From positions 186,001 through 250,000 of the forward strand of contig JAVKOQ020000014.1 in the NCBI GenBank assembly GCA_031835245.2: DNA of 64,000 nucleotides. The letters run 5' to 3'. This DNA is from Balamuthia mandrillaris (Eukaryota). Made by a program: the position numbers and the translations under genes. The notes under the pieces were generated by a model. That model saw nothing but the letters and a program-made list of their open reading frames with translations, searched no databases and was not told the DNA's origin. Shown here one piece after another: positions 1-64,000 of this stretch. Numbering within the stretch: the stretch's first letter is position 1; every line of letters starts with the position of its first letter.

Positions 1-140
1 TATCTGCTCAACTCCATTGATGCCTCTGTCTTTGACTTTTTCAGTTTTGGTGGTTACATTTTTGTTGGGTAAATCCCCCTGCTGCTTTCTCCCTCCCGCA
101 CTAGCCCAACTTAATGACCTAAACGCTTTATTACAAAAAA

Positions 141-647
141 GTCTCTGTGTGAATCACTTGGCAGGTCTACTTGGTGGCCCCTATGTTTACTATGCCACGA
201 TGTTACTCACCGGCTTTTTCATGGCCACCTTCATGGTACTCCTCAGGCTCTTTTCGTCGTTTCTCTTTCTCTTTCTCTTTCTCTTTCTCTTTCTCTTTCT
301 CTTTCTCTTTCTCTTTCTCTTTCTCTTTCTCCTTCTCCTTCTCCTTCTCCTTCTCCTTCTCCTTCTCCTTCTCCTTCTTCTTCTCCTTCTCCTTCTCTTT
401 CCCTTTCCCTTTCCTTTCTCTTCCTGCTTCTCTCTATCTTTCTCTCTCTGTGTTGTTGGTGCAGCGACAAGAGTGTATTGACCACCATTTGCATCAACAG
501 GTAAAGACTCTGCGATTGCTAGTGCTGCCCGATCAGCCGGCCGATATGGACGGAGGTGTGGGGCTGCCCTCCAACCGCCGCAACTACTTCCTGCTAAGCA
601 TAGCCCTCCTCCAAATCATATTCTCCTACTTTCTGGGTGTCTATTGA
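141..647 (+). CDS. YIF1: YIF1/Hrf1-family ER-Golgi membrane protein, last two exons (5' part outside or near the window edge)
   Basis: Exon ~141-235 LCVNHLAGLLGGPYVYYATMLLTGFFMATFM, intron 236-500 (GT..CAG), exon 501-647 VKTLRLLVLPD...RRNYFLLSIALLQIIFSYFLGVY*. Resembles the YIF1 C-terminal pattern (FMxxTLRLxxL...R.Y...A..Q). Confidence 0.75.
259..420 (+). repeat. (CTTTCT)n/(CTTCTC)n microsatellite inside the YIF1 intron
   Basis: Direct hexamer repeats visible in the sequence. Confidence 0.95.
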
Positions 648-773
648 TATCAGCCCTCCTCTCTCTGCTTCTTTGCTTCCCTTCCTTCCAACACAAAATA
701 AACGGCAGACTTCTTTCTTATCTCTTTTTTTCTCCTCGCAACGCAAAAGAAAAGCCATAAGAGAAAAACAGCG

Positions 774-2725
774 ATGAGAAGGTGTTATGGTGCAGGGGGT
801 GGGCTGCTCGCCGCCAACAGCGGCGTCTCCTTGTGGAGCCGCTCTTCGGGCAATGCCGTTGGAAAGGCTGCTGCTCGCCGGCTCCTTGGAACGAGCGCAG
901 GGCGGGGTTCCCAGGTAATGGTGTATGCCGCACAAACAAACGATCCTCTGTTCAACCTGGCCACAGAAGGTTCTGCTCCTTGCTCTTCTTCTGTTAGCCG
1001 GTGGGTTTGCTTCTAACGTATGCAACCTTTTGTTTGGTTTAAAAGAGTGGATATTCAGGGAGGGTGACCTCTCCAAACAAACGCTGTACCTTTGGCGCAA
1101 CTCTCCCACCGTGGTGATCGGCAAACACCAGAACCCCTTCAAGGAATGCCACCTCCAAAACATGGAGAAAGGTCAGTTCTCTCTCTGCTTCTCTAGTTCT
1201 CTTCTTTCATGGCTAACACGTTTGCTGCTTCTTCGCCAACGGCCAAAAGAGGGAGTGGTGTTGGCTCGACGGCACTCTGGCGGAGGAGCGGTTTATCAGG
1301 ACCTTGGCAACTCCTGCTTCACGTTCCTTTCTCCTCGTGCTCACTTTGACAAAGCCAGGAATACCAACATCATCATCAACGCCCTTGCTGAGAGTTTTGG
1401 CATTAAGGCCACAGCCTCCGGCCGCAACGATATCCTTGTGGAAGGCCAAAAGGTTTCAGCCATTGATCGTCGAGAGAGAGGAGAGAGAGAGAAGAAGAAG
1501 AAGAAGAAGAAGAAGAAGAAGAAGAAGAAGAAGAAGAAGAAGAAGAACAAGAAGAACAAGAAGAACAAGAAGAAGAAGAACAAGAAGAAGAAGAAGAACA
1601 AGAAGAAGAAGAAGAACAAGAAGAAGAAGAAACAAAAGGGAGAGCAAATATAGAGAGAAGCGAGAAGCGACAAGAGAATAGGAATAGATGACTGAACACG
1701 TTCTTTTTGTCTGTTGTTGTTATCAGATCTCAGGGTCAGCATACAAGGTCAGTGGAGAGAGAGCATTACATCATGGCACACTGTTACTGAACGTGGATTT
1801 AGAAGCTTTGGCACAGTACTTAAATCCAGATAAAGCTAAGCTGATGGTAGTAGCCTTCCAATGCCTTCTTCTGAAACTCAACATTCTCACCAAACCCTTC
1901 TCCCCTTTTGCAGAGCAAAGGAGTGAGCAGCGTCAAAGCAAGAGTTAGAAACTTAAGCACGCTCAACCCAAACATTTCTCACGAGACTATCTCCCAAGCA
2001 CTCATCAAACAGTTCTTCACCACGTACAATGCCGAGTGCGAGGTACAATACGTTATTCTATTTATTGTGCAGCCTGTGCCATGATGATAGCTAACCGCTG
2101 GTAAACTCCTTCCCCATCACTATTCTGTGATGAAAAGGTGGAGTACCTAGACTTTGATAAACTCAGGACCATCCCCTCTCTCAATGCATACTATGAGCAA
2201 CTCAAGGATTGGAACTGGCGTTTTGGTTCTCTTCTCTTTCTTTTGCTATCTCTCTTGTTGCCCTCACAATGCTAATACATCTTAACTAGGAGAAACCCCA
2301 AACTTTGAGCACCACATGGAGCACCGTTTTGATTGGGGTAACATGGTATATTGGTTTTATCTCAATTCGTCTCTCCATTCCGTTCTTGCTGAACCAACCA
2401 ACCAATGACCAATAACGGTAGGACATTCACATTGACAGCAGTGGTGGAGTTATTAGCAAGGCAAAGGTCTTCAGTGACTCACTCTACCCGCAAATGATAA
2501 CCATCTTTGAGCGCGCTCTGCCTGGTACTTTTTGGCAAAACTTTGCTTCTCCTTCATTTTTACTTCGGTAATTTTCATTATTTATTGTTGTTCCTGTCAG
2601 GCAAAAGGTACAGTAAAGAGGGCGTGGCGGAGGCTATTCAACAAACAAAAGCAGTTTGTGCGGAGGGTGATGCGTTGGAGGCGCACTTGCAAGAGTTGGA
2701 ACGTTGGCTCGTGGATACCATTTGA
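774..2725 (+). CDS. lplA: Lipoate-protein ligase A (LplA-type), multi-exon, with probable mitochondrial presequence
   Basis: Motifs [50 protein letters not shown](I)SGSAY, HHGTLL. C-terminal domain W.W.FG.TPNF.H..E.RFDWG...VFSDSL. Arg/Ser-rich N-terminus. Confidence 0.93.
1490..1630 (+). repeat. (AAG)n/(AAC AAG)n microsatellite within LplA intron 1453-1726
   Basis: Direct trinucleotide repeat. Confidence 0.95.
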
Positions 2726-2769
2726 GGAATCAAAAAAAGGCTCAAACAAAATTATATTTGGTTTTGGCC

Positions 2770-2833
2770 TTAACTTAGGAAAGGTCCTTTCTTGAAGCGT
2801 GTGCCTAGACATCAAACATTGTCAGCAAGCAAT

Positions 2834-2884
<51 letters not shown>

Positions 2885-5800
2885 ACCGGTGACAGGGCAA
2901 ACGTGACGATCTTTGCAGCAGTTGTAGTGCACCACCACATTGTTAGGATACCGAGCAAAGGCGCTGCAGAATGGTTCATTGGTTGGTGAGTTTGTGGCGC
3001 TGCAGGAAAGTTAATTGGTGGAGAGGGAGAGATTTACCTAAGGCCGAGTCGTTTGTGGCACACAGGACACGTCCGTTCTTCTGTGACTTTAATGACGTGA
3101 GCACTCTTGGCATGAATGAGTTCATCATTGACCTTTGGGATAGATGGTTTAAACTTAAGAATTCCGTAAAGCTAACAATGGCAATGGCAGAGTGAAGGAG
3201 CCAACCTGCAGTTTTTCCAACTTAAGCAAATTCTGAGTAACTAGCTTATCGCGACGACGCTTTGTACAATCTCGGATAACGTTGAGGAAGAAAGGCGCAA
3301 GTTGCTTTATGGAGCAGCTCGGAGGGAGGAGCTCCAGAGCCTTTGGTGCATCGATGGAGTGGTAGTATTTGTTGAGGAGAGCCAATGCGGGCGCCAGTTG
3401 TACGGTTTCCTCTGGTGGTGGTCGCAAGTAAACTTGCAACAAGGAAAGGAAGACGTCGCGTGATTCTTCTGACTCAGGGTTGTAGTGCTTCACACAATAT
3501 TGCTCCGCCAGCATTGGATTCTTTAGTTTATACACATAAATACCAAGCGCTTGCTGATGTTGTTGTATCCTGCTCAACAAAATCGCCCGTTCCTCAAAAA
3601 GATCTGGTTCACCATCAATTATTTTCAAAAACCAAAGTGAAATGAGGGCAGTGAAAAGAAGCATACCGTTAAACGGAAAGCGCGATAACATCTTCTCGGG
3701 ATTGTAATAAACAGAGAAATTAAGAAAACCGATCAACTTCCTCCGAGTCTCACCCAACAAGCCGGGCTCTGTCCCAGCTGGAATTAGTCCTGTGAGGTTC
3801 ATGGCACAAGCAAACGATTGAGGGAGATGAACAAGTCGGTTAGTGCTCGCTCAGCGCGTGCCCATAACATATATCCACAATCACTGACAGAAAAGAATAG
3901 CAAACCTCCAGTTTGTCGCTTATAGGTAGCATCGTCCTTCAACTGCAAGACAGTACGCAAGTAGTGGAAAATGAGCTCGTTGTGGAAGGTGGCTCCTTTT
4001 TCATCCCTTTCATTTATAATAAACTCCAAATAGGGCACCACCAACGAAGGCGCTATAGGCGCAATGTGGGCTAACACCTTATCTGGTGGCAGCATTTTGT
4101 CGGGGCTGCGGTCCGTGAATATCTGCAACATATTCAACATTACACGAGGATGTTAAAAGGTTTGTCAACAAAGGTTAGTCAAAGAAATAGTAGCACTACG
4201 TACGGCCAAGCCTTCCCTCGGCGTTGTTTGCAGCACCCACTTGGAAAACTCAAGGACGAGGGCAAGGTGATTCGGATCTAAGTCTCGCAAATACTTGATA
4301 GTCTCGCTCGTTCCGTGCAACGGATTGCCCTGGCGGGGACCTTGTCCCAATCTGAAACATAATAAAGATTAGGTAACTATTATAAAAAAATCCCATAGAG
4401 CTGATTATTCAACCAAGAAGGTAAACGTACTTGGCCAACAGAGAAAGCGCTTTCCCGTGGAGCTCCTTTCCTTTATAAAGGAGAACAAGATGAGAGTACT
4501 TCGTGTAGTTGTGTAGAACCTTCTCACATTCTTTAACGTGACACTGGTTGGGCACCATCAAAAGTGTTGATAGGTCCATGTTGTCGGTTTTGATGTAGGC
4601 TTTCAACAAGGCTGTGTCAATGATTGTTGGCAAGTCTGTCACAGTGCTGTATTCTTCAGTGTCAGGGTTGGTGCTGCTGCTGGCAGCACCAGAACTGTTG
4701 CCTGATGCTGTTGCTGAAGGTCTTATCTGTGTAAGATAGTTAATCAAAGCGGCAAGTGCCTTTTCTAGAGAGGCACCCACTGCAGAGTAGCGTTTTTCAA
4801 TAGAAGAATAAGTTAAGTGATATGAAGGAAAAAGAACGAGAGAGAGAGAGAGAGAGAGAGAACCTAAGACAGGAATGTCCATGGGATAGCTTTGTTCATA
4901 CTTCTCGCGCATGCCTTTGGGTAGCAGGTTGGGATAGAGGCCAATGACCTCTAGCGGATCTGTTTCCAATTGAAAGAAATACTCCATGGCGTGCTCGTAG
5001 TGCCCTTGGCAGAACAAGTGGTAAGAAAATAGTTTGCGAATGGAGCGCAGCTTTTCGGACTGTGAGTGAGAGAGAGAAAAACAAAGAGCTCATAGGTAAG
5101 TAGAAAGGAAAAGGATGCACAAGAAGAGGATCACGCGGTACCTTTGCTTTCTCATCAAAGTCGGTAAGGCTTTCGCATAGATTAAGAGCTTCCTCATATT
5201 CCTTCTCTCGTACTAACTGGTCCACTTGATCCATGATAGGCACTGGCAACAGCCGCCATATGTGACTTTGGGAGGCAACGTAAATGTTCCTATTCTTGAC
5301 CTTCATGAGACGAGCGTTACGGAGGCTGAGCGTCTGTACAAGGGTTTGAGTGCCGGACATGGCTCTAACTTCGAGATAGCGAGGCAGCAGAGCCAGCACA
5401 TACGGGAAGGAATAGTCGATGGTGATAGGATTCTCGCTCCAACTGAGACCAAATTTGCGGGTAGGGGTACCCTCGTAGTCTATGAAGATGCCGATGTTGT
5501 CTTTGGCGAGGATGAGCTGTTTGTTGGGAAGTGAGGTAATGATGGGATGGTTTGCTTTGCCGGGCGAGAACAGGTCTTTGGTGGCTCCCGTCCGCACGTT
5601 TATCAGGTTGTAGTCACGCTTGTAGCCTACGCACAGATTGTAGTCGCACCACACCACTGTCTTTACATGGTCTGGCAAACTCAGTTCCTAGCATACATAG
5701 TCGCAGGGATGGTGTCGGTGTCACAGATAAAAATGGCAATGAAAATAACTAAACTTGAATGTTACCTTGTATTCGTTGAATTGCTTGCCGTCCCACTCGT

Positions 5801-6544
5801 AGAGCAACAGCTTTCTCTTGACTGCCACGCAGAGACGAAGGGAGAGAGTGCTGGGAACAAGGTCCATTGCGAACATGTTTGCTCCCTTCGTTTTGGCCAG
5901 CACAGAATGCGGACTGAAGCTTCCCAAAACATTGACTTGCACTTTGTCTGCAACAGCAACAACAAAAGAAAAAGGAGGTGAGACCTCGTTGTTTTTTTTC
6001 TGTTGTGTGGAAACGGGGTATTGGCAGGAAGGGGGGCTACCTGTAAGGCTGATCAAGAGCTTCAATTCCTCGATAACTTCCAGCTGCTTGATGGGTTTTT
6101 TGCTGAACTCTTTGTGGTCGTCTATAAGCTTCATGAAATAAGGGGTCTTGCCTTCCTCTTTCTTCTCCACCACTTCGTAGACAAGCAACACTCCCTCCGT
6201 CGTTCCCACGATGATGCGGTCCCCTGTATTTTGATATGTTTTTAAAAAACCATCAGCTCAAGCGAAAAGAACGCACTTCTTTTCGTTAAACGGAAGAAGG
6301 AGGGAAAAACAAGAAGAAGAAGAAGAAGGAGGAGGAGGAGGAGAGCGATAGAAGGCGAACGGAGGAGAACAAACCCCATATATCAAGGCATTCTATTTTA
6401 AGGGGAAGGCGGTCCACCAACGAAACCGAGTTGAAGGCCGTGTGACCTGCCTGCGTTGACCATCACCACCATTGTTAGTCTCTTTTTCTTTTGTTGAAAA
6501 CACCTCCCCCTCCCCCTTTAAAAGAAAAAAAATTAACGTACCAT
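2770..6544 (-). CDS. VPS39: HOPS complex subunit Vam6/VPS39 (CNH domain, clathrin-type repeats, C-terminal Zn finger), multi-exon
   Basis: N-terminus HTAF...LPLKIECL..GT.EG.LLVY; CNH domain; IIDTALLKAY; FHNELI..Y; LFEERAILLSR; CPVC.KRLG.SAFARYPN..VVHYNC. Stop at 2770-2772. The start at 6544 is inferred as an ATG-only exon. Confidence 0.93.
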
Positions 6545-6579
6545 GATGCACGCGCACTCTCTCGCCGCTTGCTTTCTCT

Positions 6580-6790
6580 CTCTGCGCTTTTCGTGTTTTC
6601 TTTTTCTTTTTCTTTTGTATGATTCCCGTGTCGTCACGAATCACTCCTCGCTCTGCGCTTTTCGTTTTCTTTTTCTTTTGATATATTCCGTGTCGTCATG
6701 ATCGTTAGCGTCGTGACGACACGAATATTAAAGAGGGTTCAAGCAAAAGCATTATATTATTGTCGACCAAATCTCATTTTTTTGTCGTCA
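6580..6790. promoter_or_regulatory. Bidirectional VPS39/DOCK promoter region with duplicated and inverted CGTGTCGTCA motifs
   Basis: A ~60 bp unit is imperfectly duplicated (6580-6638, 6651-6700). An inverted copy CGTGACGACACG lies at 6712-6723. The region sits between two divergent starts. Confidence 0.55.
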
Positions 6791-7010
6791 CAAGCGAAAA
6801 GTTTGACCAGCAGTAGCAGCCCGCCCTGCCGCTACCGACCACTACTTCTTCTTCGCCAACGTTGATTCCTTCAACTCCTCCTCCTGCCTACGTACCTGCT
6901 CTTCTTCTTCAACCACAGACTCGTAAGCTGTAAGGGCAAGAGGGGGGAGCAGAGAGAGTTTTTTTTTTAAAAAGAAGCACTTTTTTTGTTGTGCTCCAAA
7001 TTAAAAAGAA

Positions 7011-9256
7011 ATGGAGCCACCACGTTTCGTGCCGGGAGGGCGCTCCGCGGGGAGCCCCGCCTCTTCCTCCTCTCGCGTTGGCGCCGTAGCGCCTCCTCGT
7101 TTCACCCCTGCTGCTGGCGGCGCCGGTTTGGCCGGCAGCAGGAGCCAACCACCCCCACAACACCAAAATATTGCTACAGCGCCGACCTCTCCCACTCACC
7201 ACCACCACCAACAACAACAACAACAACAACATGCTCCACCGCAACCACAACCCCAACCAGCAGCAGTATCCGTTCATACAATAACAACAACAACAACAAC
7301 GGCACGTGTCTCGGCCGTTGTGGAAGCGGGGCCGCCACCGCCGTTGCCTCCCCGAGAGGAGGAGCAACCTGCTCAACCACGCCCTCAGGCAGCACCGCTT
7401 TCTCCCACCGCAGCAGCCACGCCTGCCGTTGCAGTCTACAAAGAAAAGGAGAAGGAACACGTGGCGACGGCAGCACAGGCACAACCCGTAAGCCCCGTCC
7501 GTGGCGGAGGCTTTGGCTCTGCTCCTTCTTCTCCCTCTTCTTCTCCTTCCTTCGGAGCGGCCTCCACGCCGACCTCACCGGCCTCCTCCCCGTTGGACAG
7601 CAGCCACCATCACTCGCATTTGATGGGTTCCACCTCCTCGGCCTCTTCCTCCTCTCGCTCCTCTCTCTCCAGCTCGTCTTCAACAAAGAAACAGAAGAAG
7701 AAGAACAAAAAGGACAAGAAGCATTCCTTCCCCTATGAGGACCGTCTTAAAGAGAGAGCCGTACAGCAGGACCCACACAAGGATCTTATGCTCTTTCCTT
7801 CAGACAACATCGCCCTTGAGCAGCACAAACGCACTTTTCGTACCCACGTCTGCTCCGTTACGGTTCGTTCTCTCATGTTCTTTTTTTTTTGTTCTATACA
7901 TTGTCTTCCTCACAACTGGTGCTACATTGCAGGAGGAGGTGGAGCAGAGCGATTTGAAAGGCTACGTAAGAGACAGCTTGAATGTATTCACAAGGGACTT
8001 GATCACTCTACGCAGAAATTATGAACACTTTGGAGGCAAAGCACGGCCTCCAGCGCCCACTCCCGGTGATCTCCCTCCCGAAGAAAACCCTTTAGAGTCT
8101 TCCACTTCTGCCAGCTCGGCTTCTGACCTTGATCCCGAACTGTTGAAGCCACCCTTCCCAGAGATTCGTCAAAGAGAATCGGCCACTAGGGTACTGCTCT
8201 CTGCTCTCTGCTCTCTGCTCCTCTGTCTAAAGGGTAAAAGCTAAACTTTCTTTTCATATAGCAACAAAATCGCATTGATGTCTTTGTTCCCTTTTCACCC
8301 CTTCGTAAGGAACAAGAAGGACTGTCTGACCCTCGTACTCTTGGAAAACCCTTTCCTCCTCGCAGGTCTTCATTCTTCTCCTCGTTTTGATTGCTGTTAT
8401 CTTTCTTCTTCTTCTTTTTTGGGCTCTATTTATCCATCTTGTTTTTATTGTCTGTTCACATGGTTCTTTGGCGGCTGTAGGGCTACTGAATTGTTGGTGG
8501 TTTGCAAGGAACTGTCGTTTGCTCTGGGAGAGATCGAGCCATTCTTTGCTTCCTTAATGCTCTTTGATGTGCAGACAAAGCAGCGCCTCTCCGAGTCATT
8601 CCATTTTAATTTGAACAGCCCAAGCATTCTGAGTTTATTGAGCCCATCTGGACGCTTGGTTTGCTCTTTGCTTAATTCTCACTTTTCATCCGATCTCTCT
8701 TGTAACACTGATGACGTTTCAAAACATTGCAGCCACCTGGAGAACAACCCAGCCCCGAGACCTGCGCTCGTGCTGCCATATTTCGTGCTAGTTACGCTAA
8801 CCCCAATGTATACCTGGTGTTGCGTTTAGAGAAAGTGATGCAAGGAGACGTAGATGATTGTTGTGAGCCGTACTTCAAACACTCGAGTGTGCGTATCCTC
8901 TATGCTATCCATCGAACTGAGTGAGTGTGCTTCCTCTAATCTAATTATGTTCTTATCTTTTAGTTAAAGGTAAAAGAGCGAACACGCGTCACAAAGGACT
9001 TGGAAGCCGTCTGCGAAAGACTAGGTGAGCACACGCAGCCCTTTGCCTGGGCGGCGCTTCGTGTATTTGATGAGTCAGGTCAGTTGGTACTTGGCACAGA
9101 CACAACTTTTCGTGATCTAATACGTGCCCGTTCCGATCACAATGACGAACGGCTTTGTGAGCTTATCAAGAAGACTGAAAAAGAAGGCAAGGTGTGTATC
9201 AACAGTTGCTTGGTCTGTCGCTCTCTGTATTTTGGATTAACTTTGTTACTGCTGCT

Positions 9257-9297
<41 letters not shown>

Positions 9298-12200
9298 ATC
9301 CAGCCCACAAGCAAACCTATTCCAGGCAAGTGTACCATAGACGTGTCTCTCGTAGAGGATAAAAACAACTTACCAGGGCGCTTGGATCCTTCTCTTTTGC
9401 CAGTTATCCCAGTCGCTTCCAATGGAGAGGTACAAATCGCACTTGTTGCATTTCATCTTCTCTTTTGATATGATTGTCTGATATAATGGACTTGCTATTT
9501 CTGAAACAGCCAATCGTAAGAGAAATGCAAGAATTCACCCCTCCCACTTTGTCAGAAGTGATATTAAAGCCTGAGCCTAATCTGGCTTACGTGAACCATC
9601 TGTACATCTACCCTGAACTTGCTAATCTTACCAAGAACAAGGAAACCAGCAGCCGTAATATTTCCGTTTGTGTCCAACTAAAGGAACATGACACCGATCC
9701 CAAAGGACCTGGTATGCCGGTATGTATTGTCCACCACATTTGGTTTGCTGTTGCCGTCTCACATCTTCCTCCTTTCTGGCCAAAATATAAATAATGATAG
9801 GTGGTCTATGGCACATCACACCGACCTCGCTTCATGGATAACAGCCTCTCTCCTTGTACATACCACAACAAAAAGCCCGTATTCTACAATGAGGTAAAAC
9901 TGAAGTTGCCAAGCGTCCTTACGCCCAATATGCATCTATTCTTCACATTTTATCACATTGGTGTTAGACCGAAGAACACAACACAAACTCCCTGTGGTTA
10001 TGCCATCTTACCCCTACTCCAAGGACCCAAGTATGTAATTCTCCGATCCAATTAGTGTGCATGGTTAGTCTTATGGTTATAATACTCCCTACAGGCTTCT
10101 TGATGACCAAGAATGGAAGATCCCAATCGCTACCTCTCTTCCCTCATCCTATAATTCTGTGCGCGCCTCTGAGCATCTAAAGGTATGGCGTATCTTGGTA
10201 GTGAATGTTCTTGCTAGAGTCCTCACAAATGTACTTCTCAATAGTGGCTGGATAACGCAAAACCTTTGTTCAACTTCCGTACTCGGCTTATCTCCACCAT
10301 CTATTCACAAGACCCCCATCTGCAAAACTTCTTTGAGGTATACTCAGAAGGCAAGGATGGACCCGAACTTTGCAACGTAAGTTTTCTCCTCTTTCCTCTA
10401 TTATTCTCTGCTTCTCGCTTCCTCCGCTCTTTTGTTCTTACCCTCCCTCTCTCTTCCTCTTTCCTTGCGTGCTGGTAAAAGGCAATAGAAGGGTTAAAAC
10501 TATCGAGCGACATGGCCAAGGCAAGGTTTTTCCCGGTCCTACTGGACCAATTATTCGCGGTTATGTGTTACAAGTCAGAGCTCGCTGCCAAACATGCATT
10601 TACCACCATTTGCAGTGTTCTTAGCAGGTAAGCGTTGGGCTGTTGCTTGTGTTTCTTTTGTTTCACACTTTTCTGACCCTTTTCGCCATTATAATGCCAT
10701 CAGTGTGGATGTTCTTACTTCTTCTAGTGGCAAGACAGCACGCAATCCGCAGCTTATGTCCTACTTGTACCTTTTATTTGACGGAGGAGCAAACCACAGA
10801 GAAAACTCACTTCACCAAGAAATTTGCAGGCAATGGATATCGGCATTACAAGCCAAGGTACTCATCCACACTTCTCAAGTTGTTCAACATACGATCAACT
10901 GACATTGCTCATTCCCTCCCTCCTCTCATTGAATAAGGATGCCTGCCTCCCACACCTTGGGAAATTTTCTTGGTTCTTTTTTGAAAGTGTATTCAAGTCA
11001 ATGGCTCTCTATCTTCACAGAACCAACCAACTGCAGGACGATGCAACTCGACCCTCACGCTTTAGCCCCGAATTCCACAAGCTATTAAAGAAGCTGCTGC
11101 GCAGCTTGCGAGCGGACATCCGCAACTTATCAGGACCCAGCGCCTCCGCTGCTGCTGATATCAACCACAACGCCGCACTCTTCACCATGGATCTTTTCAA
11201 CATCATGGACCGAGGTTTTGTTTTCGAGCTGGTGCATGACTGGGTTACTGGAATTTGTCCCAATAATGATTCTCCAATCCTGGTCACGTACAAGTTTTTG
11301 TTCCTTCGCACTGTTTGTGACTACGAACACTACGTCCCGCTCAACTTGCCGTTGGAAACCTCGATAAGTTCTGTGCCGACCATCCAGGAAGACTTTTGGT
11401 ATGTAGCTTTTGTTTGACGTTGTTACATATACATCAACTTTTTCCAACGTGTTTTCGTTTTTTCAAATACAGGCGAAATCATCCCATCGCCGGTTTGCTT
11501 CTTAATGAAGTCTGTAGCTGCCTCACGAAGGATAAAATCACTCGCTTGCGTGTAAGTTTATTTTGGCTTTGTTTTCTTTCTTTTCTCTTCTTGTTTCTTC
11601 TTCTTGTTTTGGCTGTGAACATTTGCTGACAGTGGCATGATTGTGCTATTGCTTGACAGGGAATAACTACTCTCAGAAATTTGCTCTGGAAACACGACAG
11701 CGACCCGCGATATGCTTCTCAACAGAAAAAGCAGCGTGTGGCCACGCTCTACTTCCCCTTTATTGTGATGGTATTGGACAAGGTGCACACCATTGAAAGC
11801 ATGGATGAGGACGAGCAACAGGATTGGCTAATATGTTTCATGTGGATCCTGCGAAACTGCAACCATAAACTCCTCCTTAGAGTATGGTGGAAGAAGGAGG
11901 CTCTGCGCAGCCTCAAAGCTTTCTTCCTTATACTTTCCAAGGCCGTGGAGTCCTTCCGTGGTTCTCCACTTTTGCAGCAGGAAGTGGGCTTTAGCACCTT
12001 GGATGTGCTGGAAGAATTCATGGAGGACTTTGCTAAGGAGCTTCAGGGAGGGACAGGCGGCACTGATAATAGCGGTGAACTAATGGAAAATATGTTCCCA
12101 GTGCTAATCTTGCTGCTACAAGGAAAGCGCTCTGTTTCGTTTTTGCTGTCGATGTTTTCAACCCTTCGCTACTTTATCCACACCCATTCAAAAGCCATCT

Positions 12201-13722
12201 TCCGTTGGAAGAACACCGTCTACTGCAGCGATCTCTCCTTTGAAATTCTGCGCCATTGCAACTTTGCTCATGCTGCTATTCGGTCTCAGGCTGCTGCTCT
12301 TTTCTTCCTTCTCATCAAGGTCCTAGCTCTTACCTTTTTCTTTTCAATTTTCGTTTCGTATGTTTACGTTCTGCGGCCTCGTCTCACATTTACTTTCTAC
12401 GAATATGTTTTCCCAAATCAGACAAACTTTAGCGAAACCAAAACATTTGCCCGGATGAGACTACAGAGTACCATTGCAGTATCTCGCTTGACGGGTCTTG
12501 TAAAGGTGGGTTGAGTGCTAGCTTGCTTCAGCGCGTTCTTTCTGTCGTAGTTGATCTCATATTATCTTCAACCATGCAGGAATATGGTCCTCTGTTGCGA
12601 TCTTTAAAGGCTGTTGTGGCCAATGCCTCAGCTGATGCCCGATTTGGAAAACCTCAGGCCACCCAGGTCGAAGAACTTTGCATGCGCTTAACCAAAGTGG
12701 TGGAGGACTCCAAAAAGATGGATGCCTACCGCTATGATCCTGAAATGACAGCTGACCTCTACTACAAGGTCAGCACAGGTTACGCTGATTCTCCTGATCT
12801 GCGGGTGACTTGGCTGGATAACCTTTGCACCTTTCATATGGAGGTACGTTCCGCCGCCGGTGACTCATCGTCCTGATATACGTTACATTTCTAACAATAC
12901 TTTGCAACCTCTACCATAAACAATGCAGCAAGGAAACATGACGGAGGCAGTGCAGTGTAAAATCCACATCGCTGCTCTCATCTCTGAGTACTTGACTCTT
13001 GAAAACGGCCCTGTCGAAGGCATACCAACTAGCAACCTCGCTTTCAAACTGGTTTCCCCTAACATGGAAACTGAGCAAGGTCTACCAAAGAACATTAAGG
13101 ATGGCGTAGGCATTTCCTCACCTTTTTTTTAAACATAACCTTCATTCATTGGGCTAACACTTTTTGCACTTGTTAAAGGGTGAAGAGGGCATGTACAATC
13201 CAAAGACATTCTCTGAAGCTGGCTTAAAGCGTACCCTCAAAGAGGCTATTTCTATTGCAAAGAACGTAAGCACTCATCCTCCGATCACTCATTTCCGCTA
13301 TCATTTTGTTAAGCAGTTTGTCATACTCACTGTACTGTTCTCGTCTTCTTAGGCCTATCTCTACGAGCTGGTGTTGGACATTTACAAGTTCCTCATCGCC
13401 ATTAACCAAAAAGATAGAGATTACCTTCAGTTAGGAGAGTGTTTCAAGGATCTCAAGCAAATTTGTGAGGAGTTAGTGAAATCGGTTTGTACTTCCTCCC
13501 ATTTCATCACAACCAGTCAGAGTTTGCTAACTTTTTTTCTCCCAAGTTTAATAATCGTCTCTTCGGTAACTTTTATCGTGTGGCTTTCTTTGGGGCCAAA
13601 TGGGGAGAGTTTGATGGCAAGCAGTACATCTACAAAGCCTCTGAGACTATGCGCTTGGCCGATTTCTCAAATGCCCTTAAGGTTCTATGCACTGTTACAT
13701 GCAATGAGAGGAGAAAAGGAAG

Positions 13723-13761
<39 letters not shown>

Positions 13762-14624
13762 AGTTTGCTTACCCAAATTTCAACTTTATTTTGTTCTATG
13801 CAGGCTCAATTCGCCAAGAAATATGGAGCACAGAACGTGGAGCTCATCTCCAATATAAGTGTAAATAAGGAAACCATGAACCCAGACGTGTGTTACTTCC
13901 AAGTCGTCTCTGTAAGCCCCGACTTTGATCAAGGCGCTGAGGAACGTACTAGCCTGTGGGAAAAGAAATTCAATCTACGTAAGACCAACCATCCTCTCTT
14001 TGTTGCCAAACTTGCACTTACTAACGAACGCTTCAATGCCGATGATCAGATCGCTTTGTGTTTGAAACCCCGTTCACCAAGTCTGGCAAGGCCCACAGCG
14101 ATAAAATGGGCGAGCAATACAAGCGCAAGACCGTTCTCACCACCAAGAAAGCCTTTCCCTACGTCAAAAGCCGTCTCCCTGTGTTGAACAAGGAGGAGAT
14201 CATACTCTCGCCCATCGAGAACGCCATCGACTTGATCCGTGGCAGATGCGAGGCCCTGCGTATGGAACTGGATGTGGCCGCCCCTTCGACCAAAACGCTG
14301 CAACAAGTATTGCAAGGCAGCGTGCTGGTTCAGGTCAATGCTGGCCCCATCGAGATCGCACGAACCTTCCTTGCCGGGGGAAGCAACTTTGATGCCGCCC
14401 ACGTGAACAGCCTCAAGGAGAGCCTTCAAGAGTTCATCAAGCTGTGCCAGTTTGCCCTCAACATGAACAAGATGTTGATCGCGCCGGACCAGCTCGAGTT
14501 CCAGGTGCAGCTGGAGGCGGGCTACTACTCCCTCTGCAAAGAGCTGAGCACCTACCTGCCCGGCACCAAGCTGCCCACCTTGGTCCCCTCCAACGCCTCT
14601 TCCAGCGACGCGGACAGCACTTAA
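7011..14624 (+). CDS. Dedicator of cytokinesis (DOCK-C/D, zizimin-related) Rho-family GEF, multi-exon
   Basis: DP..DL.LFP.D N-terminal region; IEPFFASL.LFD...RLSE.FHF; DHR1/C2 (YVNHLYIYP, RNISVCVQL, P.FYNEVKLKLP); DHR2 (Y..SPDLRVTWL, FETPFT, KRKTVLT...FPYVK.RL, LQGSV.VQVNAGP). Pro-rich N-terminus. Confidence 0.93.
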
Positions 14625-14696
14625 CGGTTCTTTGCTTTGTGGTAAACAACAACACATTCTCTTTGGACCCCATATATTAATAGAATAGAATTCATG

Positions 14697-15050
14697 TTTT
14701 CTTTTTCTTTTTCTTTTTCTTTTTCTTTTTCTTCTTTTCTTCTTTTATTCTTTTTCTTTTATACTTTTTCTTTTATTCTTTTTTCTTTTTTTATTCTTTT
14801 TTTTCTTTTTTCTTTTTCTTTTTCTTTTATTATTTTCTTTTTTTTCTTTTTTTTCTTTTTTCTTTTTTTCTTTTTTTCTTTTTTTTTCTTTTTTCTTTTT
14901 TTCTTTTTTTTTTTCTTTTTTTTTTTCTTTTTTTTTCTTTTTTCTTTTTTTCTTTTTCTTTTTTTCTTTTTTTCTTTTTTTTTCTTTTTTTCTTTTTTTC
15001 TTTTTTTCTTTTTTTTTCTTTTTTTTTATTTTTTTCTTTTATTCTATTTT
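14697..15050 (+). repeat. T-rich low-complexity tract (T-runs interrupted by C)
   Basis: About 350 bp almost entirely T/C. Confidence 0.9.
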
Positions 15051-15179
15051 CTAATAATAGTTGTTGTACAGTTTGCATAAAAGGGCGTAACAGGAGGAGG
15101 AGAGAGCAACAACAACAACAACAACACAAAACGTTGCGGCGGGTGTGGTGGTGTTGCTTGCTGTTTGGGTTTGATTTGT

Positions 15180-18089
15180 ATGTTACTGAGCGGCGGCGGG
15201 GAGGAGGAACTGAACTCCAAAGGTGATGGAGGGGGCGGGCACGGAGGCGTCAAGGAGCAGCACCGCAGCTTGCGCGCAGTGCTGACAGGGCAAGGCCAGG
15301 AAGAAAACGACGACGAAGAAGAAGAAGGTGCTGGGCAAACTTCGACGGAGCAGGTGATCTATCCTTTGCTGCCGCCTTTGGAAGAAGATTCAGGAGAAGC
15401 GAGCGTGCAGGAGCGGCTTGCCGCGGTCTCCGGGGTCACCTCCACCGAGGAGGACACCAACAACATCATGCTTGCGCTGGGCCACCACCAGCACTACTTG
15501 GACGAGCCCTCTCACTTAGTGCGTTCCATTTACTCCTCTTCCTCTTCCTCTTCCTCTTCCTCTTCCTCTTCCTCTTCCTCTTCCTCTTCCTCTTCCTCTT
15601 CCTCTTCCTCTTCCTCTTCCTCTTCCTCTTCCTTCCTCTTCCTCTTCCTCTTCCTCTTCCTCTTCCTCTTCCTCTTCCTCTTCCTCTTCCTCTTCCTCTT
15701 CCTCTTCCTCTTCCTCTTCCTCTTCCTCTTCCTCTTCCTCTTCCTCTCTCACTCCGTCATCGCACTTTAGCAGCAGCCAGAAAGAAATGGAGATCTCCAT
15801 GACGAGGATCACGGACTGCAAGAAGAAGGGCATGAGGGGAGCTCCATGAGTTTCTATTCCACCCTTCACCTGGAAGAAAGTTTGATGGGTCCTTCTGCCC
15901 CTCTTCCCACCTCCGAAAAGAGAAGCACGCATGCAACCAACGCGAAATCGCAAGCAGGGGAATCACTGGTGTCGCACACTGCAGCAGTAACTGGACAACA
16001 ACCACAACACCATGAAATTCCATCAAACAACAACAATAGTGTTAGCTATGGCGGAAGGGAGCATGAAGCACGGCCTATTGACAACAACGGACGCTTGAGC
16101 GCGCTTGAGTTGTTAGCTGACCACGACCGCCACCTCGACAATCAGCATCACCCGAACCGATTTCATCCTCCTCATACCAATAACCACCACTTTCAACAAC
16201 AGCAACGGCAATATCACTCTCAACATCATCAACTCCAAACTGTTCGATCAGCAGAGTCCCGACATCACCCTCACCACCGACCACCACAAAGACAAGGAGA
16301 GCAAGTACCACCTCAAATGCACCCTTTAACTATGACAAACATAGGAACAGAAGGAGAATGTGAGGTGTTAGGACCAGCACAGCCCTCACCACACTCAACC
16401 ATAACCCCTCCTGACTACCATCCTTATCTCCAACCCCAATACCAACCTCAGCATCACCATCACGAACCACCTGCAGGAGTAGCGGGTGGAGAAAGAGCAA
16501 AGACAGGAGAAGAAGAAAACGAAGGAGGGACAGCAGGAGAAGGAGGCGGCCAGACCGCCGAATGTCCGCGTTTAAAGGAAAGGGAGGAAATAGCACGATA
16601 CGCCTACAAAACATGGTTGACCATCAAGCCAGGCCACAAGGAGATAAAGGACCGTTGGTGGGCTCTCTACTACAGCAAGATCCACCCGCAGTACCACCTA
16701 CGTGACAACTACCTAGGCAGAAAGATAAATACCTGGATCGATGAGGACTTAGAGCCACTCAAGCAGCAGTATCCTGAAAAGTTCGTGGAACGATCTCGTA
16801 GAGGGGGACCCGGCCGACCCCCAAAAGCCCGCTTCAACCAGGATGGCATGCCCGCCAAGCGCCGGAAGCCCAACTCCTCCAAAGAAGGCAGCTTGCCTGT
16901 CTACCTCAACGTGGAGCTCATAGACCCCAGCACCCGGTTTGGTTGCTGCTTGGACTCGAGTTCTTCTTCTTCTTCTTCCTGGTCTTCTTCTTCTTCGTCG
17001 TCTTCTTCTTCCACGGAAAGACCTCCCCTTCCCGACTACGTGGCCAAGCTTGCAGCCTGCTGCGTTGACGGTAACGTCCATTGGACCAAAGATAAGTTGG
17101 ATTTAAAGGTGGCGTGGTTCAAGGAGAACCGGAAGCAAATTATGGAGGGAGTACCCACTCTCCCCTCCACCAGCAAAAAGAAAAAGATCAAACTCCTTCA
17201 ACAACAGCAGCAACAACAACTCACGCTGAACGCTCCCTTGCCAAAAGTTGGTTGCCTTTATTCTCGTCAAAACCGTCACCCTCCATTTCATGCTCACACC
17301 TTGCTATTATTTCTTTATTCTCCTTGACCATCGCAGAAACGTAACGCCGATCATTCTACTATTCAACAGGGAGCAGCAGAACCTTCCTCTTTTTCCTCTG
17401 CTTCTCCTTTCTTTTGCAGCACAGCGTTAGGTACACAATGCACTCTTCCATCGCAACATCAACAAAATGGGTCATCATTGATGTCAGACGCCGGTCATAT
17501 GAGGCTTCGTTGTAACGTGGAGTGGATCAGGACTGATATTTGGCAAGCTTCTGATGCCTATCTCCTCGAGATGGACATTCCCGGCATTCATCATCCTGAT
17601 AGAGACCTTCTTGTGCAAACGGATGGCAACAAATTGGTCATCAAGGGCGAACGAAAGTCTTTAACTTCAACCCTCTTCTCCACCACCTCTCCTTCCTCTT
17701 CTTTCTGTATTCCCAACAACGTGACTCAACTGAGAGATGGGACGGGACTAGAAGAAGAGCAGCAAACAAACAAAGGAGGGCGCGAAGATGAGCAGCAAGC
17801 AACTTCCTCTCTCCCTTCGCCTGCTTGTTCATCTCACTCACAGCATCTCCCTAGCAACAGCAACATAAACGACAGAAAGGAAAAAGAGGAAGAGGAGGAA
17901 GAACAACAAGGCAGAGCAGCGGTGATGATGAAGCAGCGGCCGCTTGGTTCTTTCAACGTGGAGGTGGATCTCCCACCAGACGCGGACACGGCACGCACGG
18001 AGCAGATTTATTCGAGTGGTGTCCTCTCCATCAAAGTTCCGTTGAAGAATTATGAGTGGCGCACGCTCAACGTCCTTCATCTGAGTTGA
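15180..18089 (+). CDS. Large low-complexity protein with AT-hook-like motif and C-terminal HSP20/alpha-crystallin domain
   Basis: Phase-0 introns 15519-15770 and 17247-17336 join three in-frame exons. GPGRPPKAR motif. C-terminal TDIWQASDAYLLEMDIPG...L.V..DGNKLVIKGERK...R..GSF...V.LP.DAD.......SSGVLSIKVP is an alpha-crystallin domain split by an insertion. The 5' end is uncertain. Confidence 0.65.
15534..15743 (+). repeat. (CTTCCT)n microsatellite in intron
   Basis: Near-perfect hexamer array. Confidence 0.95.
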
Positions 18090-18251
18090 TGTGGCATTTT
18101 TGTGTTATTTGTTATTTTTGTCCATTTGTGATTTTTGTTGGTTTTTTTTTCTCGTTTGTTGTATGATGACAATCAGGATAAGTTGAAGGTTGACCATAAT
18201 AAACTCTGTGTATATAACTCTATCTCAGGTTGATTCAGCAGTGGTTCTCCT

Positions 18252-20392
18252 TTACCACCGCTTCTCTGCGATGGACGGCCGCCAATCCACCGGATGGGTC
18301 TCTGGTGTCTGCAAAAGCAAATAAAGATATCAGAAAAGAGGGATGGAGGCGCAAAGGAGATGAGAGAAGTGAGATGAAAGAACAAACCGCTGTTTCATCC
18401 TCTTTCCAAATCTTGATGGTTTTGTCGGCTTCAGTGGTGATAAGACGGGTTCCTGTCTGGTCAAAAGTGGAAGCGTAAATTGCCGCCTCGCAGTCCAGCG
18501 AGCCCGGTTGTACCATTGTTTGCAGCCGCTGAAAGTTATACCCGGTCTTCCAATCCCAAAAGTAAAGACTACCGTCATCGCCTAGAATAGGAAGCAGGAA
18601 TGGAACTTAGTCAAACAAAAGATAGAGAGAGAGAGAAAGAGAGATGGCAAAGTTAATTTAAGGAGAACTGTAGCAAAACGTACCTCCAGTGACTAATACG
18701 TTATCAGAGTTTAGCGCCATGGTGTGGAGAATAGTATTATGTCCACTGAGATTATGTAAAAAGTCACCATCCGGTAACTTCCACTTCTTGATGTTGTCTG
18801 CAGAGCCAGAGGCAAATGTGTACTCAGAGGGATGCATCTGCAATGCCCTCACACCCTTCTTGTGGTGTGTGAGAGTGACAGCGCACTTGCCAGCGGCCAA
18901 GTCCCACATCTTGACGGTGCAGTCCATAGAACCGGTCAAAATCTGAGGATCCACGGCTTGGGTGGCCAAGCTTCCCACTGTGTGATTGTGTCCCGCTAGA
19001 CAATGTACTTCGGCTTTGGTGCGAATGTCCCACACGCGAGCAGTCGAGTCTCTGCCTCCTGTCACCAGAACGTCTATAGTAGGATGGAGAGCGAGGCAAT
19101 AGATGCCGCTGAGATGACCGTGGTACTGGCGGATGACCTTGTTGTACTCGAGGTCCCAGCATTTGATCATCTTGTCCTCGCCCGCGGAGAAGAGGTAGGG
19201 ATGCCGAGGACTTACCGCCAGCCCTCGGGGAGTATTGATGTGACCTGTGAGTGTTATCTTCAGCATACCTGATGCCAAATCCCATACCTTTGTAGTAACA
19301 AGACAGAAAAAAATAAGAGACCGGGAGAAAAGAAGATTTAAAATGAGTCGATACCTTAATGGTACGATCGGCAGAACCTGTGACAAACCACTCGTTACCG
19401 GGTTCAACAGCGACGGATCGCACCCATCCCAAATGCCCACTGATGGTCTGTGTAGTTTTTAGCCAAAATGAGAAGTTCAGTTATAAGCAAGACAACAAAA
19501 ACGAGCAGATGGTAGAGGGGATAGGGAACCCGCATGAGTTTCCAAGGAGCGTGCCACTCAGGCTTTTCGAGCTGAATGTGTCTACTGCGTGCCAACGCTG
19601 TGGAGGTAGGCGCCTTGAAAGGCGTGTCAGCTCCTGAGGTGGCGCCTTGGTAGGCCACCATGGCTGTCGATGTTGTTGTGGTTCTCTCATCTCTTTTGTT
19701 AACAGGAATAGTGTCCAATATCTTTTTGAATTGGCTTTCGGCTGCCACCTCCGTTACGTCTTCTTCCTCCTCATTAACATCTTCTACAGTTATGCCTGAA
19801 CCAACCAAACAAAATGACGCAGTAAGGTCAATAACCAGCTAGCAAGAGGAGCAGAGAGCAGAGAGCAGAGAGCAGAGAGCAGAGAGCAGAGAGCAGAGAG
19901 GCAGAGAGCAGAGAGCAGAGAGCAGAGAGCAGAGAGCAGAGAGCAGAGAGGCAGAGAGCAGAGAGCAGAGAGCAGAGAGCAGAGAGCAGAGAGCAGAGAG
20001 CGATGAACTAAAAACGCAAAGAGAAAGGATAGAAAGGCAAGAGGAGACAAACCTGGTTCAGTAGGATGAGGATGTACTCCTTTAACAGTAGTCGAAGAGG
20101 AAACATCCGTGGCAGCAGCAAGACGTGCCGCTTTCGGTGGGGGTGGAAGCATTTGCGAGCGCTCAGCTCTTCCAGTTGCTTTCGCGGCTGTCGGCGGCTG
20201 TTTCACCGGCGGCATGTGCCTTACGGCAGAGTACTCCCCTCCGATCTTGACGCCCAGTCGCGCTCTCTGAGCTTGAGCATCCTCCGGCACCCTGCTGCCC
20301 AGATTCCATAAATAGAATTCCAACGTCCTTTTGCGATGCTGCAAAACCCTTTCCACCAACTCCTTCCCTTCCACGGCAACCCCTTCCATCAT
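18252..20392 (-). CDS. PLRG1: Pleiotropic regulator 1 / Prp46 WD40 splicing factor, multi-exon
   Basis: [93 protein letters not shown]. Confidence 0.97.
19851..19999 (+). repeat. (GCAGAGA)n heptamer minisatellite in the first PLRG1 intron
   Basis: About 20 tandem copies. Confidence 0.95.
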
Positions 20393-20759
20393 CTGTTTGT
20401 GTCGTGTGTGTGGCTTTCCTTTCTTTTCTTTTTTTGTTTGTAACGAAGAATAAAGTGCTCCTCAAGCGAATATTCTTTTCTTTTTCTGCCGACATTGCTG
20501 ACGTAATTCGGGGATCTCAAAATGACCTGGTTTGCTGCAGCACACTTTCTTTTTTCGCGCAGAAACGCTGCTCCGTTAGACTTGTTTTCGTGCAGTAATT
20601 GCGCTCTTGAAGACCGCAGTGGGTTTTTTGTGAGAAAAAGGAGGCATGAAAGAAGAAGAAGACATAAATATATCTTTATTATCCATAACGCACAGTTTTT
20701 AACCAATAGAATAGGTATAATAAACACAGGAAGGAGGTTGGAGAGAGAGAAGTCTATCT

Positions 20760-21582
20760 TCACAATAAAATGATGATCATGCTGACAACCGTGGCAATGC
20801 CGGCAAGAGCAACGACGAGTCCCACACCCACCTTGTTGGCCTCAAAGAAGCCATCGTTCAGCAGCTTCAACACCCGGAAGTAGCGCAGCGTGGAGTACAT
20901 CAGGAAGACGGCGCCTATGATCACGAACAGCGCCCCGCACAGCTGGGAGTAGTCCACCAGCTTCAGCTTGGCCACCGCCACGCCAAGCCCTATTGCGCCC
21001 AATGCTGTCCTTAACCACGCCAGGAATGTCCTTTCGTTGGCCTTTTGTTTTCGATTGGGGGTAGGTTTTTAGATGGTGAAAAAACTGAGGAGAGAGAGAG
21101 GTTGAAAGTTGAAAAGAGAGAGAAGGGAAGAGAGAGGAGAGAGGAGAGAGGAGAGAAGAGAGAGGAGAGAAGAAGAGGAAGAGAGAAAGAGGAAGACTCT
21201 AAAACAAGCAGAAAGAGAAGGAAACATGCTGCACAGAAAAGAGAAAAAACGGAAATAGGACTCCGAACTGAAGAGAGAGAGAGAGTTGAAAGTTGAAAAG
21301 AGCAGAACCAAAGGAGAAGAGAGAGAACAAGACAACGAGACAACGAGAGAGTACCAAGTGGTCACGAGCATGACTGCCTTTATTTTCTGTGATGTTGTTC
21401 GAGAAGAGGGTGGAGAAGAAGGAGGATTTGCCGTTGTCCTCCTCTCCTATCTCCATGGACTGCTCCATGGCCATGTTACGCGCGCTGTTGTGCTCGGACT
21501 GCAGGTCGATGAGGGCGCCCACGCCGCCACCAGCAGCAAAGTGCCGTCCTAGTTGGGGGCTGTCTTTGGGAATTTCGCTCAT
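20760..21582 (-). CDS. DUF202 (YidH/VTC1-like) small membrane protein, 2 exons
   Basis: Splicing across the intron (~21042-21353) yields ENKGSHARDHLANERTFLAWLRTALGAIGLGV followed by about three hydrophobic segments. Confidence 0.88.
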
Positions 21583-21981
21583 TACTGAATGCGTATGTTG
21601 TTAGGGGTCGTTGTAAGGATCCACAAAAAAAAGAGGAGAGAGGGAGTTTAAACCTTCTTTCTTCCTTTCTTCCTTTTTCTGTTTTTCACGTTTAGGTTGC
21701 TCCACTCTAAAAAAAGTAAAAATGTACAGAAAAAGGAAAAAAAGGCGAGAAGTATTATCGTGTCGTCATGATGAGTTGATGACGTCAGGACTATGTAGTG
21801 AAAAGCAGTGTTTGGCATCTGAAGCATGTGAGGCATGAGGAGCATGGAAAGAATGCGTGCAGTGCGATTCTTTACGTCAACAGAAAAAAAAGATTGGAAA
21901 AAAAAAGAGTAGTGGCAACGCATCGATCGATTAACGGACAAGGAAAGGGAGAGAAATCAAAACACAGTTTCTTTTAAAAAA

Positions 21982-24349
21982 ATGGAACCATCGGAGCAAA
22001 GGTCTTTGCTACGAGATCACCATCAGCAAATGAAAGAGAAGGAACAGGTTGAGGAAGTCTCGGTGGAACCCGAGGGTGTGGGCGATGAAAAAGAGTTGGG
22101 TTCATCTTTCACCACCGCTCAATCTCATCCTTCGCCTCATCATCAACACTACAAGTAACTCTTGCTTTTCTTCCTCATCGCCTTCTTTGTTCTTCTTGTT
22201 TTTCATTGTTTTATTTTGAACAAAAAAAAAATCTGCTCACTACTCGTTTTCGTTTTGTTTTTTTCATCTTCAGCCAAAGAAAGATGTCTCACTCGCTTCG
22301 AATGGGGCATCACCACCGACGAAGAATGGACCTCAAGCTTTTGAGCTTTGTGGTGATCGGTCTGCTTACCTTGATCTACACATTGGGAGAGCTTGGTGCT
22401 GCCATCTACCTCCATTCGCTTGCCCTCCTATCTGATGGCTTCCACAACTTGTCTGATGTTGTGTCCTTGTACATAGCCTTTTGGGCCACACGGGTTGCTT
22501 TCTCCATTCTCTTTTGTCTTTCTTCTCTTCTTTTTGTTCTCTGTTCTGTTCTCGTCTCCTCTCTCGCTCTAACCTGCTCTCTCTCGCTCTCTCCCTTCTC
22601 TTTCTGTTTGTCTTTGCCTCATATGGTCTTTTATTATGGAGCCAGGCGGCTAAACGTCAAAGCAGCGACGCGATGTCTTATGGCTGGGTACTGTGACCTT
22701 CGTTCAATTGTTGAGGGTTGTTCATTACATCAGCTGACCTCCTTATTCTCCCAACAAAAAGGTGCGGTCAGAGATATTGGGAGGGCTTACCAATGGTTGC
22801 TTCCTCCTCTCTTTATGTTTGTACATTGTGCTGGAAGCAATTCCTCGCTTTGTTTGGCCTCCAGGTTGATCATCCCTTCTCTCACGCTCTCTACTCTCAT
22901 CAATGACATTAACGCTGACGCATGCTATACCCACAGAAATTGAAGCAGGATATCCATTTATTGGGATTGCTGCTGCAGGTTAGTTCTTCTTTGTACACTA
23001 GCATTCCATAAGAGCCATCTTTCTTACGATCATGTCTGATATGCAGGTTTGGTTGTCAACACTATCGGTACTGCAGTATTTGCTGGTATATGTTTCTTTA
23101 AGAACCCTAGCCACCCATATTAGTACTCTAAAGCCTTTTCCATCTTTCTTTCCTGCTGTTTGTATTAAATGCAGTATCTGGACTTTCTCATGGTCACTCT
23201 CACGGAGGGCACGGCCATTCCCATGGGGAACAAGGTCACTCCCACAAAAAACGAAAAAAGGAGCATCATCGCCATCATGGAGAAGCTGCTGAATCTACTG
23301 CTACAGGCGATAGTGATGAAGTTGATTTTGCACGTCAAGTCAGGAAACGAAGAAAAGTAAGACCAACTCTGTTTTTAACTTCCTCCTCTTCTCTTCTTTT
23401 CTGCCCTCTAATGCGTACAACCTTTAGGACTGGAATATGTGGGCCGTATTCATACATTACTTGGGAGACATGATTTCATCATTCATTGTACTCCTCACTG
23501 GCATTCTCCTCCACTTTGTTTCTGGAAAATGGACACTTTATATAGACCCTGTTTCAAGGTTCTCTCTCTCTCTCTCTCTCGTCGCTTACTGAACAATTAA
23601 TGTCATTATCCATTCTGATTACCACGCTCAGTTTGTTGATCGTAGGCATCATAATATACACAACGGTTCCTCTAGGTTTGCACCCTTTCTTTTGTGTTTC
23701 TGATGATTATCACATTTGTGCCTTCTCTCTCACTATAATGCCTACAATGCAGTTAAACAATGCTCATTGATATTGTTGCAAAGTACACCTTCTGATGTCA
23801 GACTTAGTAAGCTTCGCCAAGACCTGCAAGCAGTAACTGGTGTAGAGAGCGTTCATGGTACAGCCGCAATTTCTACTTTTTCTGTATTCTCTCTAACGTC
23901 CTTTGCGTCTCCTCCTTATCCTTCCTTTGATTCTTTGTATTTGTCCTTCTTCTTGTCCTTCTTGTTCTTGTTCTTGTTCTTCTCTTTTTTTCTCTTCAGA
24001 TTTACACGTGTGGCAACTTGTCGATGGAATGTTCATTGGCAGTGTTCATTTACACATGGAAGAGGGCATTCCTTTCACGCCTACCATGAACCGCATTAAA
24101 GAAATTTTCCATGATTATGTAAGCACTTCGTTCTCTCTGCTTCTCTCTTCTTTGAAGTTAACTGACAAACATTTACGTTAGGGAATCCACTCGACCACCA
24201 TTCAACCCGAGTTCGTGCCAAAGAACCATCCCATCAAACAGTTTTGTGAGACCAACTGCGTGAGGGAATGCACCGAAGATTGGTGCTGCGCCAACTTGAA
24301 GCACACCGACCTCGCCCACTCTCATGATCGTGGCTCCCACCATGTATAG
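21982..24349 (+). CDS. Cation diffusion facilitator (ZnT1/SLC30A1-like Zn/Co/Cd exporter), multi-exon
   Basis: [29 protein letters not shown], His-rich loop ([12 protein letters not shown]), [29 protein letters not shown], Cys-rich tail. Confidence 0.93.
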
Positions 24350-24719
24350 TTGTTTCATTTTTTTTTTAATTTTGTGCACCACCCCTCACCACCCCTCACC
24401 ACCTTGTGCATTGTTCTCTCTCTCCCACTTTTATTTTATTATTTACCCTGTGAAATCATGACGACGCGAATATACTTGTGTCGACAAAAATACAACCCAA
24501 CACATTTTTTTCGTTCCCATAATTTTCTCAGAGAAGAAACCCTCAACCAAAAAAAAACCGCCTTTCCGTCACGAATAAAATAAAAGGTAGCGCGAGAGAG
24601 AGAGCGTGAGGGTGAGAAGAGAGAAACAGTGTCACACAAACAAACAAAAAAAGGGGGGGAGAAACAGACACAAGAGACACACAAACAAACAAAGGAGGAA
24701 AAAAAAACACCCTTGGAAA

Positions 24720-27453
24720 ATGGAAGTCATCAGCAAAGAAAAGGTGGAGGAGGGACAAACGCCCCAGCAGCAGGAGAACAAGAAAGCGGCCGCCAAGAAA
24801 AAGAAGCAGGAGGCCGCTGCCGCTGCCAACGTGCCGTTGCCCGAGTTTGTCCCTCACAGGATCAGGCTCTTTGAAGAGCTCAAGGAGAAACAGCTGCAAG
24901 AGAGCAGTACGTATTTGCATGCTCTTGTCTCCACCTCTCTTGTGAGGGAGAACTAACAAGGGGCTGAACACGCAGTCGCGAAGGACGTGAAAATCAAGAT
25001 CTTGCTTCCCGATGGAAGGGAGATGGAGGGCGTTGCTGGTGTGACCACGCCTCTGAACATCGCTGAGAGCATCAGCAGGAACCTGCGTGATAACACTGTG
25101 GTTGCCAAGGTTTGTTCATTGATGTTGATTTCACTCTCCTCTTCTTCCTCCTCGTCATTTATTCATTCTCTCGGAATGAATGTGCACACCTTGCTTTTTG
25201 CTGACTTGTCTGACGTGCTTGGCGTTGTCACAAAACACTTAAAAAATTTCAAAAAAAAAACAGGTGAATGGAGAGCTTTGGGATGCCGTTCGTCCTTTGG
25301 AAGGAGACTGCTCCATGGAGCTGTTGACGTTTGACTCGGAGGAGGGCAGGAAGGTGTTTTGGCACTCGAGCGCCCACATCCTGGGTCAGGCCCTGGAAAG
25401 AAAGTATGGCTGCTTGCTTTGCACGGGTCCTCCCCTAGCTGAAGGAGGCTTCTTCTACGAGGCCAGAATGCCTCAACCCGACTTGAGGTGCGTGCCTTCC
25501 CTTGCCTCCTTTTTCCATCTTCTGTTCTTGATATCTTAACCTTATGAAACACCATGACGTACAGCATTTCTTCCGAAGACTTCCCTGCCATCCAAAAGAT
25601 CGTGGACACCATTATCAAAGAAAAGCAACCCTTTGAGCGCCTTAGCGTACCCAAAGACGTTGCTCTCGAAATGTTCCAGTACAACCCCTACAAGGCCAGG
25701 ATCCTTGCCAGCAAAGTCCCCGAAGGTGGTCACTGCACTGTTTATCGTTGCGGCACACTGGTTGATCCCTGCCGTGGACCTCATGTTCCCTCCACTGCCT
25801 TTGTGAAGGCTCTCAAAGTCACGATGGCCTCCAGTTCTTACTGGCAGGGCAAGGCAGAGAACGATGTGCTGCAAAGAGTCTTTGGCATTTCTTTCCGAAG
25901 CCAGAAGGAGCTGAAGGAGCATCTGGAGTTGTTGGAGAAGGCTAAGCAACGCGACCACAGGAACGTCGGCAAGGCGCAAGAGCTCTTCTTCTTCCACCCG
26001 CTTAGCCCTGGCTCTTGCTTCTTCCTTCCTCACGGCGCTCGCATCTACAACAAGCTGCTCAGCTTCCTTCGCGCTGAGTACAGGAACAGAGGTTTTGATG
26101 AGGTCATCACGCCCAATATGTACAACAGCAAATTGTGGGAGGTCTCTGGCCACTGGCAAAACTACAAGGACAACATGTTCACGTTTGAAGTGGAGCAACA
26201 GCCTTTCGCCCTGAAGCCCATGAACTGTCCTGGCCACTGTCTCATGTTCAAGCATCGCACGCGCTCTCATCGCGAGCTGCCCATTCGATTTGCTGACTTT
26301 GGAGTGTTGCATCGTAATGAACTGAGCGGCACTCTTACTGGCCTCACGAGAGTCAGGCGTTTCCAACAGGATGATGCTCACATTTTCTGTGCTCCTGACC
26401 AGGTTTCATTCAACTCTTCATTTCTTCTCTCTCGCTCTCGCTCTTCTCCCTCCTCCTTCCTCTCGTCCATCTATTTATCATAACATTTCTGCATGTGATT
26501 TGTAGATTGAAAAAGAGATCAATTCTTGCCTAGAGTTCATGCAACACGTTTACGGCATCTTTGGTTTTGAGTTTGATCTCGAATTGTCCACGCGACCTGA
26601 GAAGTATCTCGGTGAAGTTGAGCTGTGGAACAAGGCTGAGGAGGTTTGTTTTCTCCCTTCTCTTTCTTAGTTTCTTTTACCAACCCCCTTTTTTTCTAGC
26701 AATTGAAAGTGGTGTTGGACAACTTCGGAAAGCCATGGAAGCTTAACCCAGGAGACGGCGCCTTCTACGGACCCAAGATCGACATCCACATCCGAGATGC
26801 TCTGAAGCGCAGCCATCAATGTGCCACCATCCAATTAGACTTCCAATTGCCCATTCGCTTTGAGTTAGACGTACAAATCTTCTCTTTCTCTATTCTTATT
26901 GTTAACGATTCTAATGACCACTGTGATGCACTATTAATAGTTCCAAGGCTCTTCTGAAGAATTGGTTCGTCCAGTCATGATTCACCGCGCTATCTTTGGC
27001 TCTGTGGAGAGGTTCATGGCCATCCTCATCGAACACACTGGTGGCAAATGGTTTGCTCTCTCTCTCTCTCTCTCTTCTTTCTTTCTTTTCTCTTCTCCTT
27101 CTCACAAAACAAACTCAAAACATGAAAACAGGCCGTTCTGGATCTCCCCGAGACAATTGATAGTGATCCCGATCGCCAAAGACCACCACGAGTACGCGGA
27201 GCAAGTCCGCCAACGCCTCCACGACGCCGGCTACTATGCCGAAGTGGAGCTCAGCGGAAAGAGCCTGGAGAAGAAAGTGCGGGAGGCGCAGCTCGCCCAG
27301 TTCAACTTCATCCTGGTGGTGGGCGCGGAGGAGGTCGCCTCCCAGAGCGTTAACGTCAGAACGAGGGACAGCGAGAAGAAGGAGCGCGGTAAGCCGGTCC
27401 CCTTGAACGAGTTCCTGCAGCAATTGGAGGACTTGGTCAAGAGGCATCAGTAA
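24720..27453 (+). CDS. TARS1: Cytosolic threonyl-tRNA synthetase, multi-exon
   Basis: TGS domain, [76 protein letters not shown], anticodon-binding domain. Confidence 0.98.
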
Positions 27454-27575
27454 ACTGTGATTTGTTGGCCTCGCCGCTCTTTTTAAATGGTTCAATAGAC
27501 ACACTCTCCTTTCTCTTTTCTTTTCTTTCTTCTCTGTTGTGTTGATGATGCTGAGTAGAAGAGAGAGATATGACA

Positions 27576-27618
<43 letters not shown>

Positions 27619-27684
27619 TAAACGTGACCCAAGCATCTATCAGAAAGAACACAACAACAAACACAAAAACCTCAATAACAATGA

Positions 27685-28684
27685 CTAGTTCCCTTTTGCA
27701 AAGGAGATGACCATGGGGTGCTGTGGCGTGATCTTGAAGTACTGCAAAGCCTCCTTGGCGATGGCGCTCTCCATCTCGTTGCCAAACTCCACAAAGGCCA
27801 TGCCCTTACCACCAGGCACCATTCGCACTTCCTGGAAGCCAGGATACTGTCGGAAGAGCATGGATAACATCAGCTCGTTGGCTTGCTCTGGCAAGTTCTC
27901 CACGAAGAGTTTCTTGTGGGGCGGCTGCTGTTTGGGTTGCGGCAGATGAGGAGTGGAAGAAGTGGAGGAGGGAGCAGAAGCTGAAGAAGCAGCTGTGGTA
28001 GTCTTCTTGGTGTCTTTCTCGTCTTCTTCTTCGCCGGTGGCGACCTTCTTCTTTTTCTTTTTGGGTTGTTTGGGCTTCTTGTCTTGAGGAGGGCGGGGCC
28101 GCTTCTCTCGTGGCTCCCATGTGCCCTTGATCTTGGCCACCAGGTCGGACCTTGTTTTCGCGTATTGCACTTTCTGTGTGTGTGTGTGAGAAGCGAGATT
28201 AGAAAGGGAAAGAAAGGAGAGGAGGAGGCGACCAGCAAAGAGAGGAAGAGTGAAGAGCCAAGAGAGAAAAAGCAGATTGATGAGAAGAAGAAGACGAGTA
28301 CGAACCATAGGTTTGTCGTAGAACATAAACTCGTTTAGGTTGCGCAAGGCGTTGGTAGCGGCGGAAAGTTCACGAAAGATGACAAAAGCCTGTCCCCTCA
28401 TCTTGAGCGTCTTCTTGGCCAGCACATCCAAAACTGTTCCATACTGTGAAAACAAAGTATAGAGCGACCGCCTCAATTCTTGAAATGGTTTAGATGAAAA
28501 CAAAATCCCTCAAATCAAAAAAAGTAGAACAATAAAACATACCTTCTTTTTTCACCCTTTCGTTGAGGTTGTTGACGTAGAGTGTCTCATTGGGAGGGAT
28601 GGTCTCCGAATCTTGTTCGTTTGTGGCGGTGGCGCTGCTGCTCGGTCCATTCCTTTCCTCAACCACGCTTTCTGTGGCCATCAT
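27685..28684 (-). CDS. U1 snRNP A / U2 snRNP B'' family two-RRM protein
   Basis: IPPNETLYVNNLNERVKKEEL..SLY.LFSQYG.VLDV...KTLKMRGQAFV; C-terminal PPHK.LFVENLP...LFRQYPGF.EVRMV. U1A versus U2B'' not resolved. Confidence 0.95.
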
Positions 28685-29242
28685 TTTCTAATGTTCGTTT
28701 TTTCTCCCCTCGCTCACACACACGCACTCCAAAATCTTATTATTATGAGTTTCACACAAAAGACGAATCAATCACCGCAAGTGAGCGCGCACGATTCGCT
28801 AAGAGGGAGTTGGCGGATTGGTTGGTCGGTTTGTCCCCGTTCTTCTTCCTCCTTCTTCCCCACGCAGACAAAAGCTCTTCTTTTTCTTTTTGACACATCA
28901 TCAACCTCAATTTTCTCCATGACGACTCGATTGACCTTTAATACTCAGGACGACCCAAATCCAGTTTCTGTACTCAATGACGACACGATCGCCGAGTTTT
29001 TTTCATGTCGACACAGATTATATATCCTAGGGCACATTTTTTCCGCTCGTGGACAGACCTACAGGACGACACGGAGCAACACGGAACCAAAGCGAACATG
29101 AAAGACCGGTGTGCTTCCTGAGAACACCCGGAAGTGACCCCGAACAAACAAACAAACAACCACCATCGCTGCCACCACCTACCTACCTACAACAGCTGCT
29201 GATCTAGGGGAAAAACAAAAACAAAAACAAAAACAAACAAAG

Positions 29243-29657
29243 ATGAAAGAACAGTATCGTGTGGATAATGTTCCGCTGTGCCTTCGGCCGGTCTTCCTGC
29301 TCGCCAGCTACTTTCTCGGCAACTCCTTCTGGCTCTACAGCTTCCTCTGCTGCGCCACCCTGCGCGTGCGCACCCACAACCTTCCCCCTGGGCAGAGCCT
29401 CTACTCCTTCCTCTACTCCCGCAACCACATCATCGCCATCTGGCACCAATTCCTCCCGGTGTACCTCTCCCTCCATTCGCGAGCGCGGCAGCTGCCCCAT
29501 TTCACGTTGCTGAACCACCCCGTTTGGTACATGAAGCCCATTCACGTCTTTCTGGAGAGGTTGGGCATGAGGCTGGTCCTGGGTTCCACTGGACATGGCG
29601 GCAGGGACGCCTCCATGCAGGTCATCCTGGCCTTGCGGAGTGGCCACTCTACCTTGG

Positions 29658-29701
<44 letters not shown>

Positions 29702-30137
29702 GCTCTTCTCTCTCCTGTTCTCATTATCGTTTATGTCAAAAACACAGATAACGCCAGACGGGCCAAAGGGTCCTTCCATGCAGATGAAGGCCGGGGCATT
29801 GCACATGTCCGTGCAGTCAGGAGTGCCCATCATTCCAGTGTTCTACAGGGTCTCGCGCAAGTGGATTCATGCCAGCTCTTGGGATAAGAAGATGTGGCCT
29901 CTGCCTTTTGCCGAGGTGGATGTCTACTGCGGTAAACCCGTTGTGGCGGATAAAGACAACATGGAGCGGGTGAAGGACTATGTGACAGCCTGCATGAGCA
30001 GCCCCGAAGCATGTCTGACGCTACAACCTCCTTCACCTTCTTCCTCTACTGCGTCATCTTCAACTTCTCAGAACTCAACCACAACGATGGCTGACGCTTC
30101 AACAACAAACCCAACGGTGCTAACGGCCAAGCTATGA
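29243..30137 (+). CDS. DUF374/lysophospholipid acyltransferase-like protein, copy 1 (2 exons), C-terminal -AKL
   Basis: IIAIWHQ, LGSTGHGG, intron ~29657-29747, ITPDGPKGP..MKAGA..MSVQSGVPIIP, SWDK...PLPF. Confidence 0.8.
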
Positions 30138-30797
30138 ATATTTATTACTTGGTGTTCATCTTATTCACCAAACAGTTTCTTTGGCTTGGCTGAGCATCGT
30201 CCTTTTCTTCAGACTTGATGCACACACCCATTCTCTCTCTCTCTCTCTCTCCTCTTTCTCTCTCTCTCTCTCTCTGCATTGTTTTGTTTATAAAGGGTGC
30301 AGGAAGGCGACAAAGCGCACTTCCCACGAGCAAGCACAAATTATGCCGTCCAGACACGGGTTAGGTGTTGGTTCACAAACCACGCTAGAATCCTACAAGA
30401 GTGCAAGCGGGTAGGAGGGGTTTGCAAAGAGCTCCTTGGGGTTGCTTGATCTCCCCAAGTTTGCTCCCGACGGTAAGTATGAGTTTGTTGTTGCTTCTTT
30501 TGCTTTTTTATAGTTGGGGATCGATGGTTGCACAGGGATGGGACAGGACTATTCCTTGCTCTTTCTTTGAAGTGGACGAAAAAGTTTGGCCACCTGACCT
30601 ATTAGACCCTCCCTCGTCGCCTCTCTTCTCCTCTCTCCTGTCCTTCTATAGCTCGCCTCCTAATAACGGCCATCATCATCAAGCAAAGTGTGTGCCTAAT
30701 ACTGCGTGAGGTGACCCTAATACTGAACGCTTCAGCAGAGAAGAGACGACGAGCCGGGATTGTTGGTAACGCGGGTTGGGGTTGAGAAGACAGAGAA

Positions 30798-31237
30798 ATG
30801 AAAGCAGAGTATCGGGTGGACAATGTGCCGTTGTGCTGGCGGCCTTTGTACCTCCTCCTGAGCTACTTTCTGGGCAACTCCTTGTGGCTCTACTGCTTCC
30901 TGTGCTCCTTCACTCTGCGCACAAGAACGCACAACCTCCCCGCTGGGCAGAGCGACCTGTACTCCTTTCTCTACTCTCGAAACTACATCCTAGCCGCTTG
31001 GCACCAGTTTCTTCCCGTCTTTAGCACCCTTCATGCAGGAGCGAGAGGGCGTCATCCTCCCTTTACTGCCCTGAACCATCCGGCTTGGTACATGAAACCC
31101 ATTCATGTGTTTTTGCAAAGGATGGGCTTTCGGTTGGCGTTGGGATCCACCGGGCACGGAGGAAGGGAAGCCTCCATGCAAGTCATCAGTGCTTTGCAAA
31201 GTGGTCATTCTACCATGGTTTGAGCTCTTCTTCTCCT

Positions 31238-31279
<42 letters not shown>

Positions 31280-31715
31280 TATTATTTGCCCTCCGTTTTT
31301 AGGGAGTATAAAGCTTACTTACTGGGGCTTCAAGATACCTCCAGATGGACCTAAAGGCCCTGCCCAGCAGATGAACGTCGGGGCATTGCACATGTCCATG
31401 CAGTCGGGCGTGCCCATCGTTCCAGTGTTCTACAAGGTATCTCGCAAGTGGATTCATGCCAGCTCTTGGGATAAGAAGATGTGGCCGCTGCCTTTTGCCG
31501 AGGTGGACGTCTACTGCGGCAGACCCGTTGTGGTGGATAAAGACAACATGGAGAGAGTGAAGGCCTATGTGACAGCCTGCATGAGCAGCTCCGAGGCTTG
31601 TCTGACTTTGCAACCCCCCTCATCTTCTGTTTCATCATCGTCATCTTCTTCTTCTCCCTCGTTTTCTTCTGAAAATAAGCCAACAACGGGCAATAATAAT
31701 ACAGCAAAGTTATGA
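30798..31715 (+). CDS. DUF374/lysophospholipid acyltransferase-like protein, copy 2 (2 exons), C-terminal -AKL
   Basis: Paralog of copy 1 with the same intron position (~31218-31334); IPPDGPKGP. Confidence 0.8.
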
Positions 31716-31950
31716 GCCTGCTTGCATTGCAGCACACTGTGTAACATTGGACGCCCTGTGTATTCTTCCTTCTTCTCGAGGCAACGTGCGTGGTCCCTCC
31801 CAGCCTGGCTCTTCCATCCAACTATTAGGTTGATGCGTCGCTTCCCGCAACAAACGTTATAAGAAAAAGTTGAACTCCTCGCGACAAAGAAAGCGTTTGA
31901 CCTTCCCGACGCACGCAAAAGCGGTCCGAACAAGCGAAAACAAGCGGAAG

Positions 31951-32893
31951 ATGAAACGGAAAGAATACCGCGTGGATAACATCCCTTTCTACTTGCGGCC
32001 GCTGTACCTCCTCCTCAGCTACTTCCTCGGTAACTCCATGTGGCTCCTCTGTGTGGTCTGTAACTTCACCCTGCGAACAAGAACGCACAACCTTCCTCCC
32101 GGCTACACTGATCTCTACCACTATCTCAACACGCGGCCGTTCATCATGGCCTCCTGGCACCGCTTCGTTCCTGTGCTGACCGTACTAAACGTAGGCGCAC
32201 GGCAGCGCCTTCCACGTTTGACCGCCATGGGCCATCCGGCTTGGTACATGAAGCCCGTGCATGTGCTAGTGGAGAAGGTCGGCTTTAATCTGGTGATGGG
32301 ATCTACTGGACATGGCGGCAGGGACGCCTCCTTGCACGTCATCCAGGCCTTGCGAAACGGCCATTCTACCTTGGTTTGAATCTACCTCCTCTTCGTACTC
32401 TTATGTTTCAAGAACGGCTTTATCTGTGAGCTCATTCGCTGTTTCCGCTTTATCAACAACAAAGATAATGACAGATGGGCCAAAGGGTCCCGCCCAGCAG
32501 ATGAAACCTGGTGCTGTGCACATGTCTGTTCAGTCAGGGGTTCCCATCCTTCCCTTGTGCTGCCGCGTCTCTGGCAACAAGTGGGTGGATAGCAAGTCAT
32601 GGGACAGGAAGGTGTACCCTCTGCCCTTTGCCAAGGTGGAGATTTTCTGCGGCAAGCCCGTTGTGGCGGACCCTGGCAACGCGGAGCGGGTCAGAGACTA
32701 TGTGACGGCCTGCATGAACAGCCCTGAAGCTTGTTTGACTTTAGAACCCCCTTTGCCTTCTTCTTCTTCTTGTTCTTCTTGTTCTTCTTCTTCTTCTTCT
32801 TCTTCTTCTTCTTCTTCTTCTTCAGCTGCCACACAAGCGGAAACAACAGCAACATCAAACAATGAGCTAAGTTTGGCAACTGCAAAGCTATAA
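31951..32893 (+). CDS. DUF374/lysophospholipid acyltransferase-like protein, copy 3 (2 exons), C-terminal -AKL
   Basis: Paralog with the same intron position (~32374-32464); IMTDGPKGP. Confidence 0.8.
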
Positions 32894-33253
32894 ATGTGAT
32901 CGAACGAGGCACACACGCACACAAAAAAAGTTATATTGTTGGTGTTCATGCATAATCCAATGGAATCTTTGTTACGTCTCCAGCAGGCACACACAAGCTC
33001 CTCTCCAGTAGGCATACACTGACCTTCTCCGCGCTTGCTCATCCTGTCCGAAGCTCGTCCCGTCGTTAAGCAGCCTTGGTTGGTTAACGCCCTATAGGAG
33101 CGACCAACCAAAAATCAAACAACATTCATGTCGACACTCTATAATCACGTCGTCGTGAAAGTTTACGGCAAAAAGTTTGAATAAAAGCCAGAGAGAGAGA
33201 GAGAAGAAGAGCGCAGCCTGTGCGTGTTTCTGTTCTCCACCACACGCACCGCC

Positions 33254-34378
33254 ATGGGGTCTGTTGTCCACGAAACAGAGACTGAGGCTGGGAGCAGCTG
33301 CGAGTGGTGCTGCGAGTTCAGGACCTACTCTGTCCACCTCCACGGCCTCAACACGGAGCTGCCGCTCTACGACACCCTCTTGACCGTCCTGCAGGCGCTC
33401 TCCCTGTTTGTCCTCCTCTTCCTCCTCAACAGCAAGTACTCCCAGCTGCTCACCATCGTGCAGCGCAGGAACAACTTGGCCTACAAGCTCAACTCCTTTC
33501 ACTCCTCCACCAAGTCGGCGCGCGCAGGCTCTTCTACTGCCTCTTCACGCTCTGCCTCCATGGCCATCTTCTCTGTGGCTGGAGGAAGAGGAGGAGGAGG
33601 AGGAGGAGGCGAAGAGGAGGAGGTGGAGGGCGAAGATGTCGAGTCTCAACAACGCGTGCCGCTTTTGCTCAAACAAAAGGAAAGAGTGGAGCAGGACAAG
33701 AGGAAGGAGAGAGGGGACGACGGAGGAGAAAGTGGCAAGGAGGAAGCTCCTCGGAGGGCAGGCGTGACGGCCAGGCTGTTCTCCTTTCTGAAGAAGAGCA
33801 AGCAGGAGAAGAACGGTGCGGAGCAGCCTCAAAACTGGGTGCTGCCGGTTTATTACAAGCTGGCCCTTGCCCAATGCATCTGGTTCACCGTCATGGCGTT
33901 TGCCTACCTTCCAAGCAGCTCCAAAAGCTTGCTCATTCGGTATGCATTTCTTTTTCTTTTTATTTTTGTGCACGTCTGTTTCGTTCTTTCTTGTTTGTTC
34001 GTTTGTGCGCGTCTTTTCGCTTTCTCTGTTTTTCTAGAAGTTGCTATATTGTCGCTATAGCCACTTTGCTCAAAAACTATATTCTTTTTCTTTTTTTTGG
34101 GATGATGAACCAAAAAAAAAACCAGGTACATTGCTTCTGTTGTGTTCAGCATTTCGGCCTTCTTTGACAACTTTCTTGTCATTTTGCTCTGCCATGATCG
34201 CTTATCTCTTTCAGCAAAGAGTAATCTCTCTCCTCTCATCTTCAATGCTGCATAATGTTAATCCTGCTATTCCTCTTCAACAGTCAAATCATTCCTCTTG
34301 TCTCTATTCTTCTCAATTTTGTACTTAATATACGCGGTATACTCTCATTCTCTTTTTGATGCCACAAACCTTTACCAT

Positions 34379-34418
<40 letters not shown>

Positions 34419-34599
34419 ATTCAATGTAAAAAAGATATTCGTTCCAAAGGAAAAAGACTGCCCATGGTGCGGCGTTCACTTCCCAAATTCTTACATTAGC
34501 ATTCCCTACTCTATATCTTCTTTCTTCTACATTCTCTTTGCGGTTTGCGCCAAGAATGGCTGGCCTCTTTTTTGTATCAACGGTAAACATTCTCTCTCC

Positions 34600-34640
<41 letters not shown>

Positions 34641-36813
34641 TCCTCTCTCTCCTAGCCATATCATTCTAACTGCTTTATCTTAGTTCATCCGGCAGCTTTT
34701 ATTTGGTGTTCTTTTCTTATTGTTCCTTATGCTGGTTTATATCTTTCTTGTTCTTGTTCTTCCTTTTCTTCTGCAGCAGTTCTTCGTTCTTTCTTATTGT
34801 TCAGATTTTTCTTATAGCTGCTTCTTTTGGTTGTTATTTAAACTGTAGGTGCTGCCATCAGCATTGGCTTGTTGAAACTCTATGACATAGACTTTGGCTA
34901 TTGGTTTTTTTTCCCATCTTCCTAATGCTAAACTTTCTTCTTTCGTTGTGCTAACTTTGCGCCTCTCGATTAAGCCTACTGGGAATCGTACTGTTGTGGT
35001 ATACTGTCTTTTACGCACCCGCACTATACCTAACAATGACAAAGGACTCGCGTTACTGTATTCAACACAATAAAATCCCTGATCCGGTTCGAAATGCTCC
35101 TCGTTCTATTTGTTTCCTCTCTCATCGCTTTTGTTCATCAACAGTCACGACCAGGAGATGACGCTGACGCTGACAAACAACAACGAGAAATGGTTCTGCG
35201 GTTACTTAAAGACCTCCCACCGGAGCTTCATGGTTTAGCAGTCTTTTACATTCTGTTTCCACTTTCTCTCTTGTGCTGACATCCGTTTTTTAATTTCCCG
35301 TGTTAGATATGTTGAGTGATGGTACAGTGCGATTGATTGATGGTAGAGACATAGAGGTCTACGAGCGCATCGGCATCGGTGGCTACGGAGAGGTTTTTCG
35401 AGGATCGTGGCATGGCACCATTGTGGCCATCAAAACACTCTTTGCGTTTTCTGCAAAGAATAGAATCGCGTCGTTGGAGAGCCTGCTTAAAGAAGTCCGC
35501 ATTCTTTCGTACGTGCTTGTTGTTTTTTCTCACAATTTCTTTGTTTCTGATGGTAGTGAATTCTACAAAAGTCAATTGCGGCATCCAAATGTACTCCTAT
35601 TTATTGGTACGTTCTCTCTCTCTCTCTCTCATTACTCTTTCCATTTTCGTTAATTTCTTTTCTTTGTTGGCGCTCGCCGAATTGTCGTTCAATAACTTAT
35701 CAATCTACAATGCAAAGGCCTTTCGTTAAACGAAGGTGCGCAGTCTCTTATTACGGAGTACATGAGCAACGGCAGCGTATGGGACATGATACATGATCCA
35801 CAAGAGGTTCCTCTCTCTCCTCTATCTCGCTCTTTCTCTCTCTCTTGTTGTTTTCGTTCTTCCTCACTCTTCGCTCGATGCTTTTTTTTTCTCAAATAAA
35901 AAGGAGATTGAATGGAGCCCAGAATTGGTGCATCGGCTAATGTTGCAAACAGCACGAGGAATGACCTATCTGCATCACTTCCAGCCTACCATCATTCATC
36001 GTGATCTCAAGTCACAAAATCTGTTAGTGGATGAGTACTTCAATGTGAAAGTGGCAGACTTTGGAATTTCCAGAACGAAGGATATGACGACGAGCGTCGC
36101 CATGACTGCCGTTGGTACCGCTCAGGTTAGTTCTCAACTTTATTCTTTTGTTTTGATTTTGATTCTCAAAGTGTTGTTATTAGTGGGCAGCTCCAGAAGT
36201 TTTACGAGAAGAGAAGTATACAGAAAAAGCGGATGTATATTCATTTGGCATTATTATGTGGGAACTTCTCGCCAGACAAGAACCTTATCCCGGCACCACG
36301 TACTCTCCTCCTCTGCTTCCTCATACCCCTTCTTTTTCATCAGTTACTCACGTTAACTTTTCTACTTAACGACGGGAAAATAGTTCATTGATAAAATTAG
36401 TCACCCAAGTTGTAAACGAGGGACTCAGACCAGATGTAAATCAAGTGCAAATGCAAAACGAAGAAGATCGCCTCGTTTACATCGACCTCATGCAAAGATG
36501 TTGGTTGGAAGATGCCGCTTCGAGACCCACTTTCGACGAGATTCTGGATGTGTTGAATCAATTGAACCCCAACAAGCGAAAGTCTGCAAAGTTCAAGAGG
36601 ATGAGCGAAGAGCGGAGGTTGCACGTCACTTTCCGAGAAAAGGAGAAGATGAGGAAGAAGCAAAACAAGCAAATTGATAGCAACGATAAGCAGCGCCTGT
36701 CGCACGATGTATCGCCACCACCAACAGAAGAAGCAAGGAAACAAGATGAAATGCATGTTGCGGTCGACGTTCTCTCCCAGCGTTCCGACCAAGATGAGTT
36801 ATTGTTATCATAG
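33254..36813 (+). CDS. Multi-pass (7TM/TPRA1-like) membrane domain fused to a TKL protein kinase, multi-exon
   Basis: Several hydrophobic exons ending ...WYTVFYAPALYLTMTKDSRY splice in frame to the kinase: IGIGGYGEV, VAIK, LRHPNV, HRDLKSQN, DFG, GTAQWAAPE, DVYSFG, RPTF. Confidence 0.85.
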
Positions 36814-36880
36814 TTTGGTAATGCAGGCTCTTAGTTTTCGTTCGTGAACCATCTTCTAACAGAGAGAGAAGAGAGAAGTT

Positions 36881-36927
<47 letters not shown>
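36881..36927 (+). repeat. (AG)n microsatellite, intergenic
   Basis: Dinucleotide array. Confidence 0.95.
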
Positions 36928-36929
<2 letters not shown>

Positions 36930-37236
36930 CGCCATTGAGACAGAGAGAGTTAGAATATGGTATTGTTCCGTGTGGCATTGCATTCGGTTCATGCTGGATT
37001 TGGGTGACACTAAGGGAAGAAAGAGAGTGGAATGGACGTTTACCATGGAAGAAGAGAGAGAGAGTGTTTCACGTTGGGTGCTTGTTTTTCAACTCATCCC
37101 ACATTGCAATAAGGCGAGGATATTTAACACCAGTACATAATTTGTCGACAGTAGACATTTGAATTTCGATTGGGCTGATCTTAAAGTTTTCAGATCCATG
37201 CCGACACGAAAAAAAAGAAGGAAAAGAAAGAAAGAA

Positions 37237-38273
37237 ATGGGCATCGACAAACGGTGGCTGCTGGGCGGCGGTGTGCTCTATGCCGGCGCCGCTGGGGCTG
37301 GCTACTGGTACACACGGCGCGCCAAGTTTCCATCAGCTAGTGCGCCCACGGACGACGAACGGATGGGCACCTTTGACAAGATCGCTGACCGCTACGACTC
37401 GGACATCGATTTGGATGAGCGGGCGGGCGGCATCCTCAAATGGCGGAGGAGGTTGTTGGTGGATGGCGGCAAGGCCCGCGGCCGCGTGTTGGAGGTGGGA
37501 GCAGGCACAGGGAGGAACATAGAACACTACATGGCCTCGCCTGCGTGCACCGAGGTGGTCCTCACCGACCGCAGCGCCGAAATGTTGGAGGAAGCCATAA
37601 AGAAGTACAACGAGCTAAGGTTTCTCTCGTTCTCTTCTCTTTCCTATCATCACTCTCTTCTTCGAATCTCTTTGTTCCCTCTCTCTCCTGATCTACTCTC
37701 CACCGTTCTCTCTCTCTCGCGCTCTTCTCTGCTTTTCTACTATTTGGAGGCGTGAACAAGCTAACACGTTGGCGGCAGCTTAGCCAGAAAACCGGCACGA
37801 GCGCTGGGCTAGAAAAGAGGCCCAAGTTCTACTTTCGGGTGGTCGATGCGGCCGACTTGGGCGCCACCTTTCCACCGCAGTCGTTCGACACGGTGGTCGA
37901 CACCTTTGGGCTGTGCAGCTACCCCGACCCCGTGGGAGTGTTGGAGCAGATGCAGCAGCTCTGCAAGCGAGACGGACATGGCCGCATCCTCCTGCTGGAG
38001 CACGGCCGCAGCCGCAGCTGGTCCTGGCTCTCGCGCTATCTCGACAAACGGAGCAACAGGCATGCCCGGCGGTGGGGCTGTTGGTGGAACCGGGACATTG
38101 AGGACCTCATCGCCAAGTCTGGCCTTCATGTCCTGCAAAAGAAGACCTTTCATTTGGGCACCGGATACTTTATCGTGGCCGAACCTTCCTCGTCGCGTCA
38201 TCGGGCGGAAGAGGTTGCGGTTGCTAGCCGCAGCACGACGTTTGCTCCCTCCCCTTCTCCACCACAACAATAA
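37237..38273 (+). CDS. Class I SAM methyltransferase, OMS1/METTL7-like, 2 exons
   Basis: FDKIA..YD, VLEVGAGTGRN, D.S.EML, FDTVVDTFGLCS, ILLLEHG, WGC.WNRDI. N-terminal TM anchor. Confidence 0.88.
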
Positions 38274-38647
38274 CATCCCTTCTTTGTCTTCACCCTCTTC
38301 GTCCTCATTATCTTCTCCTTGTTCTTCTTCGTTCTTCTTCCCAAAGAAGAAGGGGTATTGGCGCCTTTCAAGGGCTTGCACCGTTGAGCACCACATGGAC
38401 GGAGCAGACAAAAGCAAACACAAGGAAAGCCATCAGCAAACCGAAAGAAAAGACAAAGCAACGTTGCTGCTATGGCATATAGTATACTTTATTCTTTTTG
38501 AATTGCGTTTTAATCCTTCTTGCTCTTTGCTCTTTTCTTTCATCCTTCACACACACACACATACTCCTCTCCATAGCAAAAGCGAAGAAGAAGCCACACA
38601 GCTTTGTTGGACTCGTACAACCTCACCACAACAAAAACACAATAGCA

Positions 38648-38725
38648 ATGTCCATTGGACCGGGAGTCTCGGGCCATGTTGTGTTCGAGTTGAAGAAGCA
38701 ACGCGAACTCTGCGAAAGGTTTGGT

Positions 38726-38763
<38 letters not shown>

Positions 38764-39121
38764 CTCTCCTATCTCTCTCTCCTATCTCTCTCCTCTCTCT
38801 CTCTCTTCGTGTTTTGGATGTCCTTTTTTCTCATCCATGATCTGGTGTTTCTAAAAAAAAGTTTGTTGGAGAGCCTTCAAAGCCGTGATAATGAGGTCCA
38901 TCGCCTCAAGTTCAGAGTGGAACAGGCAAAGGCTGGTGGAGATCCAAACGACCTCAAGCATGAAGTGCGTTGTTTGTTTTTGGTTTTCTTGTTCTTCCAA
39001 ATGAAACCAATATTAACTGAAAACAAACAGCAACACATGTTGGAAGAGGCGAGACAGTCTGAAGGCAAGCTTAGAAGACTCTTTGAGGACTCACTCGCTG
39101 ATTTGAAGAGATTGGTGGTAT

Positions 39122-39169
<48 letters not shown>

Positions 39170-39313
39170 GTTCAGAAGACTTCATTTTTGTAAATTCACA
39201 AACATAAACAGGACACCGATGTGGAGAACAGCGTGGCAGTGAACGACATCAAAAGGTCGGATGAGTACCACAAAGTCCTGAACATCCTCAACGAGCACAC
39301 CGCCTCCGTCTAA
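38648..39313 (+). CDS. Small helical protein, probably a divergent tubulin-folding cofactor A (TBCA-like), 4 exons
   Basis: Spliced ~120 aa: ELKKQRELCESLLES...RVEQAKAGGDPNDLKHEQHMLEEAR...LRRLFEDSLADLKRLV...SDEYHKVLNIL. The three-helix pattern resembles TBCA. Confidence 0.55.
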
Positions 39314-39704
39314 CGGATGAGAAAACCCCAACACACAAACAAATTCTACGTCGACAATAAATAAATTTCGTGTCGTCCTGTATCATTTCTCTCCTGTCCG
39401 CTCTCTTATCCATGCTCCCGTCTTTTGAAGACCCACATGTGTACTAATCCGCGTCGTCCTGAAATAGGTTATCTCTTATCTACTCTCCTATCCATGAAAA
39501 AAAGGCTGATGAAAAATCCGAAAACAAAAAAAAAAAGGAACGAAAAAGAGAGAGAGAGAAAAAAGGGGGGAGAAGAGCGAGAGAGATAGAGAGAAACAGA
39601 ACGAACTAGCAAGACCAAGACTAAAGCTCTCCCTCTCTCCCCCTTTAAAAAAAATAGCGGCCTATTCGTAAGCTCTTTTTTTAATTTTCCAGTTTTAAAA
39701 AAAT

Positions 39705-42700
39705 ATGTCGGCCCTTCACGAGGCGGTCCGCAGGAATGACCTCGAGAGGGTGCTGCAGCTGGTGAAGCTGGATCCGGGCGGCGTCAACGCCACCGACAGC
39801 TTCCAGCAGACGCCCCTCCACTTTGCCGCCTACAAGGGTTACATCGACCTCGCCGCCGTGCTCCTCAAGTTTGGCGCCAGCGTCCACGTCGTGGATAAGA
39901 ACGGATGGACCCCGTTGCACAGGTTATTATTTATTTATTTTTCATGTTTTAAATCTTCCCTCTCTTTTCCCCCTTTTGGTCTTTATTTTTCTTTTTCTCT
40001 TCCTTCCAAGAGATAAACATCTATGCTTTTTTTTTCTTTGCTTCTCCTCTTTCAAGTCATCCTTTTCGTCCTCCTCCTCGCTCTTTCTTTTTAAATTCAT
40101 AAGAAAAATCATTATTTTTCATCAAACTCATCAAACCAACAACAAATTGGCTCAACAGTGCTGCCAATTGCGGTCATCTGAAGATCTGTTCCCTGTTGTT
40201 GGCGGCAGGGGCGGACCCCTCCGCCCAGACGGACGCCGGCACCTCCCCCATGCACTACCTCGTGCGGCCCGCCCTGGAGGACACCACCGACCTCAAGGAG
40301 CTCCTGGCGCAGCTGCTCGAGCGCGGCGCCGACGTGGACTCGCAGAACCAGCACGGGGAGTCGCCCTTGCACCAGGCTTGCTTGAGAGGGAGGGAGGACA
40401 CCGTCGTCTTCTTGTTGAAGAATGGAGCGGACGTTAATCTCACCAACTTGTATGTGCCACACAGCTTTTGCTCTTCTCACTCTCTTTTCTGCTTTTTTGC
40501 TTCTCTTCTCTCATTGCTCTTTTTCTCTCTGTTTTTCTCTCCTTTCTTTTGTCCTATTCTGTATCTTTTGTTCTCTTTTGTTCTTTTTTTTGTTTCTCTT
40601 TTCTCTTACTTAAACGAATTTGAAAAAAAAGGTTTGGAGAAACACCACTTCACTTTGCGGCAAGGTCCGGTAACTTGACGGTAGCAAAGTTGCTGTTGGA
40701 GGCAGGAGCGGATGCAATGAAAAGAGGAGATAATGGCACTTGCATAGATGTAGCCACCAACGAGAACAAACACAACGAAGAGCACAGACAAGAAATGCTG
40801 AAGCTGTTACGAGGTCAGTTTCAAGCCCATCCTTTATTCTTAAGTTTATAACTGATGTGAAAGTTGGGGCTTACTGACATGATATTAAACAAACAGATTC
40901 TTTGAACGATCAACAATCGCTGACCCTGTCCTCAAGTATGGACGCCTTTTCTTCTTCCCTCTAGAGTTCTTAGTCTATTTTTTTTTCGTTTATGTTACTT
41001 AATTTGTTTTTGTGTTCTTATAGTGTTAACTATTTTCGTTCATTCTAAATTGTTTTTTTTTAAATAAAATATAGGAGCAGGATCAGAGGCCCATTTCCTG
41101 CTAAGAGAAAAGTCAATGCTGATAGGCCCAACTGGCATTCTGCCTCGACAAAGGCGTTTGCGGCACATTGAAGCCATTTCCGCAAGAAACGTTCGCGACT
41201 CTTCTCGCTCCAACGAATTGTTAAACACGTTTTATACTCTTCATGAAGCACAAGGAGATCGCCTCAATCCCTTTCCTTTCTACTCCAGCGATGTAATACT
41301 TGAAACGATGGTACGGTATTCATCTCAAAAACTTGTTTTATTTGTTTGTTTTAACTCAATTTCATGTTAGAATCCAACCTGGAGAAACATAATGCAAAGC
41401 AATTATAAGAATATGATCGCTTCACCGTCTACTTGTTTTTATATCCTTTCTGTTTTATTTATTTTAGTTTTTCGTCTCTCTCTCTCTCTCATTAAAAGAC
41501 TGTTTTTCTTTGACTGCTAAATACTGTTCTTTGTGCGAGTATGGCGAGCAGATGAACCTCCACAGTTGTTATTCCAAAATCTTATTGATTTAAATCATCT
41601 TGGCTATATCGGAACAGAGGTAAGTCGAAAAGTTTTGTTCCCATCTCATTTTGGCTGTTAGCTTATTTAGATATTATTCAGGTAAAAGGAGCATTTCCAC
41701 AGAACACTCTTGTCTTTGAGCTTAATGATGGCTTGTACTTGCGGGAAGAAACGATCGCTGCCATGGTTTGTGGCAACTTTCTTATACTTTTATTTTATTT
41801 ATTTATTTTTTTGTTTCTCCGTTCTCATTGTTTTTTCGCATAATAGAGGAACAGTGGCCAGCCTGCTCTTGCTAGCGTTACTCCAGGTGAGGACCGCCGG
41901 AAAGGTTCCTCTTGTACATATCACGATCTTCTGAAGTACTGTCTCTCCTTTATTTTCTTCTCTATTTTCTTTCTTCGCGATTGAGATACTTATATAAACG
42001 CTTTCAAAAAAACAGATTAATGAAACGAAAGAGAAAACTAGAAGTCGCACGACAAAGAAGTATATGGCTACGAGAAGCCATCGAAAAAAAGATAGCTGCT
42101 CGGATAAAGTATCTACAACTGGTGAGCACAACCTCGCTTCTCTACTTTTTCTTTCTGGAGTCACAATCTCAATGTCCATTTGCTGATTCTTAAAACAACA
42201 GTGCAGAAGACGGGACATGTTAAAGATTCATACAAACGAGTTAAAGAAAGAAGCCGAACGCCAGAAGGCGCGTAACGCCGAGGCATGGGAACGACTAAAA
42301 GCGGAAAGGCAACACATTCTCCCACGCGCTAGGGCACTCTCTCGAAGTCAAATAGCGTTCTTGGAGGACAAACAAAAGCTTGCTGAGGATAAAAAAGTGT
42401 TAGAACTTGACAAGTACGTTGGCCATTATGCATTACTCTCTTTTTTTGTTTTTTTTTTTCTCTTGCAGCGTTTTCTATTATTCTTGTCGCTCTATTAACT
42501 TTTCCCCTACACACCTTTAAAAACAATACAGAGCGTTATTACAAGCTTTGTTGGTCTCTTTGGAGAAGCGTCGATGGAAGCTAATAACCCAACTGACGGA
42601 TATTTACGTGATCGAAGTTTCCGCTACGGACAGCAAAAACTGTCTGAAGATCAACTCGATAGCTCTGCCCAACTCTGACTTTACCGGCTGTGATGAAGAG

Positions 42701-43864
42701 GAGGTGGCCACAGCGCTTGGTTGCGCTTGTCACGTCACTTGGCTTATTTCCAAGTATTTAGAGGTAATTTTCTCTCTTGTGCTCTCTCTCTTCCTCTCCT
42801 GGTAACTGAAATACTATCTTTGATAAAGGTTCCACTTCGTTATCCAATAACGCCGATGTGTTCTCGGTCGTCTATTACAGATGAAATATCTGGCGGCGAC
42901 AACACTTCTGTGTACGTTACAAATTTTCTCAGCAGTGCAACACTTTTTTTACAATACCTCTGACATTTCTGTATTTTAGAACTTATCCTTTGTATGCACA
43001 CGGGGCCGATCGGAAGGACTTCCGTTTTGGTGTATTTCTTCTAAATAGAAACATGGAACAGGTTTCTTTCCTCTCTTCACTGTCTTCTTTCTCTGCTTCA
43101 CTGCTTCTTTTCTCTTCCCCCTCCTCCTCTTCCTGTTCCTCTTCCTCTTCCTCTTCCTCTCTCTCTCTCTCTCGTGTAAGAAATTTAATGAGTGATTTCT
43201 TCTAACTTACAAACCCAAACATAAATAGCTGCTAAACTCACAAGGATGGGAGATTATAACGTTGCGCCACACGCTGCCCAACCTCCATAACCTCATCCAA
43301 AACGGCAAAAAGAACCTGGAGCGTCTCAAACAAACCAACACCCTGCCCAGCCCCGCCTCCCCTCCCTCTTCCTCCTCTTCCGCTTCTTCCTCCTCCACCA
43401 ACTTGCTCGCCTCGTCTTCTTCCGTTATTTCTTCCTCGGTCTCCTCCTCTTCCATCGCCGCCACCCCATCTTCGTCTTTTATGCTGTCTGGTACTAATGG
43501 AAGTGCCATTTACAATAATTATTATCCCGCTTCTTCGTCTTCCTCTTCTTCAATGTCTCACCATCAAACCATAAGTCAAACCTTTCCAAGAATGTCCTTT
43601 GCAACGGCAAACAAAGGAGCTGCCTCCTCTTCTTCAACCCTACACCACAGCGGCAGCAGCAACCAGTTGTTGGCAAGCACTGCTCCTTTGAGCACCGCCT
43701 CCAATCGCCTCTCCGCCATGTTCTCAACCCCAACAACAGCGACAACAGGAGGAGGACAACGAAGCAAATCGCCATCACCGCCAGCCTCTCCGCGTAAGTC
43801 CTCCCCTCGTGCGGCCTCGCCTACCTCTTCTTCCACTTCCATTCCCACCTCCACTTTCAACTAA
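39705..43864 (+). CDS. UVRAG: Ankyrin-repeat / UVRAG (Vps38) fusion protein, multi-exon
   Basis: Ankyrin repeats (TPLHFAA, TPLH.AA, SPMH, SPLHQAC, TPLHFAA) splice in frame to QRRLRHIEAISARN (UVRAG C2), a coiled coil, LPNSDF..CDEEEVATALG, VPLRYP, F.FGVFLLNRNMEQL and LRHTLPNL. Confidence 0.8.
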
Positions 43865-44027
43865 CTTCAAAGCCACCTCCCTAACCCCCTCCATCCCCAT
43901 TTTTTCTTTTTTGGTTTTTTGGCTTTTTGGTTTATTCTTTGCTTTTTTTTTTCTCTCTTTTCTTTTATATGAGAACACGATTCTTTTTTTTAAAACAAAA
44001 AAGAGCAACTCCTTCTTTGCTAAAGCC

Positions 44028-44741
44028 TCAAACAACAGTAACTTCATCCTCGAATGGATCCTGCTTTCCTCCCTCTTCCACTCTTCTTTCCTCTTTCTTC
44101 TTCTCCTCTGCTGTCGTCTTTTTCCTCTCCTCTTGCTTAGGTTGCTGCTGCTCTTTCGGCGCGTGTTGTTGCTGCTGCGCTTCTTCCAGCTGTTGCCTCA
44201 AGCGGCGTATCTCGTTGTCCTTGTTCTCCAGGTTGGCGCGATACTCGACGTACTCCTCCTCCCTCTCCCCTCTCATCCGCACCAGCTTGTAGTTGAGCGC
44301 CAGCAAGCTGCTCAGCAGGAAGATCTGAAAGAGGGAGCCGTAGTTCTGCTGCAGGCGGCGGTACCAGGGCAGGCCCGCTTCCCCGAGGCCAGCCCCGCCG
44401 GTGGCCTTTCGAAGCTGCTCGCGCATGGTCTGGGCCTCTTGGCTGCTCAGATCGATAAATTCAGCGTCGATGGTGGTTCTTGTGGTGTTTTTCGGAGAAG
44501 AAGCGGAAGAGGAGGAGAAATGGCGAGGAGGAGAAAGAGAAAAGAGCTTGTGGTGGGTGCGAGGGGACGAGACAAGAGAAAGAGGAGGAGGAGCAGCGCG
44601 GGAGCCGAGAAGCGAAGAGGCGAAGCGCGAACGCGCAGAAGAGTAAAGCAGAGCAGAAGAGGCAGTGCTTCCTATCATCGACACGCGCTTCGCCGCGGTT
44701 TCTCCGCTCCACAACAACAAAGTACACCGTGGTCGCTGCAT
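44028..44741 (-). CDS. Hypothetical single-TM coiled-coil protein with mitochondrial-presequence-like N-terminus (start 44741 or 44678)
   Basis: Intronless ORF; Arg/Ser-rich, acid-poor N-terminus ending RHFSS; one hydrophobic helix followed by a coiled coil. Confidence 0.6.
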   Translation of the reverse strand: MQRPRCTLLLWSGETAAKRVSMIGSTASSALLYSSARSRFASSLLGSRAAPPPLSLVSSPRTHHKLFSLSPPRHFSSSSASSPKNTTRTTIDAEFIDLSSQEAQTMREQLRKATGGAGLGEAGLPWYRRLQQNYGSLFQIFLLSSLLALNYKLVRMRGEREEEYVEYRANLENKDNEIRRLRQQLEEAQQQQHAPKEQQQPKQEERKKTTAEEKKKEERRVEEGGKQDPFEDEVTVV

Positions 44742-44985
44742 CTCTCTCGAGCGAATCGGTCTCCGCCGGGTTGAAGGAGAGAGAGTTACACTTGGTTTTT
44801 TTTTTTTGGATCCTTCTCCTCTCTTCCTCCTTGGCTTGGTTTTTTATTTATTTTTTCGATTTTTATTATTGTCTACAAATATATATATATTTGTTGTGGA
44901 CCAGTCGACAAAAATGAAAGACGGATTTTTTGTCGACGTTAACGACCCCTCAAGCCCACAAAAAAAGAAAAAAGAAAAACAAAAA

Positions 44986-46925
44986 ATGGCGCACAACGAA
45001 AGGCAAGTGCTCTACGTGAGCAACATCTCACCGGCCGCCGACGAAACGCAGCTCATTTCGTTCTTTTCACAGTATGGCACTGTTCAACAGATCAAACATT
45101 TGGGGTACCGCTTCTTGTTTTGTTTTTGTTTTTTTTGAAAAAAAAAAACACCTCTTCCTTCCAACTAATCTCCAATCGCTCATCTCCCTAACCCTTTTCA
45201 CTACATTCTTTTTGTTGCGCTGATCATCAAACAAAAAACAAAAAAAAAACAAACGAAACTAAAGGAATCCGGCTGTTGGTCCCACTTATGCTTTCATCAA
45301 AATGAGCAGTGCGGAGAGCGCAAATGCTGCCCTGTCCGCCTCGGACACGCCGCTGCTAGGCCAGCCCCTCAAGGTAGTGCTTGCCTCCTCCAACGACATG
45401 CCCACTTTGGCCTCTCCTGCTGTAGGTGGCGGCGGTCTTTTGTCCTCTCCTCCAGGAGGGCTTTTGCCGTTTCCGACCGCTGCTGCGGTTCTTCCTGTTG
45501 CTGCTGCGCCTATTCCCGCGTTTATGCCCTCGCCTATTACTGGGGTCAGTACCAATGCACAGAAACAGGATGAAGTGGCACGTACCGTCTATGTTGGGAA
45601 TGTTAACTCTCAGGTTTGTTGGTTTCTCTACTCTGCTCTCTTCCCTCTCCCCATTCTTTCATGTGGGATTAATGTGGTTTTTTTTAAAAAAATAATTGTA
45701 CAGATAAATGCTGATCAACTGATGGCTTACTTTAGCTTTTGTGGTCCAATCACGTATTGCAGGATGGCCGGTGACGAAAGCCACCCCGCCCGCTTTGCCT
45801 TTATAGAGTTTGCCACAATGGATGGTGCTAATGCCGCCATGCAGCTTAACGGCACTATTTTGATTGATCGCGTTCTCAAGTCTGTCTTCTCTCGTTTTCT
45901 TCTCTTGTTCTCTCTCTCTTCTCCCTTCTGGTTCTCTGCTTCTATGTTTCTCTCTGCTCTTCCTTTTGGTTGATCACTGACTCGATGTTTTGAACAGGGT
46001 GAACCGATCCAAGAATCCAATTGTCAAAGCGCCCAAACAATTAGACCCTCGCAGAGAGGCAAGGATACTCAAACGATTGCGGAGGGCTGTGGAGAAAATC
46101 AATGCTCGCTGTCAAGGTTTATAGTCACTCAACTTTACAATTTTCCTCTCTTTTCTCCTCTCTTTCTTAATTCTCTCTCTCTCTCTCTCCTCTTCTTCTT
46201 CTCGTTCTTCCCTTCCTCCACATATCTGTCATTACTAGAACAAAAAGAATGTTTAAGTGCTTGTGGTTAATGCACAAGAAGGTAGATGATGATTTCACCG
46301 TTGCCAACCCGAAAAGATTTTGCATTCATTTATCTTCTCTTTCCTTCTCTTTCTTCTCCTTTTTTTTTTTCCAAAGATTTAGTTCTTTTAGATGCTAACG
46401 TAATTCTATTTATTTATTTATTTTTCAGCAATTGAGGAAGGCAAGATATCACCTGAAGATGATTATTCTCCCAAACGCTCCCGATCTCGTTCCTCGTCGC
46501 CATCCTCTCGCAGCTCCTCTTCCTCTCGCTCTCCTAGCCGTGAGCGCAAACGACGACGCTCATCTTCCTCTTCAAGACATCGTCATCATCATCGCGATTA
46601 TCGCGACCACCGTGACCGTCATCATCGAAGCGATCGTCATCATCATTCCCGAAGCGAGCGACACCGAAGCGATCGCCATGAGAGCAGTAAAAGAAGCAGA
46701 AGTCACAGAGAGAAAGATAAAGATCGGCGAAGAGAAGACAATGACAGAGATAAGGAAAGAGAACGAAGCAGCAAACGCAGAGACAGGGATAGCGAGAAAG
46801 ACGGACAAAAGGCGAGAGAGAAGGACAGAGAACGGAAACAGATGGAAGAGGAAGAGAACGGAGGAGAACAAATGGACAAGCATCAAGATCATGGCGAAGA
46901 AGCAGCAGAACCCAACCATCACTGA
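44986..46925 (+). CDS. SR-related splicing factor (SREK1/SRSF11-like): 2 RRMs + RS domain
   Basis: VLYVSNISP..., DEVARTVYVGNVNSQ, RMAGDESHPARFAFIEF; last exon is RS/RD-rich. Confidence 0.88.
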
Positions 46926-47305
46926 TTTTTTCTTTTGCTTTTATTTAAAAGAAAAGTCGTTGTTGCAAGTTTACCTGTGTTGCTTTTGCGAAGCGAAGAG
47001 AGATGAAGAGAAGAGAGAAGAGAACGACGAAGAGAATAGAGAACTTACTGAGATAGAAAGGGCAAGGAAGCAAGGGCCAGCGAAAAAAGTCCCAGCTACT
47101 TTTCGGGGAGAAAATTGGTGTCGACAAGAACCAAACCGTTGCGCTTTGGTCAACCTCATACCCGTCAATCGTATCATATTCCACATAACAGGGTATTCAC
47201 CATAGCCAGCGTGAACCTAATATATATAGGGACCACCACAAAGAAAAGAAAAGAAAAAGCCACCAGGAGGAGGAGGAGCATTACCAGAACCTTGTATACA
47301 AACTT

Positions 47306-47345
<40 letters not shown>

Positions 47346-47367
47346 CTTTATGTCAATATAGAGCGAA

Positions 47368-50300
47368 ATGAATTTCTTGCGCTACGTAACAGGAGGAGGA
47401 GGAGGCGGCGGCGGCGGCGTCGCTGAAGAACCTCCTGCCGAAGAGGAAAAGTTACGCCAGCAGGCCAAAGCGGCGTTGACCTCCTCCTCCGCTTGGCAGA
47501 AAACGAACGACAGCACCACAACGCCAACGACAACGAGCAAAACCTTTGGTTCTTCTCCTCGCGCGTCTTTGGAGGAAGCCAAGAAGCGCCAACGGAAAAA
47601 AAAGTCTTCGTCCTCCTCCACTTCGTCGGTTGCTTCCAACGAATCCATTTTTTCTGGGCTCTCCCTGAAGGCCGGAACGGCAACCTCTGCTTCTCCTTCT
47701 GCATCGTCTCTCTCCGCTCTTGGAGATGGAGATGGAGGCGGAGGCGGGAGCTTGTTTTCAGGTTTGGAACTAAAAGACGACGACGAAGGAGAAGGAGAAA
47801 CAGGAACAAACGAAAACGATCGAAAGGAAGACGAAGAAGAAAAGAGTTCAGCATTTTCATTCATTCAAGGCAACAACCGCCAAGGAGAAGGAGAAGAAAA
47901 GGAAGAAGAGCAAGCCGCTTCGGCGTTTTCTTTCATCTGCAAACAAAATACCGTGGCCGACGAAGCGGAACAAGAGATATCCAACCAACATGTGGTCAAG
48001 GTAGAAGTGGCAAAACAAACCACAACTTCTTTTTCTTCTTCTCCTTCTCCCTCAGCTTCCTTCGAAAAAGAAGCCATGAGACGAAAAGAAAAAGACGAAG
48101 CCGAACCAAATGCACAACGAACGGTCGACACAACGAGAAACAACACGACGCAAACAAAACAGCACTCGGTCGTTGTTGTGGCGACCACGGCCAAACGAAA
48201 GACAAAGAGAGCCAAGCGACCGGGTCAGTCCTATCGAACGGAGGAACAGGAAGAAGGAGAGGAACAACAACAACAGCAACAGCCAAGTTTGCAGCAGAAA
48301 GAAGAAACTGAAGAGAGAGAGAACAACAAGACGGCAAAGAAGAAAACGACAGAAGAAACAAGAGATGAAATGAGCGACGTAGCTTCGTTGGGGATGCAAC
48401 AGAACGAAAGAAATAGTGAACGAGAAGAAGCAACCGAAAGAGAGAAGCAACAAAGAAAGAACAAAAGACAACTCGCACGAGCAGATGAAAAAAAAGGTGC
48501 GGAACAGAGAACGACACAACAGCAACAAAAAGACAAAGAGAACTCGAGTAATAACCCCCTTCTGGAATCTGCTCAAGAAGTGGAAAGAGAAGCAAATGCT
48601 CATCAACAAGCGCTGCTCCAACTGCTCCATCAAGAACGTCTTCTGCTTCAACAACGCCACCTGCAAACAACTTCCCTAAAGGAACTACGCCTCGTCCTCC
48701 GACAAACGGAGGCCCTGTTGCAAACTGCTCTATCGGAGCAGGAAGAGGACTTTGCAAGAGCGGAGGAGCTCAGTCGTCGTTTGGAGGAGCTTCAACAAAG
48801 CATTAGAGAGCTCTCACTTCAATCGGTAGAAATGAAAGAGGAGCTTCGCAGGAAGGAAGAGGACAAGCTTCAAACAGTGCTGCGTGAGATTCCCTTTCGC
48901 AAGTTGTTGAGAAAGAGGTGGAGAGAGTTGGAAAGAGAGGAGGAGGAGAAGAGAGCTCGACTTCGGTTAGAAGTGGAGGTCAAGCAATTGAAGGAGAGAG
49001 AAAGAATCAGTCTCGCTCGCAGAAAACTGGAGAGAAAGATGGAGAGAGCAGACGCTCAAGTAGAGGCATTAAAGAAGAAGGAAGAAGCGTTGCGATCCCG
49101 CATTCAAGAACGAACAAAGAACAATGAAGAAAAGCTTCTAGAGAAGGAAAGAAGAAGAAAGGAATTGAGGAAGGAAATAGAAGAGCTATTACGGCTGTTG
49201 AGAGAGAAGCAGGAAGAGGAAGATAGGTTAGAGAAGGAGATAGAGAAAGAACAAAGAGAGATTAGCGCAGTGGAGTCCAAGTTCGAGAAGGAGACCTCTG
49301 CGTTGAAGCAAGAATTGGAGGCGGCCACTGATGTCCAACAGGCGCATGCTCGAAAAATGGTTTCTTCTTTCTTTCATCTTTTACTCTCGTGCATTCGTTG
49401 TTCTTTGTTCTTTCCTCCTTTCTTCATTTATTGTTTTTAACCTCAGATTACGTGATAACGATGCGATAGGCAACATTGGAGGAAGCCACCAAAGCAATCA
49501 ACGAAGCAAAACAACGAATGGAAGCACAGCAAAACCAACAAACAGTCAACATGGAACGGTGGCACTCTCTCAGCGAGGACACCAAACGCTCCATCCAAAC
49601 CCTGAAAGCAATCGAACGACAGTATCGCAAGGCACAAGAGCGAAGAACAATGTTCATCCAATTGGCAATGAAACACCAGAAACAAGAAGCAAAAGCACGC
49701 GAGCAACTGGGCGAATGCGATGGTAGCATTCAGGTACTGACATCGGTGATACTTCGGTTGAATGAAGAGGTAGCGGAACTGAAGCAGTCCATCACGAGTT
49801 TGGAGTTGCGCTTGCCTTCTCTGGAGGCCAACAAGAAATTGGCTGTGTCAGGTTCGTCTTCTGTGGTTCAACATGTTGATTTTCTATTCTGCTCTGACTT
49901 CTGTTCAATAATCATACAATGTTATTCACAGGCAGAAACTTTGGAGAGGCCAAGCGAGTGGCCAACGAGATAAAGGCAGCAACAGAAGAAATTGAAGCAA
50001 AGAAACGACGACTAGCAGAGTGCGAGAATGATATCACCAACAAGACCAAAGCACTGGAAAGCAAACAACAAGAATATCGGGAGTCGGAGGGACGAATCCA
50101 ACAACAAAAGAGAGCCTCAAACATTGAAACCTTGAGGTGGTTGCATGAAACACACCAACTGCTCATCAACCAACTCGAAACATTACAAAGTGAAGAAGAA
50201 GCACAAGAAGATAGATGGAAGATTGAAACGGCGAATCTTTGGCGAGAGGAGCTGCGGTGTGTGGAGGAGGAAATGGGACTGTTGAAGGAAGAGCTTGGTG

Positions 50301-51878
50301 TTGTGAACATTTGTGAAGTTCTCGATCAACAAGTAAAAGAAATAGAAGAAGAGGAACTACAAGAAACTACAAACGCTGATGCGGATGGTGGTGATGAGGA
50401 ACAGGAAGAAACACACAAAGAAACTGACATACCAGAAGAACGAGAAGATGGAGTAGAGGAAAGAATGGAAGGATACGATCACGAAAGTATTCGTGCAGAG
50501 TACGAAACAATAAGGTCCAAAATTGCTGCGCTGGAGACAGAGTTGGAAGAGCAAGTCGCTGCAGAAGACTTTGATGCTGCTGAGGCAACAGACATTCACA
50601 TCAATCGTCTCAAAGCTCGTTTGGCTAAGCTGGAAGAGCTTGTGGTCAATGGCGATAAGGCAAGCGATGGGAACACAGCAGCAGAAGAACAGGTCGAACG
50701 AGAAGAAGAAGAAGAAGAAGAAGAAGAAGAAGAAGAAGAAGAAGAAGAAAAAGAAGAAAAAGAAATAGATGAACAAGAACAAGAAGGAGAAGAAGATAAA
50801 TTCCGGAAAGTTGATTCTGACGAAAGAGAGTTGGAAGATCACAAAGGTCATGAAACGGGCGCAAGAGAAGAAGAAGAAGAAACAGAGGAGGAAGTTCAAA
50901 GAGATAATGAAACACAACCACGAAACGATGAAGAAGAAAATGGAAAGCAAGAACAAGAACCGGGACAGGAGAATGATGAACAAGAACGAGAAGAAGCAAT
51001 ACAGCTAGAAGTAGAAGAATGGCAACAAGAGGGACACGAACAAGAACAAGAACAAGAGCAAGAACAAGAACAAGAACAAGAAGAACAAGAAGAACAAGAA
51101 CAAGAAGAACAAGAACAAGAACAAGAACAAGAAGAACAAGAACAAGAAGAACAAGAACAAGAACAAGAACAAGAACAAGAACAAGAACAAGAAACAAGAA
51201 CAAGAACAAGAACAAGAACAAGAACAAGAACAAGAACAAGAACAAGAACAAGAAGAACAAGAACAAGAACAAGAACAAGAACAAGAACAGCCTAAAGAGC
51301 AAAGAGAAGAAGTAGCAGGAAAGGAGGAAAGAGAAGTAATAGATGACAAAGAATCACGATTGAGCAACGCGAACGACGAGGAACTTCATCAAGGGATATA
51401 CGTGTTGGGAGACGAAGAAAGTGAGGACGAAGTTGATTCTGCGTCTTCGCCTTCCTCCTTGTCAGCTTTCAGCTTTATCAACCACAAAGATGACGACAAA
51501 GAGAACCATGAGGATGACCCGGTATCATCTTCATCGGCTTTCGGCTTTATCAACGATGAAAGTGGAATTCAAGAGGATGAGCATCAAGACGAGAACAGAG
51601 AGGAGGGAAGCGAGGCCACAAGCGTGTTTTCGTTCATTCGAGACCATGAAAATAGCGAAGAAGAGAAGAAAGAAGGCGAAGAACAAGAGGGCGGCATTCA
51701 AGTAACACACGAGCAGGGAAGTGAATCTGCAAACAGTCTGTTTGCATTCATTCAAGCACATGAAAACAGGGAAGAAGAAGAAGGAGAACAAGAAGAAGAG
51801 CTAGCAGAAGAAGAACCGGGCGATGAGGACAACAAATACCAACCCCCATCACTGATTGTACCTTTCCACCCAGAATGA
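47368..51878 (+). CDS. Long acidic coiled-coil protein with UVR (UvrB/UvrC) motifs; apparent +1 frameshift in a repeat at ~51193
   Basis: Exons 47368-~49359, ~49448-49851 and 49932-51878. Motifs EDFARAEEL, KKLAVSGRNFGEAKRVANEIK and AAEDFDAAE; repeated SxF[SAG]FI and S[IL]FSGLxL. Confidence 0.75.
51038..51290 (+). repeat. Coding (GAACAA)n repeat encoding poly-EQ
   Basis: Hexamer array. Confidence 0.95.
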
Positions 51879-52131
51879 AAAACCACCTTCGAGGGCAAAT
51901 TATGTGTCGACATTGGTCACGGGCAACGTGCCCGTTGAAAATCTGTCCAAAGTTCCCATCCGTTTGACGACCACAAGCGGCTCCCATTGGGCGCACCCAA
52001 AGAACAATGCTTTCCTGTCGACATACCAATTCTCATGACGACACGTGGTTTAACCCATCGTTTCTGCATTTTTTTTTTTGGCATAGTTTGGCTGGCAAGC
52101 AAAGCAACACCACCACCACCACAAACCTACC

Positions 52132-54519
52132 ATGGTATGCCTTCCTTTGGGGTCTCTTTCTTCTTCTTGTTCTTGTTCTTCTTGTTCTTCTTCTTGTTCT
52201 TCTTGTTCTTGTTCTTGTTCTTCTTCTTCTTCTTCTTCTTCTTTGTTCTCACATTGTTAAAAAAAAAAAGGAACAACAACCAATGCAACCCTCCTCTCGA
52301 GAGGAGGAGTGCGTGCAAGGCTTTCTGGACTTTGTGAATGGCAGCACGTCCGCCTTCCACGCCGTCCAGAACGCAAAGGACCTGCTCCTGCAGCAAGGGT
52401 TTGTGCAGCTGAAGGAAGGGCAGGAGTGGGAGCTTCGTCCTGGGCACAAGTACTTCCTCACTCGCAACCACTCCACCATCCTGGCCTTTGCTGTGGGCGG
52501 ACGCTACGTAAGTGTCTTTCGTTTTTCCTCATCTTTTCTTCTACTTCTTTGCGGCTACCTTTTTGTTTTTTGTTCAATCGTTTCAGTTTTGCTGCTCTTC
52601 ACTCTTTCTTTGTCTTCATCTCATCCCTCACACACACGTACAAACAAAGGAACCCGGCAATGGCGTCAACATGGTGGGTGCCCATACGGACAGCCCCAAC
52701 CTGAAGGTGAAGCCCGTTTCCCTCAAGGAGAGCAAGGGCTACCTCTGCGTTGGCGTTGAAACCTATGGTGGTGGCCTGTGGCACACCTGGTTTGATAGGT
52801 ATATAGGCATTCTTTGTCTCTCCCTGCTTCTCTGCTCTCTGCTTCTTAAGTGCTATTGCTTACTTTTCTGTGTGGTTAAAAGGGACTTGACGGTGGCTGG
52901 CAGGGTGGTTGTTCGCACTGCTGAGGACAAGTTGGAGCAACGCTTGGTCCATATTCCAAGGCAAGACATACAAATCCGTTCTTCGTTCTTCGTTCTTCGT
53001 TCTTCGTTCTGCTTCTGCTTCTGCTTCTTCGTGTTCTTCTCCCTCAGCTTCGCCTTAACCTTATTCTTTACCTGCTCATTTTTAAAAAGGCCCATTCTGA
53101 GAGTGCCCAACCTGGCCATTCACTTGACATCAGCAGAAGAGCGTTCCGGATTTAACCCCAACAAGCAAACCCACTTGGGTTATCCCATTCTTGCTACTGC
53201 CATTCAAAAGTGCTTTCTCTCTCCCCTTTCTTTGTCATGTTTCTTTGTGTTGTTGTTGTTTGTCCTTCGTAGAGCTTCTATAACCTCACACTTACCTTCT
53301 TGTTCTCACAAACAAAACAGTCAGTTGTCTTCTTCTGGTGGAGTAGAAGGAAAGAAGAAGCACCACCCTATTCTGCTTCAACTCCTGGCCAAGGAAATGG
53401 GCGTTGAAGGTGCTCTCTTCTTATTTGCTTATTTACCGGTTGTTTTTGAGCATTTCTCTTACTTTATCCAATTGTTGCTTTATGTGATGAACAGCTTCTC
53501 AAATCTGCGACTTTGATTTGAGCGTTTGTGACACACAACCCTCCTGCGTGGGCGGTGCCTTTAACGAGTTCATTTTCTCTCCTCGTTTGGACAATCTTCT
53601 CATGTCTTACACCAGTTTAATGGTTCTTTGAGTTATTTTCCTTTTTGTTGTCTTTTTTGAATTATTATTCTTAACTTTAATTCTCGTCTTCTTTTTTTTA
53701 AAGGGATTATTAGAGAGCTTAAAAGGAGACTCTTTGAACGAGGAAAAGCGCATTCGCCTGGTAGCTCTCTTTGACAACGAAGAGATAGGCAGCCAGTCAG
53801 CGTATGGTGCGGCCTCCAACATGATGCAACAGGTTCTCGAGCGGATCATGACGAGCCTTCAGAAGGACAAAGGAGCTTCTTCGGATCATCATCAACGTGC
53901 CTTTGCTCAGAGTTATCTCATATCTGCTGATATGGCCCATGGCATTCACCCTTGTTATCCGTACGTACTCATCTTATTCCCCTTCCAACAGATTGGAGAT
54001 AAGAAAGATACAACAACCATAAAGATCAACAAGAATAAGGCCTCAACGCTTTTTTTTTTCCTAACCTTTTACACAATAACTACAACAAAAGGGAGAAACA
54101 TGATGAGAACCATCAGCCGGCAATCCACTCTGGCCCTGTCATCAAGTACAATGCCAACCAGCGTTATGCCACTACCGCTGTGACAGCCTTTCTCCTCAAA
54201 GAAGTGGCTCGCCGTCACTCAGTTCCCATGCAAGAGTTTGTGGTGCGCAACGACAGTCCCTGCGGCTCTACCATTGGCCCCATTCTCAGCGCCAACTGTG
54301 GTGTAAGAACAATTGACATTGGCTGCCCTCAGTTGGCCATGCATAGCATCAGAGAGATGTGTGGCACTCAAGACTTGGTTCATGCATGCAACCTTTTCAA
54401 GGTTTGCATTTTGTTCCTCTTCTTTGGCTTCTCTCTTGTTCTTTAATTTTACTGACAATGCTCAACAGGGTTTCTTCCAAGACTTTACTGAAGTGGATGA
54501 ATCTTTGGAAGTGGACTAA
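52132..54519 (+). CDS. DNPEP: Aspartyl aminopeptidase (peptidase M18), multi-exon
   Basis: FHAV, GAHTDSP.LK, VETYGGGLWHTWFDRDL, PNLAIHL, RLDNL, FDNEEIGS, SADMAHG.HP, NANQRYAT, PCGSTIGP, LAMHSIRE. Start is either 52132 (ATG-only exon) or 52283. Confidence 0.96.
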
Positions 54520-54584
54520 AATTCTCATCTTGCTACTCATTCCCTATTGCTCATGTTCTCTTTTAAATACATTTATAAACATCA

Positions 54585-56095
54585 TTAAGAAGCAAAGAAG
54601 AACAACTTTTTTCGAAGAGCTTCTGAATCTGTTGCAGAAGGCGAATTCGTTTGGCTTATCAGTCTGCTCGTTCTTCGTTGCGGTGTTTTTCGAAGAGGAG
54701 ACCGGACAATGGGAGTGAAGGAACCGCCTTCCAATTCTTCAGCTGCAGCAACGCCGCTAATTCTTCTTCGTTTGGTTCGTTCTTGTTCTTCTTTCTCTTT
54801 TGCTTTTTGTGTTGCCGACAACGGTGTTGTGCTCCATTTTTTTGTTGGTGTGTATGTTGTTTTCTTCTTCCTTCCTGTTTCTTCCTTTGCTATTTCTACT
54901 TTGGCTATATCTGTTTCTATCTCTTCTGCTCTTTCTCTCTTTCGCTTTGCCGTTGGTGTGGAGGATGAATGTGAAGAAGATGATGAAGGAGAAGAAAGAA
55001 CGTGAACTGGGACTTGGCGGAGGAACTTATCAGCATTGATGAGACCAGAAGTGAAGTGGTTGAATCGTTTGGGAAGAGGACTTCCATACAACCGCTCGCT
55101 CTCCTTTTTCACTTGTTCTTGCTCTGTTCTCATCCTTTCCTCCACGCGGCGCAGGTAGTCCTGATGCGTGTAGGGTCGTTCTGGCGTGAAACATTGCGCC
55201 GCCCTCTCCAGCTCCTCCTCCGCGATGCTGGCTTGGCTCGCCAAAAGCATTGCGCGTGCTTTTGTAGCACGTGATGATGGAAGGGAGGATGAGGAGGATG
55301 AGGCAGATGATATGGTGGTGGAGGATGAATTGGGAGGTGATGACGATGAGGAGGGCGTGGTGGTTTTGTTCTTGTGATAGGCAGAGAGAGAAGAGGGTTT
55401 CTTGAGGCCTAGTTCGTGGTACAAAAAGTAGAGTGCAGCTGGAGCGTGCGCCTCGAACCTATTCCAGTTTGTTCGATTAGTATTTCTGCATCTTCTTTCA
55501 CTTGCTTTCTTGAAGATCTCCCTTTAAAATAGAAACTAGAAACATACCGTTTACACAGTTGCTCCAAGCAACCGCGTAGGTCCACGCCGGTGGGTTGGTG
55601 CATGTCCAACACAAAGGCGACATCCTGTAGCAGTCCCAGTGCTTCCTGCTGCAGGTGCTCATTGGAAGACGACGAGGAAGAAGAGCATTGCTGCAAACGC
55701 AGCGCGACTTGCTCAAGATAGTCGTTGCATTTTTGGGGGAGCAGCGTTTTGTTGGTTTGGGAGTCTTTGTATCTGGCACGCAATTCTTGCACGGACAGAA
55801 GCGACCCCGAGGCTTGTTCCTGTTGGTCACACGAAGAAGATAAAGAAGAGGAAGGAGGTGTTGTTGCTTCTATCAGATCTTTTGGAGCCGATGGGACTGT
55901 GTTCGCTTTGGGGTGGGCACGCGTTGTATTTAGTTGGATAGGTTCTTTGTCTTCGCGAGAAGAAGTGGACGGAGCTGTGTTAACAAAAGTCGCATCAGAA
56001 GAAGAAGCAGCAGCAGCCTTGGCGCGAAGCCCTCTTTTCGTTCGCTTGGCCAACCTTCGTTTGGGTGGTTTCGAAGACGAGCCGTCAGCCTCCAT
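54585..56095 (-). CDS. Hypothetical basic, S/T-P-rich, probably nuclear protein, 2 exons
   Basis: ORFs join via intron ~55459-55547 (CKR|FEAH). NLS-like KRRLAKRTKR and KRKRE; no recognised domain. Confidence 0.6.
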
Positions 56096-56327
56096 CGTCC
56101 TTTCTATTCTCTCCCCCTCTTTCTTTGCGTTAGCTTCTGATTGTAAGCTTGTAACGGTCACACCAAAAATGGCGCGAAAACTTTCAAAGACCCCTCATAT
56201 TTCGAGATCAAAACGTGTACAAATGGTGCAGGGAAGGAAGAAGCCACGAGTGCACCAATGGAGCAGAATAACTTCAGTTTTTGGTCTCCATTTGAGCACA
56301 GCGGACCCACCAGAGAAGAAAAGGAAG

Positions 56328-56521
56328 ATGAGTTTCACGCCAGCAACGCTCGGCAAGCTCTTTCTCTTTGACACCAAGCTGGGCCAGACCGAGGAGACGC
56401 AGCATGAGAAGCTGCTGTACTATTACCCTGAGAGCACTCCCACCTCTCGCCAGCTGACGGACATTGGTCTCAGCGAAGCCCTTGTCAACTTTACCAAGTA
56501 CCAAAGAAATAATTTTTTTCT

Positions 56522-56558
<37 letters not shown>

Positions 56559-57363
56559 CTCTCTCTCTCTTTCCTGTTGGTTTGCATTTTTGTTGATCTT
56601 TAGTTTTTTTTTTGATCAGAACGTTTTCGCAGGACAAGCCTTGCGAAGCGGTTCACTTGGAAAAGTCACGCCAAGCGTTTTTCGAATGTGAACCCGGCAT
56701 TTGGCTCGTTTTGGTTGCTCCTCTTCTCTCATTTTATGCCCTTCTCCTTGCTCTTCTTCTACTTAACTCCAAAAGTCCTTATGCTTCTCTGCACTTCCTC
56801 TCTTCTTGTTCCCTCCTCCTTTTCCTTCCTCTGCTTCTCTGCTCCCTTTGTTGTTCTTCTCTATTTCTCTTCTTGATCTTTGCTTTCACTTCTTTCGTTT
56901 TTTTTTTGTTCCCTTCTGACCTCTCCTCTGGTCGCGCGTTCTTTTTAGACGGTCAACAACCCACACACGACCACCGCCACCAAAGATGGCACCACGCAAT
57001 GCGAGTACGACTCAGAGGAGGTCTCTGACTCTGCTCTTCAACAGACTGCTGCCCAAGCTTATCGTATGTTCAAGGTTTGGACTCTCTCTTTTTTTTAAAT
57101 AACCTCCCTTGCCTGTTTTGTAGTATATTATTTCTCATTTTGCTTTCCTTTCTGTTTCGCTGTCTCTTTCTTGTTCTTCCTTTCTTTCTTTTATTTTCTT
57201 CTCTTTCTACTTTTTTTTCCCTGAGAAGCTCTTCAACGGCACGTTCGAGAGAATTACCAACAAAGGCACTGTGGATGACTTGCGAACCAGCCTGGCCATG
57301 TTCATGCCTCACTTTCTGAAGGCTATCGACTTTAGTCATGTTGACATTTTCAGCGCTCTTGAT

Positions 57364-57407
<44 letters not shown>

Positions 57408-58945
57408 CTCTCCCTCTTTTCTCCCTCTTTCTTCTTGCTTAATGCAATACGAAAAATAGGAGTACACTTCTTACCGGTTGACAAGAACGTCTACCTACGA
57501 GTTCAATCCTTCATTAACTGGACAGAGAACACCTTCCCTCAAATCAAGCACAGCTGCTTCTTCTATCGTGATCACCTCATCTGGAGTGCTTTGGACCAGG
57601 ACGACCTGCGCATCTTGTATAAATATTTGGTGGACCACATTCTCAGCTCTCTGAGCAGCTCTTCGTCTTCATCATCGTTGGCGTCACGTCAAAAACAATC
57701 CTCACCGAGAAGAATGTTTATGGGCAGGAAGAGCGGATCCAATACTCCCGTCTCCACCAGTCCTTCTTTGTCCCGACGAGAAAACGGTGCAACATCGGTG
57801 AACACTCACTTTTTCCAAATCCTGTCCTTAGATTGTGTCCTGCTTTGCTTATTCTAACATTTTCTTAAACAACAGGATACAGCCAGTAATGGGCAAGTGG
57901 TGGAATCTGCTTTGCCGTTTCACTTTCGGTATACCATTCATTTTTAGTGTTGCTTGTTTTTGTTTCATGTTCTGGCTGTGTAGTCGCCTATTTCTCGTTG
58001 TTGCTAATTCACGTTTTTACCCTTCTATTTTTGTTGAAAGCGATCCCGCAGGTGATGGTTATGTCACAGGGCCGTTAGATTTGAACGACAAAGAGACTCA
58101 CATCAGTTGTCCTTTCGTCTTTCTGGGGCCAACCAACGAAAGACATCGTTTAATCATTTATGAGGTTTATTCTCTTTTTAATTGCTCGATTGCGTGTTTA
58201 TGTTTATGTTCTCTAATGTACGTCTTTATTAGCACGAGCATATGTTTTGCTTGTTCTTTATCAAAGGAGACTCGTCCAAGCTGAACACCACATTCTTCTC
58301 CAATCTCAAGTCCTTCATACTTCCACAACTCCAATTCCTTAAACCCATTCTTGGCGATCATTGGGACCGGAAACAAGGGTAACTATTGTCCTGTTTCTTC
58401 CTTCTACCATTTTGCCTTTTCTCATATTGAGCAAAAACGATATTATTTAAAGTTATGCCGATGAATATCGATACATCTATTTCAATCACATGAATCTGGC
58501 ATTGAAAACATCTTTGAGGAACAAAGGCGCGGAGATCTCCAGAGAACACATGAAGATCCTCAACGACATGCACGCTGATTTTGAAAAGTATTTTTATTCC
58601 CTTCTGGAAATGAGTTTTAATTGATCAAAACAAAAACAACATCCTTACATTCATTTTTTTCAAAAACGTGTGTAGGTCAACGGATGATATCAGCGAACTG
58701 ATGGCCCGTACTCAAAGCGATGGATGGATCATTGGGCGCAAGTCTGACCAAAGAGAATTTTACGTTCTCTTTGACAACAGGAACGCCAACCTCCTTGAAA
58801 TTAACGGTATTGAGCGATCCCATCTCTCTCCACTCGAGTTCGTTACATTTCTTAGTCATGACTAACTGCTGTTTCCCTCTCACACATCACAGAGGAAGTC
58901 AAGAAACTGAGTAACACGTACTTTAGCAACATTTTTATGGATTAA
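56328..58945 (+). CDS. CCZ1: Vacuolar fusion protein CCZ1 (Mon1-Ccz1 Rab7 GEF subunit), multi-exon
   Basis: KLLYYYP...IGLSEALVNFTRTFS..KPCE, Y.MFKLFNG, FLPVDKNVYLRVQSF, YIYFNHMNLA.K, WIIG.KSDQREFY. Confidence 0.95.
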
Positions 58946-59082
58946 CAACATCAAAACAAGAAACCGTTTCTTTCGTTTGTTGTTTAGTTTCGATTGGTCT
59001 GCATCGAACTGTCTCTTCATGAACCAGTAGCTTCGATTGTATTTTATATTATCTTGGCAACTTGTGTCCATCTTGACACGAA

Positions 59083-59155
59083 GCCTTCTTAGCTCAGTCG
59101 GTAGAGCGTCAGTCTCATAATCTGGAGGTCGTGAGTTCGATCCTCACAGAAGGCA
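59083..59155 (+). tRNA. tRNA-Met (CAT), elongator type, copy 1
   Basis: 73-nt cloverleaf: acceptor GCCTTCT/AGAAGGC, anticodon loop CTCATAA, T-loop TTCGATC. G1:C72 and the T-T pair at the base of the anticodon stem fit an elongator. T-run terminator at ~59160. Confidence 0.97.
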
Positions 59156-59245
59156 CTGATTTTTTGATCCTTTTTAAGCAAATTAGCATGGTTGGTTCAA
59201 ATTTGGAGAAAGTTCTCACCAAATTGGAGACCTAAAATTTTAGGT

Positions 59246-59318
59246 GCCTTCTTAGCTCAGTCGGTAGAGCGTCAGTCTCATAATCTGGAGGTCGTGAGTT
59301 CGATCCTCACAGAAGGCA
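59246..59318 (+). tRNA. tRNA-Met (CAT), elongator type, copy 2 (identical to copy 1)
   Basis: Identical 73-nt sequence; TTTTTT terminator at 59323-59328. Confidence 0.97.
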
Positions 59319-59365
59319 ATGATTTTTTATATTGGTCACTTTTTTTTGTTGGCGAGAAGAGGGAG

Positions 59366-59965
59366 ATGGAGGTGGTGGTCGTTCCTGATGAGGTTCTTGT
59401 TGCTGGAGGAGCAGGAGAAGGACACCCTCCCGAGGAGAGCAACTTCTTGGAGCGTTTCATCGAGCAGCTCAAAACATTCGGATTTGTGGTGATCGAGGTG
59501 CCTCGCTCGCGATACTTGGCGCGATTGGAGAAAGTCGCTGCTCTGTTTTTTGCGCAGGAGGAGGAAATCAAAGCTCGCTCCAAGATGAGCCTTGAGTTGG
59601 GGGAAGGGCAAGTCTCGCCCAACGAATCCAAGCCGATGGGCTATCTTAGCCTGTACGACTACGAGTTCTTTGATGTGAGTGCTTGTGAAGGGAGTGTTTT
59701 TTTTAAAAAAATCAGTATTGCTGTGTGGTTTGCTAATCCCCTGTGTCTGTGCAGATGAGAGCGATGAACGAAAAGACTGCAAATTTTCCGTTGTGGGTAG
59801 CTGCGGAGGGTGTTGAAGTTCCTCTTGAGGAGGGCTCCACTTCCCGATCGCTAACCTTCAGAGAGTGCTTGGAGAACTCGTTTGCCATCCTTTCTCGACT
59901 TGGTTGGCTGCTCTCTCTTCTCTTTCTTCATCTTCCTTGCCTCTTCTTTTTTTTCCTCTTGTTAT

Positions 59966-60002
<37 letters not shown>

Positions 60003-60808
60003 TTTCTTCGCTGTTTCCTTACCTTTGCTACTGGCGCTTCTCAGCGGATACTCTGTTATCGGCACTGGATGAGCACCTGGCTCCTTTGCGAGAGGATGGT
60101 CGCAGTTGGGTTACACTTTCCAGTCTTCTCCAACCGTCCACTGCGGTCACCAGCCCACCAGATATCTCCTCTTCGGTGCTTCGGCTGATGCACTACTATC
60201 CCCTTCCTCCTTCTCTCCTTCCGCTTGCGTCTTCGACACCGCCCGTAGCCCCAACAACAGACACAAAGGCAACCACAACAACTCCTCAATCTGGCGATCC
60301 TCCAGAGACATACCAAGATGACGGCAGCATCGACGAGCATGGAGATGACGGAACGGAGGAGATCCGAGAGGAGCTGCTTGTGTTCGAGGCGCACACCGAC
60401 ATAGGATTGCTGACGATTGCTCCGTTGAGCACCACCCCAGCCCTCCAGATTCGGAGACGTGATTCCGGCGGCTGGGTCCAAGTGGAAAGCCTTTTCGCAA
60501 GTGGGGGAACATCTCCCAAAACCCCAGCACCTCCCATCCAGCCGAAAAGGTCACGCTTTTTGGTTTTTGGAGGCGATGCCTTGCAACAAGCCTCCCATGG
60601 GATGTTCGTTGCAGCCCAGCACCGGGTCGTAATGCCGAGCCATCGCGCCATCGATCGCTTTTCCTTTCCTTTCTTTCAGCGACCTGAGGCAGAGGCCGTG
60701 ATCAATGCGGAGGCCACCCCCAGCCCGCCTTCCTTAGCCACCAGCCTCCACAAACCGTGCCGGTTCGTTCCCGTCAGCGCATGGATGGACGCCAAGGACT
60801 ACGCTTGA
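59366..60808 (+). CDS. 2-oxoglutarate/Fe(II)-dependent dioxygenase (IPNS/DIOX-like), 3 exons
   Basis: L..FGFVVI, LRLMHY, AHTDIGLLT (HxD), LQI, GDALQ..S.G...AAQHRV (distal His), RFSFPFF (RxS). Confidence 0.88.
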
Positions 60809-61208
60809 CCGGGAAAGGATAAGCACGGTCCAACTGTTTCACAGCCCCAACGTTCCAAAAAGGATATTTTCACGGTTGATCAACTCTTGGATTTACCTTA
60901 TGTGGAAAGATCCATCAGATCTAAGATTAGATTTACCGTTTCCGCGCTCCACGGTGTAGAAAAGGTAAGCAATGCAGTGCATGCGTGTAGCTCACACGTG
61001 CAGAAAACTCATAGGAATGTCAGCGAACAGACAGGCGGAACTACCGATCGGCTGCGTATCCCAGTATTTAACGACAGTGGGCCGCCGGTTCGTTATTCCA
61101 TTTTTCCTCTCCATCGAACAACACAAAAAGAAAAGCAGCGCAGCAGACTGCCAGTTCCTACCACTTTAAAAAACAATAACGGTGTTACATCACCGTTGAG
61201 CAAACAAC

Positions 61209-62423
61209 ATGACGAGAAAGATAGCTCGCAGCGCCTCCTTTGGCCCCTCACCCAGCGACCTGAAACTCTTCCGCAGAGAAAAGTGCAAACCTTCCCGAAA
61301 AGGTTCCTTTGCTTTCCTCTTTCTTAGTCACTGATGAAAATACTTCAGAGTTACTTAGAGTTTTTTTTTCACTCCATCCACAGCCACCAAAACATGGCCT
61401 CAACTCTCCGCCAACACTTCCGACTTTCGTCTCACGAAGCAAATAGGAGCTGGCTCCGGTGGTAGGGTCTACCTCGCGGCTGCCAAACCCGGGACCTCTC
61501 TTGACAAACACCAACAAGCCAACAGCAACAAAGTCTCCAAACTTGCCATGAAGGCCGTGTGGAAGAACTCCAACAACGAGAAGGAGGTGAAGCACCTCCG
61601 CAAGGAACACGCCATCCTGAACTCTCTCTCCGGCCACCCCAACATCATCCGGGTGTACTCTAACCTGTTGGAGGACAAACACAAGGCCTGCTTCATCATG
61701 GAATACGCGGAGGGCGGCGACCTCTTTGACTACACACTCAGGCAGCACCACCTCACGGAGGTGGAGGCCTGGAGGATCTTCCACCAGCTCATCAAGGCGG
61801 TGGCCTTCATCCATGCCAACTACATCTGCCACCGCGATATCAAACCAGAGAACATCTTCCTAGATCGGGAGAGACAGGTCAAATTGGGCGACTTTGGGTT
61901 GGCCACCACATGGAGTCCGTTCAAGCGCATGATCAAGACCGTCGGCTCCCTTCCCGAGGTGTTGCGGCCCGGTCAGAGTTACACAGGACCGGAGGTGGAC
62001 ATGTGGAGCTGCGGCGTAGTGCTCTACATGATGCTCACGGGGAAGATGCCCTTCCACGCGTACTCGGACATGGACGTCTACCAAAACATCACGGCAGGAC
62101 ACTACGACTCCTCCATCCTCCCCTCGGAGACCTCCAGGAACCTTGTGGAGAGCTTGTTGGAGCCGGACCCTCTGGTGAGGTCTACCATCTATGAGGTGAT
62201 CAACCACGAGTGGATGATGAGCCCTCCCGGATTACACAGAGCAATGTCCCTCCCCGAGATACACAACGGCCAAAGCGTAGAGCTTCGGGCAACGCAAAAG
62301 ACCCACCCTTCCACCCCTTCCTCTGCCTCTTCCAAAAGCAACAAGAGAGAACAAGGATCCCCACGGAAACGTGACCGTCTGATGGCCTCCCGGTTGAATG
62401 TCATTATGGAAGAAGAGCAGTAA
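61209..62423 (+). CDS. CAMK-group (MARK/SNF1-like) Ser/Thr kinase, 2 exons, with a shortened P+1 loop
   Basis: Phase-1 intron 61303-61383. IGAGSGGRV, AMK, HPNII, HRDIKPEN, DFG, D.WSCGVVLY. Confidence 0.88.
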
Positions 62424-62853
62424 GAAAAACTCTAACCTTCTTGCTTGTAAAAATACTTATTTATTGTTGTTATTTATTGAACATGAAACACATTCTGAGA
62501 ACATTTTACTACTCCCGTCTTTGTGTTGCTTTAAAAAAAAGAAACGGAACGAACGAAACTAACACCAAAACAAAGTCCATTCCTGTGCCTCTTCTCTTTC
62601 TTTGCTTTTTCTTTGAAGTATGGTAAAGCTCAGGGGACTTCTCCCTGGACCAGTTTGGCAACTTGCAAGTGGACGCTTAGTCGATATTCATTACCAGGTG
62701 TAATGCAGAAAAGTGGATGTTCCCAGCGAAAAATGGAAGCAGGTGGTTTACAGAGGTTAAAAGAGAGCGTAATGCCTCATGTTAATTAAAATCTCACGTT
62801 TAATTTAACAAAATTTTTAACTTCTCTTTGGAACCCACAACCCGACTCGCCAT

Positions 62854-62860
62854 TATATAA
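62854..62860 (+). promoter_or_regulatory. TATA box of the small secreted protein gene
   Basis: TATATAAG about 90 bp upstream of ATG 62949; AATAAA at 63341-63346 downstream of the stop. Confidence 0.6.
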
Positions 62861-62948
62861 GGCACTCTTTTGGCTGACAGTTTCTCTCCTTACCGACAAC
62901 AAACAAACATACAGACTATACAAAAGGCAAACTTAACTTACACTTACA

Positions 62949-63278
62949 ATGAGGACTTTCTTGCTTGCTGTGACCTTGCTGGTGGCCCTGCTCTTCGCAG
63001 TTGATGCTCGCCAGAACTGTTTCGACATAGTCGCCCAATGCGGCCAAGAGGTTTCCACCTGTGTCGCGAACGCTGGGGCCAACCTGGAGTCCGCCTGCAA
63101 CTGCTACGGCACCTTGGTGAACTGCTTGGAGGGCTGTGGCTTCGACTCGTTCAAGGATGGGTGCGAGCTTGTTTGCAGTGATGTTTCCAACTGCTCTGGC
63201 GGCGGTGACGGAGGCGACGGCGGCGACGGCGGCGATGGTTCCTCTGCTACCAGGCTGGCTGCTAGTTTGTTCTTCTAA
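62949..63278 (+). CDS. Small secreted/surface Cys-rich protein (109 aa)
   Basis: Clear signal peptide (MRTFLLAVTLLVALLFAVDA), 10 Cys, (GGD)4 linker, short hydrophobic tail; intronless. Confidence 0.85.
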   Translation: MRTFLLAVTLLVALLFAVDARQNCFDIVAQCGQEVSTCVANAGANLESACNCYGTLVNCLEGCGFDSFKDGCELVCSDVSNCSGGGDGGDGGDGGDGSSATRLAASLFF

Positions 63279-63437
63279 AAGATTGCAACAGACCTCAACA
63301 AACCGCAACAATTGCTGTTCTGTTTATTTTGAAGCTGGTGAATAAAGCTGCTTTCTCCATTCATGCAAAAGCTTCGTCGATTTGCTTAATCTGCCTGTCT
63401 TCACCGATACAATATGGTACTAAGGGCATAGAAGGTC

Positions 63438-64000
63438 TTAGCCAGCGAGTTCATGGTTGCCATTCGCCTTTAGGGCGCAGGGGAGGGTAGATGTGGTGGC
63501 GAGGAAGAACGGCCACCCGACCACTGCAAACCACCATCCCACTGGCAGCCACGTTGCATCCAGGTCACCCGTCCTCTCGGGGACACTGAAAGTGGCATTG
63601 TGGTGGCTGAGGAAGCTTCACCATGGCCCTGCGATCTCCCACTCGGCATCTCTTCCTTCCAAGCTTTCGAGATAGCCGATGCAAAGTAAACGATGGCCGC
63701 GGTGAGCATCAGCAAACCGGAAACCTCCAAGACCGAGTATACTCAATACACGTTCACAACCTGGGAAGAAGAACCGCAACAACATCGAAGGGAGTAGAAA
63801 GGGCCACAACCAAGGCAGCCACAGTAAAGCAGAGCATCAAGAAGGCGAAGACCTCCTCAAAGCTCTCATTTCGTTTGCTCCTGTAACAGCGATTGCGAAG
63901 ACGAACCTGCCTTCGTCCGCAAAGAGCTAAATTCCTTCTGGAGAGGAAGATAACTCCAGAAGAAAACGTGGCTCAAGTTGCATTCATTCTCGTAGTTGCC
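63438..64000 (-). pseudogene. Degenerate tetraspan (claudin/amastin-like) membrane protein gene, 3' part
   Basis: TM-like segments lie in different frames (VFAFLMLCFTVAALVVAL; GLLMLTAAIVYFA..I.KAW; W.PVGWWFAVVGWPFFL), separated by stops and frameshifts that no plausible intron removes. Confidence 0.45.

Follow-up and report, generated by a model that had tools for sequence, protein, structure and literature searches.

Tandem DUF374 acyltransferase genes with a predicted peroxisomal targeting signal in Balamuthia mandrillaris

Here, we describe three intact tandem genes of the DUF374 family in Balamuthia mandrillaris, a nearly always fatal human pathogen. The genes lie among ordinary eukaryotic genes in a 64-kb window (the whole stretch of DNA that was analysed). 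Our best reading, to which we would assign a probability of about 55%, is that they are likely derived from bacteria and encode predicted peroxisomal enzymes that would move a fatty acyl group from acyl-CoA to the hydroxyl of a lipid.

The gene models (Table 1) encode proteins of 267, 266 and 283 aa for genes 1, 2 and 3, respectively. In agreement with the preliminary description of this DNA, all three carry one intron in phase 0 at the identical codon boundary, with HST(L/M) on its 5' side and the xxDGPKGP motif on its 3' side, and splicing reconstitutes across the exon junction a motif that bacterial homologues have uninterrupted. Each model ends in TAKL-stop as had been described; the 12-nt coordinates given for T-A-K-L-stop have the right ends but span A-K-L-stop, with the T codon just upstream. 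For genes 1 and 2, our models match the NCBI proteins P0092 and P0004 letter for letter. The NCBI model of gene 3, P0093 (252 aa), additionally splices out 93 nt of the Ser run (in frame, GT..AG) and its C-terminus is still AKL. A further NCBI model, P0094 (606 aa, other contig), fuses genes 2 and 3 so that both AKL ends are absent.

Table 1. Features of the three tandem genes (positions in the window)
Feature	Position	Strand	Details
Gene 1 exon 1	29243..29656	+	138 codons; spliced model is NCBI P0092; hydrophobic N-terminal helix, W67-H68, HPxWYMKP, GSTGHGG
Gene 1 intron	29657..29747	+	91 nt, phase 0, GT..AG, CT repeat
Gene 1 exon 2	29748..30137	+	TPDGPKGP (D142), SWD (W183, D184), Ser/Thr linker, TAKL-stop
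Gene 1 AKL-stop	30126-30137	+	Tail pLDDT <50
Gene 2 exon 1	30798..31217	+	140 codons; spliced model is NCBI P0004
Gene 2 intron	31218..31334	+	117 nt, phase 0, GT..AG
Gene 2 exon 2	31335..31715	+	PPDGPKGP, SWD, Ser linker, TAKL-stop
Gene 2 AKL-stop	31704-31715	+	
Gene 3 exon 1	31951..32373	+	141 codons
Gene 3 intron	32374..32464	+	91 nt, phase 0, GT..AG; NCBI P0093 has the same junction
Gene 3 exon 2	32465..32893	+	MTDGPKGP, SWD, Ser linker, TAKL-stop
Gene 3 possible in-frame second intron	~32733-32825	+	Within Ser linker
Gene 3 AKL-stop	32882-32893	+	

Raw RNA reads under the same species label covered the trio at a depth of ~1-5x, with gene 3 almost without reads, and at this depth no spliced joints for the three introns were among those listed. 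One contig of run X1 (guessed to be RNA) retains the gene 1 intron unspliced; in run X5, the depth at the gene 2 intron falls from 3.4 to 0.7 and comes back to 4.1 (~4 reads), part of this intron having been passed over as a repeat. Integration into the host genome, as opposed to contamination, is indicated by the spliceosomal introns, the eukaryotic neighbours and the presence on two NCBI contigs, and a DNA contig from another run covers genes 2-3. A fourth paralog (P0005), unlinked to the trio, ends in RAKL. The tandem trio is thus real, but the earlier term "triplicated" understated the number of AKL-ending copies.

The assignment to DUF374 and the LPLAT superfamily proved correct. All four paralogs exceed the Pfam gathering cut-off of 26.8 bits for DUF374 (PF04028), scoring 51.8 (gene 1 allele), 44.9 (gene 2), 42.5 (gene 3 model) and 47.5 (fourth paralog); individual exons alone score 23-24, and the trio proteins gave no NCBIfam match above cut-off. 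The structure model (pLDDT 86.8, tail disordered) has the LPLAT fold: six LPLAT chains top the structural list at Z 8.1-10.9, the next unrelated chain being at 5.0, and Foldseek agrees (E 1.2e-6). The nearest solved structures are Mycobacterium PatA (Z 10.9, rmsd 4.8, 176 residues aligned), Thermotoga PlsC (Z 10.6, rmsd 4.6, 174 aligned) and Acinetobacter LpxM (Z 10.6, rmsd 5.1, 180 aligned). Since these three are tied, the fold alone does not point to a substrate; their identity to the Balamuthia protein is 11-18%, and PlsC is its only sequence match in the PDB (E 1.7e-4).

DUF374 had been considered uncharacterised, but the family now carries the name LpxJ, after a late acyltransferase of lipid A (PMC6148475). 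LpxJ of Helicobacter, Campylobacter, Wolinella and Rickettsia, which acts as the lipid A 3'-secondary acyltransferase, shares the Pfam family and the WH, DGPxGP and WD blocks with the trio, and the two match in a profile-profile comparison over 195 columns with a probability of 100. Residues W60, H61, D86, D132, W172 and D173 are essential in Rickettsia typhi LpxJ (PMC6148475). Five of these six are present in all four paralogs (W67, H68, D142, W183 and D184), as mapped via canonical-type homologues and not via R. typhi LpxJ itself; D86, in the SxxxDG block, has no counterpart, and the block aligns to NHPxWYMKP. Homologues (n = 166) have 42 positions with a conservation of 70% or more, and all four paralogs retain 34 of these. 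The trio is assigned by its motifs (HPxWYMKP and an N-terminal RVDNVP) and by a split from the canonical type with a tree support of 99 to a separate DUF374 subfamily. Bacterial members of this subfamily (Desulfobacterota, Bacteroidota, Gemmatimonadota, Myxococcota, Bdellovibrionota and others) show 35-44% identity over the whole core, but are single-copy, tail-less proteins of ~210-230 aa without PTS1 (0/399) and with a more hydrophobic N-terminal helix. In the literature covered, no characterised member of the subfamily was found; titles and abstract openings, with subscription papers mostly outside this coverage, contained no eukaryotic or peroxisomal DUF374 protein.

The distribution of the subfamily looks bacterial. 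Across bacterial genomes, which represent nine phyla or more, its genes occupy 57 loci; profile scores drop from 538 to 181 bits with none between (best 150 of 6025 matches; in another search the best 120 of 1757 were considered), a profile search gave near-identical bacterial-type proteins only (best 120 of 777), and the four Atlas clusters shown (of 30 matches) are all 100% bacterial. A metagenome scan yielded 51 loci, none with more than 48% identity, and 26 pattern matches in viral contigs included no confirmed relative. Metagenome locus L108, where the match is broken, has frameshifts and no introns. The sole other eukaryote-labelled member among the matches listed is P0179, known from one transcriptome record, and these matches included no further named eukaryote. 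Sources were checked for 19 of 149 other representatives and most of the remainder carry no taxon; therefore, further eukaryotic members may be hidden.

Phylogenetic trees were reconstructed after removal of 22 short or atypical rows and re-addition of two of them, P0180 and P0179 (core only); the rows of the 58-row tree were selected by hand. The Balamuthia proteins fall inside the subfamily in both trees, on a poorly supported backbone. An early presence in eukaryotes (or in amoebae at large), followed by loss from most lineages, strikes us as an unlikely alternative to a recent arrival from bacteria, and one that concerns the origin of the gene only. Such a history would fit the best of the quick trees, in which Balamuthia and P0179 group together (support 14), the long Balamuthia stem (0.84-1.12) and the AU test, which does not reject a placement of the eukaryote rows at the subfamily base (p-AU 0.555, with a log-likelihood higher by 3.66); however, it sits poorly with the dearth of named eukaryotes noted above, with the bacterial Atlas clusters and with a single intron common to the paralogs only. 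Acquisition from bacteria is likely as judged by distribution, and to this extent the preliminary proposal is supported; the tree shows neither the transfer itself nor its donor, nesting or direction.

A PTS1 has the C-terminal consensus [SAC][KRH][LM], and genes 1-3 and P0005 all end in AKL-stop behind a tail that is disordered in the model. In the 64-kb window, AKL-stop occurs four times on both strands (1.25 expected), the fourth (18715, minus strand) lying out of frame within a WD40 exon. The three AKL ends share descent, and therefore selection, not the chance count, is the real test. Purifying selection acts on both the protein core and AKL. The core of the trio has a dN/dS of 0.14-0.31; the linker upstream of AKL has 34-59% amino-acid identity between copies, with indels, which bears out the earlier remark that the tails differ, and the 3' flanks are no more similar than shuffles (z 0.3-1.3). 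In pairwise comparison, the final four codons show no replacement and 2-3 silent differences, and the stop also differs (TGA/TAA). By hand estimate, five of five substitutions would be silent by chance about once in 1000 cases at a silent fraction of 0.22-0.29, or about once in 50 if the three changes of AKL-stop alone are counted. None of 399 other homologues has a [SAC][KRH][LM] C-terminus.

SKL-type C-terminal signals are the PTS1 class (PMC3465988), and Balamuthia has peroxisomes, PEX5 and PEX7, with catalases reported to end in -AKL (PMC7549135). The ending is supported as a PTS1-type sequence signal, and AKL on its disordered linker is predicted as likely to carry the proteins into peroxisomes. 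On the other hand, the 28-residue hydrophobic helix (residues 12-39, KD maxima 1.2-1.75) could alternatively anchor them elsewhere, so that they would work at the ER, lipid droplet or another membrane and AKL would be weak, partial or of other purpose. Thr or Arg at position -4, the few basic residues upstream in the trio and the P0094 model without AKL agree with this. We regard such a location as quite unlikely, considering that selection keeps AKL in four paralogs at two loci, that it is exposed on the tail in the predicted model, that the catalases of this organism carry the same tripeptide and that P0179 has a PTS2-like motif.

Returning to predicted peroxisomal enzymes, one may ask whether they still work as genuine LpxJ enzymes, acylating molecules that resemble lipid A and that come from the amoeba itself or from the bacteria it eats. 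The matching essential residues and the DGPKGP and SWD blocks speak for it, as do the presence of LpxC in 31 of 36 carrier bacteria and the subfamily gene being the sole DUF374 match in 15 of the 36 carrier genomes (many incomplete). However, SxxxDG, replaced here by HPxWYMKP, is found in just one of 294 subfamily proteins, the clades are firmly split, and the bacterial relatives lie outside lpx operons, with no lipid A gene among 96 neighbours. A canonical-type, higher-scoring DUF374 gene is also present in 21 of the 36 carrier genomes and falls within the lpx operon in two of three genomes examined, and characterised LpxJ uses acyl-ACP as donor (PMC6286764). The Balamuthia genes differ further from LpxJ in being eukaryotic and intron-bearing, in having four copies and in their Ser/Thr linker with AKL. 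From these comparisons, the subfamily is not the housekeeping LpxJ, and retained lipid A acylation appears very unlikely.

The least probable alternative is a GNPAT-like role, in which the proteins would acylate DHAP in the peroxisome for the synthesis of ether lipids. The shared superfamily fold (Z 8.1 for human GPAT1 and 9.4 for squash GPAT), the predicted location and the ether lipids made by amoebae (PMC13012113) could be cited for it, but the HX4D motif that defines DHAPAT and relatives (PMC6148475) is absent from the trio, as it is from LpxJ, H68 being followed by QFLPV (genes 1 and 2) or RFVPV (gene 3). The trio belongs to a different family from GNPAT and FARAT, and no GPAT C-terminal or FAR domain was matched in Pfam at E up to 1 in these proteins of 252-283 aa; Acanthamoeba FARAT, at 1214 aa, is about four times as large. 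Acanthamoeba castellanii, of the sister genus, has FARAT, FAR, AGPS and PEDS1 (PMC13012113), so the DHAP acylation step is probably filled in the lineage, as judged from Acanthamoeba; Balamuthia did not come up in that study as far as it was searched. The earlier ether-lipid hint is accordingly weak.

Under our preferred reading of acyl transfer to a lipid hydroxyl in peroxisomes, PEX5 would bind the exposed AKL and import the folded protein, and the N-terminal helix, whose hydropathy lies at the 4th-21st percentile among 266 homologues and somewhat below that of bacterial-type ones, might rest the protein on the membrane's inner face. With D142 polarising it in the manner proposed for LpxJ, H68 would deprotonate the acceptor hydroxyl, which would then attack the acyl-CoA thioester; peroxisomes contain acyl-CoA and are not known to contain acyl-ACP. 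Most likely, the acceptor is something other than DHAP or lipid A. Within this reading, our leading guess, at a little under even odds, is a fatty-chain hydroxyl, as in a hydroxy-acyl group or a fatty alcohol (LpxJ-like chemistry), followed by a lysophospholipid or alkyl-glycerol-phosphate at nearer one in three, and something else would take the small remainder.

To our knowledge, textbook peroxisomal acyl transfer to lipids is the ether-lipid step alone, and we know of no peroxisomal O-acylation of the proposed kind from animals, fungi or plants. If the proposal is true, an LpxJ-family enzyme would add a reaction to the organelle, offer a first way into a bacterial subfamily that is widespread and lacks a known substrate, and represent a bacterial membrane enzyme readdressed to an organelle, possibly twice. 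The reaction would also be important enough in Balamuthia for four copies with diverging specificity. Gain of PTS1 by transferred bacterial genes is known in general, and therefore the surprise is limited. No human counterpart was among the matches listed, and the enzyme family is worth essentiality testing in the pathogen.

P0179 lacks a PTS1 but has a 170-residue extension with R-L-x5-H-F at residues 13-21, a PTS2-like nonapeptide, which we spotted post hoc. Of 393 other homologues, one has such a motif within its first 40 residues, and shuffled sequences produced it in 0.9% of cases. The PTS2 consensus has L/S/G/A/K where the P0179 motif has I (PMC3465988). It is conceivable, albeit tentative, that two eukaryotic lineages have put this sister family of LpxJ to work in their peroxisomes, via PTS1 in Balamuthia and PTS2 in P0179, for a new O-acylation.

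With regard to the copies themselves, one gene may have entered the lineage, then acquired the intron and the AKL tail, and then duplicated to a second locus and later in tandem. Subfunctionalisation had been read from the TPD/PPD/MTD differences, a reading that we rejected, because both positions before DG vary widely in bacterial-type homologues: 294 of these proteins have 21 variants (NP 139, LP 31, MP 27, SP 19, IP 13, TP 13, FP 10, AV 9 and others). PP and MT are absent from the same 294 proteins, three of which have Thr second, so that the variation is mostly within the bacterial range. Gene 3 evolves ~3 times faster than the other copies, which would be better evidence of functional divergence than the motif, and as the fastest-diverging copy it has perhaps changed its specificity.

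Genes 1, 2 and 3, three tandem DUF374 paralogs, lie on the same strand, each interrupted by a single phase-0 GT..AG intron at an identical codon boundary and each ending in T-A-K-L-stop, so that the arrangement proposed in the preliminary description was seen in all three gene models. The trio observation is thus considered real, and the closest homologues of these genes are named Balamuthia mandrillaris proteins. The NCBI records P0092 and P0004 match our models of gene 1 and gene 2 exactly, and the NCBI model of gene 3 (P0093) differs only by removal of a 93-nt in-frame piece of a Ser run. This TCT-repeat run doubles as a well-formed in-frame GT..AG intron; it was crossed by 0 reads, and gene 3 keeps AKL whether or not the stretch is spliced. 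In P0094, an NCBI model on a second contig, genes 2 and 3 are fused and AKL is absent, which we take, from the protein record alone, to be a gene-prediction error. The genes are tandem as described, but the term "triplicated" falls short, since another contig carries a fourth, unlinked paralog with a RAKL end (P0005, 258 aa, 71% identical). The neighbors of the trio are of eukaryotic type (threonyl-tRNA synthetase, a two-RRM U1A-like gene, kinases and WD40 genes), and a contig assembled from DNA of a different run covers genes 2 and 3 together with the DNA between them, so the trio belongs to the host genome.

It is likely (about 85%) that AKL is a working peroxisomal targeting signal (PTS1). 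The paralogs are old (dS 0.83-1.12) with a constrained core (dN 0.12-0.26). Whereas the linker ahead of AKL has acquired indels and drifted to 34-59% identity, and the 3' flanks resemble each other no more than shuffled sequences do, each pair differs in its final four codons by 2-3 silent changes and 0 replacements. A canonical PTS1 end was found in 0 of 399 non-Balamuthia homologues (0/308 in another homologue set), and the tail is disordered in the predicted structure. In addition, catalase-positive peroxisomes, PEX5 and PEX7, as well as catalases with an -AKL C-terminus, have been reported for Balamuthia (PMC7549135).

In RNA reads from runs labelled as the same species, genes 1 and 2 had 1-5x coverage and gene 3 almost none. 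At this depth no spliced joints were listed for any trio intron, and the same reads list joints for both introns of the adjacent U1A-like gene. Read depth in run X5 falls across the gene 2 intron (~4 reads; intron partly skipped as repeat), as splicing predicts. The gene 1 intron is retained in one contig of run X1, which was guessed to be an RNA run. Splicing of the trio is predicted mainly from homology across the junction.

All four Balamuthia paralogs passed the DUF374 cut-off, and the predicted structure fits the LPLAT structures PatA, PlsC and LpxM equally well, in agreement with the proposed membership. However, DUF374 is not uncharacterized as had been stated: the family is LpxJ, with known lipid A acylation (PMC6148475), which acylates the hydroxyl on the 3' chain of lipid A and so gives it a secondary acyl chain (PMC6148475; PMC6286764). 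LpxJ lacks the HX4D motif, and its essential residues are W60, H61, D86, D132, W172 and D173, with H61/D132 as proposed dyad (PMC6148475). Five of these six are retained by the Balamuthia proteins, but in these and their nearest homologues HPxWYMKP stands in place of the D86 block.

Proteins with HPxWYMKP form a subfamily split from canonical-type DUF374 with tree support of 99 and represented across many phyla, in 57 genomes of GTDB. No conserved neighborhood was found for the bacterial genes, with 0 lipid A genes among their 96 nearest neighbors. Of the 36 carrier genomes that were searched (covering 36 of 57 loci), 21 had a second, better-scoring DUF374 gene, and in two of three cut-out regions this gene had an lpx setting, between lpxB and lpxK or msbA and waaA. 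The support-99 split, the lack of lipid A neighbors and the canonical gene alongside suggest that the Balamuthia genes derive from an accessory LpxJ paralog. On the other hand, LpxC occurs in 31 of the 36 carriers, and in 15 the subfamily gene is the sole DUF374 match.

Recurrent neighborhoods were observed only among close relatives: an HYR-domain protein and NAD kinase (L012, L028, L034, L044, L045), a sulfotransferase (L037, L046), and an ECF sigma factor with an aldo-keto reductase (L003, L011). One member, P0102, is labelled Anaerolineales, a group not known to have LPS; it lies on a 1.9-kb contig, falls into a 90% cluster together with Desulfobacterota-type proteins, and its label is probably a binning error.

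In a full scan with the Balamuthia profile, the score falls from 538 to 181 bits. Among the matches listed in word-based searches no named eukaryote besides Balamuthia appeared, except for the record P0179; the Atlas clusters shown were all bacterial, and no viral relatives were found. Judged by distribution only, the gene was quite probably transferred from bacteria. Sources were looked up for 19 of 149 representatives, most without taxon. The bacterial-type distribution agrees with the proposed horizontal acquisition. In the trees, Balamuthia and P0179 are sisters with support of 14, and a basal position of the eukaryotic sequences, which scored 3.66 log units higher, was not rejected. The two eukaryotic lineages may thus share one origin or have separate ones.

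P0179 (EukProt-labelled, 391 aa, 38% identical) lacks a PTS1. Its low-complexity extension (170 residues, short QSIEQSVG-type repeat) contains R-L-x5-H-F at residues 13-21, which agrees except at position 6 with the PTS2 nonapeptide consensus with its key Arg and His (PMC3465988). A PTS2-like motif within the first 40 residues occurs in 1 of 393 other homologues and in 0.9% of shuffles (0.045% with a stricter pattern picked after seeing the motif). If the record is genuine, two eukaryotic lineages may route this enzyme to the peroxisome differently, by PTS1 and by a PTS2-like signal.

Within Balamuthia, P0005 splits off first in a quick tree (support 91; not resolved in another), which would make AKL older than the tandem array. 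Replacements unique to gene 3 number 41-48, versus 16 for either gene 1 or gene 2 (p under 0.001). A 180-nt tract in exon 2 shared by genes 1 and 2 (88-97% identity) may reflect gene conversion. The TPD/PPD/MTD difference, previously read as subfunctionalization, is weak evidence alone, since both residues vary widely in homologues.

Most likely, the protein would be a monotopic acyltransferase on the lumenal side of the peroxisomal membrane, imported through binding of AKL by PEX5 and contacting the membrane via helix 12-39, whose hydrophobicity is below that of 79-96% of homologues. An H68/D142 charge relay would transfer an acyl group from acyl-CoA to a lipid hydroxyl; we consider one on a fatty chain the most plausible acceptor and that of a lysolipid the next. 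Lipid A seems an unlikely acceptor, given the replaced D86 block, the absence of lipid A neighbors and the canonical DUF374 gene often alongside. DHAP, the acceptor implied by the earlier comparison with GNPAT, is also unlikely because the trio lacks HX4D and Acanthamoeba already has FARAT, FAR, AGPS and PEDS1 (PMC13012113; Balamuthia is not mentioned in its text passages and 12 of 15 supplements).

NCBI already annotates the trio as DUF374 proteins. A term search of the main text of the Balamuthia genome paper gave no passages on DUF374, acyltransferase or lipid A (PMC10471605), and no title or abstract opening in the literature listings dealt with eukaryotic or peroxisomal DUF374 proteins. 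The trio would put an already known enzyme family into a compartment, here predicted, that is new for it.

Features of the window discussed in the text
Feature	Position	Strand	Remark
Gene 1 intron	29657-29747	+	phase 0, GT..AG
Gene 2 intron	31218-31334	+	phase 0, GT..AG
Gene 3 intron	32374-32464	+	phase 0, GT..AG
Gene 3 Ser run, second-intron candidate	about 32733-32825		used by P0093
U1A/U2B''-like gene (presumed)	27685-28683	-	two RRMs
U1A-like gene, introns	28174-28305; 28479-28542		both backed by RNA joints
U1 snRNA gene, divergent	30304-30480	-	between genes 1 and 2
tRNA pair, CAU anticodon	59083-59155; 59246-59318		identical, tandem

The U1 snRNA gene opens with AUACUUACC and includes both the GAUCAAG loop and an Sm site; it is 177 nt long versus 166 in the Rfam model and scored 31.4 bits (E 4e-6), under the gathering score of 69.5. 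Reads reached ~50x here versus 1x for the trio, and many continue into differing sequence, so further U1 variants probably exist elsewhere in the genome. The two-RRM gene, which has an RRM match and was named U1A/U2B''-like by us from its motifs, lies 1.6 kb away; that genes for a U1 protein and a U1 RNA sit side by side may be a coincidence. The two tRNA genes are 163 nt apart from start to start.

What the first reader, a model, noticed from the sequence alone, without database searches (positions are those of the whole stretch)
47368..51878. UVR coiled-coil protein carries both tepsin-type AP-4-binding motifs repeatedly: candidate new AP-4 accessory/tether
Seen: SIFSGLSL (47644) and SLFSGLEL (47749), plus six SxF[SAG]FI motifs: SAFSFIQ 47848, SAFSFIC 47920, SAFSFIN 51462, SAFGFIN 51534, SVFSFIR 51621 and SLFAFIQ 51735. 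They sit in acidic disordered arms at both ends of a long coiled coil with UVR motifs. Established: tepsin binds the AP-4 beta4 ear via [GS]LFxG[ML]x[LV] and the epsilon ear via S[AV]F[SA]FLN. This protein has no visible ENTH/VHS domain, so it is not tepsin. Inference: a multivalent AP-4 coat cross-linker or vesicle tether. Its RNFxEAxR motif recalls uncharacterised plant/protist UVR-domain proteins, so the role may be widespread.
Basis: partly seen in the sequence, partly recalled or inferred. Interest (0 to 1): 0.82.

Follow-up and report, generated by a model that had tools for sequence, protein, structure and literature searches.

The report
DISC1 homologue with AP-4 docking motifs
This gene is a distant relative of the human psychiatric-risk scaffold protein DISC1, and its floppy ends carry short repeated motifs, shared with relatives in plants and other eukaryotes, that likely dock onto the AP-4 vesicle coat, which would give the DISC1 family an ancient and testable job in membrane traffic.

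Summary
All eight motifs are at the stated coordinates, far above chance. The gene is spliced. It puts the four C-terminal motifs out of frame, is probably an assembly error, and could not be tested.

The protein is a DISC1 homologue, not an orphan. It matches a profile of relatives at 115 bits. That profile includes a near-copy of Arabidopsis Q8L4Q6, a published DISC1 homologue, and its top PDB hit is mouse DISC1 (E=2e-8).

The beta4-type motif lies upstream in 18 of 22 family loci (7 of 9 sequence groups) and 0 of 34 control loci. An amoebozoan tepsin carries the same variants. One paper lists AP4B1 and AP4M1 as direct DISC1 interactors.

Main rival: human DISC1's FSFI is a published LC3-binding motif. 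Ear binding and AP-4's presence in this genome were not testable.

The scan reported this before on three other genomes; those notes gave me the DISC1 lead.

The parts
47368..49359 (+). Exon 1: start codon, low-complexity N-terminal arm (aa 1-395), UVR1 and first part of the long coiled coil
   Evidence: spliced contig covers 47432-49358
49360..49469 (+). Intron 1 (110 nt, GT-AG)
   Evidence: skipped in contig X2 record 10 and in 4 raw RNA reads of X16
49470..49851 (+). Exon 2: coiled coil and first helix of UVR2
49852..49931 (+). Intron 2 (80 nt, GT-AG); splits the UVR2 loop codon
   Evidence: skipped in contig X2 record 10
49932..51878 (+). Exon 3: rest of UVR2, coiled coil, UVR3, acidic tail with a frame break, C-terminal arm to TGA (about 1439 aa in all if the break is an error)
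47644..47667 (+). beta4-type motif 1, SIFSGLSL (I in place of the consensus L)
   Evidence: Vermamoeba tepsin has SIFDGLNT and TLFSGLSL
47749..47772 (+). beta4-type motif 2, SLFSGLEL (strict match to LFxG[M/L]x[L/V])
47848..47868 (+). epsilon-type or LIR-like motif SAFSFIQ
47920..47940 (+). epsilon-type or LIR-like motif SAFSFIC
   Evidence: the C varies to R in X16 reads
48193..48237 (+). Basic motif KRKTKRAKRPGQSYR, resembling the basic-then-GY/GF motif of five homologues and probably the arginine-rich motif of DISC1
   Evidence: arginine-rich motif of human DISC1 described in PMC3900104; the equivalence is inferred
48697..48798 (+). UVR1 (F462 and A465 correspond to mouse Y371 and A374; two-residue insertion in the loop)
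49809..49972 (+). UVR2 across intron 2 (RLPSLEANKKLAVSG/RNFGEAKRVANEI); 14 of 28 residues identical to mouse DISC1 without gaps
   Evidence: spliced sequence read against the 9rux alignment; residue numbers
50522..50623 (+). UVR3 (VAAEDFDAA)
   Evidence: (Pfam UVR E=2.1)
51036..51290 (+). GAACAA/GAA repeat encoding poly-E/Q
51192..51194 (+). Frame break: AAA where the 36 other units have AA; probable assembly error, untested
   Evidence: not covered
51462..51482 (+). epsilon-type or LIR-like motif SAFSFIN (beyond the break)
51534..51554 (+). epsilon-type or LIR-like motif SAFGFIN (beyond the break)
   Evidence: Vermamoeba tepsin SAFNFIND
51621..51641 (+). epsilon-type or LIR-like motif SVFSFIR (beyond the break); human DISC1 has SSFSFIR
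51735..51755 (+). epsilon-type or LIR-like motif SLFAFIQ (beyond the break)

Best explanation
The gene encodes a DISC1-family scaffold whose disordered arms carry repeated short motifs that likely bind the beta4 and epsilon ear domains of the AP-4 adaptor, so that it would act as a multivalent AP-4 accessory at the trans-Golgi network. Shown: a spliced gene, DISC1 family membership, three UVR-like hairpin motifs, and conservation of the motifs in distant homologues. Inferred from mouse DISC1: UVR1 and UVR2 of neighbouring chains interlock into a dimer of dimers. A tetramer would then display up to 8 beta4-type and 24 epsilon-type motifs, or 8 and 8 if the frame break is real. Inferred from tepsin: each weak motif-ear contact adds up by avidity only where AP-4 is concentrated on a membrane, so the protein would cluster AP-4 or hold AP-4 vesicles and link them to other partners through its coiled coils and basic motif. 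The same motifs may also bind ATG8/LC3 at a later step, as reported for tepsin and human DISC1.
For: Family. The spliced protein scores 115 bits over profile positions 13-528 of 573 against a profile with no window rows; 300 heptad-block shuffles reach at most -33.5 and 300 local shuffles -126.5. That profile's top PDB hit is mouse DISC1 9rux, E=2.2e-8, next hit 6e-4, with UVR1 and UVR2 in order. One profile member, L068, clusters at 90% with Q8L4Q6, which PMC13273187 names as a DISC1 homologue. The Atlas returned a DISC1 cluster unprompted, 0.83 with 179 shared features, a lead only. The distance between the two UVR Phe residues is 333 here and 333, 333, 333, 331, 326 and 324 in six homologues.

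Motifs. A beta4-type motif lies upstream on the sense strand in 18 of 22 family loci and 0 of 34 non-family loci from the same scan. The 22 loci form 9 sequence groups, 7 with the motif; the two groups without it run into a contig end. Epsilon-type motifs occur in L007 (4) and L063 (2), next to a beta4-type motif. Parachlorella P0018 has DLFSGLDL and a terminal DLFAGLNL. Q8L4Q6 DSLFEGMELF matches human tepsin DSLFAGMELV at 8 of 10. Vermamoeba tepsin carries SAFNFIND, SIFDGLNT and TLFSGLSL, so the I-for-L departures occur in a tepsin its authors accepted. Arcella tepsin SLFGGLN equals the start of L007. On a divergent contig of run X1, the 4 listed changes inside the two beta4-type motifs are 3 silent and one S to G, while 7 of 9 in the linker change the residue (small numbers, and only 40 of 110 differences were shown).

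Literature. [quoted passage not shown]
Against: No binding was tested or modelled, and AP-4 could not be sought in this genome. The FSFI of human DISC1 is reported in two papers as a LIR whose mutation abolishes or nearly abolishes LC3 binding. All eight window motifs contain an F-x-x-[LI] LIR core. The plant loci have no SxF[SAG]F[LIVM] motif, so the two-motif arrangement is not universal. Carpediemonas epsins carry DAFSFIQ and DAFAFLS, although Carpediemonas-like organisms are reported to lack AP-4, so the epsilon-type string is not AP-4-specific. DISC1 is absent from the HeLa AP-4 proteomics tables and from a tepsin TAP-MS list. It is also absent from the whole-cell proteome table, so that blank is weak. 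The evidence behind the AP4B1/AP4M1 listing was not visible, and a DISC1-partner review does not mention AP-4. Four of the eight motifs depend on the frame break being an error.
Confidence: 0.6

Rival explanations
1. The motifs are ATG8/LC3-interacting (LIR) motifs only. The protein is a DISC1-family multivalent autophagy receptor or scaffold, and the likeness to tepsin reflects shared LC3 binding.
For: Human DISC1 210-FSFI-213 binds LC3, and FSFI-to-AAAA removes binding (PMC6351828; PMC12595038). The human peptide SSFSFIR closely matches SVFSFIR here. All eight motifs fit [WFY]xx[LIV], and the C-terminal ones lie in acidic sequence. Tepsin's beta4 motif overlaps its LC3B site IV.
Against: A LIR does not need the second Phe and upstream Ser of SxFxFI, nor the Leu, Gly and final [LV] of LFxG[ML]x[LV], yet these are the conserved positions. 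Several plant copies end the core in M (FEGM), and one L007 copy is FSFM. The four-alanine mutants in the LC3 papers would also destroy an ear-binding motif. AP4B1 is listed as a DISC1 interactor.
Confidence: 0.17
2. The motifs bind a different adaptor appendage (AP-1, AP-2, AP-3 or another coat), so the protein is a coat accessory but not AP-4-specific.
For: Similar strings occur in Carpediemonas epsins from a group reported to lack AP-4. Entamoeba epsin has DLFAGLSA, a partial match. Appendage-binding motifs of different adaptors are all short and Phe-rich (recalled).
Against: The beta4-type motif matches the published beta4 consensus in full and human tepsin at 8 of 10 in the plant homologue. 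The only adaptor subunits seen in the displayed part of the DISC1 interactor table are AP4B1 and AP4M1 (the table was cut in view).
Confidence: 0.1
3. The protein does the generic DISC1 job (oligomeric hub for motor or centrosome partners), and the motifs bind an unrelated partner or have no role.
For: The best-characterised DISC1 partners bind coiled coils, such as NDE1 and ATF4. The structure paper never mentions AP-4, adaptor or vesicle. One homologue, P0017, has neither motif, although it may be N-terminally incomplete.
Against: The motifs are conserved in poorly conserved arms across plants, a green alga and two unidentified eukaryotes, against 0 of 34 controls. Two different tepsin-like motifs co-occur in this protein, L007 and L063.
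Confidence: 0.08
4. The frame break is real in this isolate. The protein then ends at 1245 aa with a Thr-Arg repeat tail and has only the four N-terminal motifs. This concerns the gene model and is compatible with any of the functions above.
For: The assembly reads this way, and no read or contig bridged the repeat.
Against: The extra base is in an A run, in 1 of 37 units. The downstream frame stays open for 227 codons, and 8 of its 9 Phe are in motifs. The region is on X2 record 12 at depth 90.5, against 76.5 and 119.9 upstream. Another sample shows a 9-base in-frame insertion near the stop.
Confidence: 0.07

Closest known systems
DISC1 (mouse core, PDB 9rux; PMC13273187) and its eukaryote-wide homologues (Arabidopsis Q8L4Q6, Dictyostelium Q550K0, T. 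brucei Q57ZU7)
   Same: Disordered N-terminal arm, UVR1 and UVR2 in order within a long coiled coil, conserved interface aromatics and alanines, an SxFSFI motif, and a basic N-terminal motif.
   Different: About 1440 aa. UVR1-UVR2 spacing is 333, as in plants, against 227 in mouse (Y371 to F598). It has a third UVR-like motif and a long acidic C-terminal arm. It has six SxFxFI copies and two beta4-type motifs; human DISC1 has the one FSFI reported, and whether it has a beta4-type motif was not tested.
Tepsin (ENTHD2), AP-4 accessory protein
   Same: Two kinds of short motif in disordered sequence, matching the beta4-ear consensus and resembling the epsilon-ear motif; multiple copies, as in protist tepsins; possible dual use for LC3.
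   Different: No ENTH or VHS domain (no Pfam hit on any exon). The folded part is a UVR coiled-coil core, predicted to oligomerise. Motifs are at both ends.
RUSC1/2 and Hook1/2 (FHF), coiled-coil AP-4 accessories that link vesicles to motors
   Same: Possible role as a link between AP-4 vesicles and transport machinery.
   Different: Hook binds mu4 through coiled coils, not the ears. No RUN or Hook domain was found.
LIR-bearing autophagy receptors
   Same: F-x-x-[LI] cores in acidic disordered sequence; human DISC1 FSFI binds LC3.
   Different: The conserved positions extend beyond the LIR core.

Membership tests
DISC1 family | Sequence homology of the core to DISC1 | tested here: met
   115 bits against the family profile; profile's top PDB hit is mouse DISC1, E=2.2e-8, and E=6.1e-7 with window rows included; family includes the Q8L4Q6 cluster. 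Direct phmmer of exon 3 alone found nothing.
DISC1 family | Two or more UVR repeats with the interface residues (mouse Y371/A374, F598/A601) | tested here: met
   F462/A465 and F795/A798; 14 of 28 identical around UVR2. A profile of the UVR1/3/4 repeats alone hit nothing in PDB at E<=0.01, and Pfam UVR is below cut-off on the window but above it in P0002 and P0003.
DISC1 family | Disordered N-terminal arm with FSFI-type and basic motifs | tested here: met
   equivalence of the basic motif is inferred, not aligned to the human sequence
DISC1 family | Homotetramer through UVR1-UVR2 contacts | not tested
   Inferred from PMC13273187; no model was run, and UVR2 spans an intron
DISC1 family | C-terminal NDE1/ATF4-binding hairpin (DISC1-C) | tested here: inconclusive
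   No DISC1-C chain among PDB hits; Atlas cluster with PF28234 DISC1_C at 0.83 is a lead only
[quoted passage not shown]
   No Pfam hit on four pieces covering the gene; the core is DISC1-type
AP-4 ear-binding accessory | beta4 motif LFxG[M/L]x[L/V] | tested here: met
   1 strict and 1 I-variant copy; consensus read in PMC13335578; conserved in 7 of 9 groups
   0 of 6 exact, 4 of 6 fit S[AV]F[SA]F[LI]; an I variant occurs in an amoebozoan tepsin but also in Carpediemonas epsins
AP-4 ear-binding accessory | Physical binding to the ears and AP-4-dependent membrane recruitment | not testable with these tools
   No ear-domain sequence was available as a session protein; only the interactor listing for human DISC1
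AP-4 ear-binding accessory | AP-4 encoded in the same genome | not testable with these tools
   No genome held
LIR-type ATG8 binder | [WFY]xx[LIV] core in acidic disordered sequence | tested here: met
   All eight motifs contain the core; definition; binding not tested

The most novel reading that the evidence does not exclude
The ancestral, eukaryote-wide job of the DISC1 family is to be a tetrameric, multivalent scaffold of the AP-4 coat. It would cross-link AP-4 ears at a spacing set by a conserved 324-333-residue coiled coil and hand AP-4/ATG9 vesicles on to motors or to ATG8. This would tie DISC1 biology to AP-4 deficiency syndrome and supply an outer scaffold for a coat that does not bind clathrin in mammals.
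Probability: 0.3. Interest if true: 0.88.

Novelty: new member of a known kind. Interest (0 to 1): 0.64.

Why it matters
DISC1 has many reported partners but no agreed core function, and its homologues in plants and amoebae have no neurons. AP-4 loss causes a childhood spastic paraplegia, and few AP-4 accessories are known (tepsin, RUSC1/2, Hook1/2). If the conserved motifs bind AP-4 ears, the two fields connect through a short peptide that can be tested in vitro. The link would explain an overlooked listing of AP4B1 and AP4M1 as DISC1 interactors, and it would call for re-reading the FSFI-to-AAAA 'LIR' mutants, which would also lose ear binding. The gene itself is an ordinary new member of a known family. 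The value lies in the functional hypothesis, which this copy shows clearly because it repeats both motifs.

Tried and rejected
Searches with single exons found nothing: word-indexed searches, phmmer against 1.84 billion representatives, PDB, Pfam (only generic coiled-coil hits), and the Atlas on exon 1 (generic coiled coils). The conserved UVR2 is split by an intron, which explains the blanks; they are not evidence that the protein is an orphan. The profile search with A1 returned only 3 proteins and no animal DISC1. The UVR-repeat profile hit nothing in PDB at E<=0.01, so I could not show that UVR3 corresponds to DISC1-C.

Both read lays skipped the repeat. An intron removing the repeat looks unlikely: the repeat has no GT, and X2 record 11 runs unspliced to 51025. 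No listed holder was on record as RNA, but the X2 contig is spliced at both introns. No genome was held. No structure or complex job was sent, because no AP-4 ear or ATG8 sequence was available and the family was settled by sequence.

Of the 117 pattern loci, 40 scored as family (58 bits or more; next 13.8) and 77 did not. The motif count used only loci with at least 1500 nt upstream: 22 of 40 family and 34 of 77 others. Four antisense beta-type hits in family loci are one shared site in one group, which shows the chance background is not zero.

Literature searches for a mechanistic DISC1-AP-4 link: DISC1 with AP-4 or tepsin, DISC1 with AP4B1/AP4E1/AP4M1/interactome, DISC1 with AP-4/trans-Golgi/ATG9A, DISC1 with SF-rich, At5g25070. 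Among the listed results, only the interactor table turned up. The library lacks most subscription papers, and only the top 20-30 of 45-160 hits were listed. Mattera 2015, Frazier 2016, Sanchez-Pulido and Ponting 2011 and Soares 2011 were not held. The earlier scan notes call the link unreported or untested; the Teng et al. table qualifies that.
Full report
Observation. The eight motifs lie at the coordinates given. The gene has three exons: 47368-49359, 49470-49851 and 49932-51878. Contig X2 record 10 skips both GT-AG introns with no mismatches, and 4 raw RNA reads of X16 cross intron 1. In 20,000 shuffles of the two arms, SxFxF[ILVM] (6 observed) never exceeded 1, S[AV]F[SA]F[LI] (4 observed) never occurred, and the strict beta4 consensus (1 observed) had P=5e-5. 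14 of 19 Phe in the arms are in the motifs. The patterns are partly post hoc, so conservation is the better test.

The spliced CDS is 4321 nt, one more than a multiple of three. One GAAACAA among 36 GAACAA units (51192-51194) shifts the frame to a stop at 51293. As written, the four C-terminal motifs are not part of the protein. An assembly error is the likely cause: the extra base is in an A run, the downstream frame is open for 227 codons, the region is on an X2 contig of similar depth, and another sample has an in-frame 9-base insertion near the stop. No read or contig bridged the repeat, so this is untested.

What it is. Single-exon searches were blank. Earlier notes of this scan on three other genomes suggested DISC1, and I tested that. 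A DNA pattern for the junction motif gave 117 metagenome loci, 40 of which form one family. L068 falls in the 90% cluster of Arabidopsis Q8L4Q6, listed as a DISC1 homologue in PMC13273187. A profile of eight family rows without the window hits mouse DISC1 (9rux) first, E=2.2e-8 against 6e-4 for the next chain, with both UVR motifs in order. The spliced window protein matches that profile at 115 bits along nearly its full length, while heptad-preserving shuffles reach -33.5 at best. Around UVR2 it shares 14 of 28 residues with mouse DISC1, including the positions of S594, G595, F598, A601, K602 and E607. The Atlas also listed a DISC1 cluster for exon 3, as a lead. The loci were selected on the UVR2 motif, so similarity there is partly built in; the full-length match and the PDB hit are not. 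The spacing between the UVR Phe residues is 333 here and 324-333 in six homologues, against 227 in mouse. This supports the gene model and hints at a length constraint.

Conservation of the motifs. Homologues were found through UVR2, about 1.7-3.3 kb from the motifs. A beta4-type motif lies upstream on the sense strand in 18 of 22 family loci and 0 of 34 other loci (loci with under 1500 nt upstream were left out). The 22 loci are 9 sequence groups, 7 positive. L025 and L066 are negative but end at a contig edge, and L019 and L039 are negative members of a positive group. Epsilon-type motifs occur in L007 (4) and L063 (2) and in none of the plant-type loci. P0018 has beta4-type motifs at both ends, and P0017 has none. 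In Table S3 of PMC12517565, Vermamoeba tepsin has SAFNFIND, SIFDGLNT and TLFSGLSL, Arcella tepsin has SLFGGLN, and human tepsin has DSLFAGMELV against Q8L4Q6 DSLFEGMELF. The departures from the human consensus are therefore within tepsin's range. Against specificity, two Carpediemonas epsins have DAFSFIQ and DAFAFLS, in a group reported to lack AP-4.

Literature. PMC5984079 lists AP4B1 and AP4M1, but not AP4E1 or AP4S1, among 56 direct DISC1 interactors; the underlying evidence was not visible. DISC1 is not in the HeLa AP-4 proteomics tables (one file cut) or in a tepsin TAP-MS list. It is also missing from the whole-cell table, so those blanks say little. Human DISC1 210-FSFI-213, in the peptide SAFTSSFSFIR, is published as a LIR that binds LC3. 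Tepsin's beta4 motif overlaps an LC3B site, so dual use has precedent.

Mechanism. Shown: gene, family and conserved motifs. Inferred: tetramer formation through UVR1-UVR2 contacts as in mouse, display of many low-affinity motifs, avid binding to AP-4 ears on trans-Golgi membranes, and clustering of the coat or coupling of AP-4 vesicles to other partners. I put AP-4 ear binding as the main role at 0.6, LIR only at 0.17, another adaptor at 0.10 and an unrelated role at 0.08. The separate question of a real truncation is at 0.07. I did not determine the organism, and AP-4 could not be sought in its genome.

What I saw of each paper. PMC13273187: abstract, introduction, first two results sections, most of the discussion, and a term search. 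PMC5984079: passages, part of Table 1, supplement rows. PMC6351828, PMC12595038, PMC3900104, PMC13335578, PMC11064669, PMC6627992, PMC12323583, PMC6999640 and PMC3275753: passages only. PMC7185972: passages and supplement search. PMC12517565: outline, section 11 and supplement rows (cells cut at about 400 letters, file cut when stored, four files not searched). PMC6160451 and PMC8881493: supplement searches only. Mattera 2015, Frazier 2016, Sanchez-Pulido and Ponting 2011 and Soares 2011: nothing seen. The epsilon consensus S[AV]F[SA]FLN is recalled; the beta4 consensus was read. Supplements I could not see, including AP-4 epsilon TAP-MS lists and bioRxiv files such as the Arabidopsis coated-vesicle proteome, may bear on the link.

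Verdict. A new member of the DISC1 family, with good sequence evidence for a tepsin-like AP-4-binding role. I found no mechanistic description of that role in the searches named under Tried and rejected. Interest 0.64.

Noticed in passing
window 45138-46925 (+): Upstream neighbour: intron-containing RRM protein with an RS-rich tail (Pfam RRM_1 E=8e-13), SR-like splicing factor.
   Followed up: partly
window 52282-54446 (+): Downstream neighbour: M18 aspartyl aminopeptidase, several introns (Pfam Peptidase_M18 E=3.6e-44 on the last piece).
   Followed up: partly
window 44031-44765 (-) and 54588-55280 (-): Two short intronless-looking ORFs with no Pfam family above cut-off.
   Followed up: no
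window aa 462-795; P0002, P0003, P0004, P0006, P0017, P0018: UVR1-to-UVR2 spacing is 324-333 residues in all seven non-animal members checked (exactly 333 in four) against 227 in mouse DISC1, which suggests a conserved ruler that was shortened in animals.
   Followed up: partly
L007:767-1123 (-): This homologue has four UVR-like repeats, two of them in tandem at the C-terminal side.
   Followed up: partly
L013, L019, L039, L046: Several plant-type loci of one data set hold altered or interrupted copies of the family; L019 and L039 lack the upstream motif.
   Followed up: no
PMC12517565 Table S3, rows 4323 and 4248: A Phytophthora protein (XP_002999163) and a Mataza protein, both weak hits to the AP4-beta profile, carry SAFGFIG or AFNFIS motifs in disordered sequence; possible further carriers of the tepsin-type motif.
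   Followed up: no
run X1 laid on window 47100-52100: A second, divergent set of contigs at about a third of the depth differs from the window at many sites: a second allele, strain or copy.
   Followed up: partly
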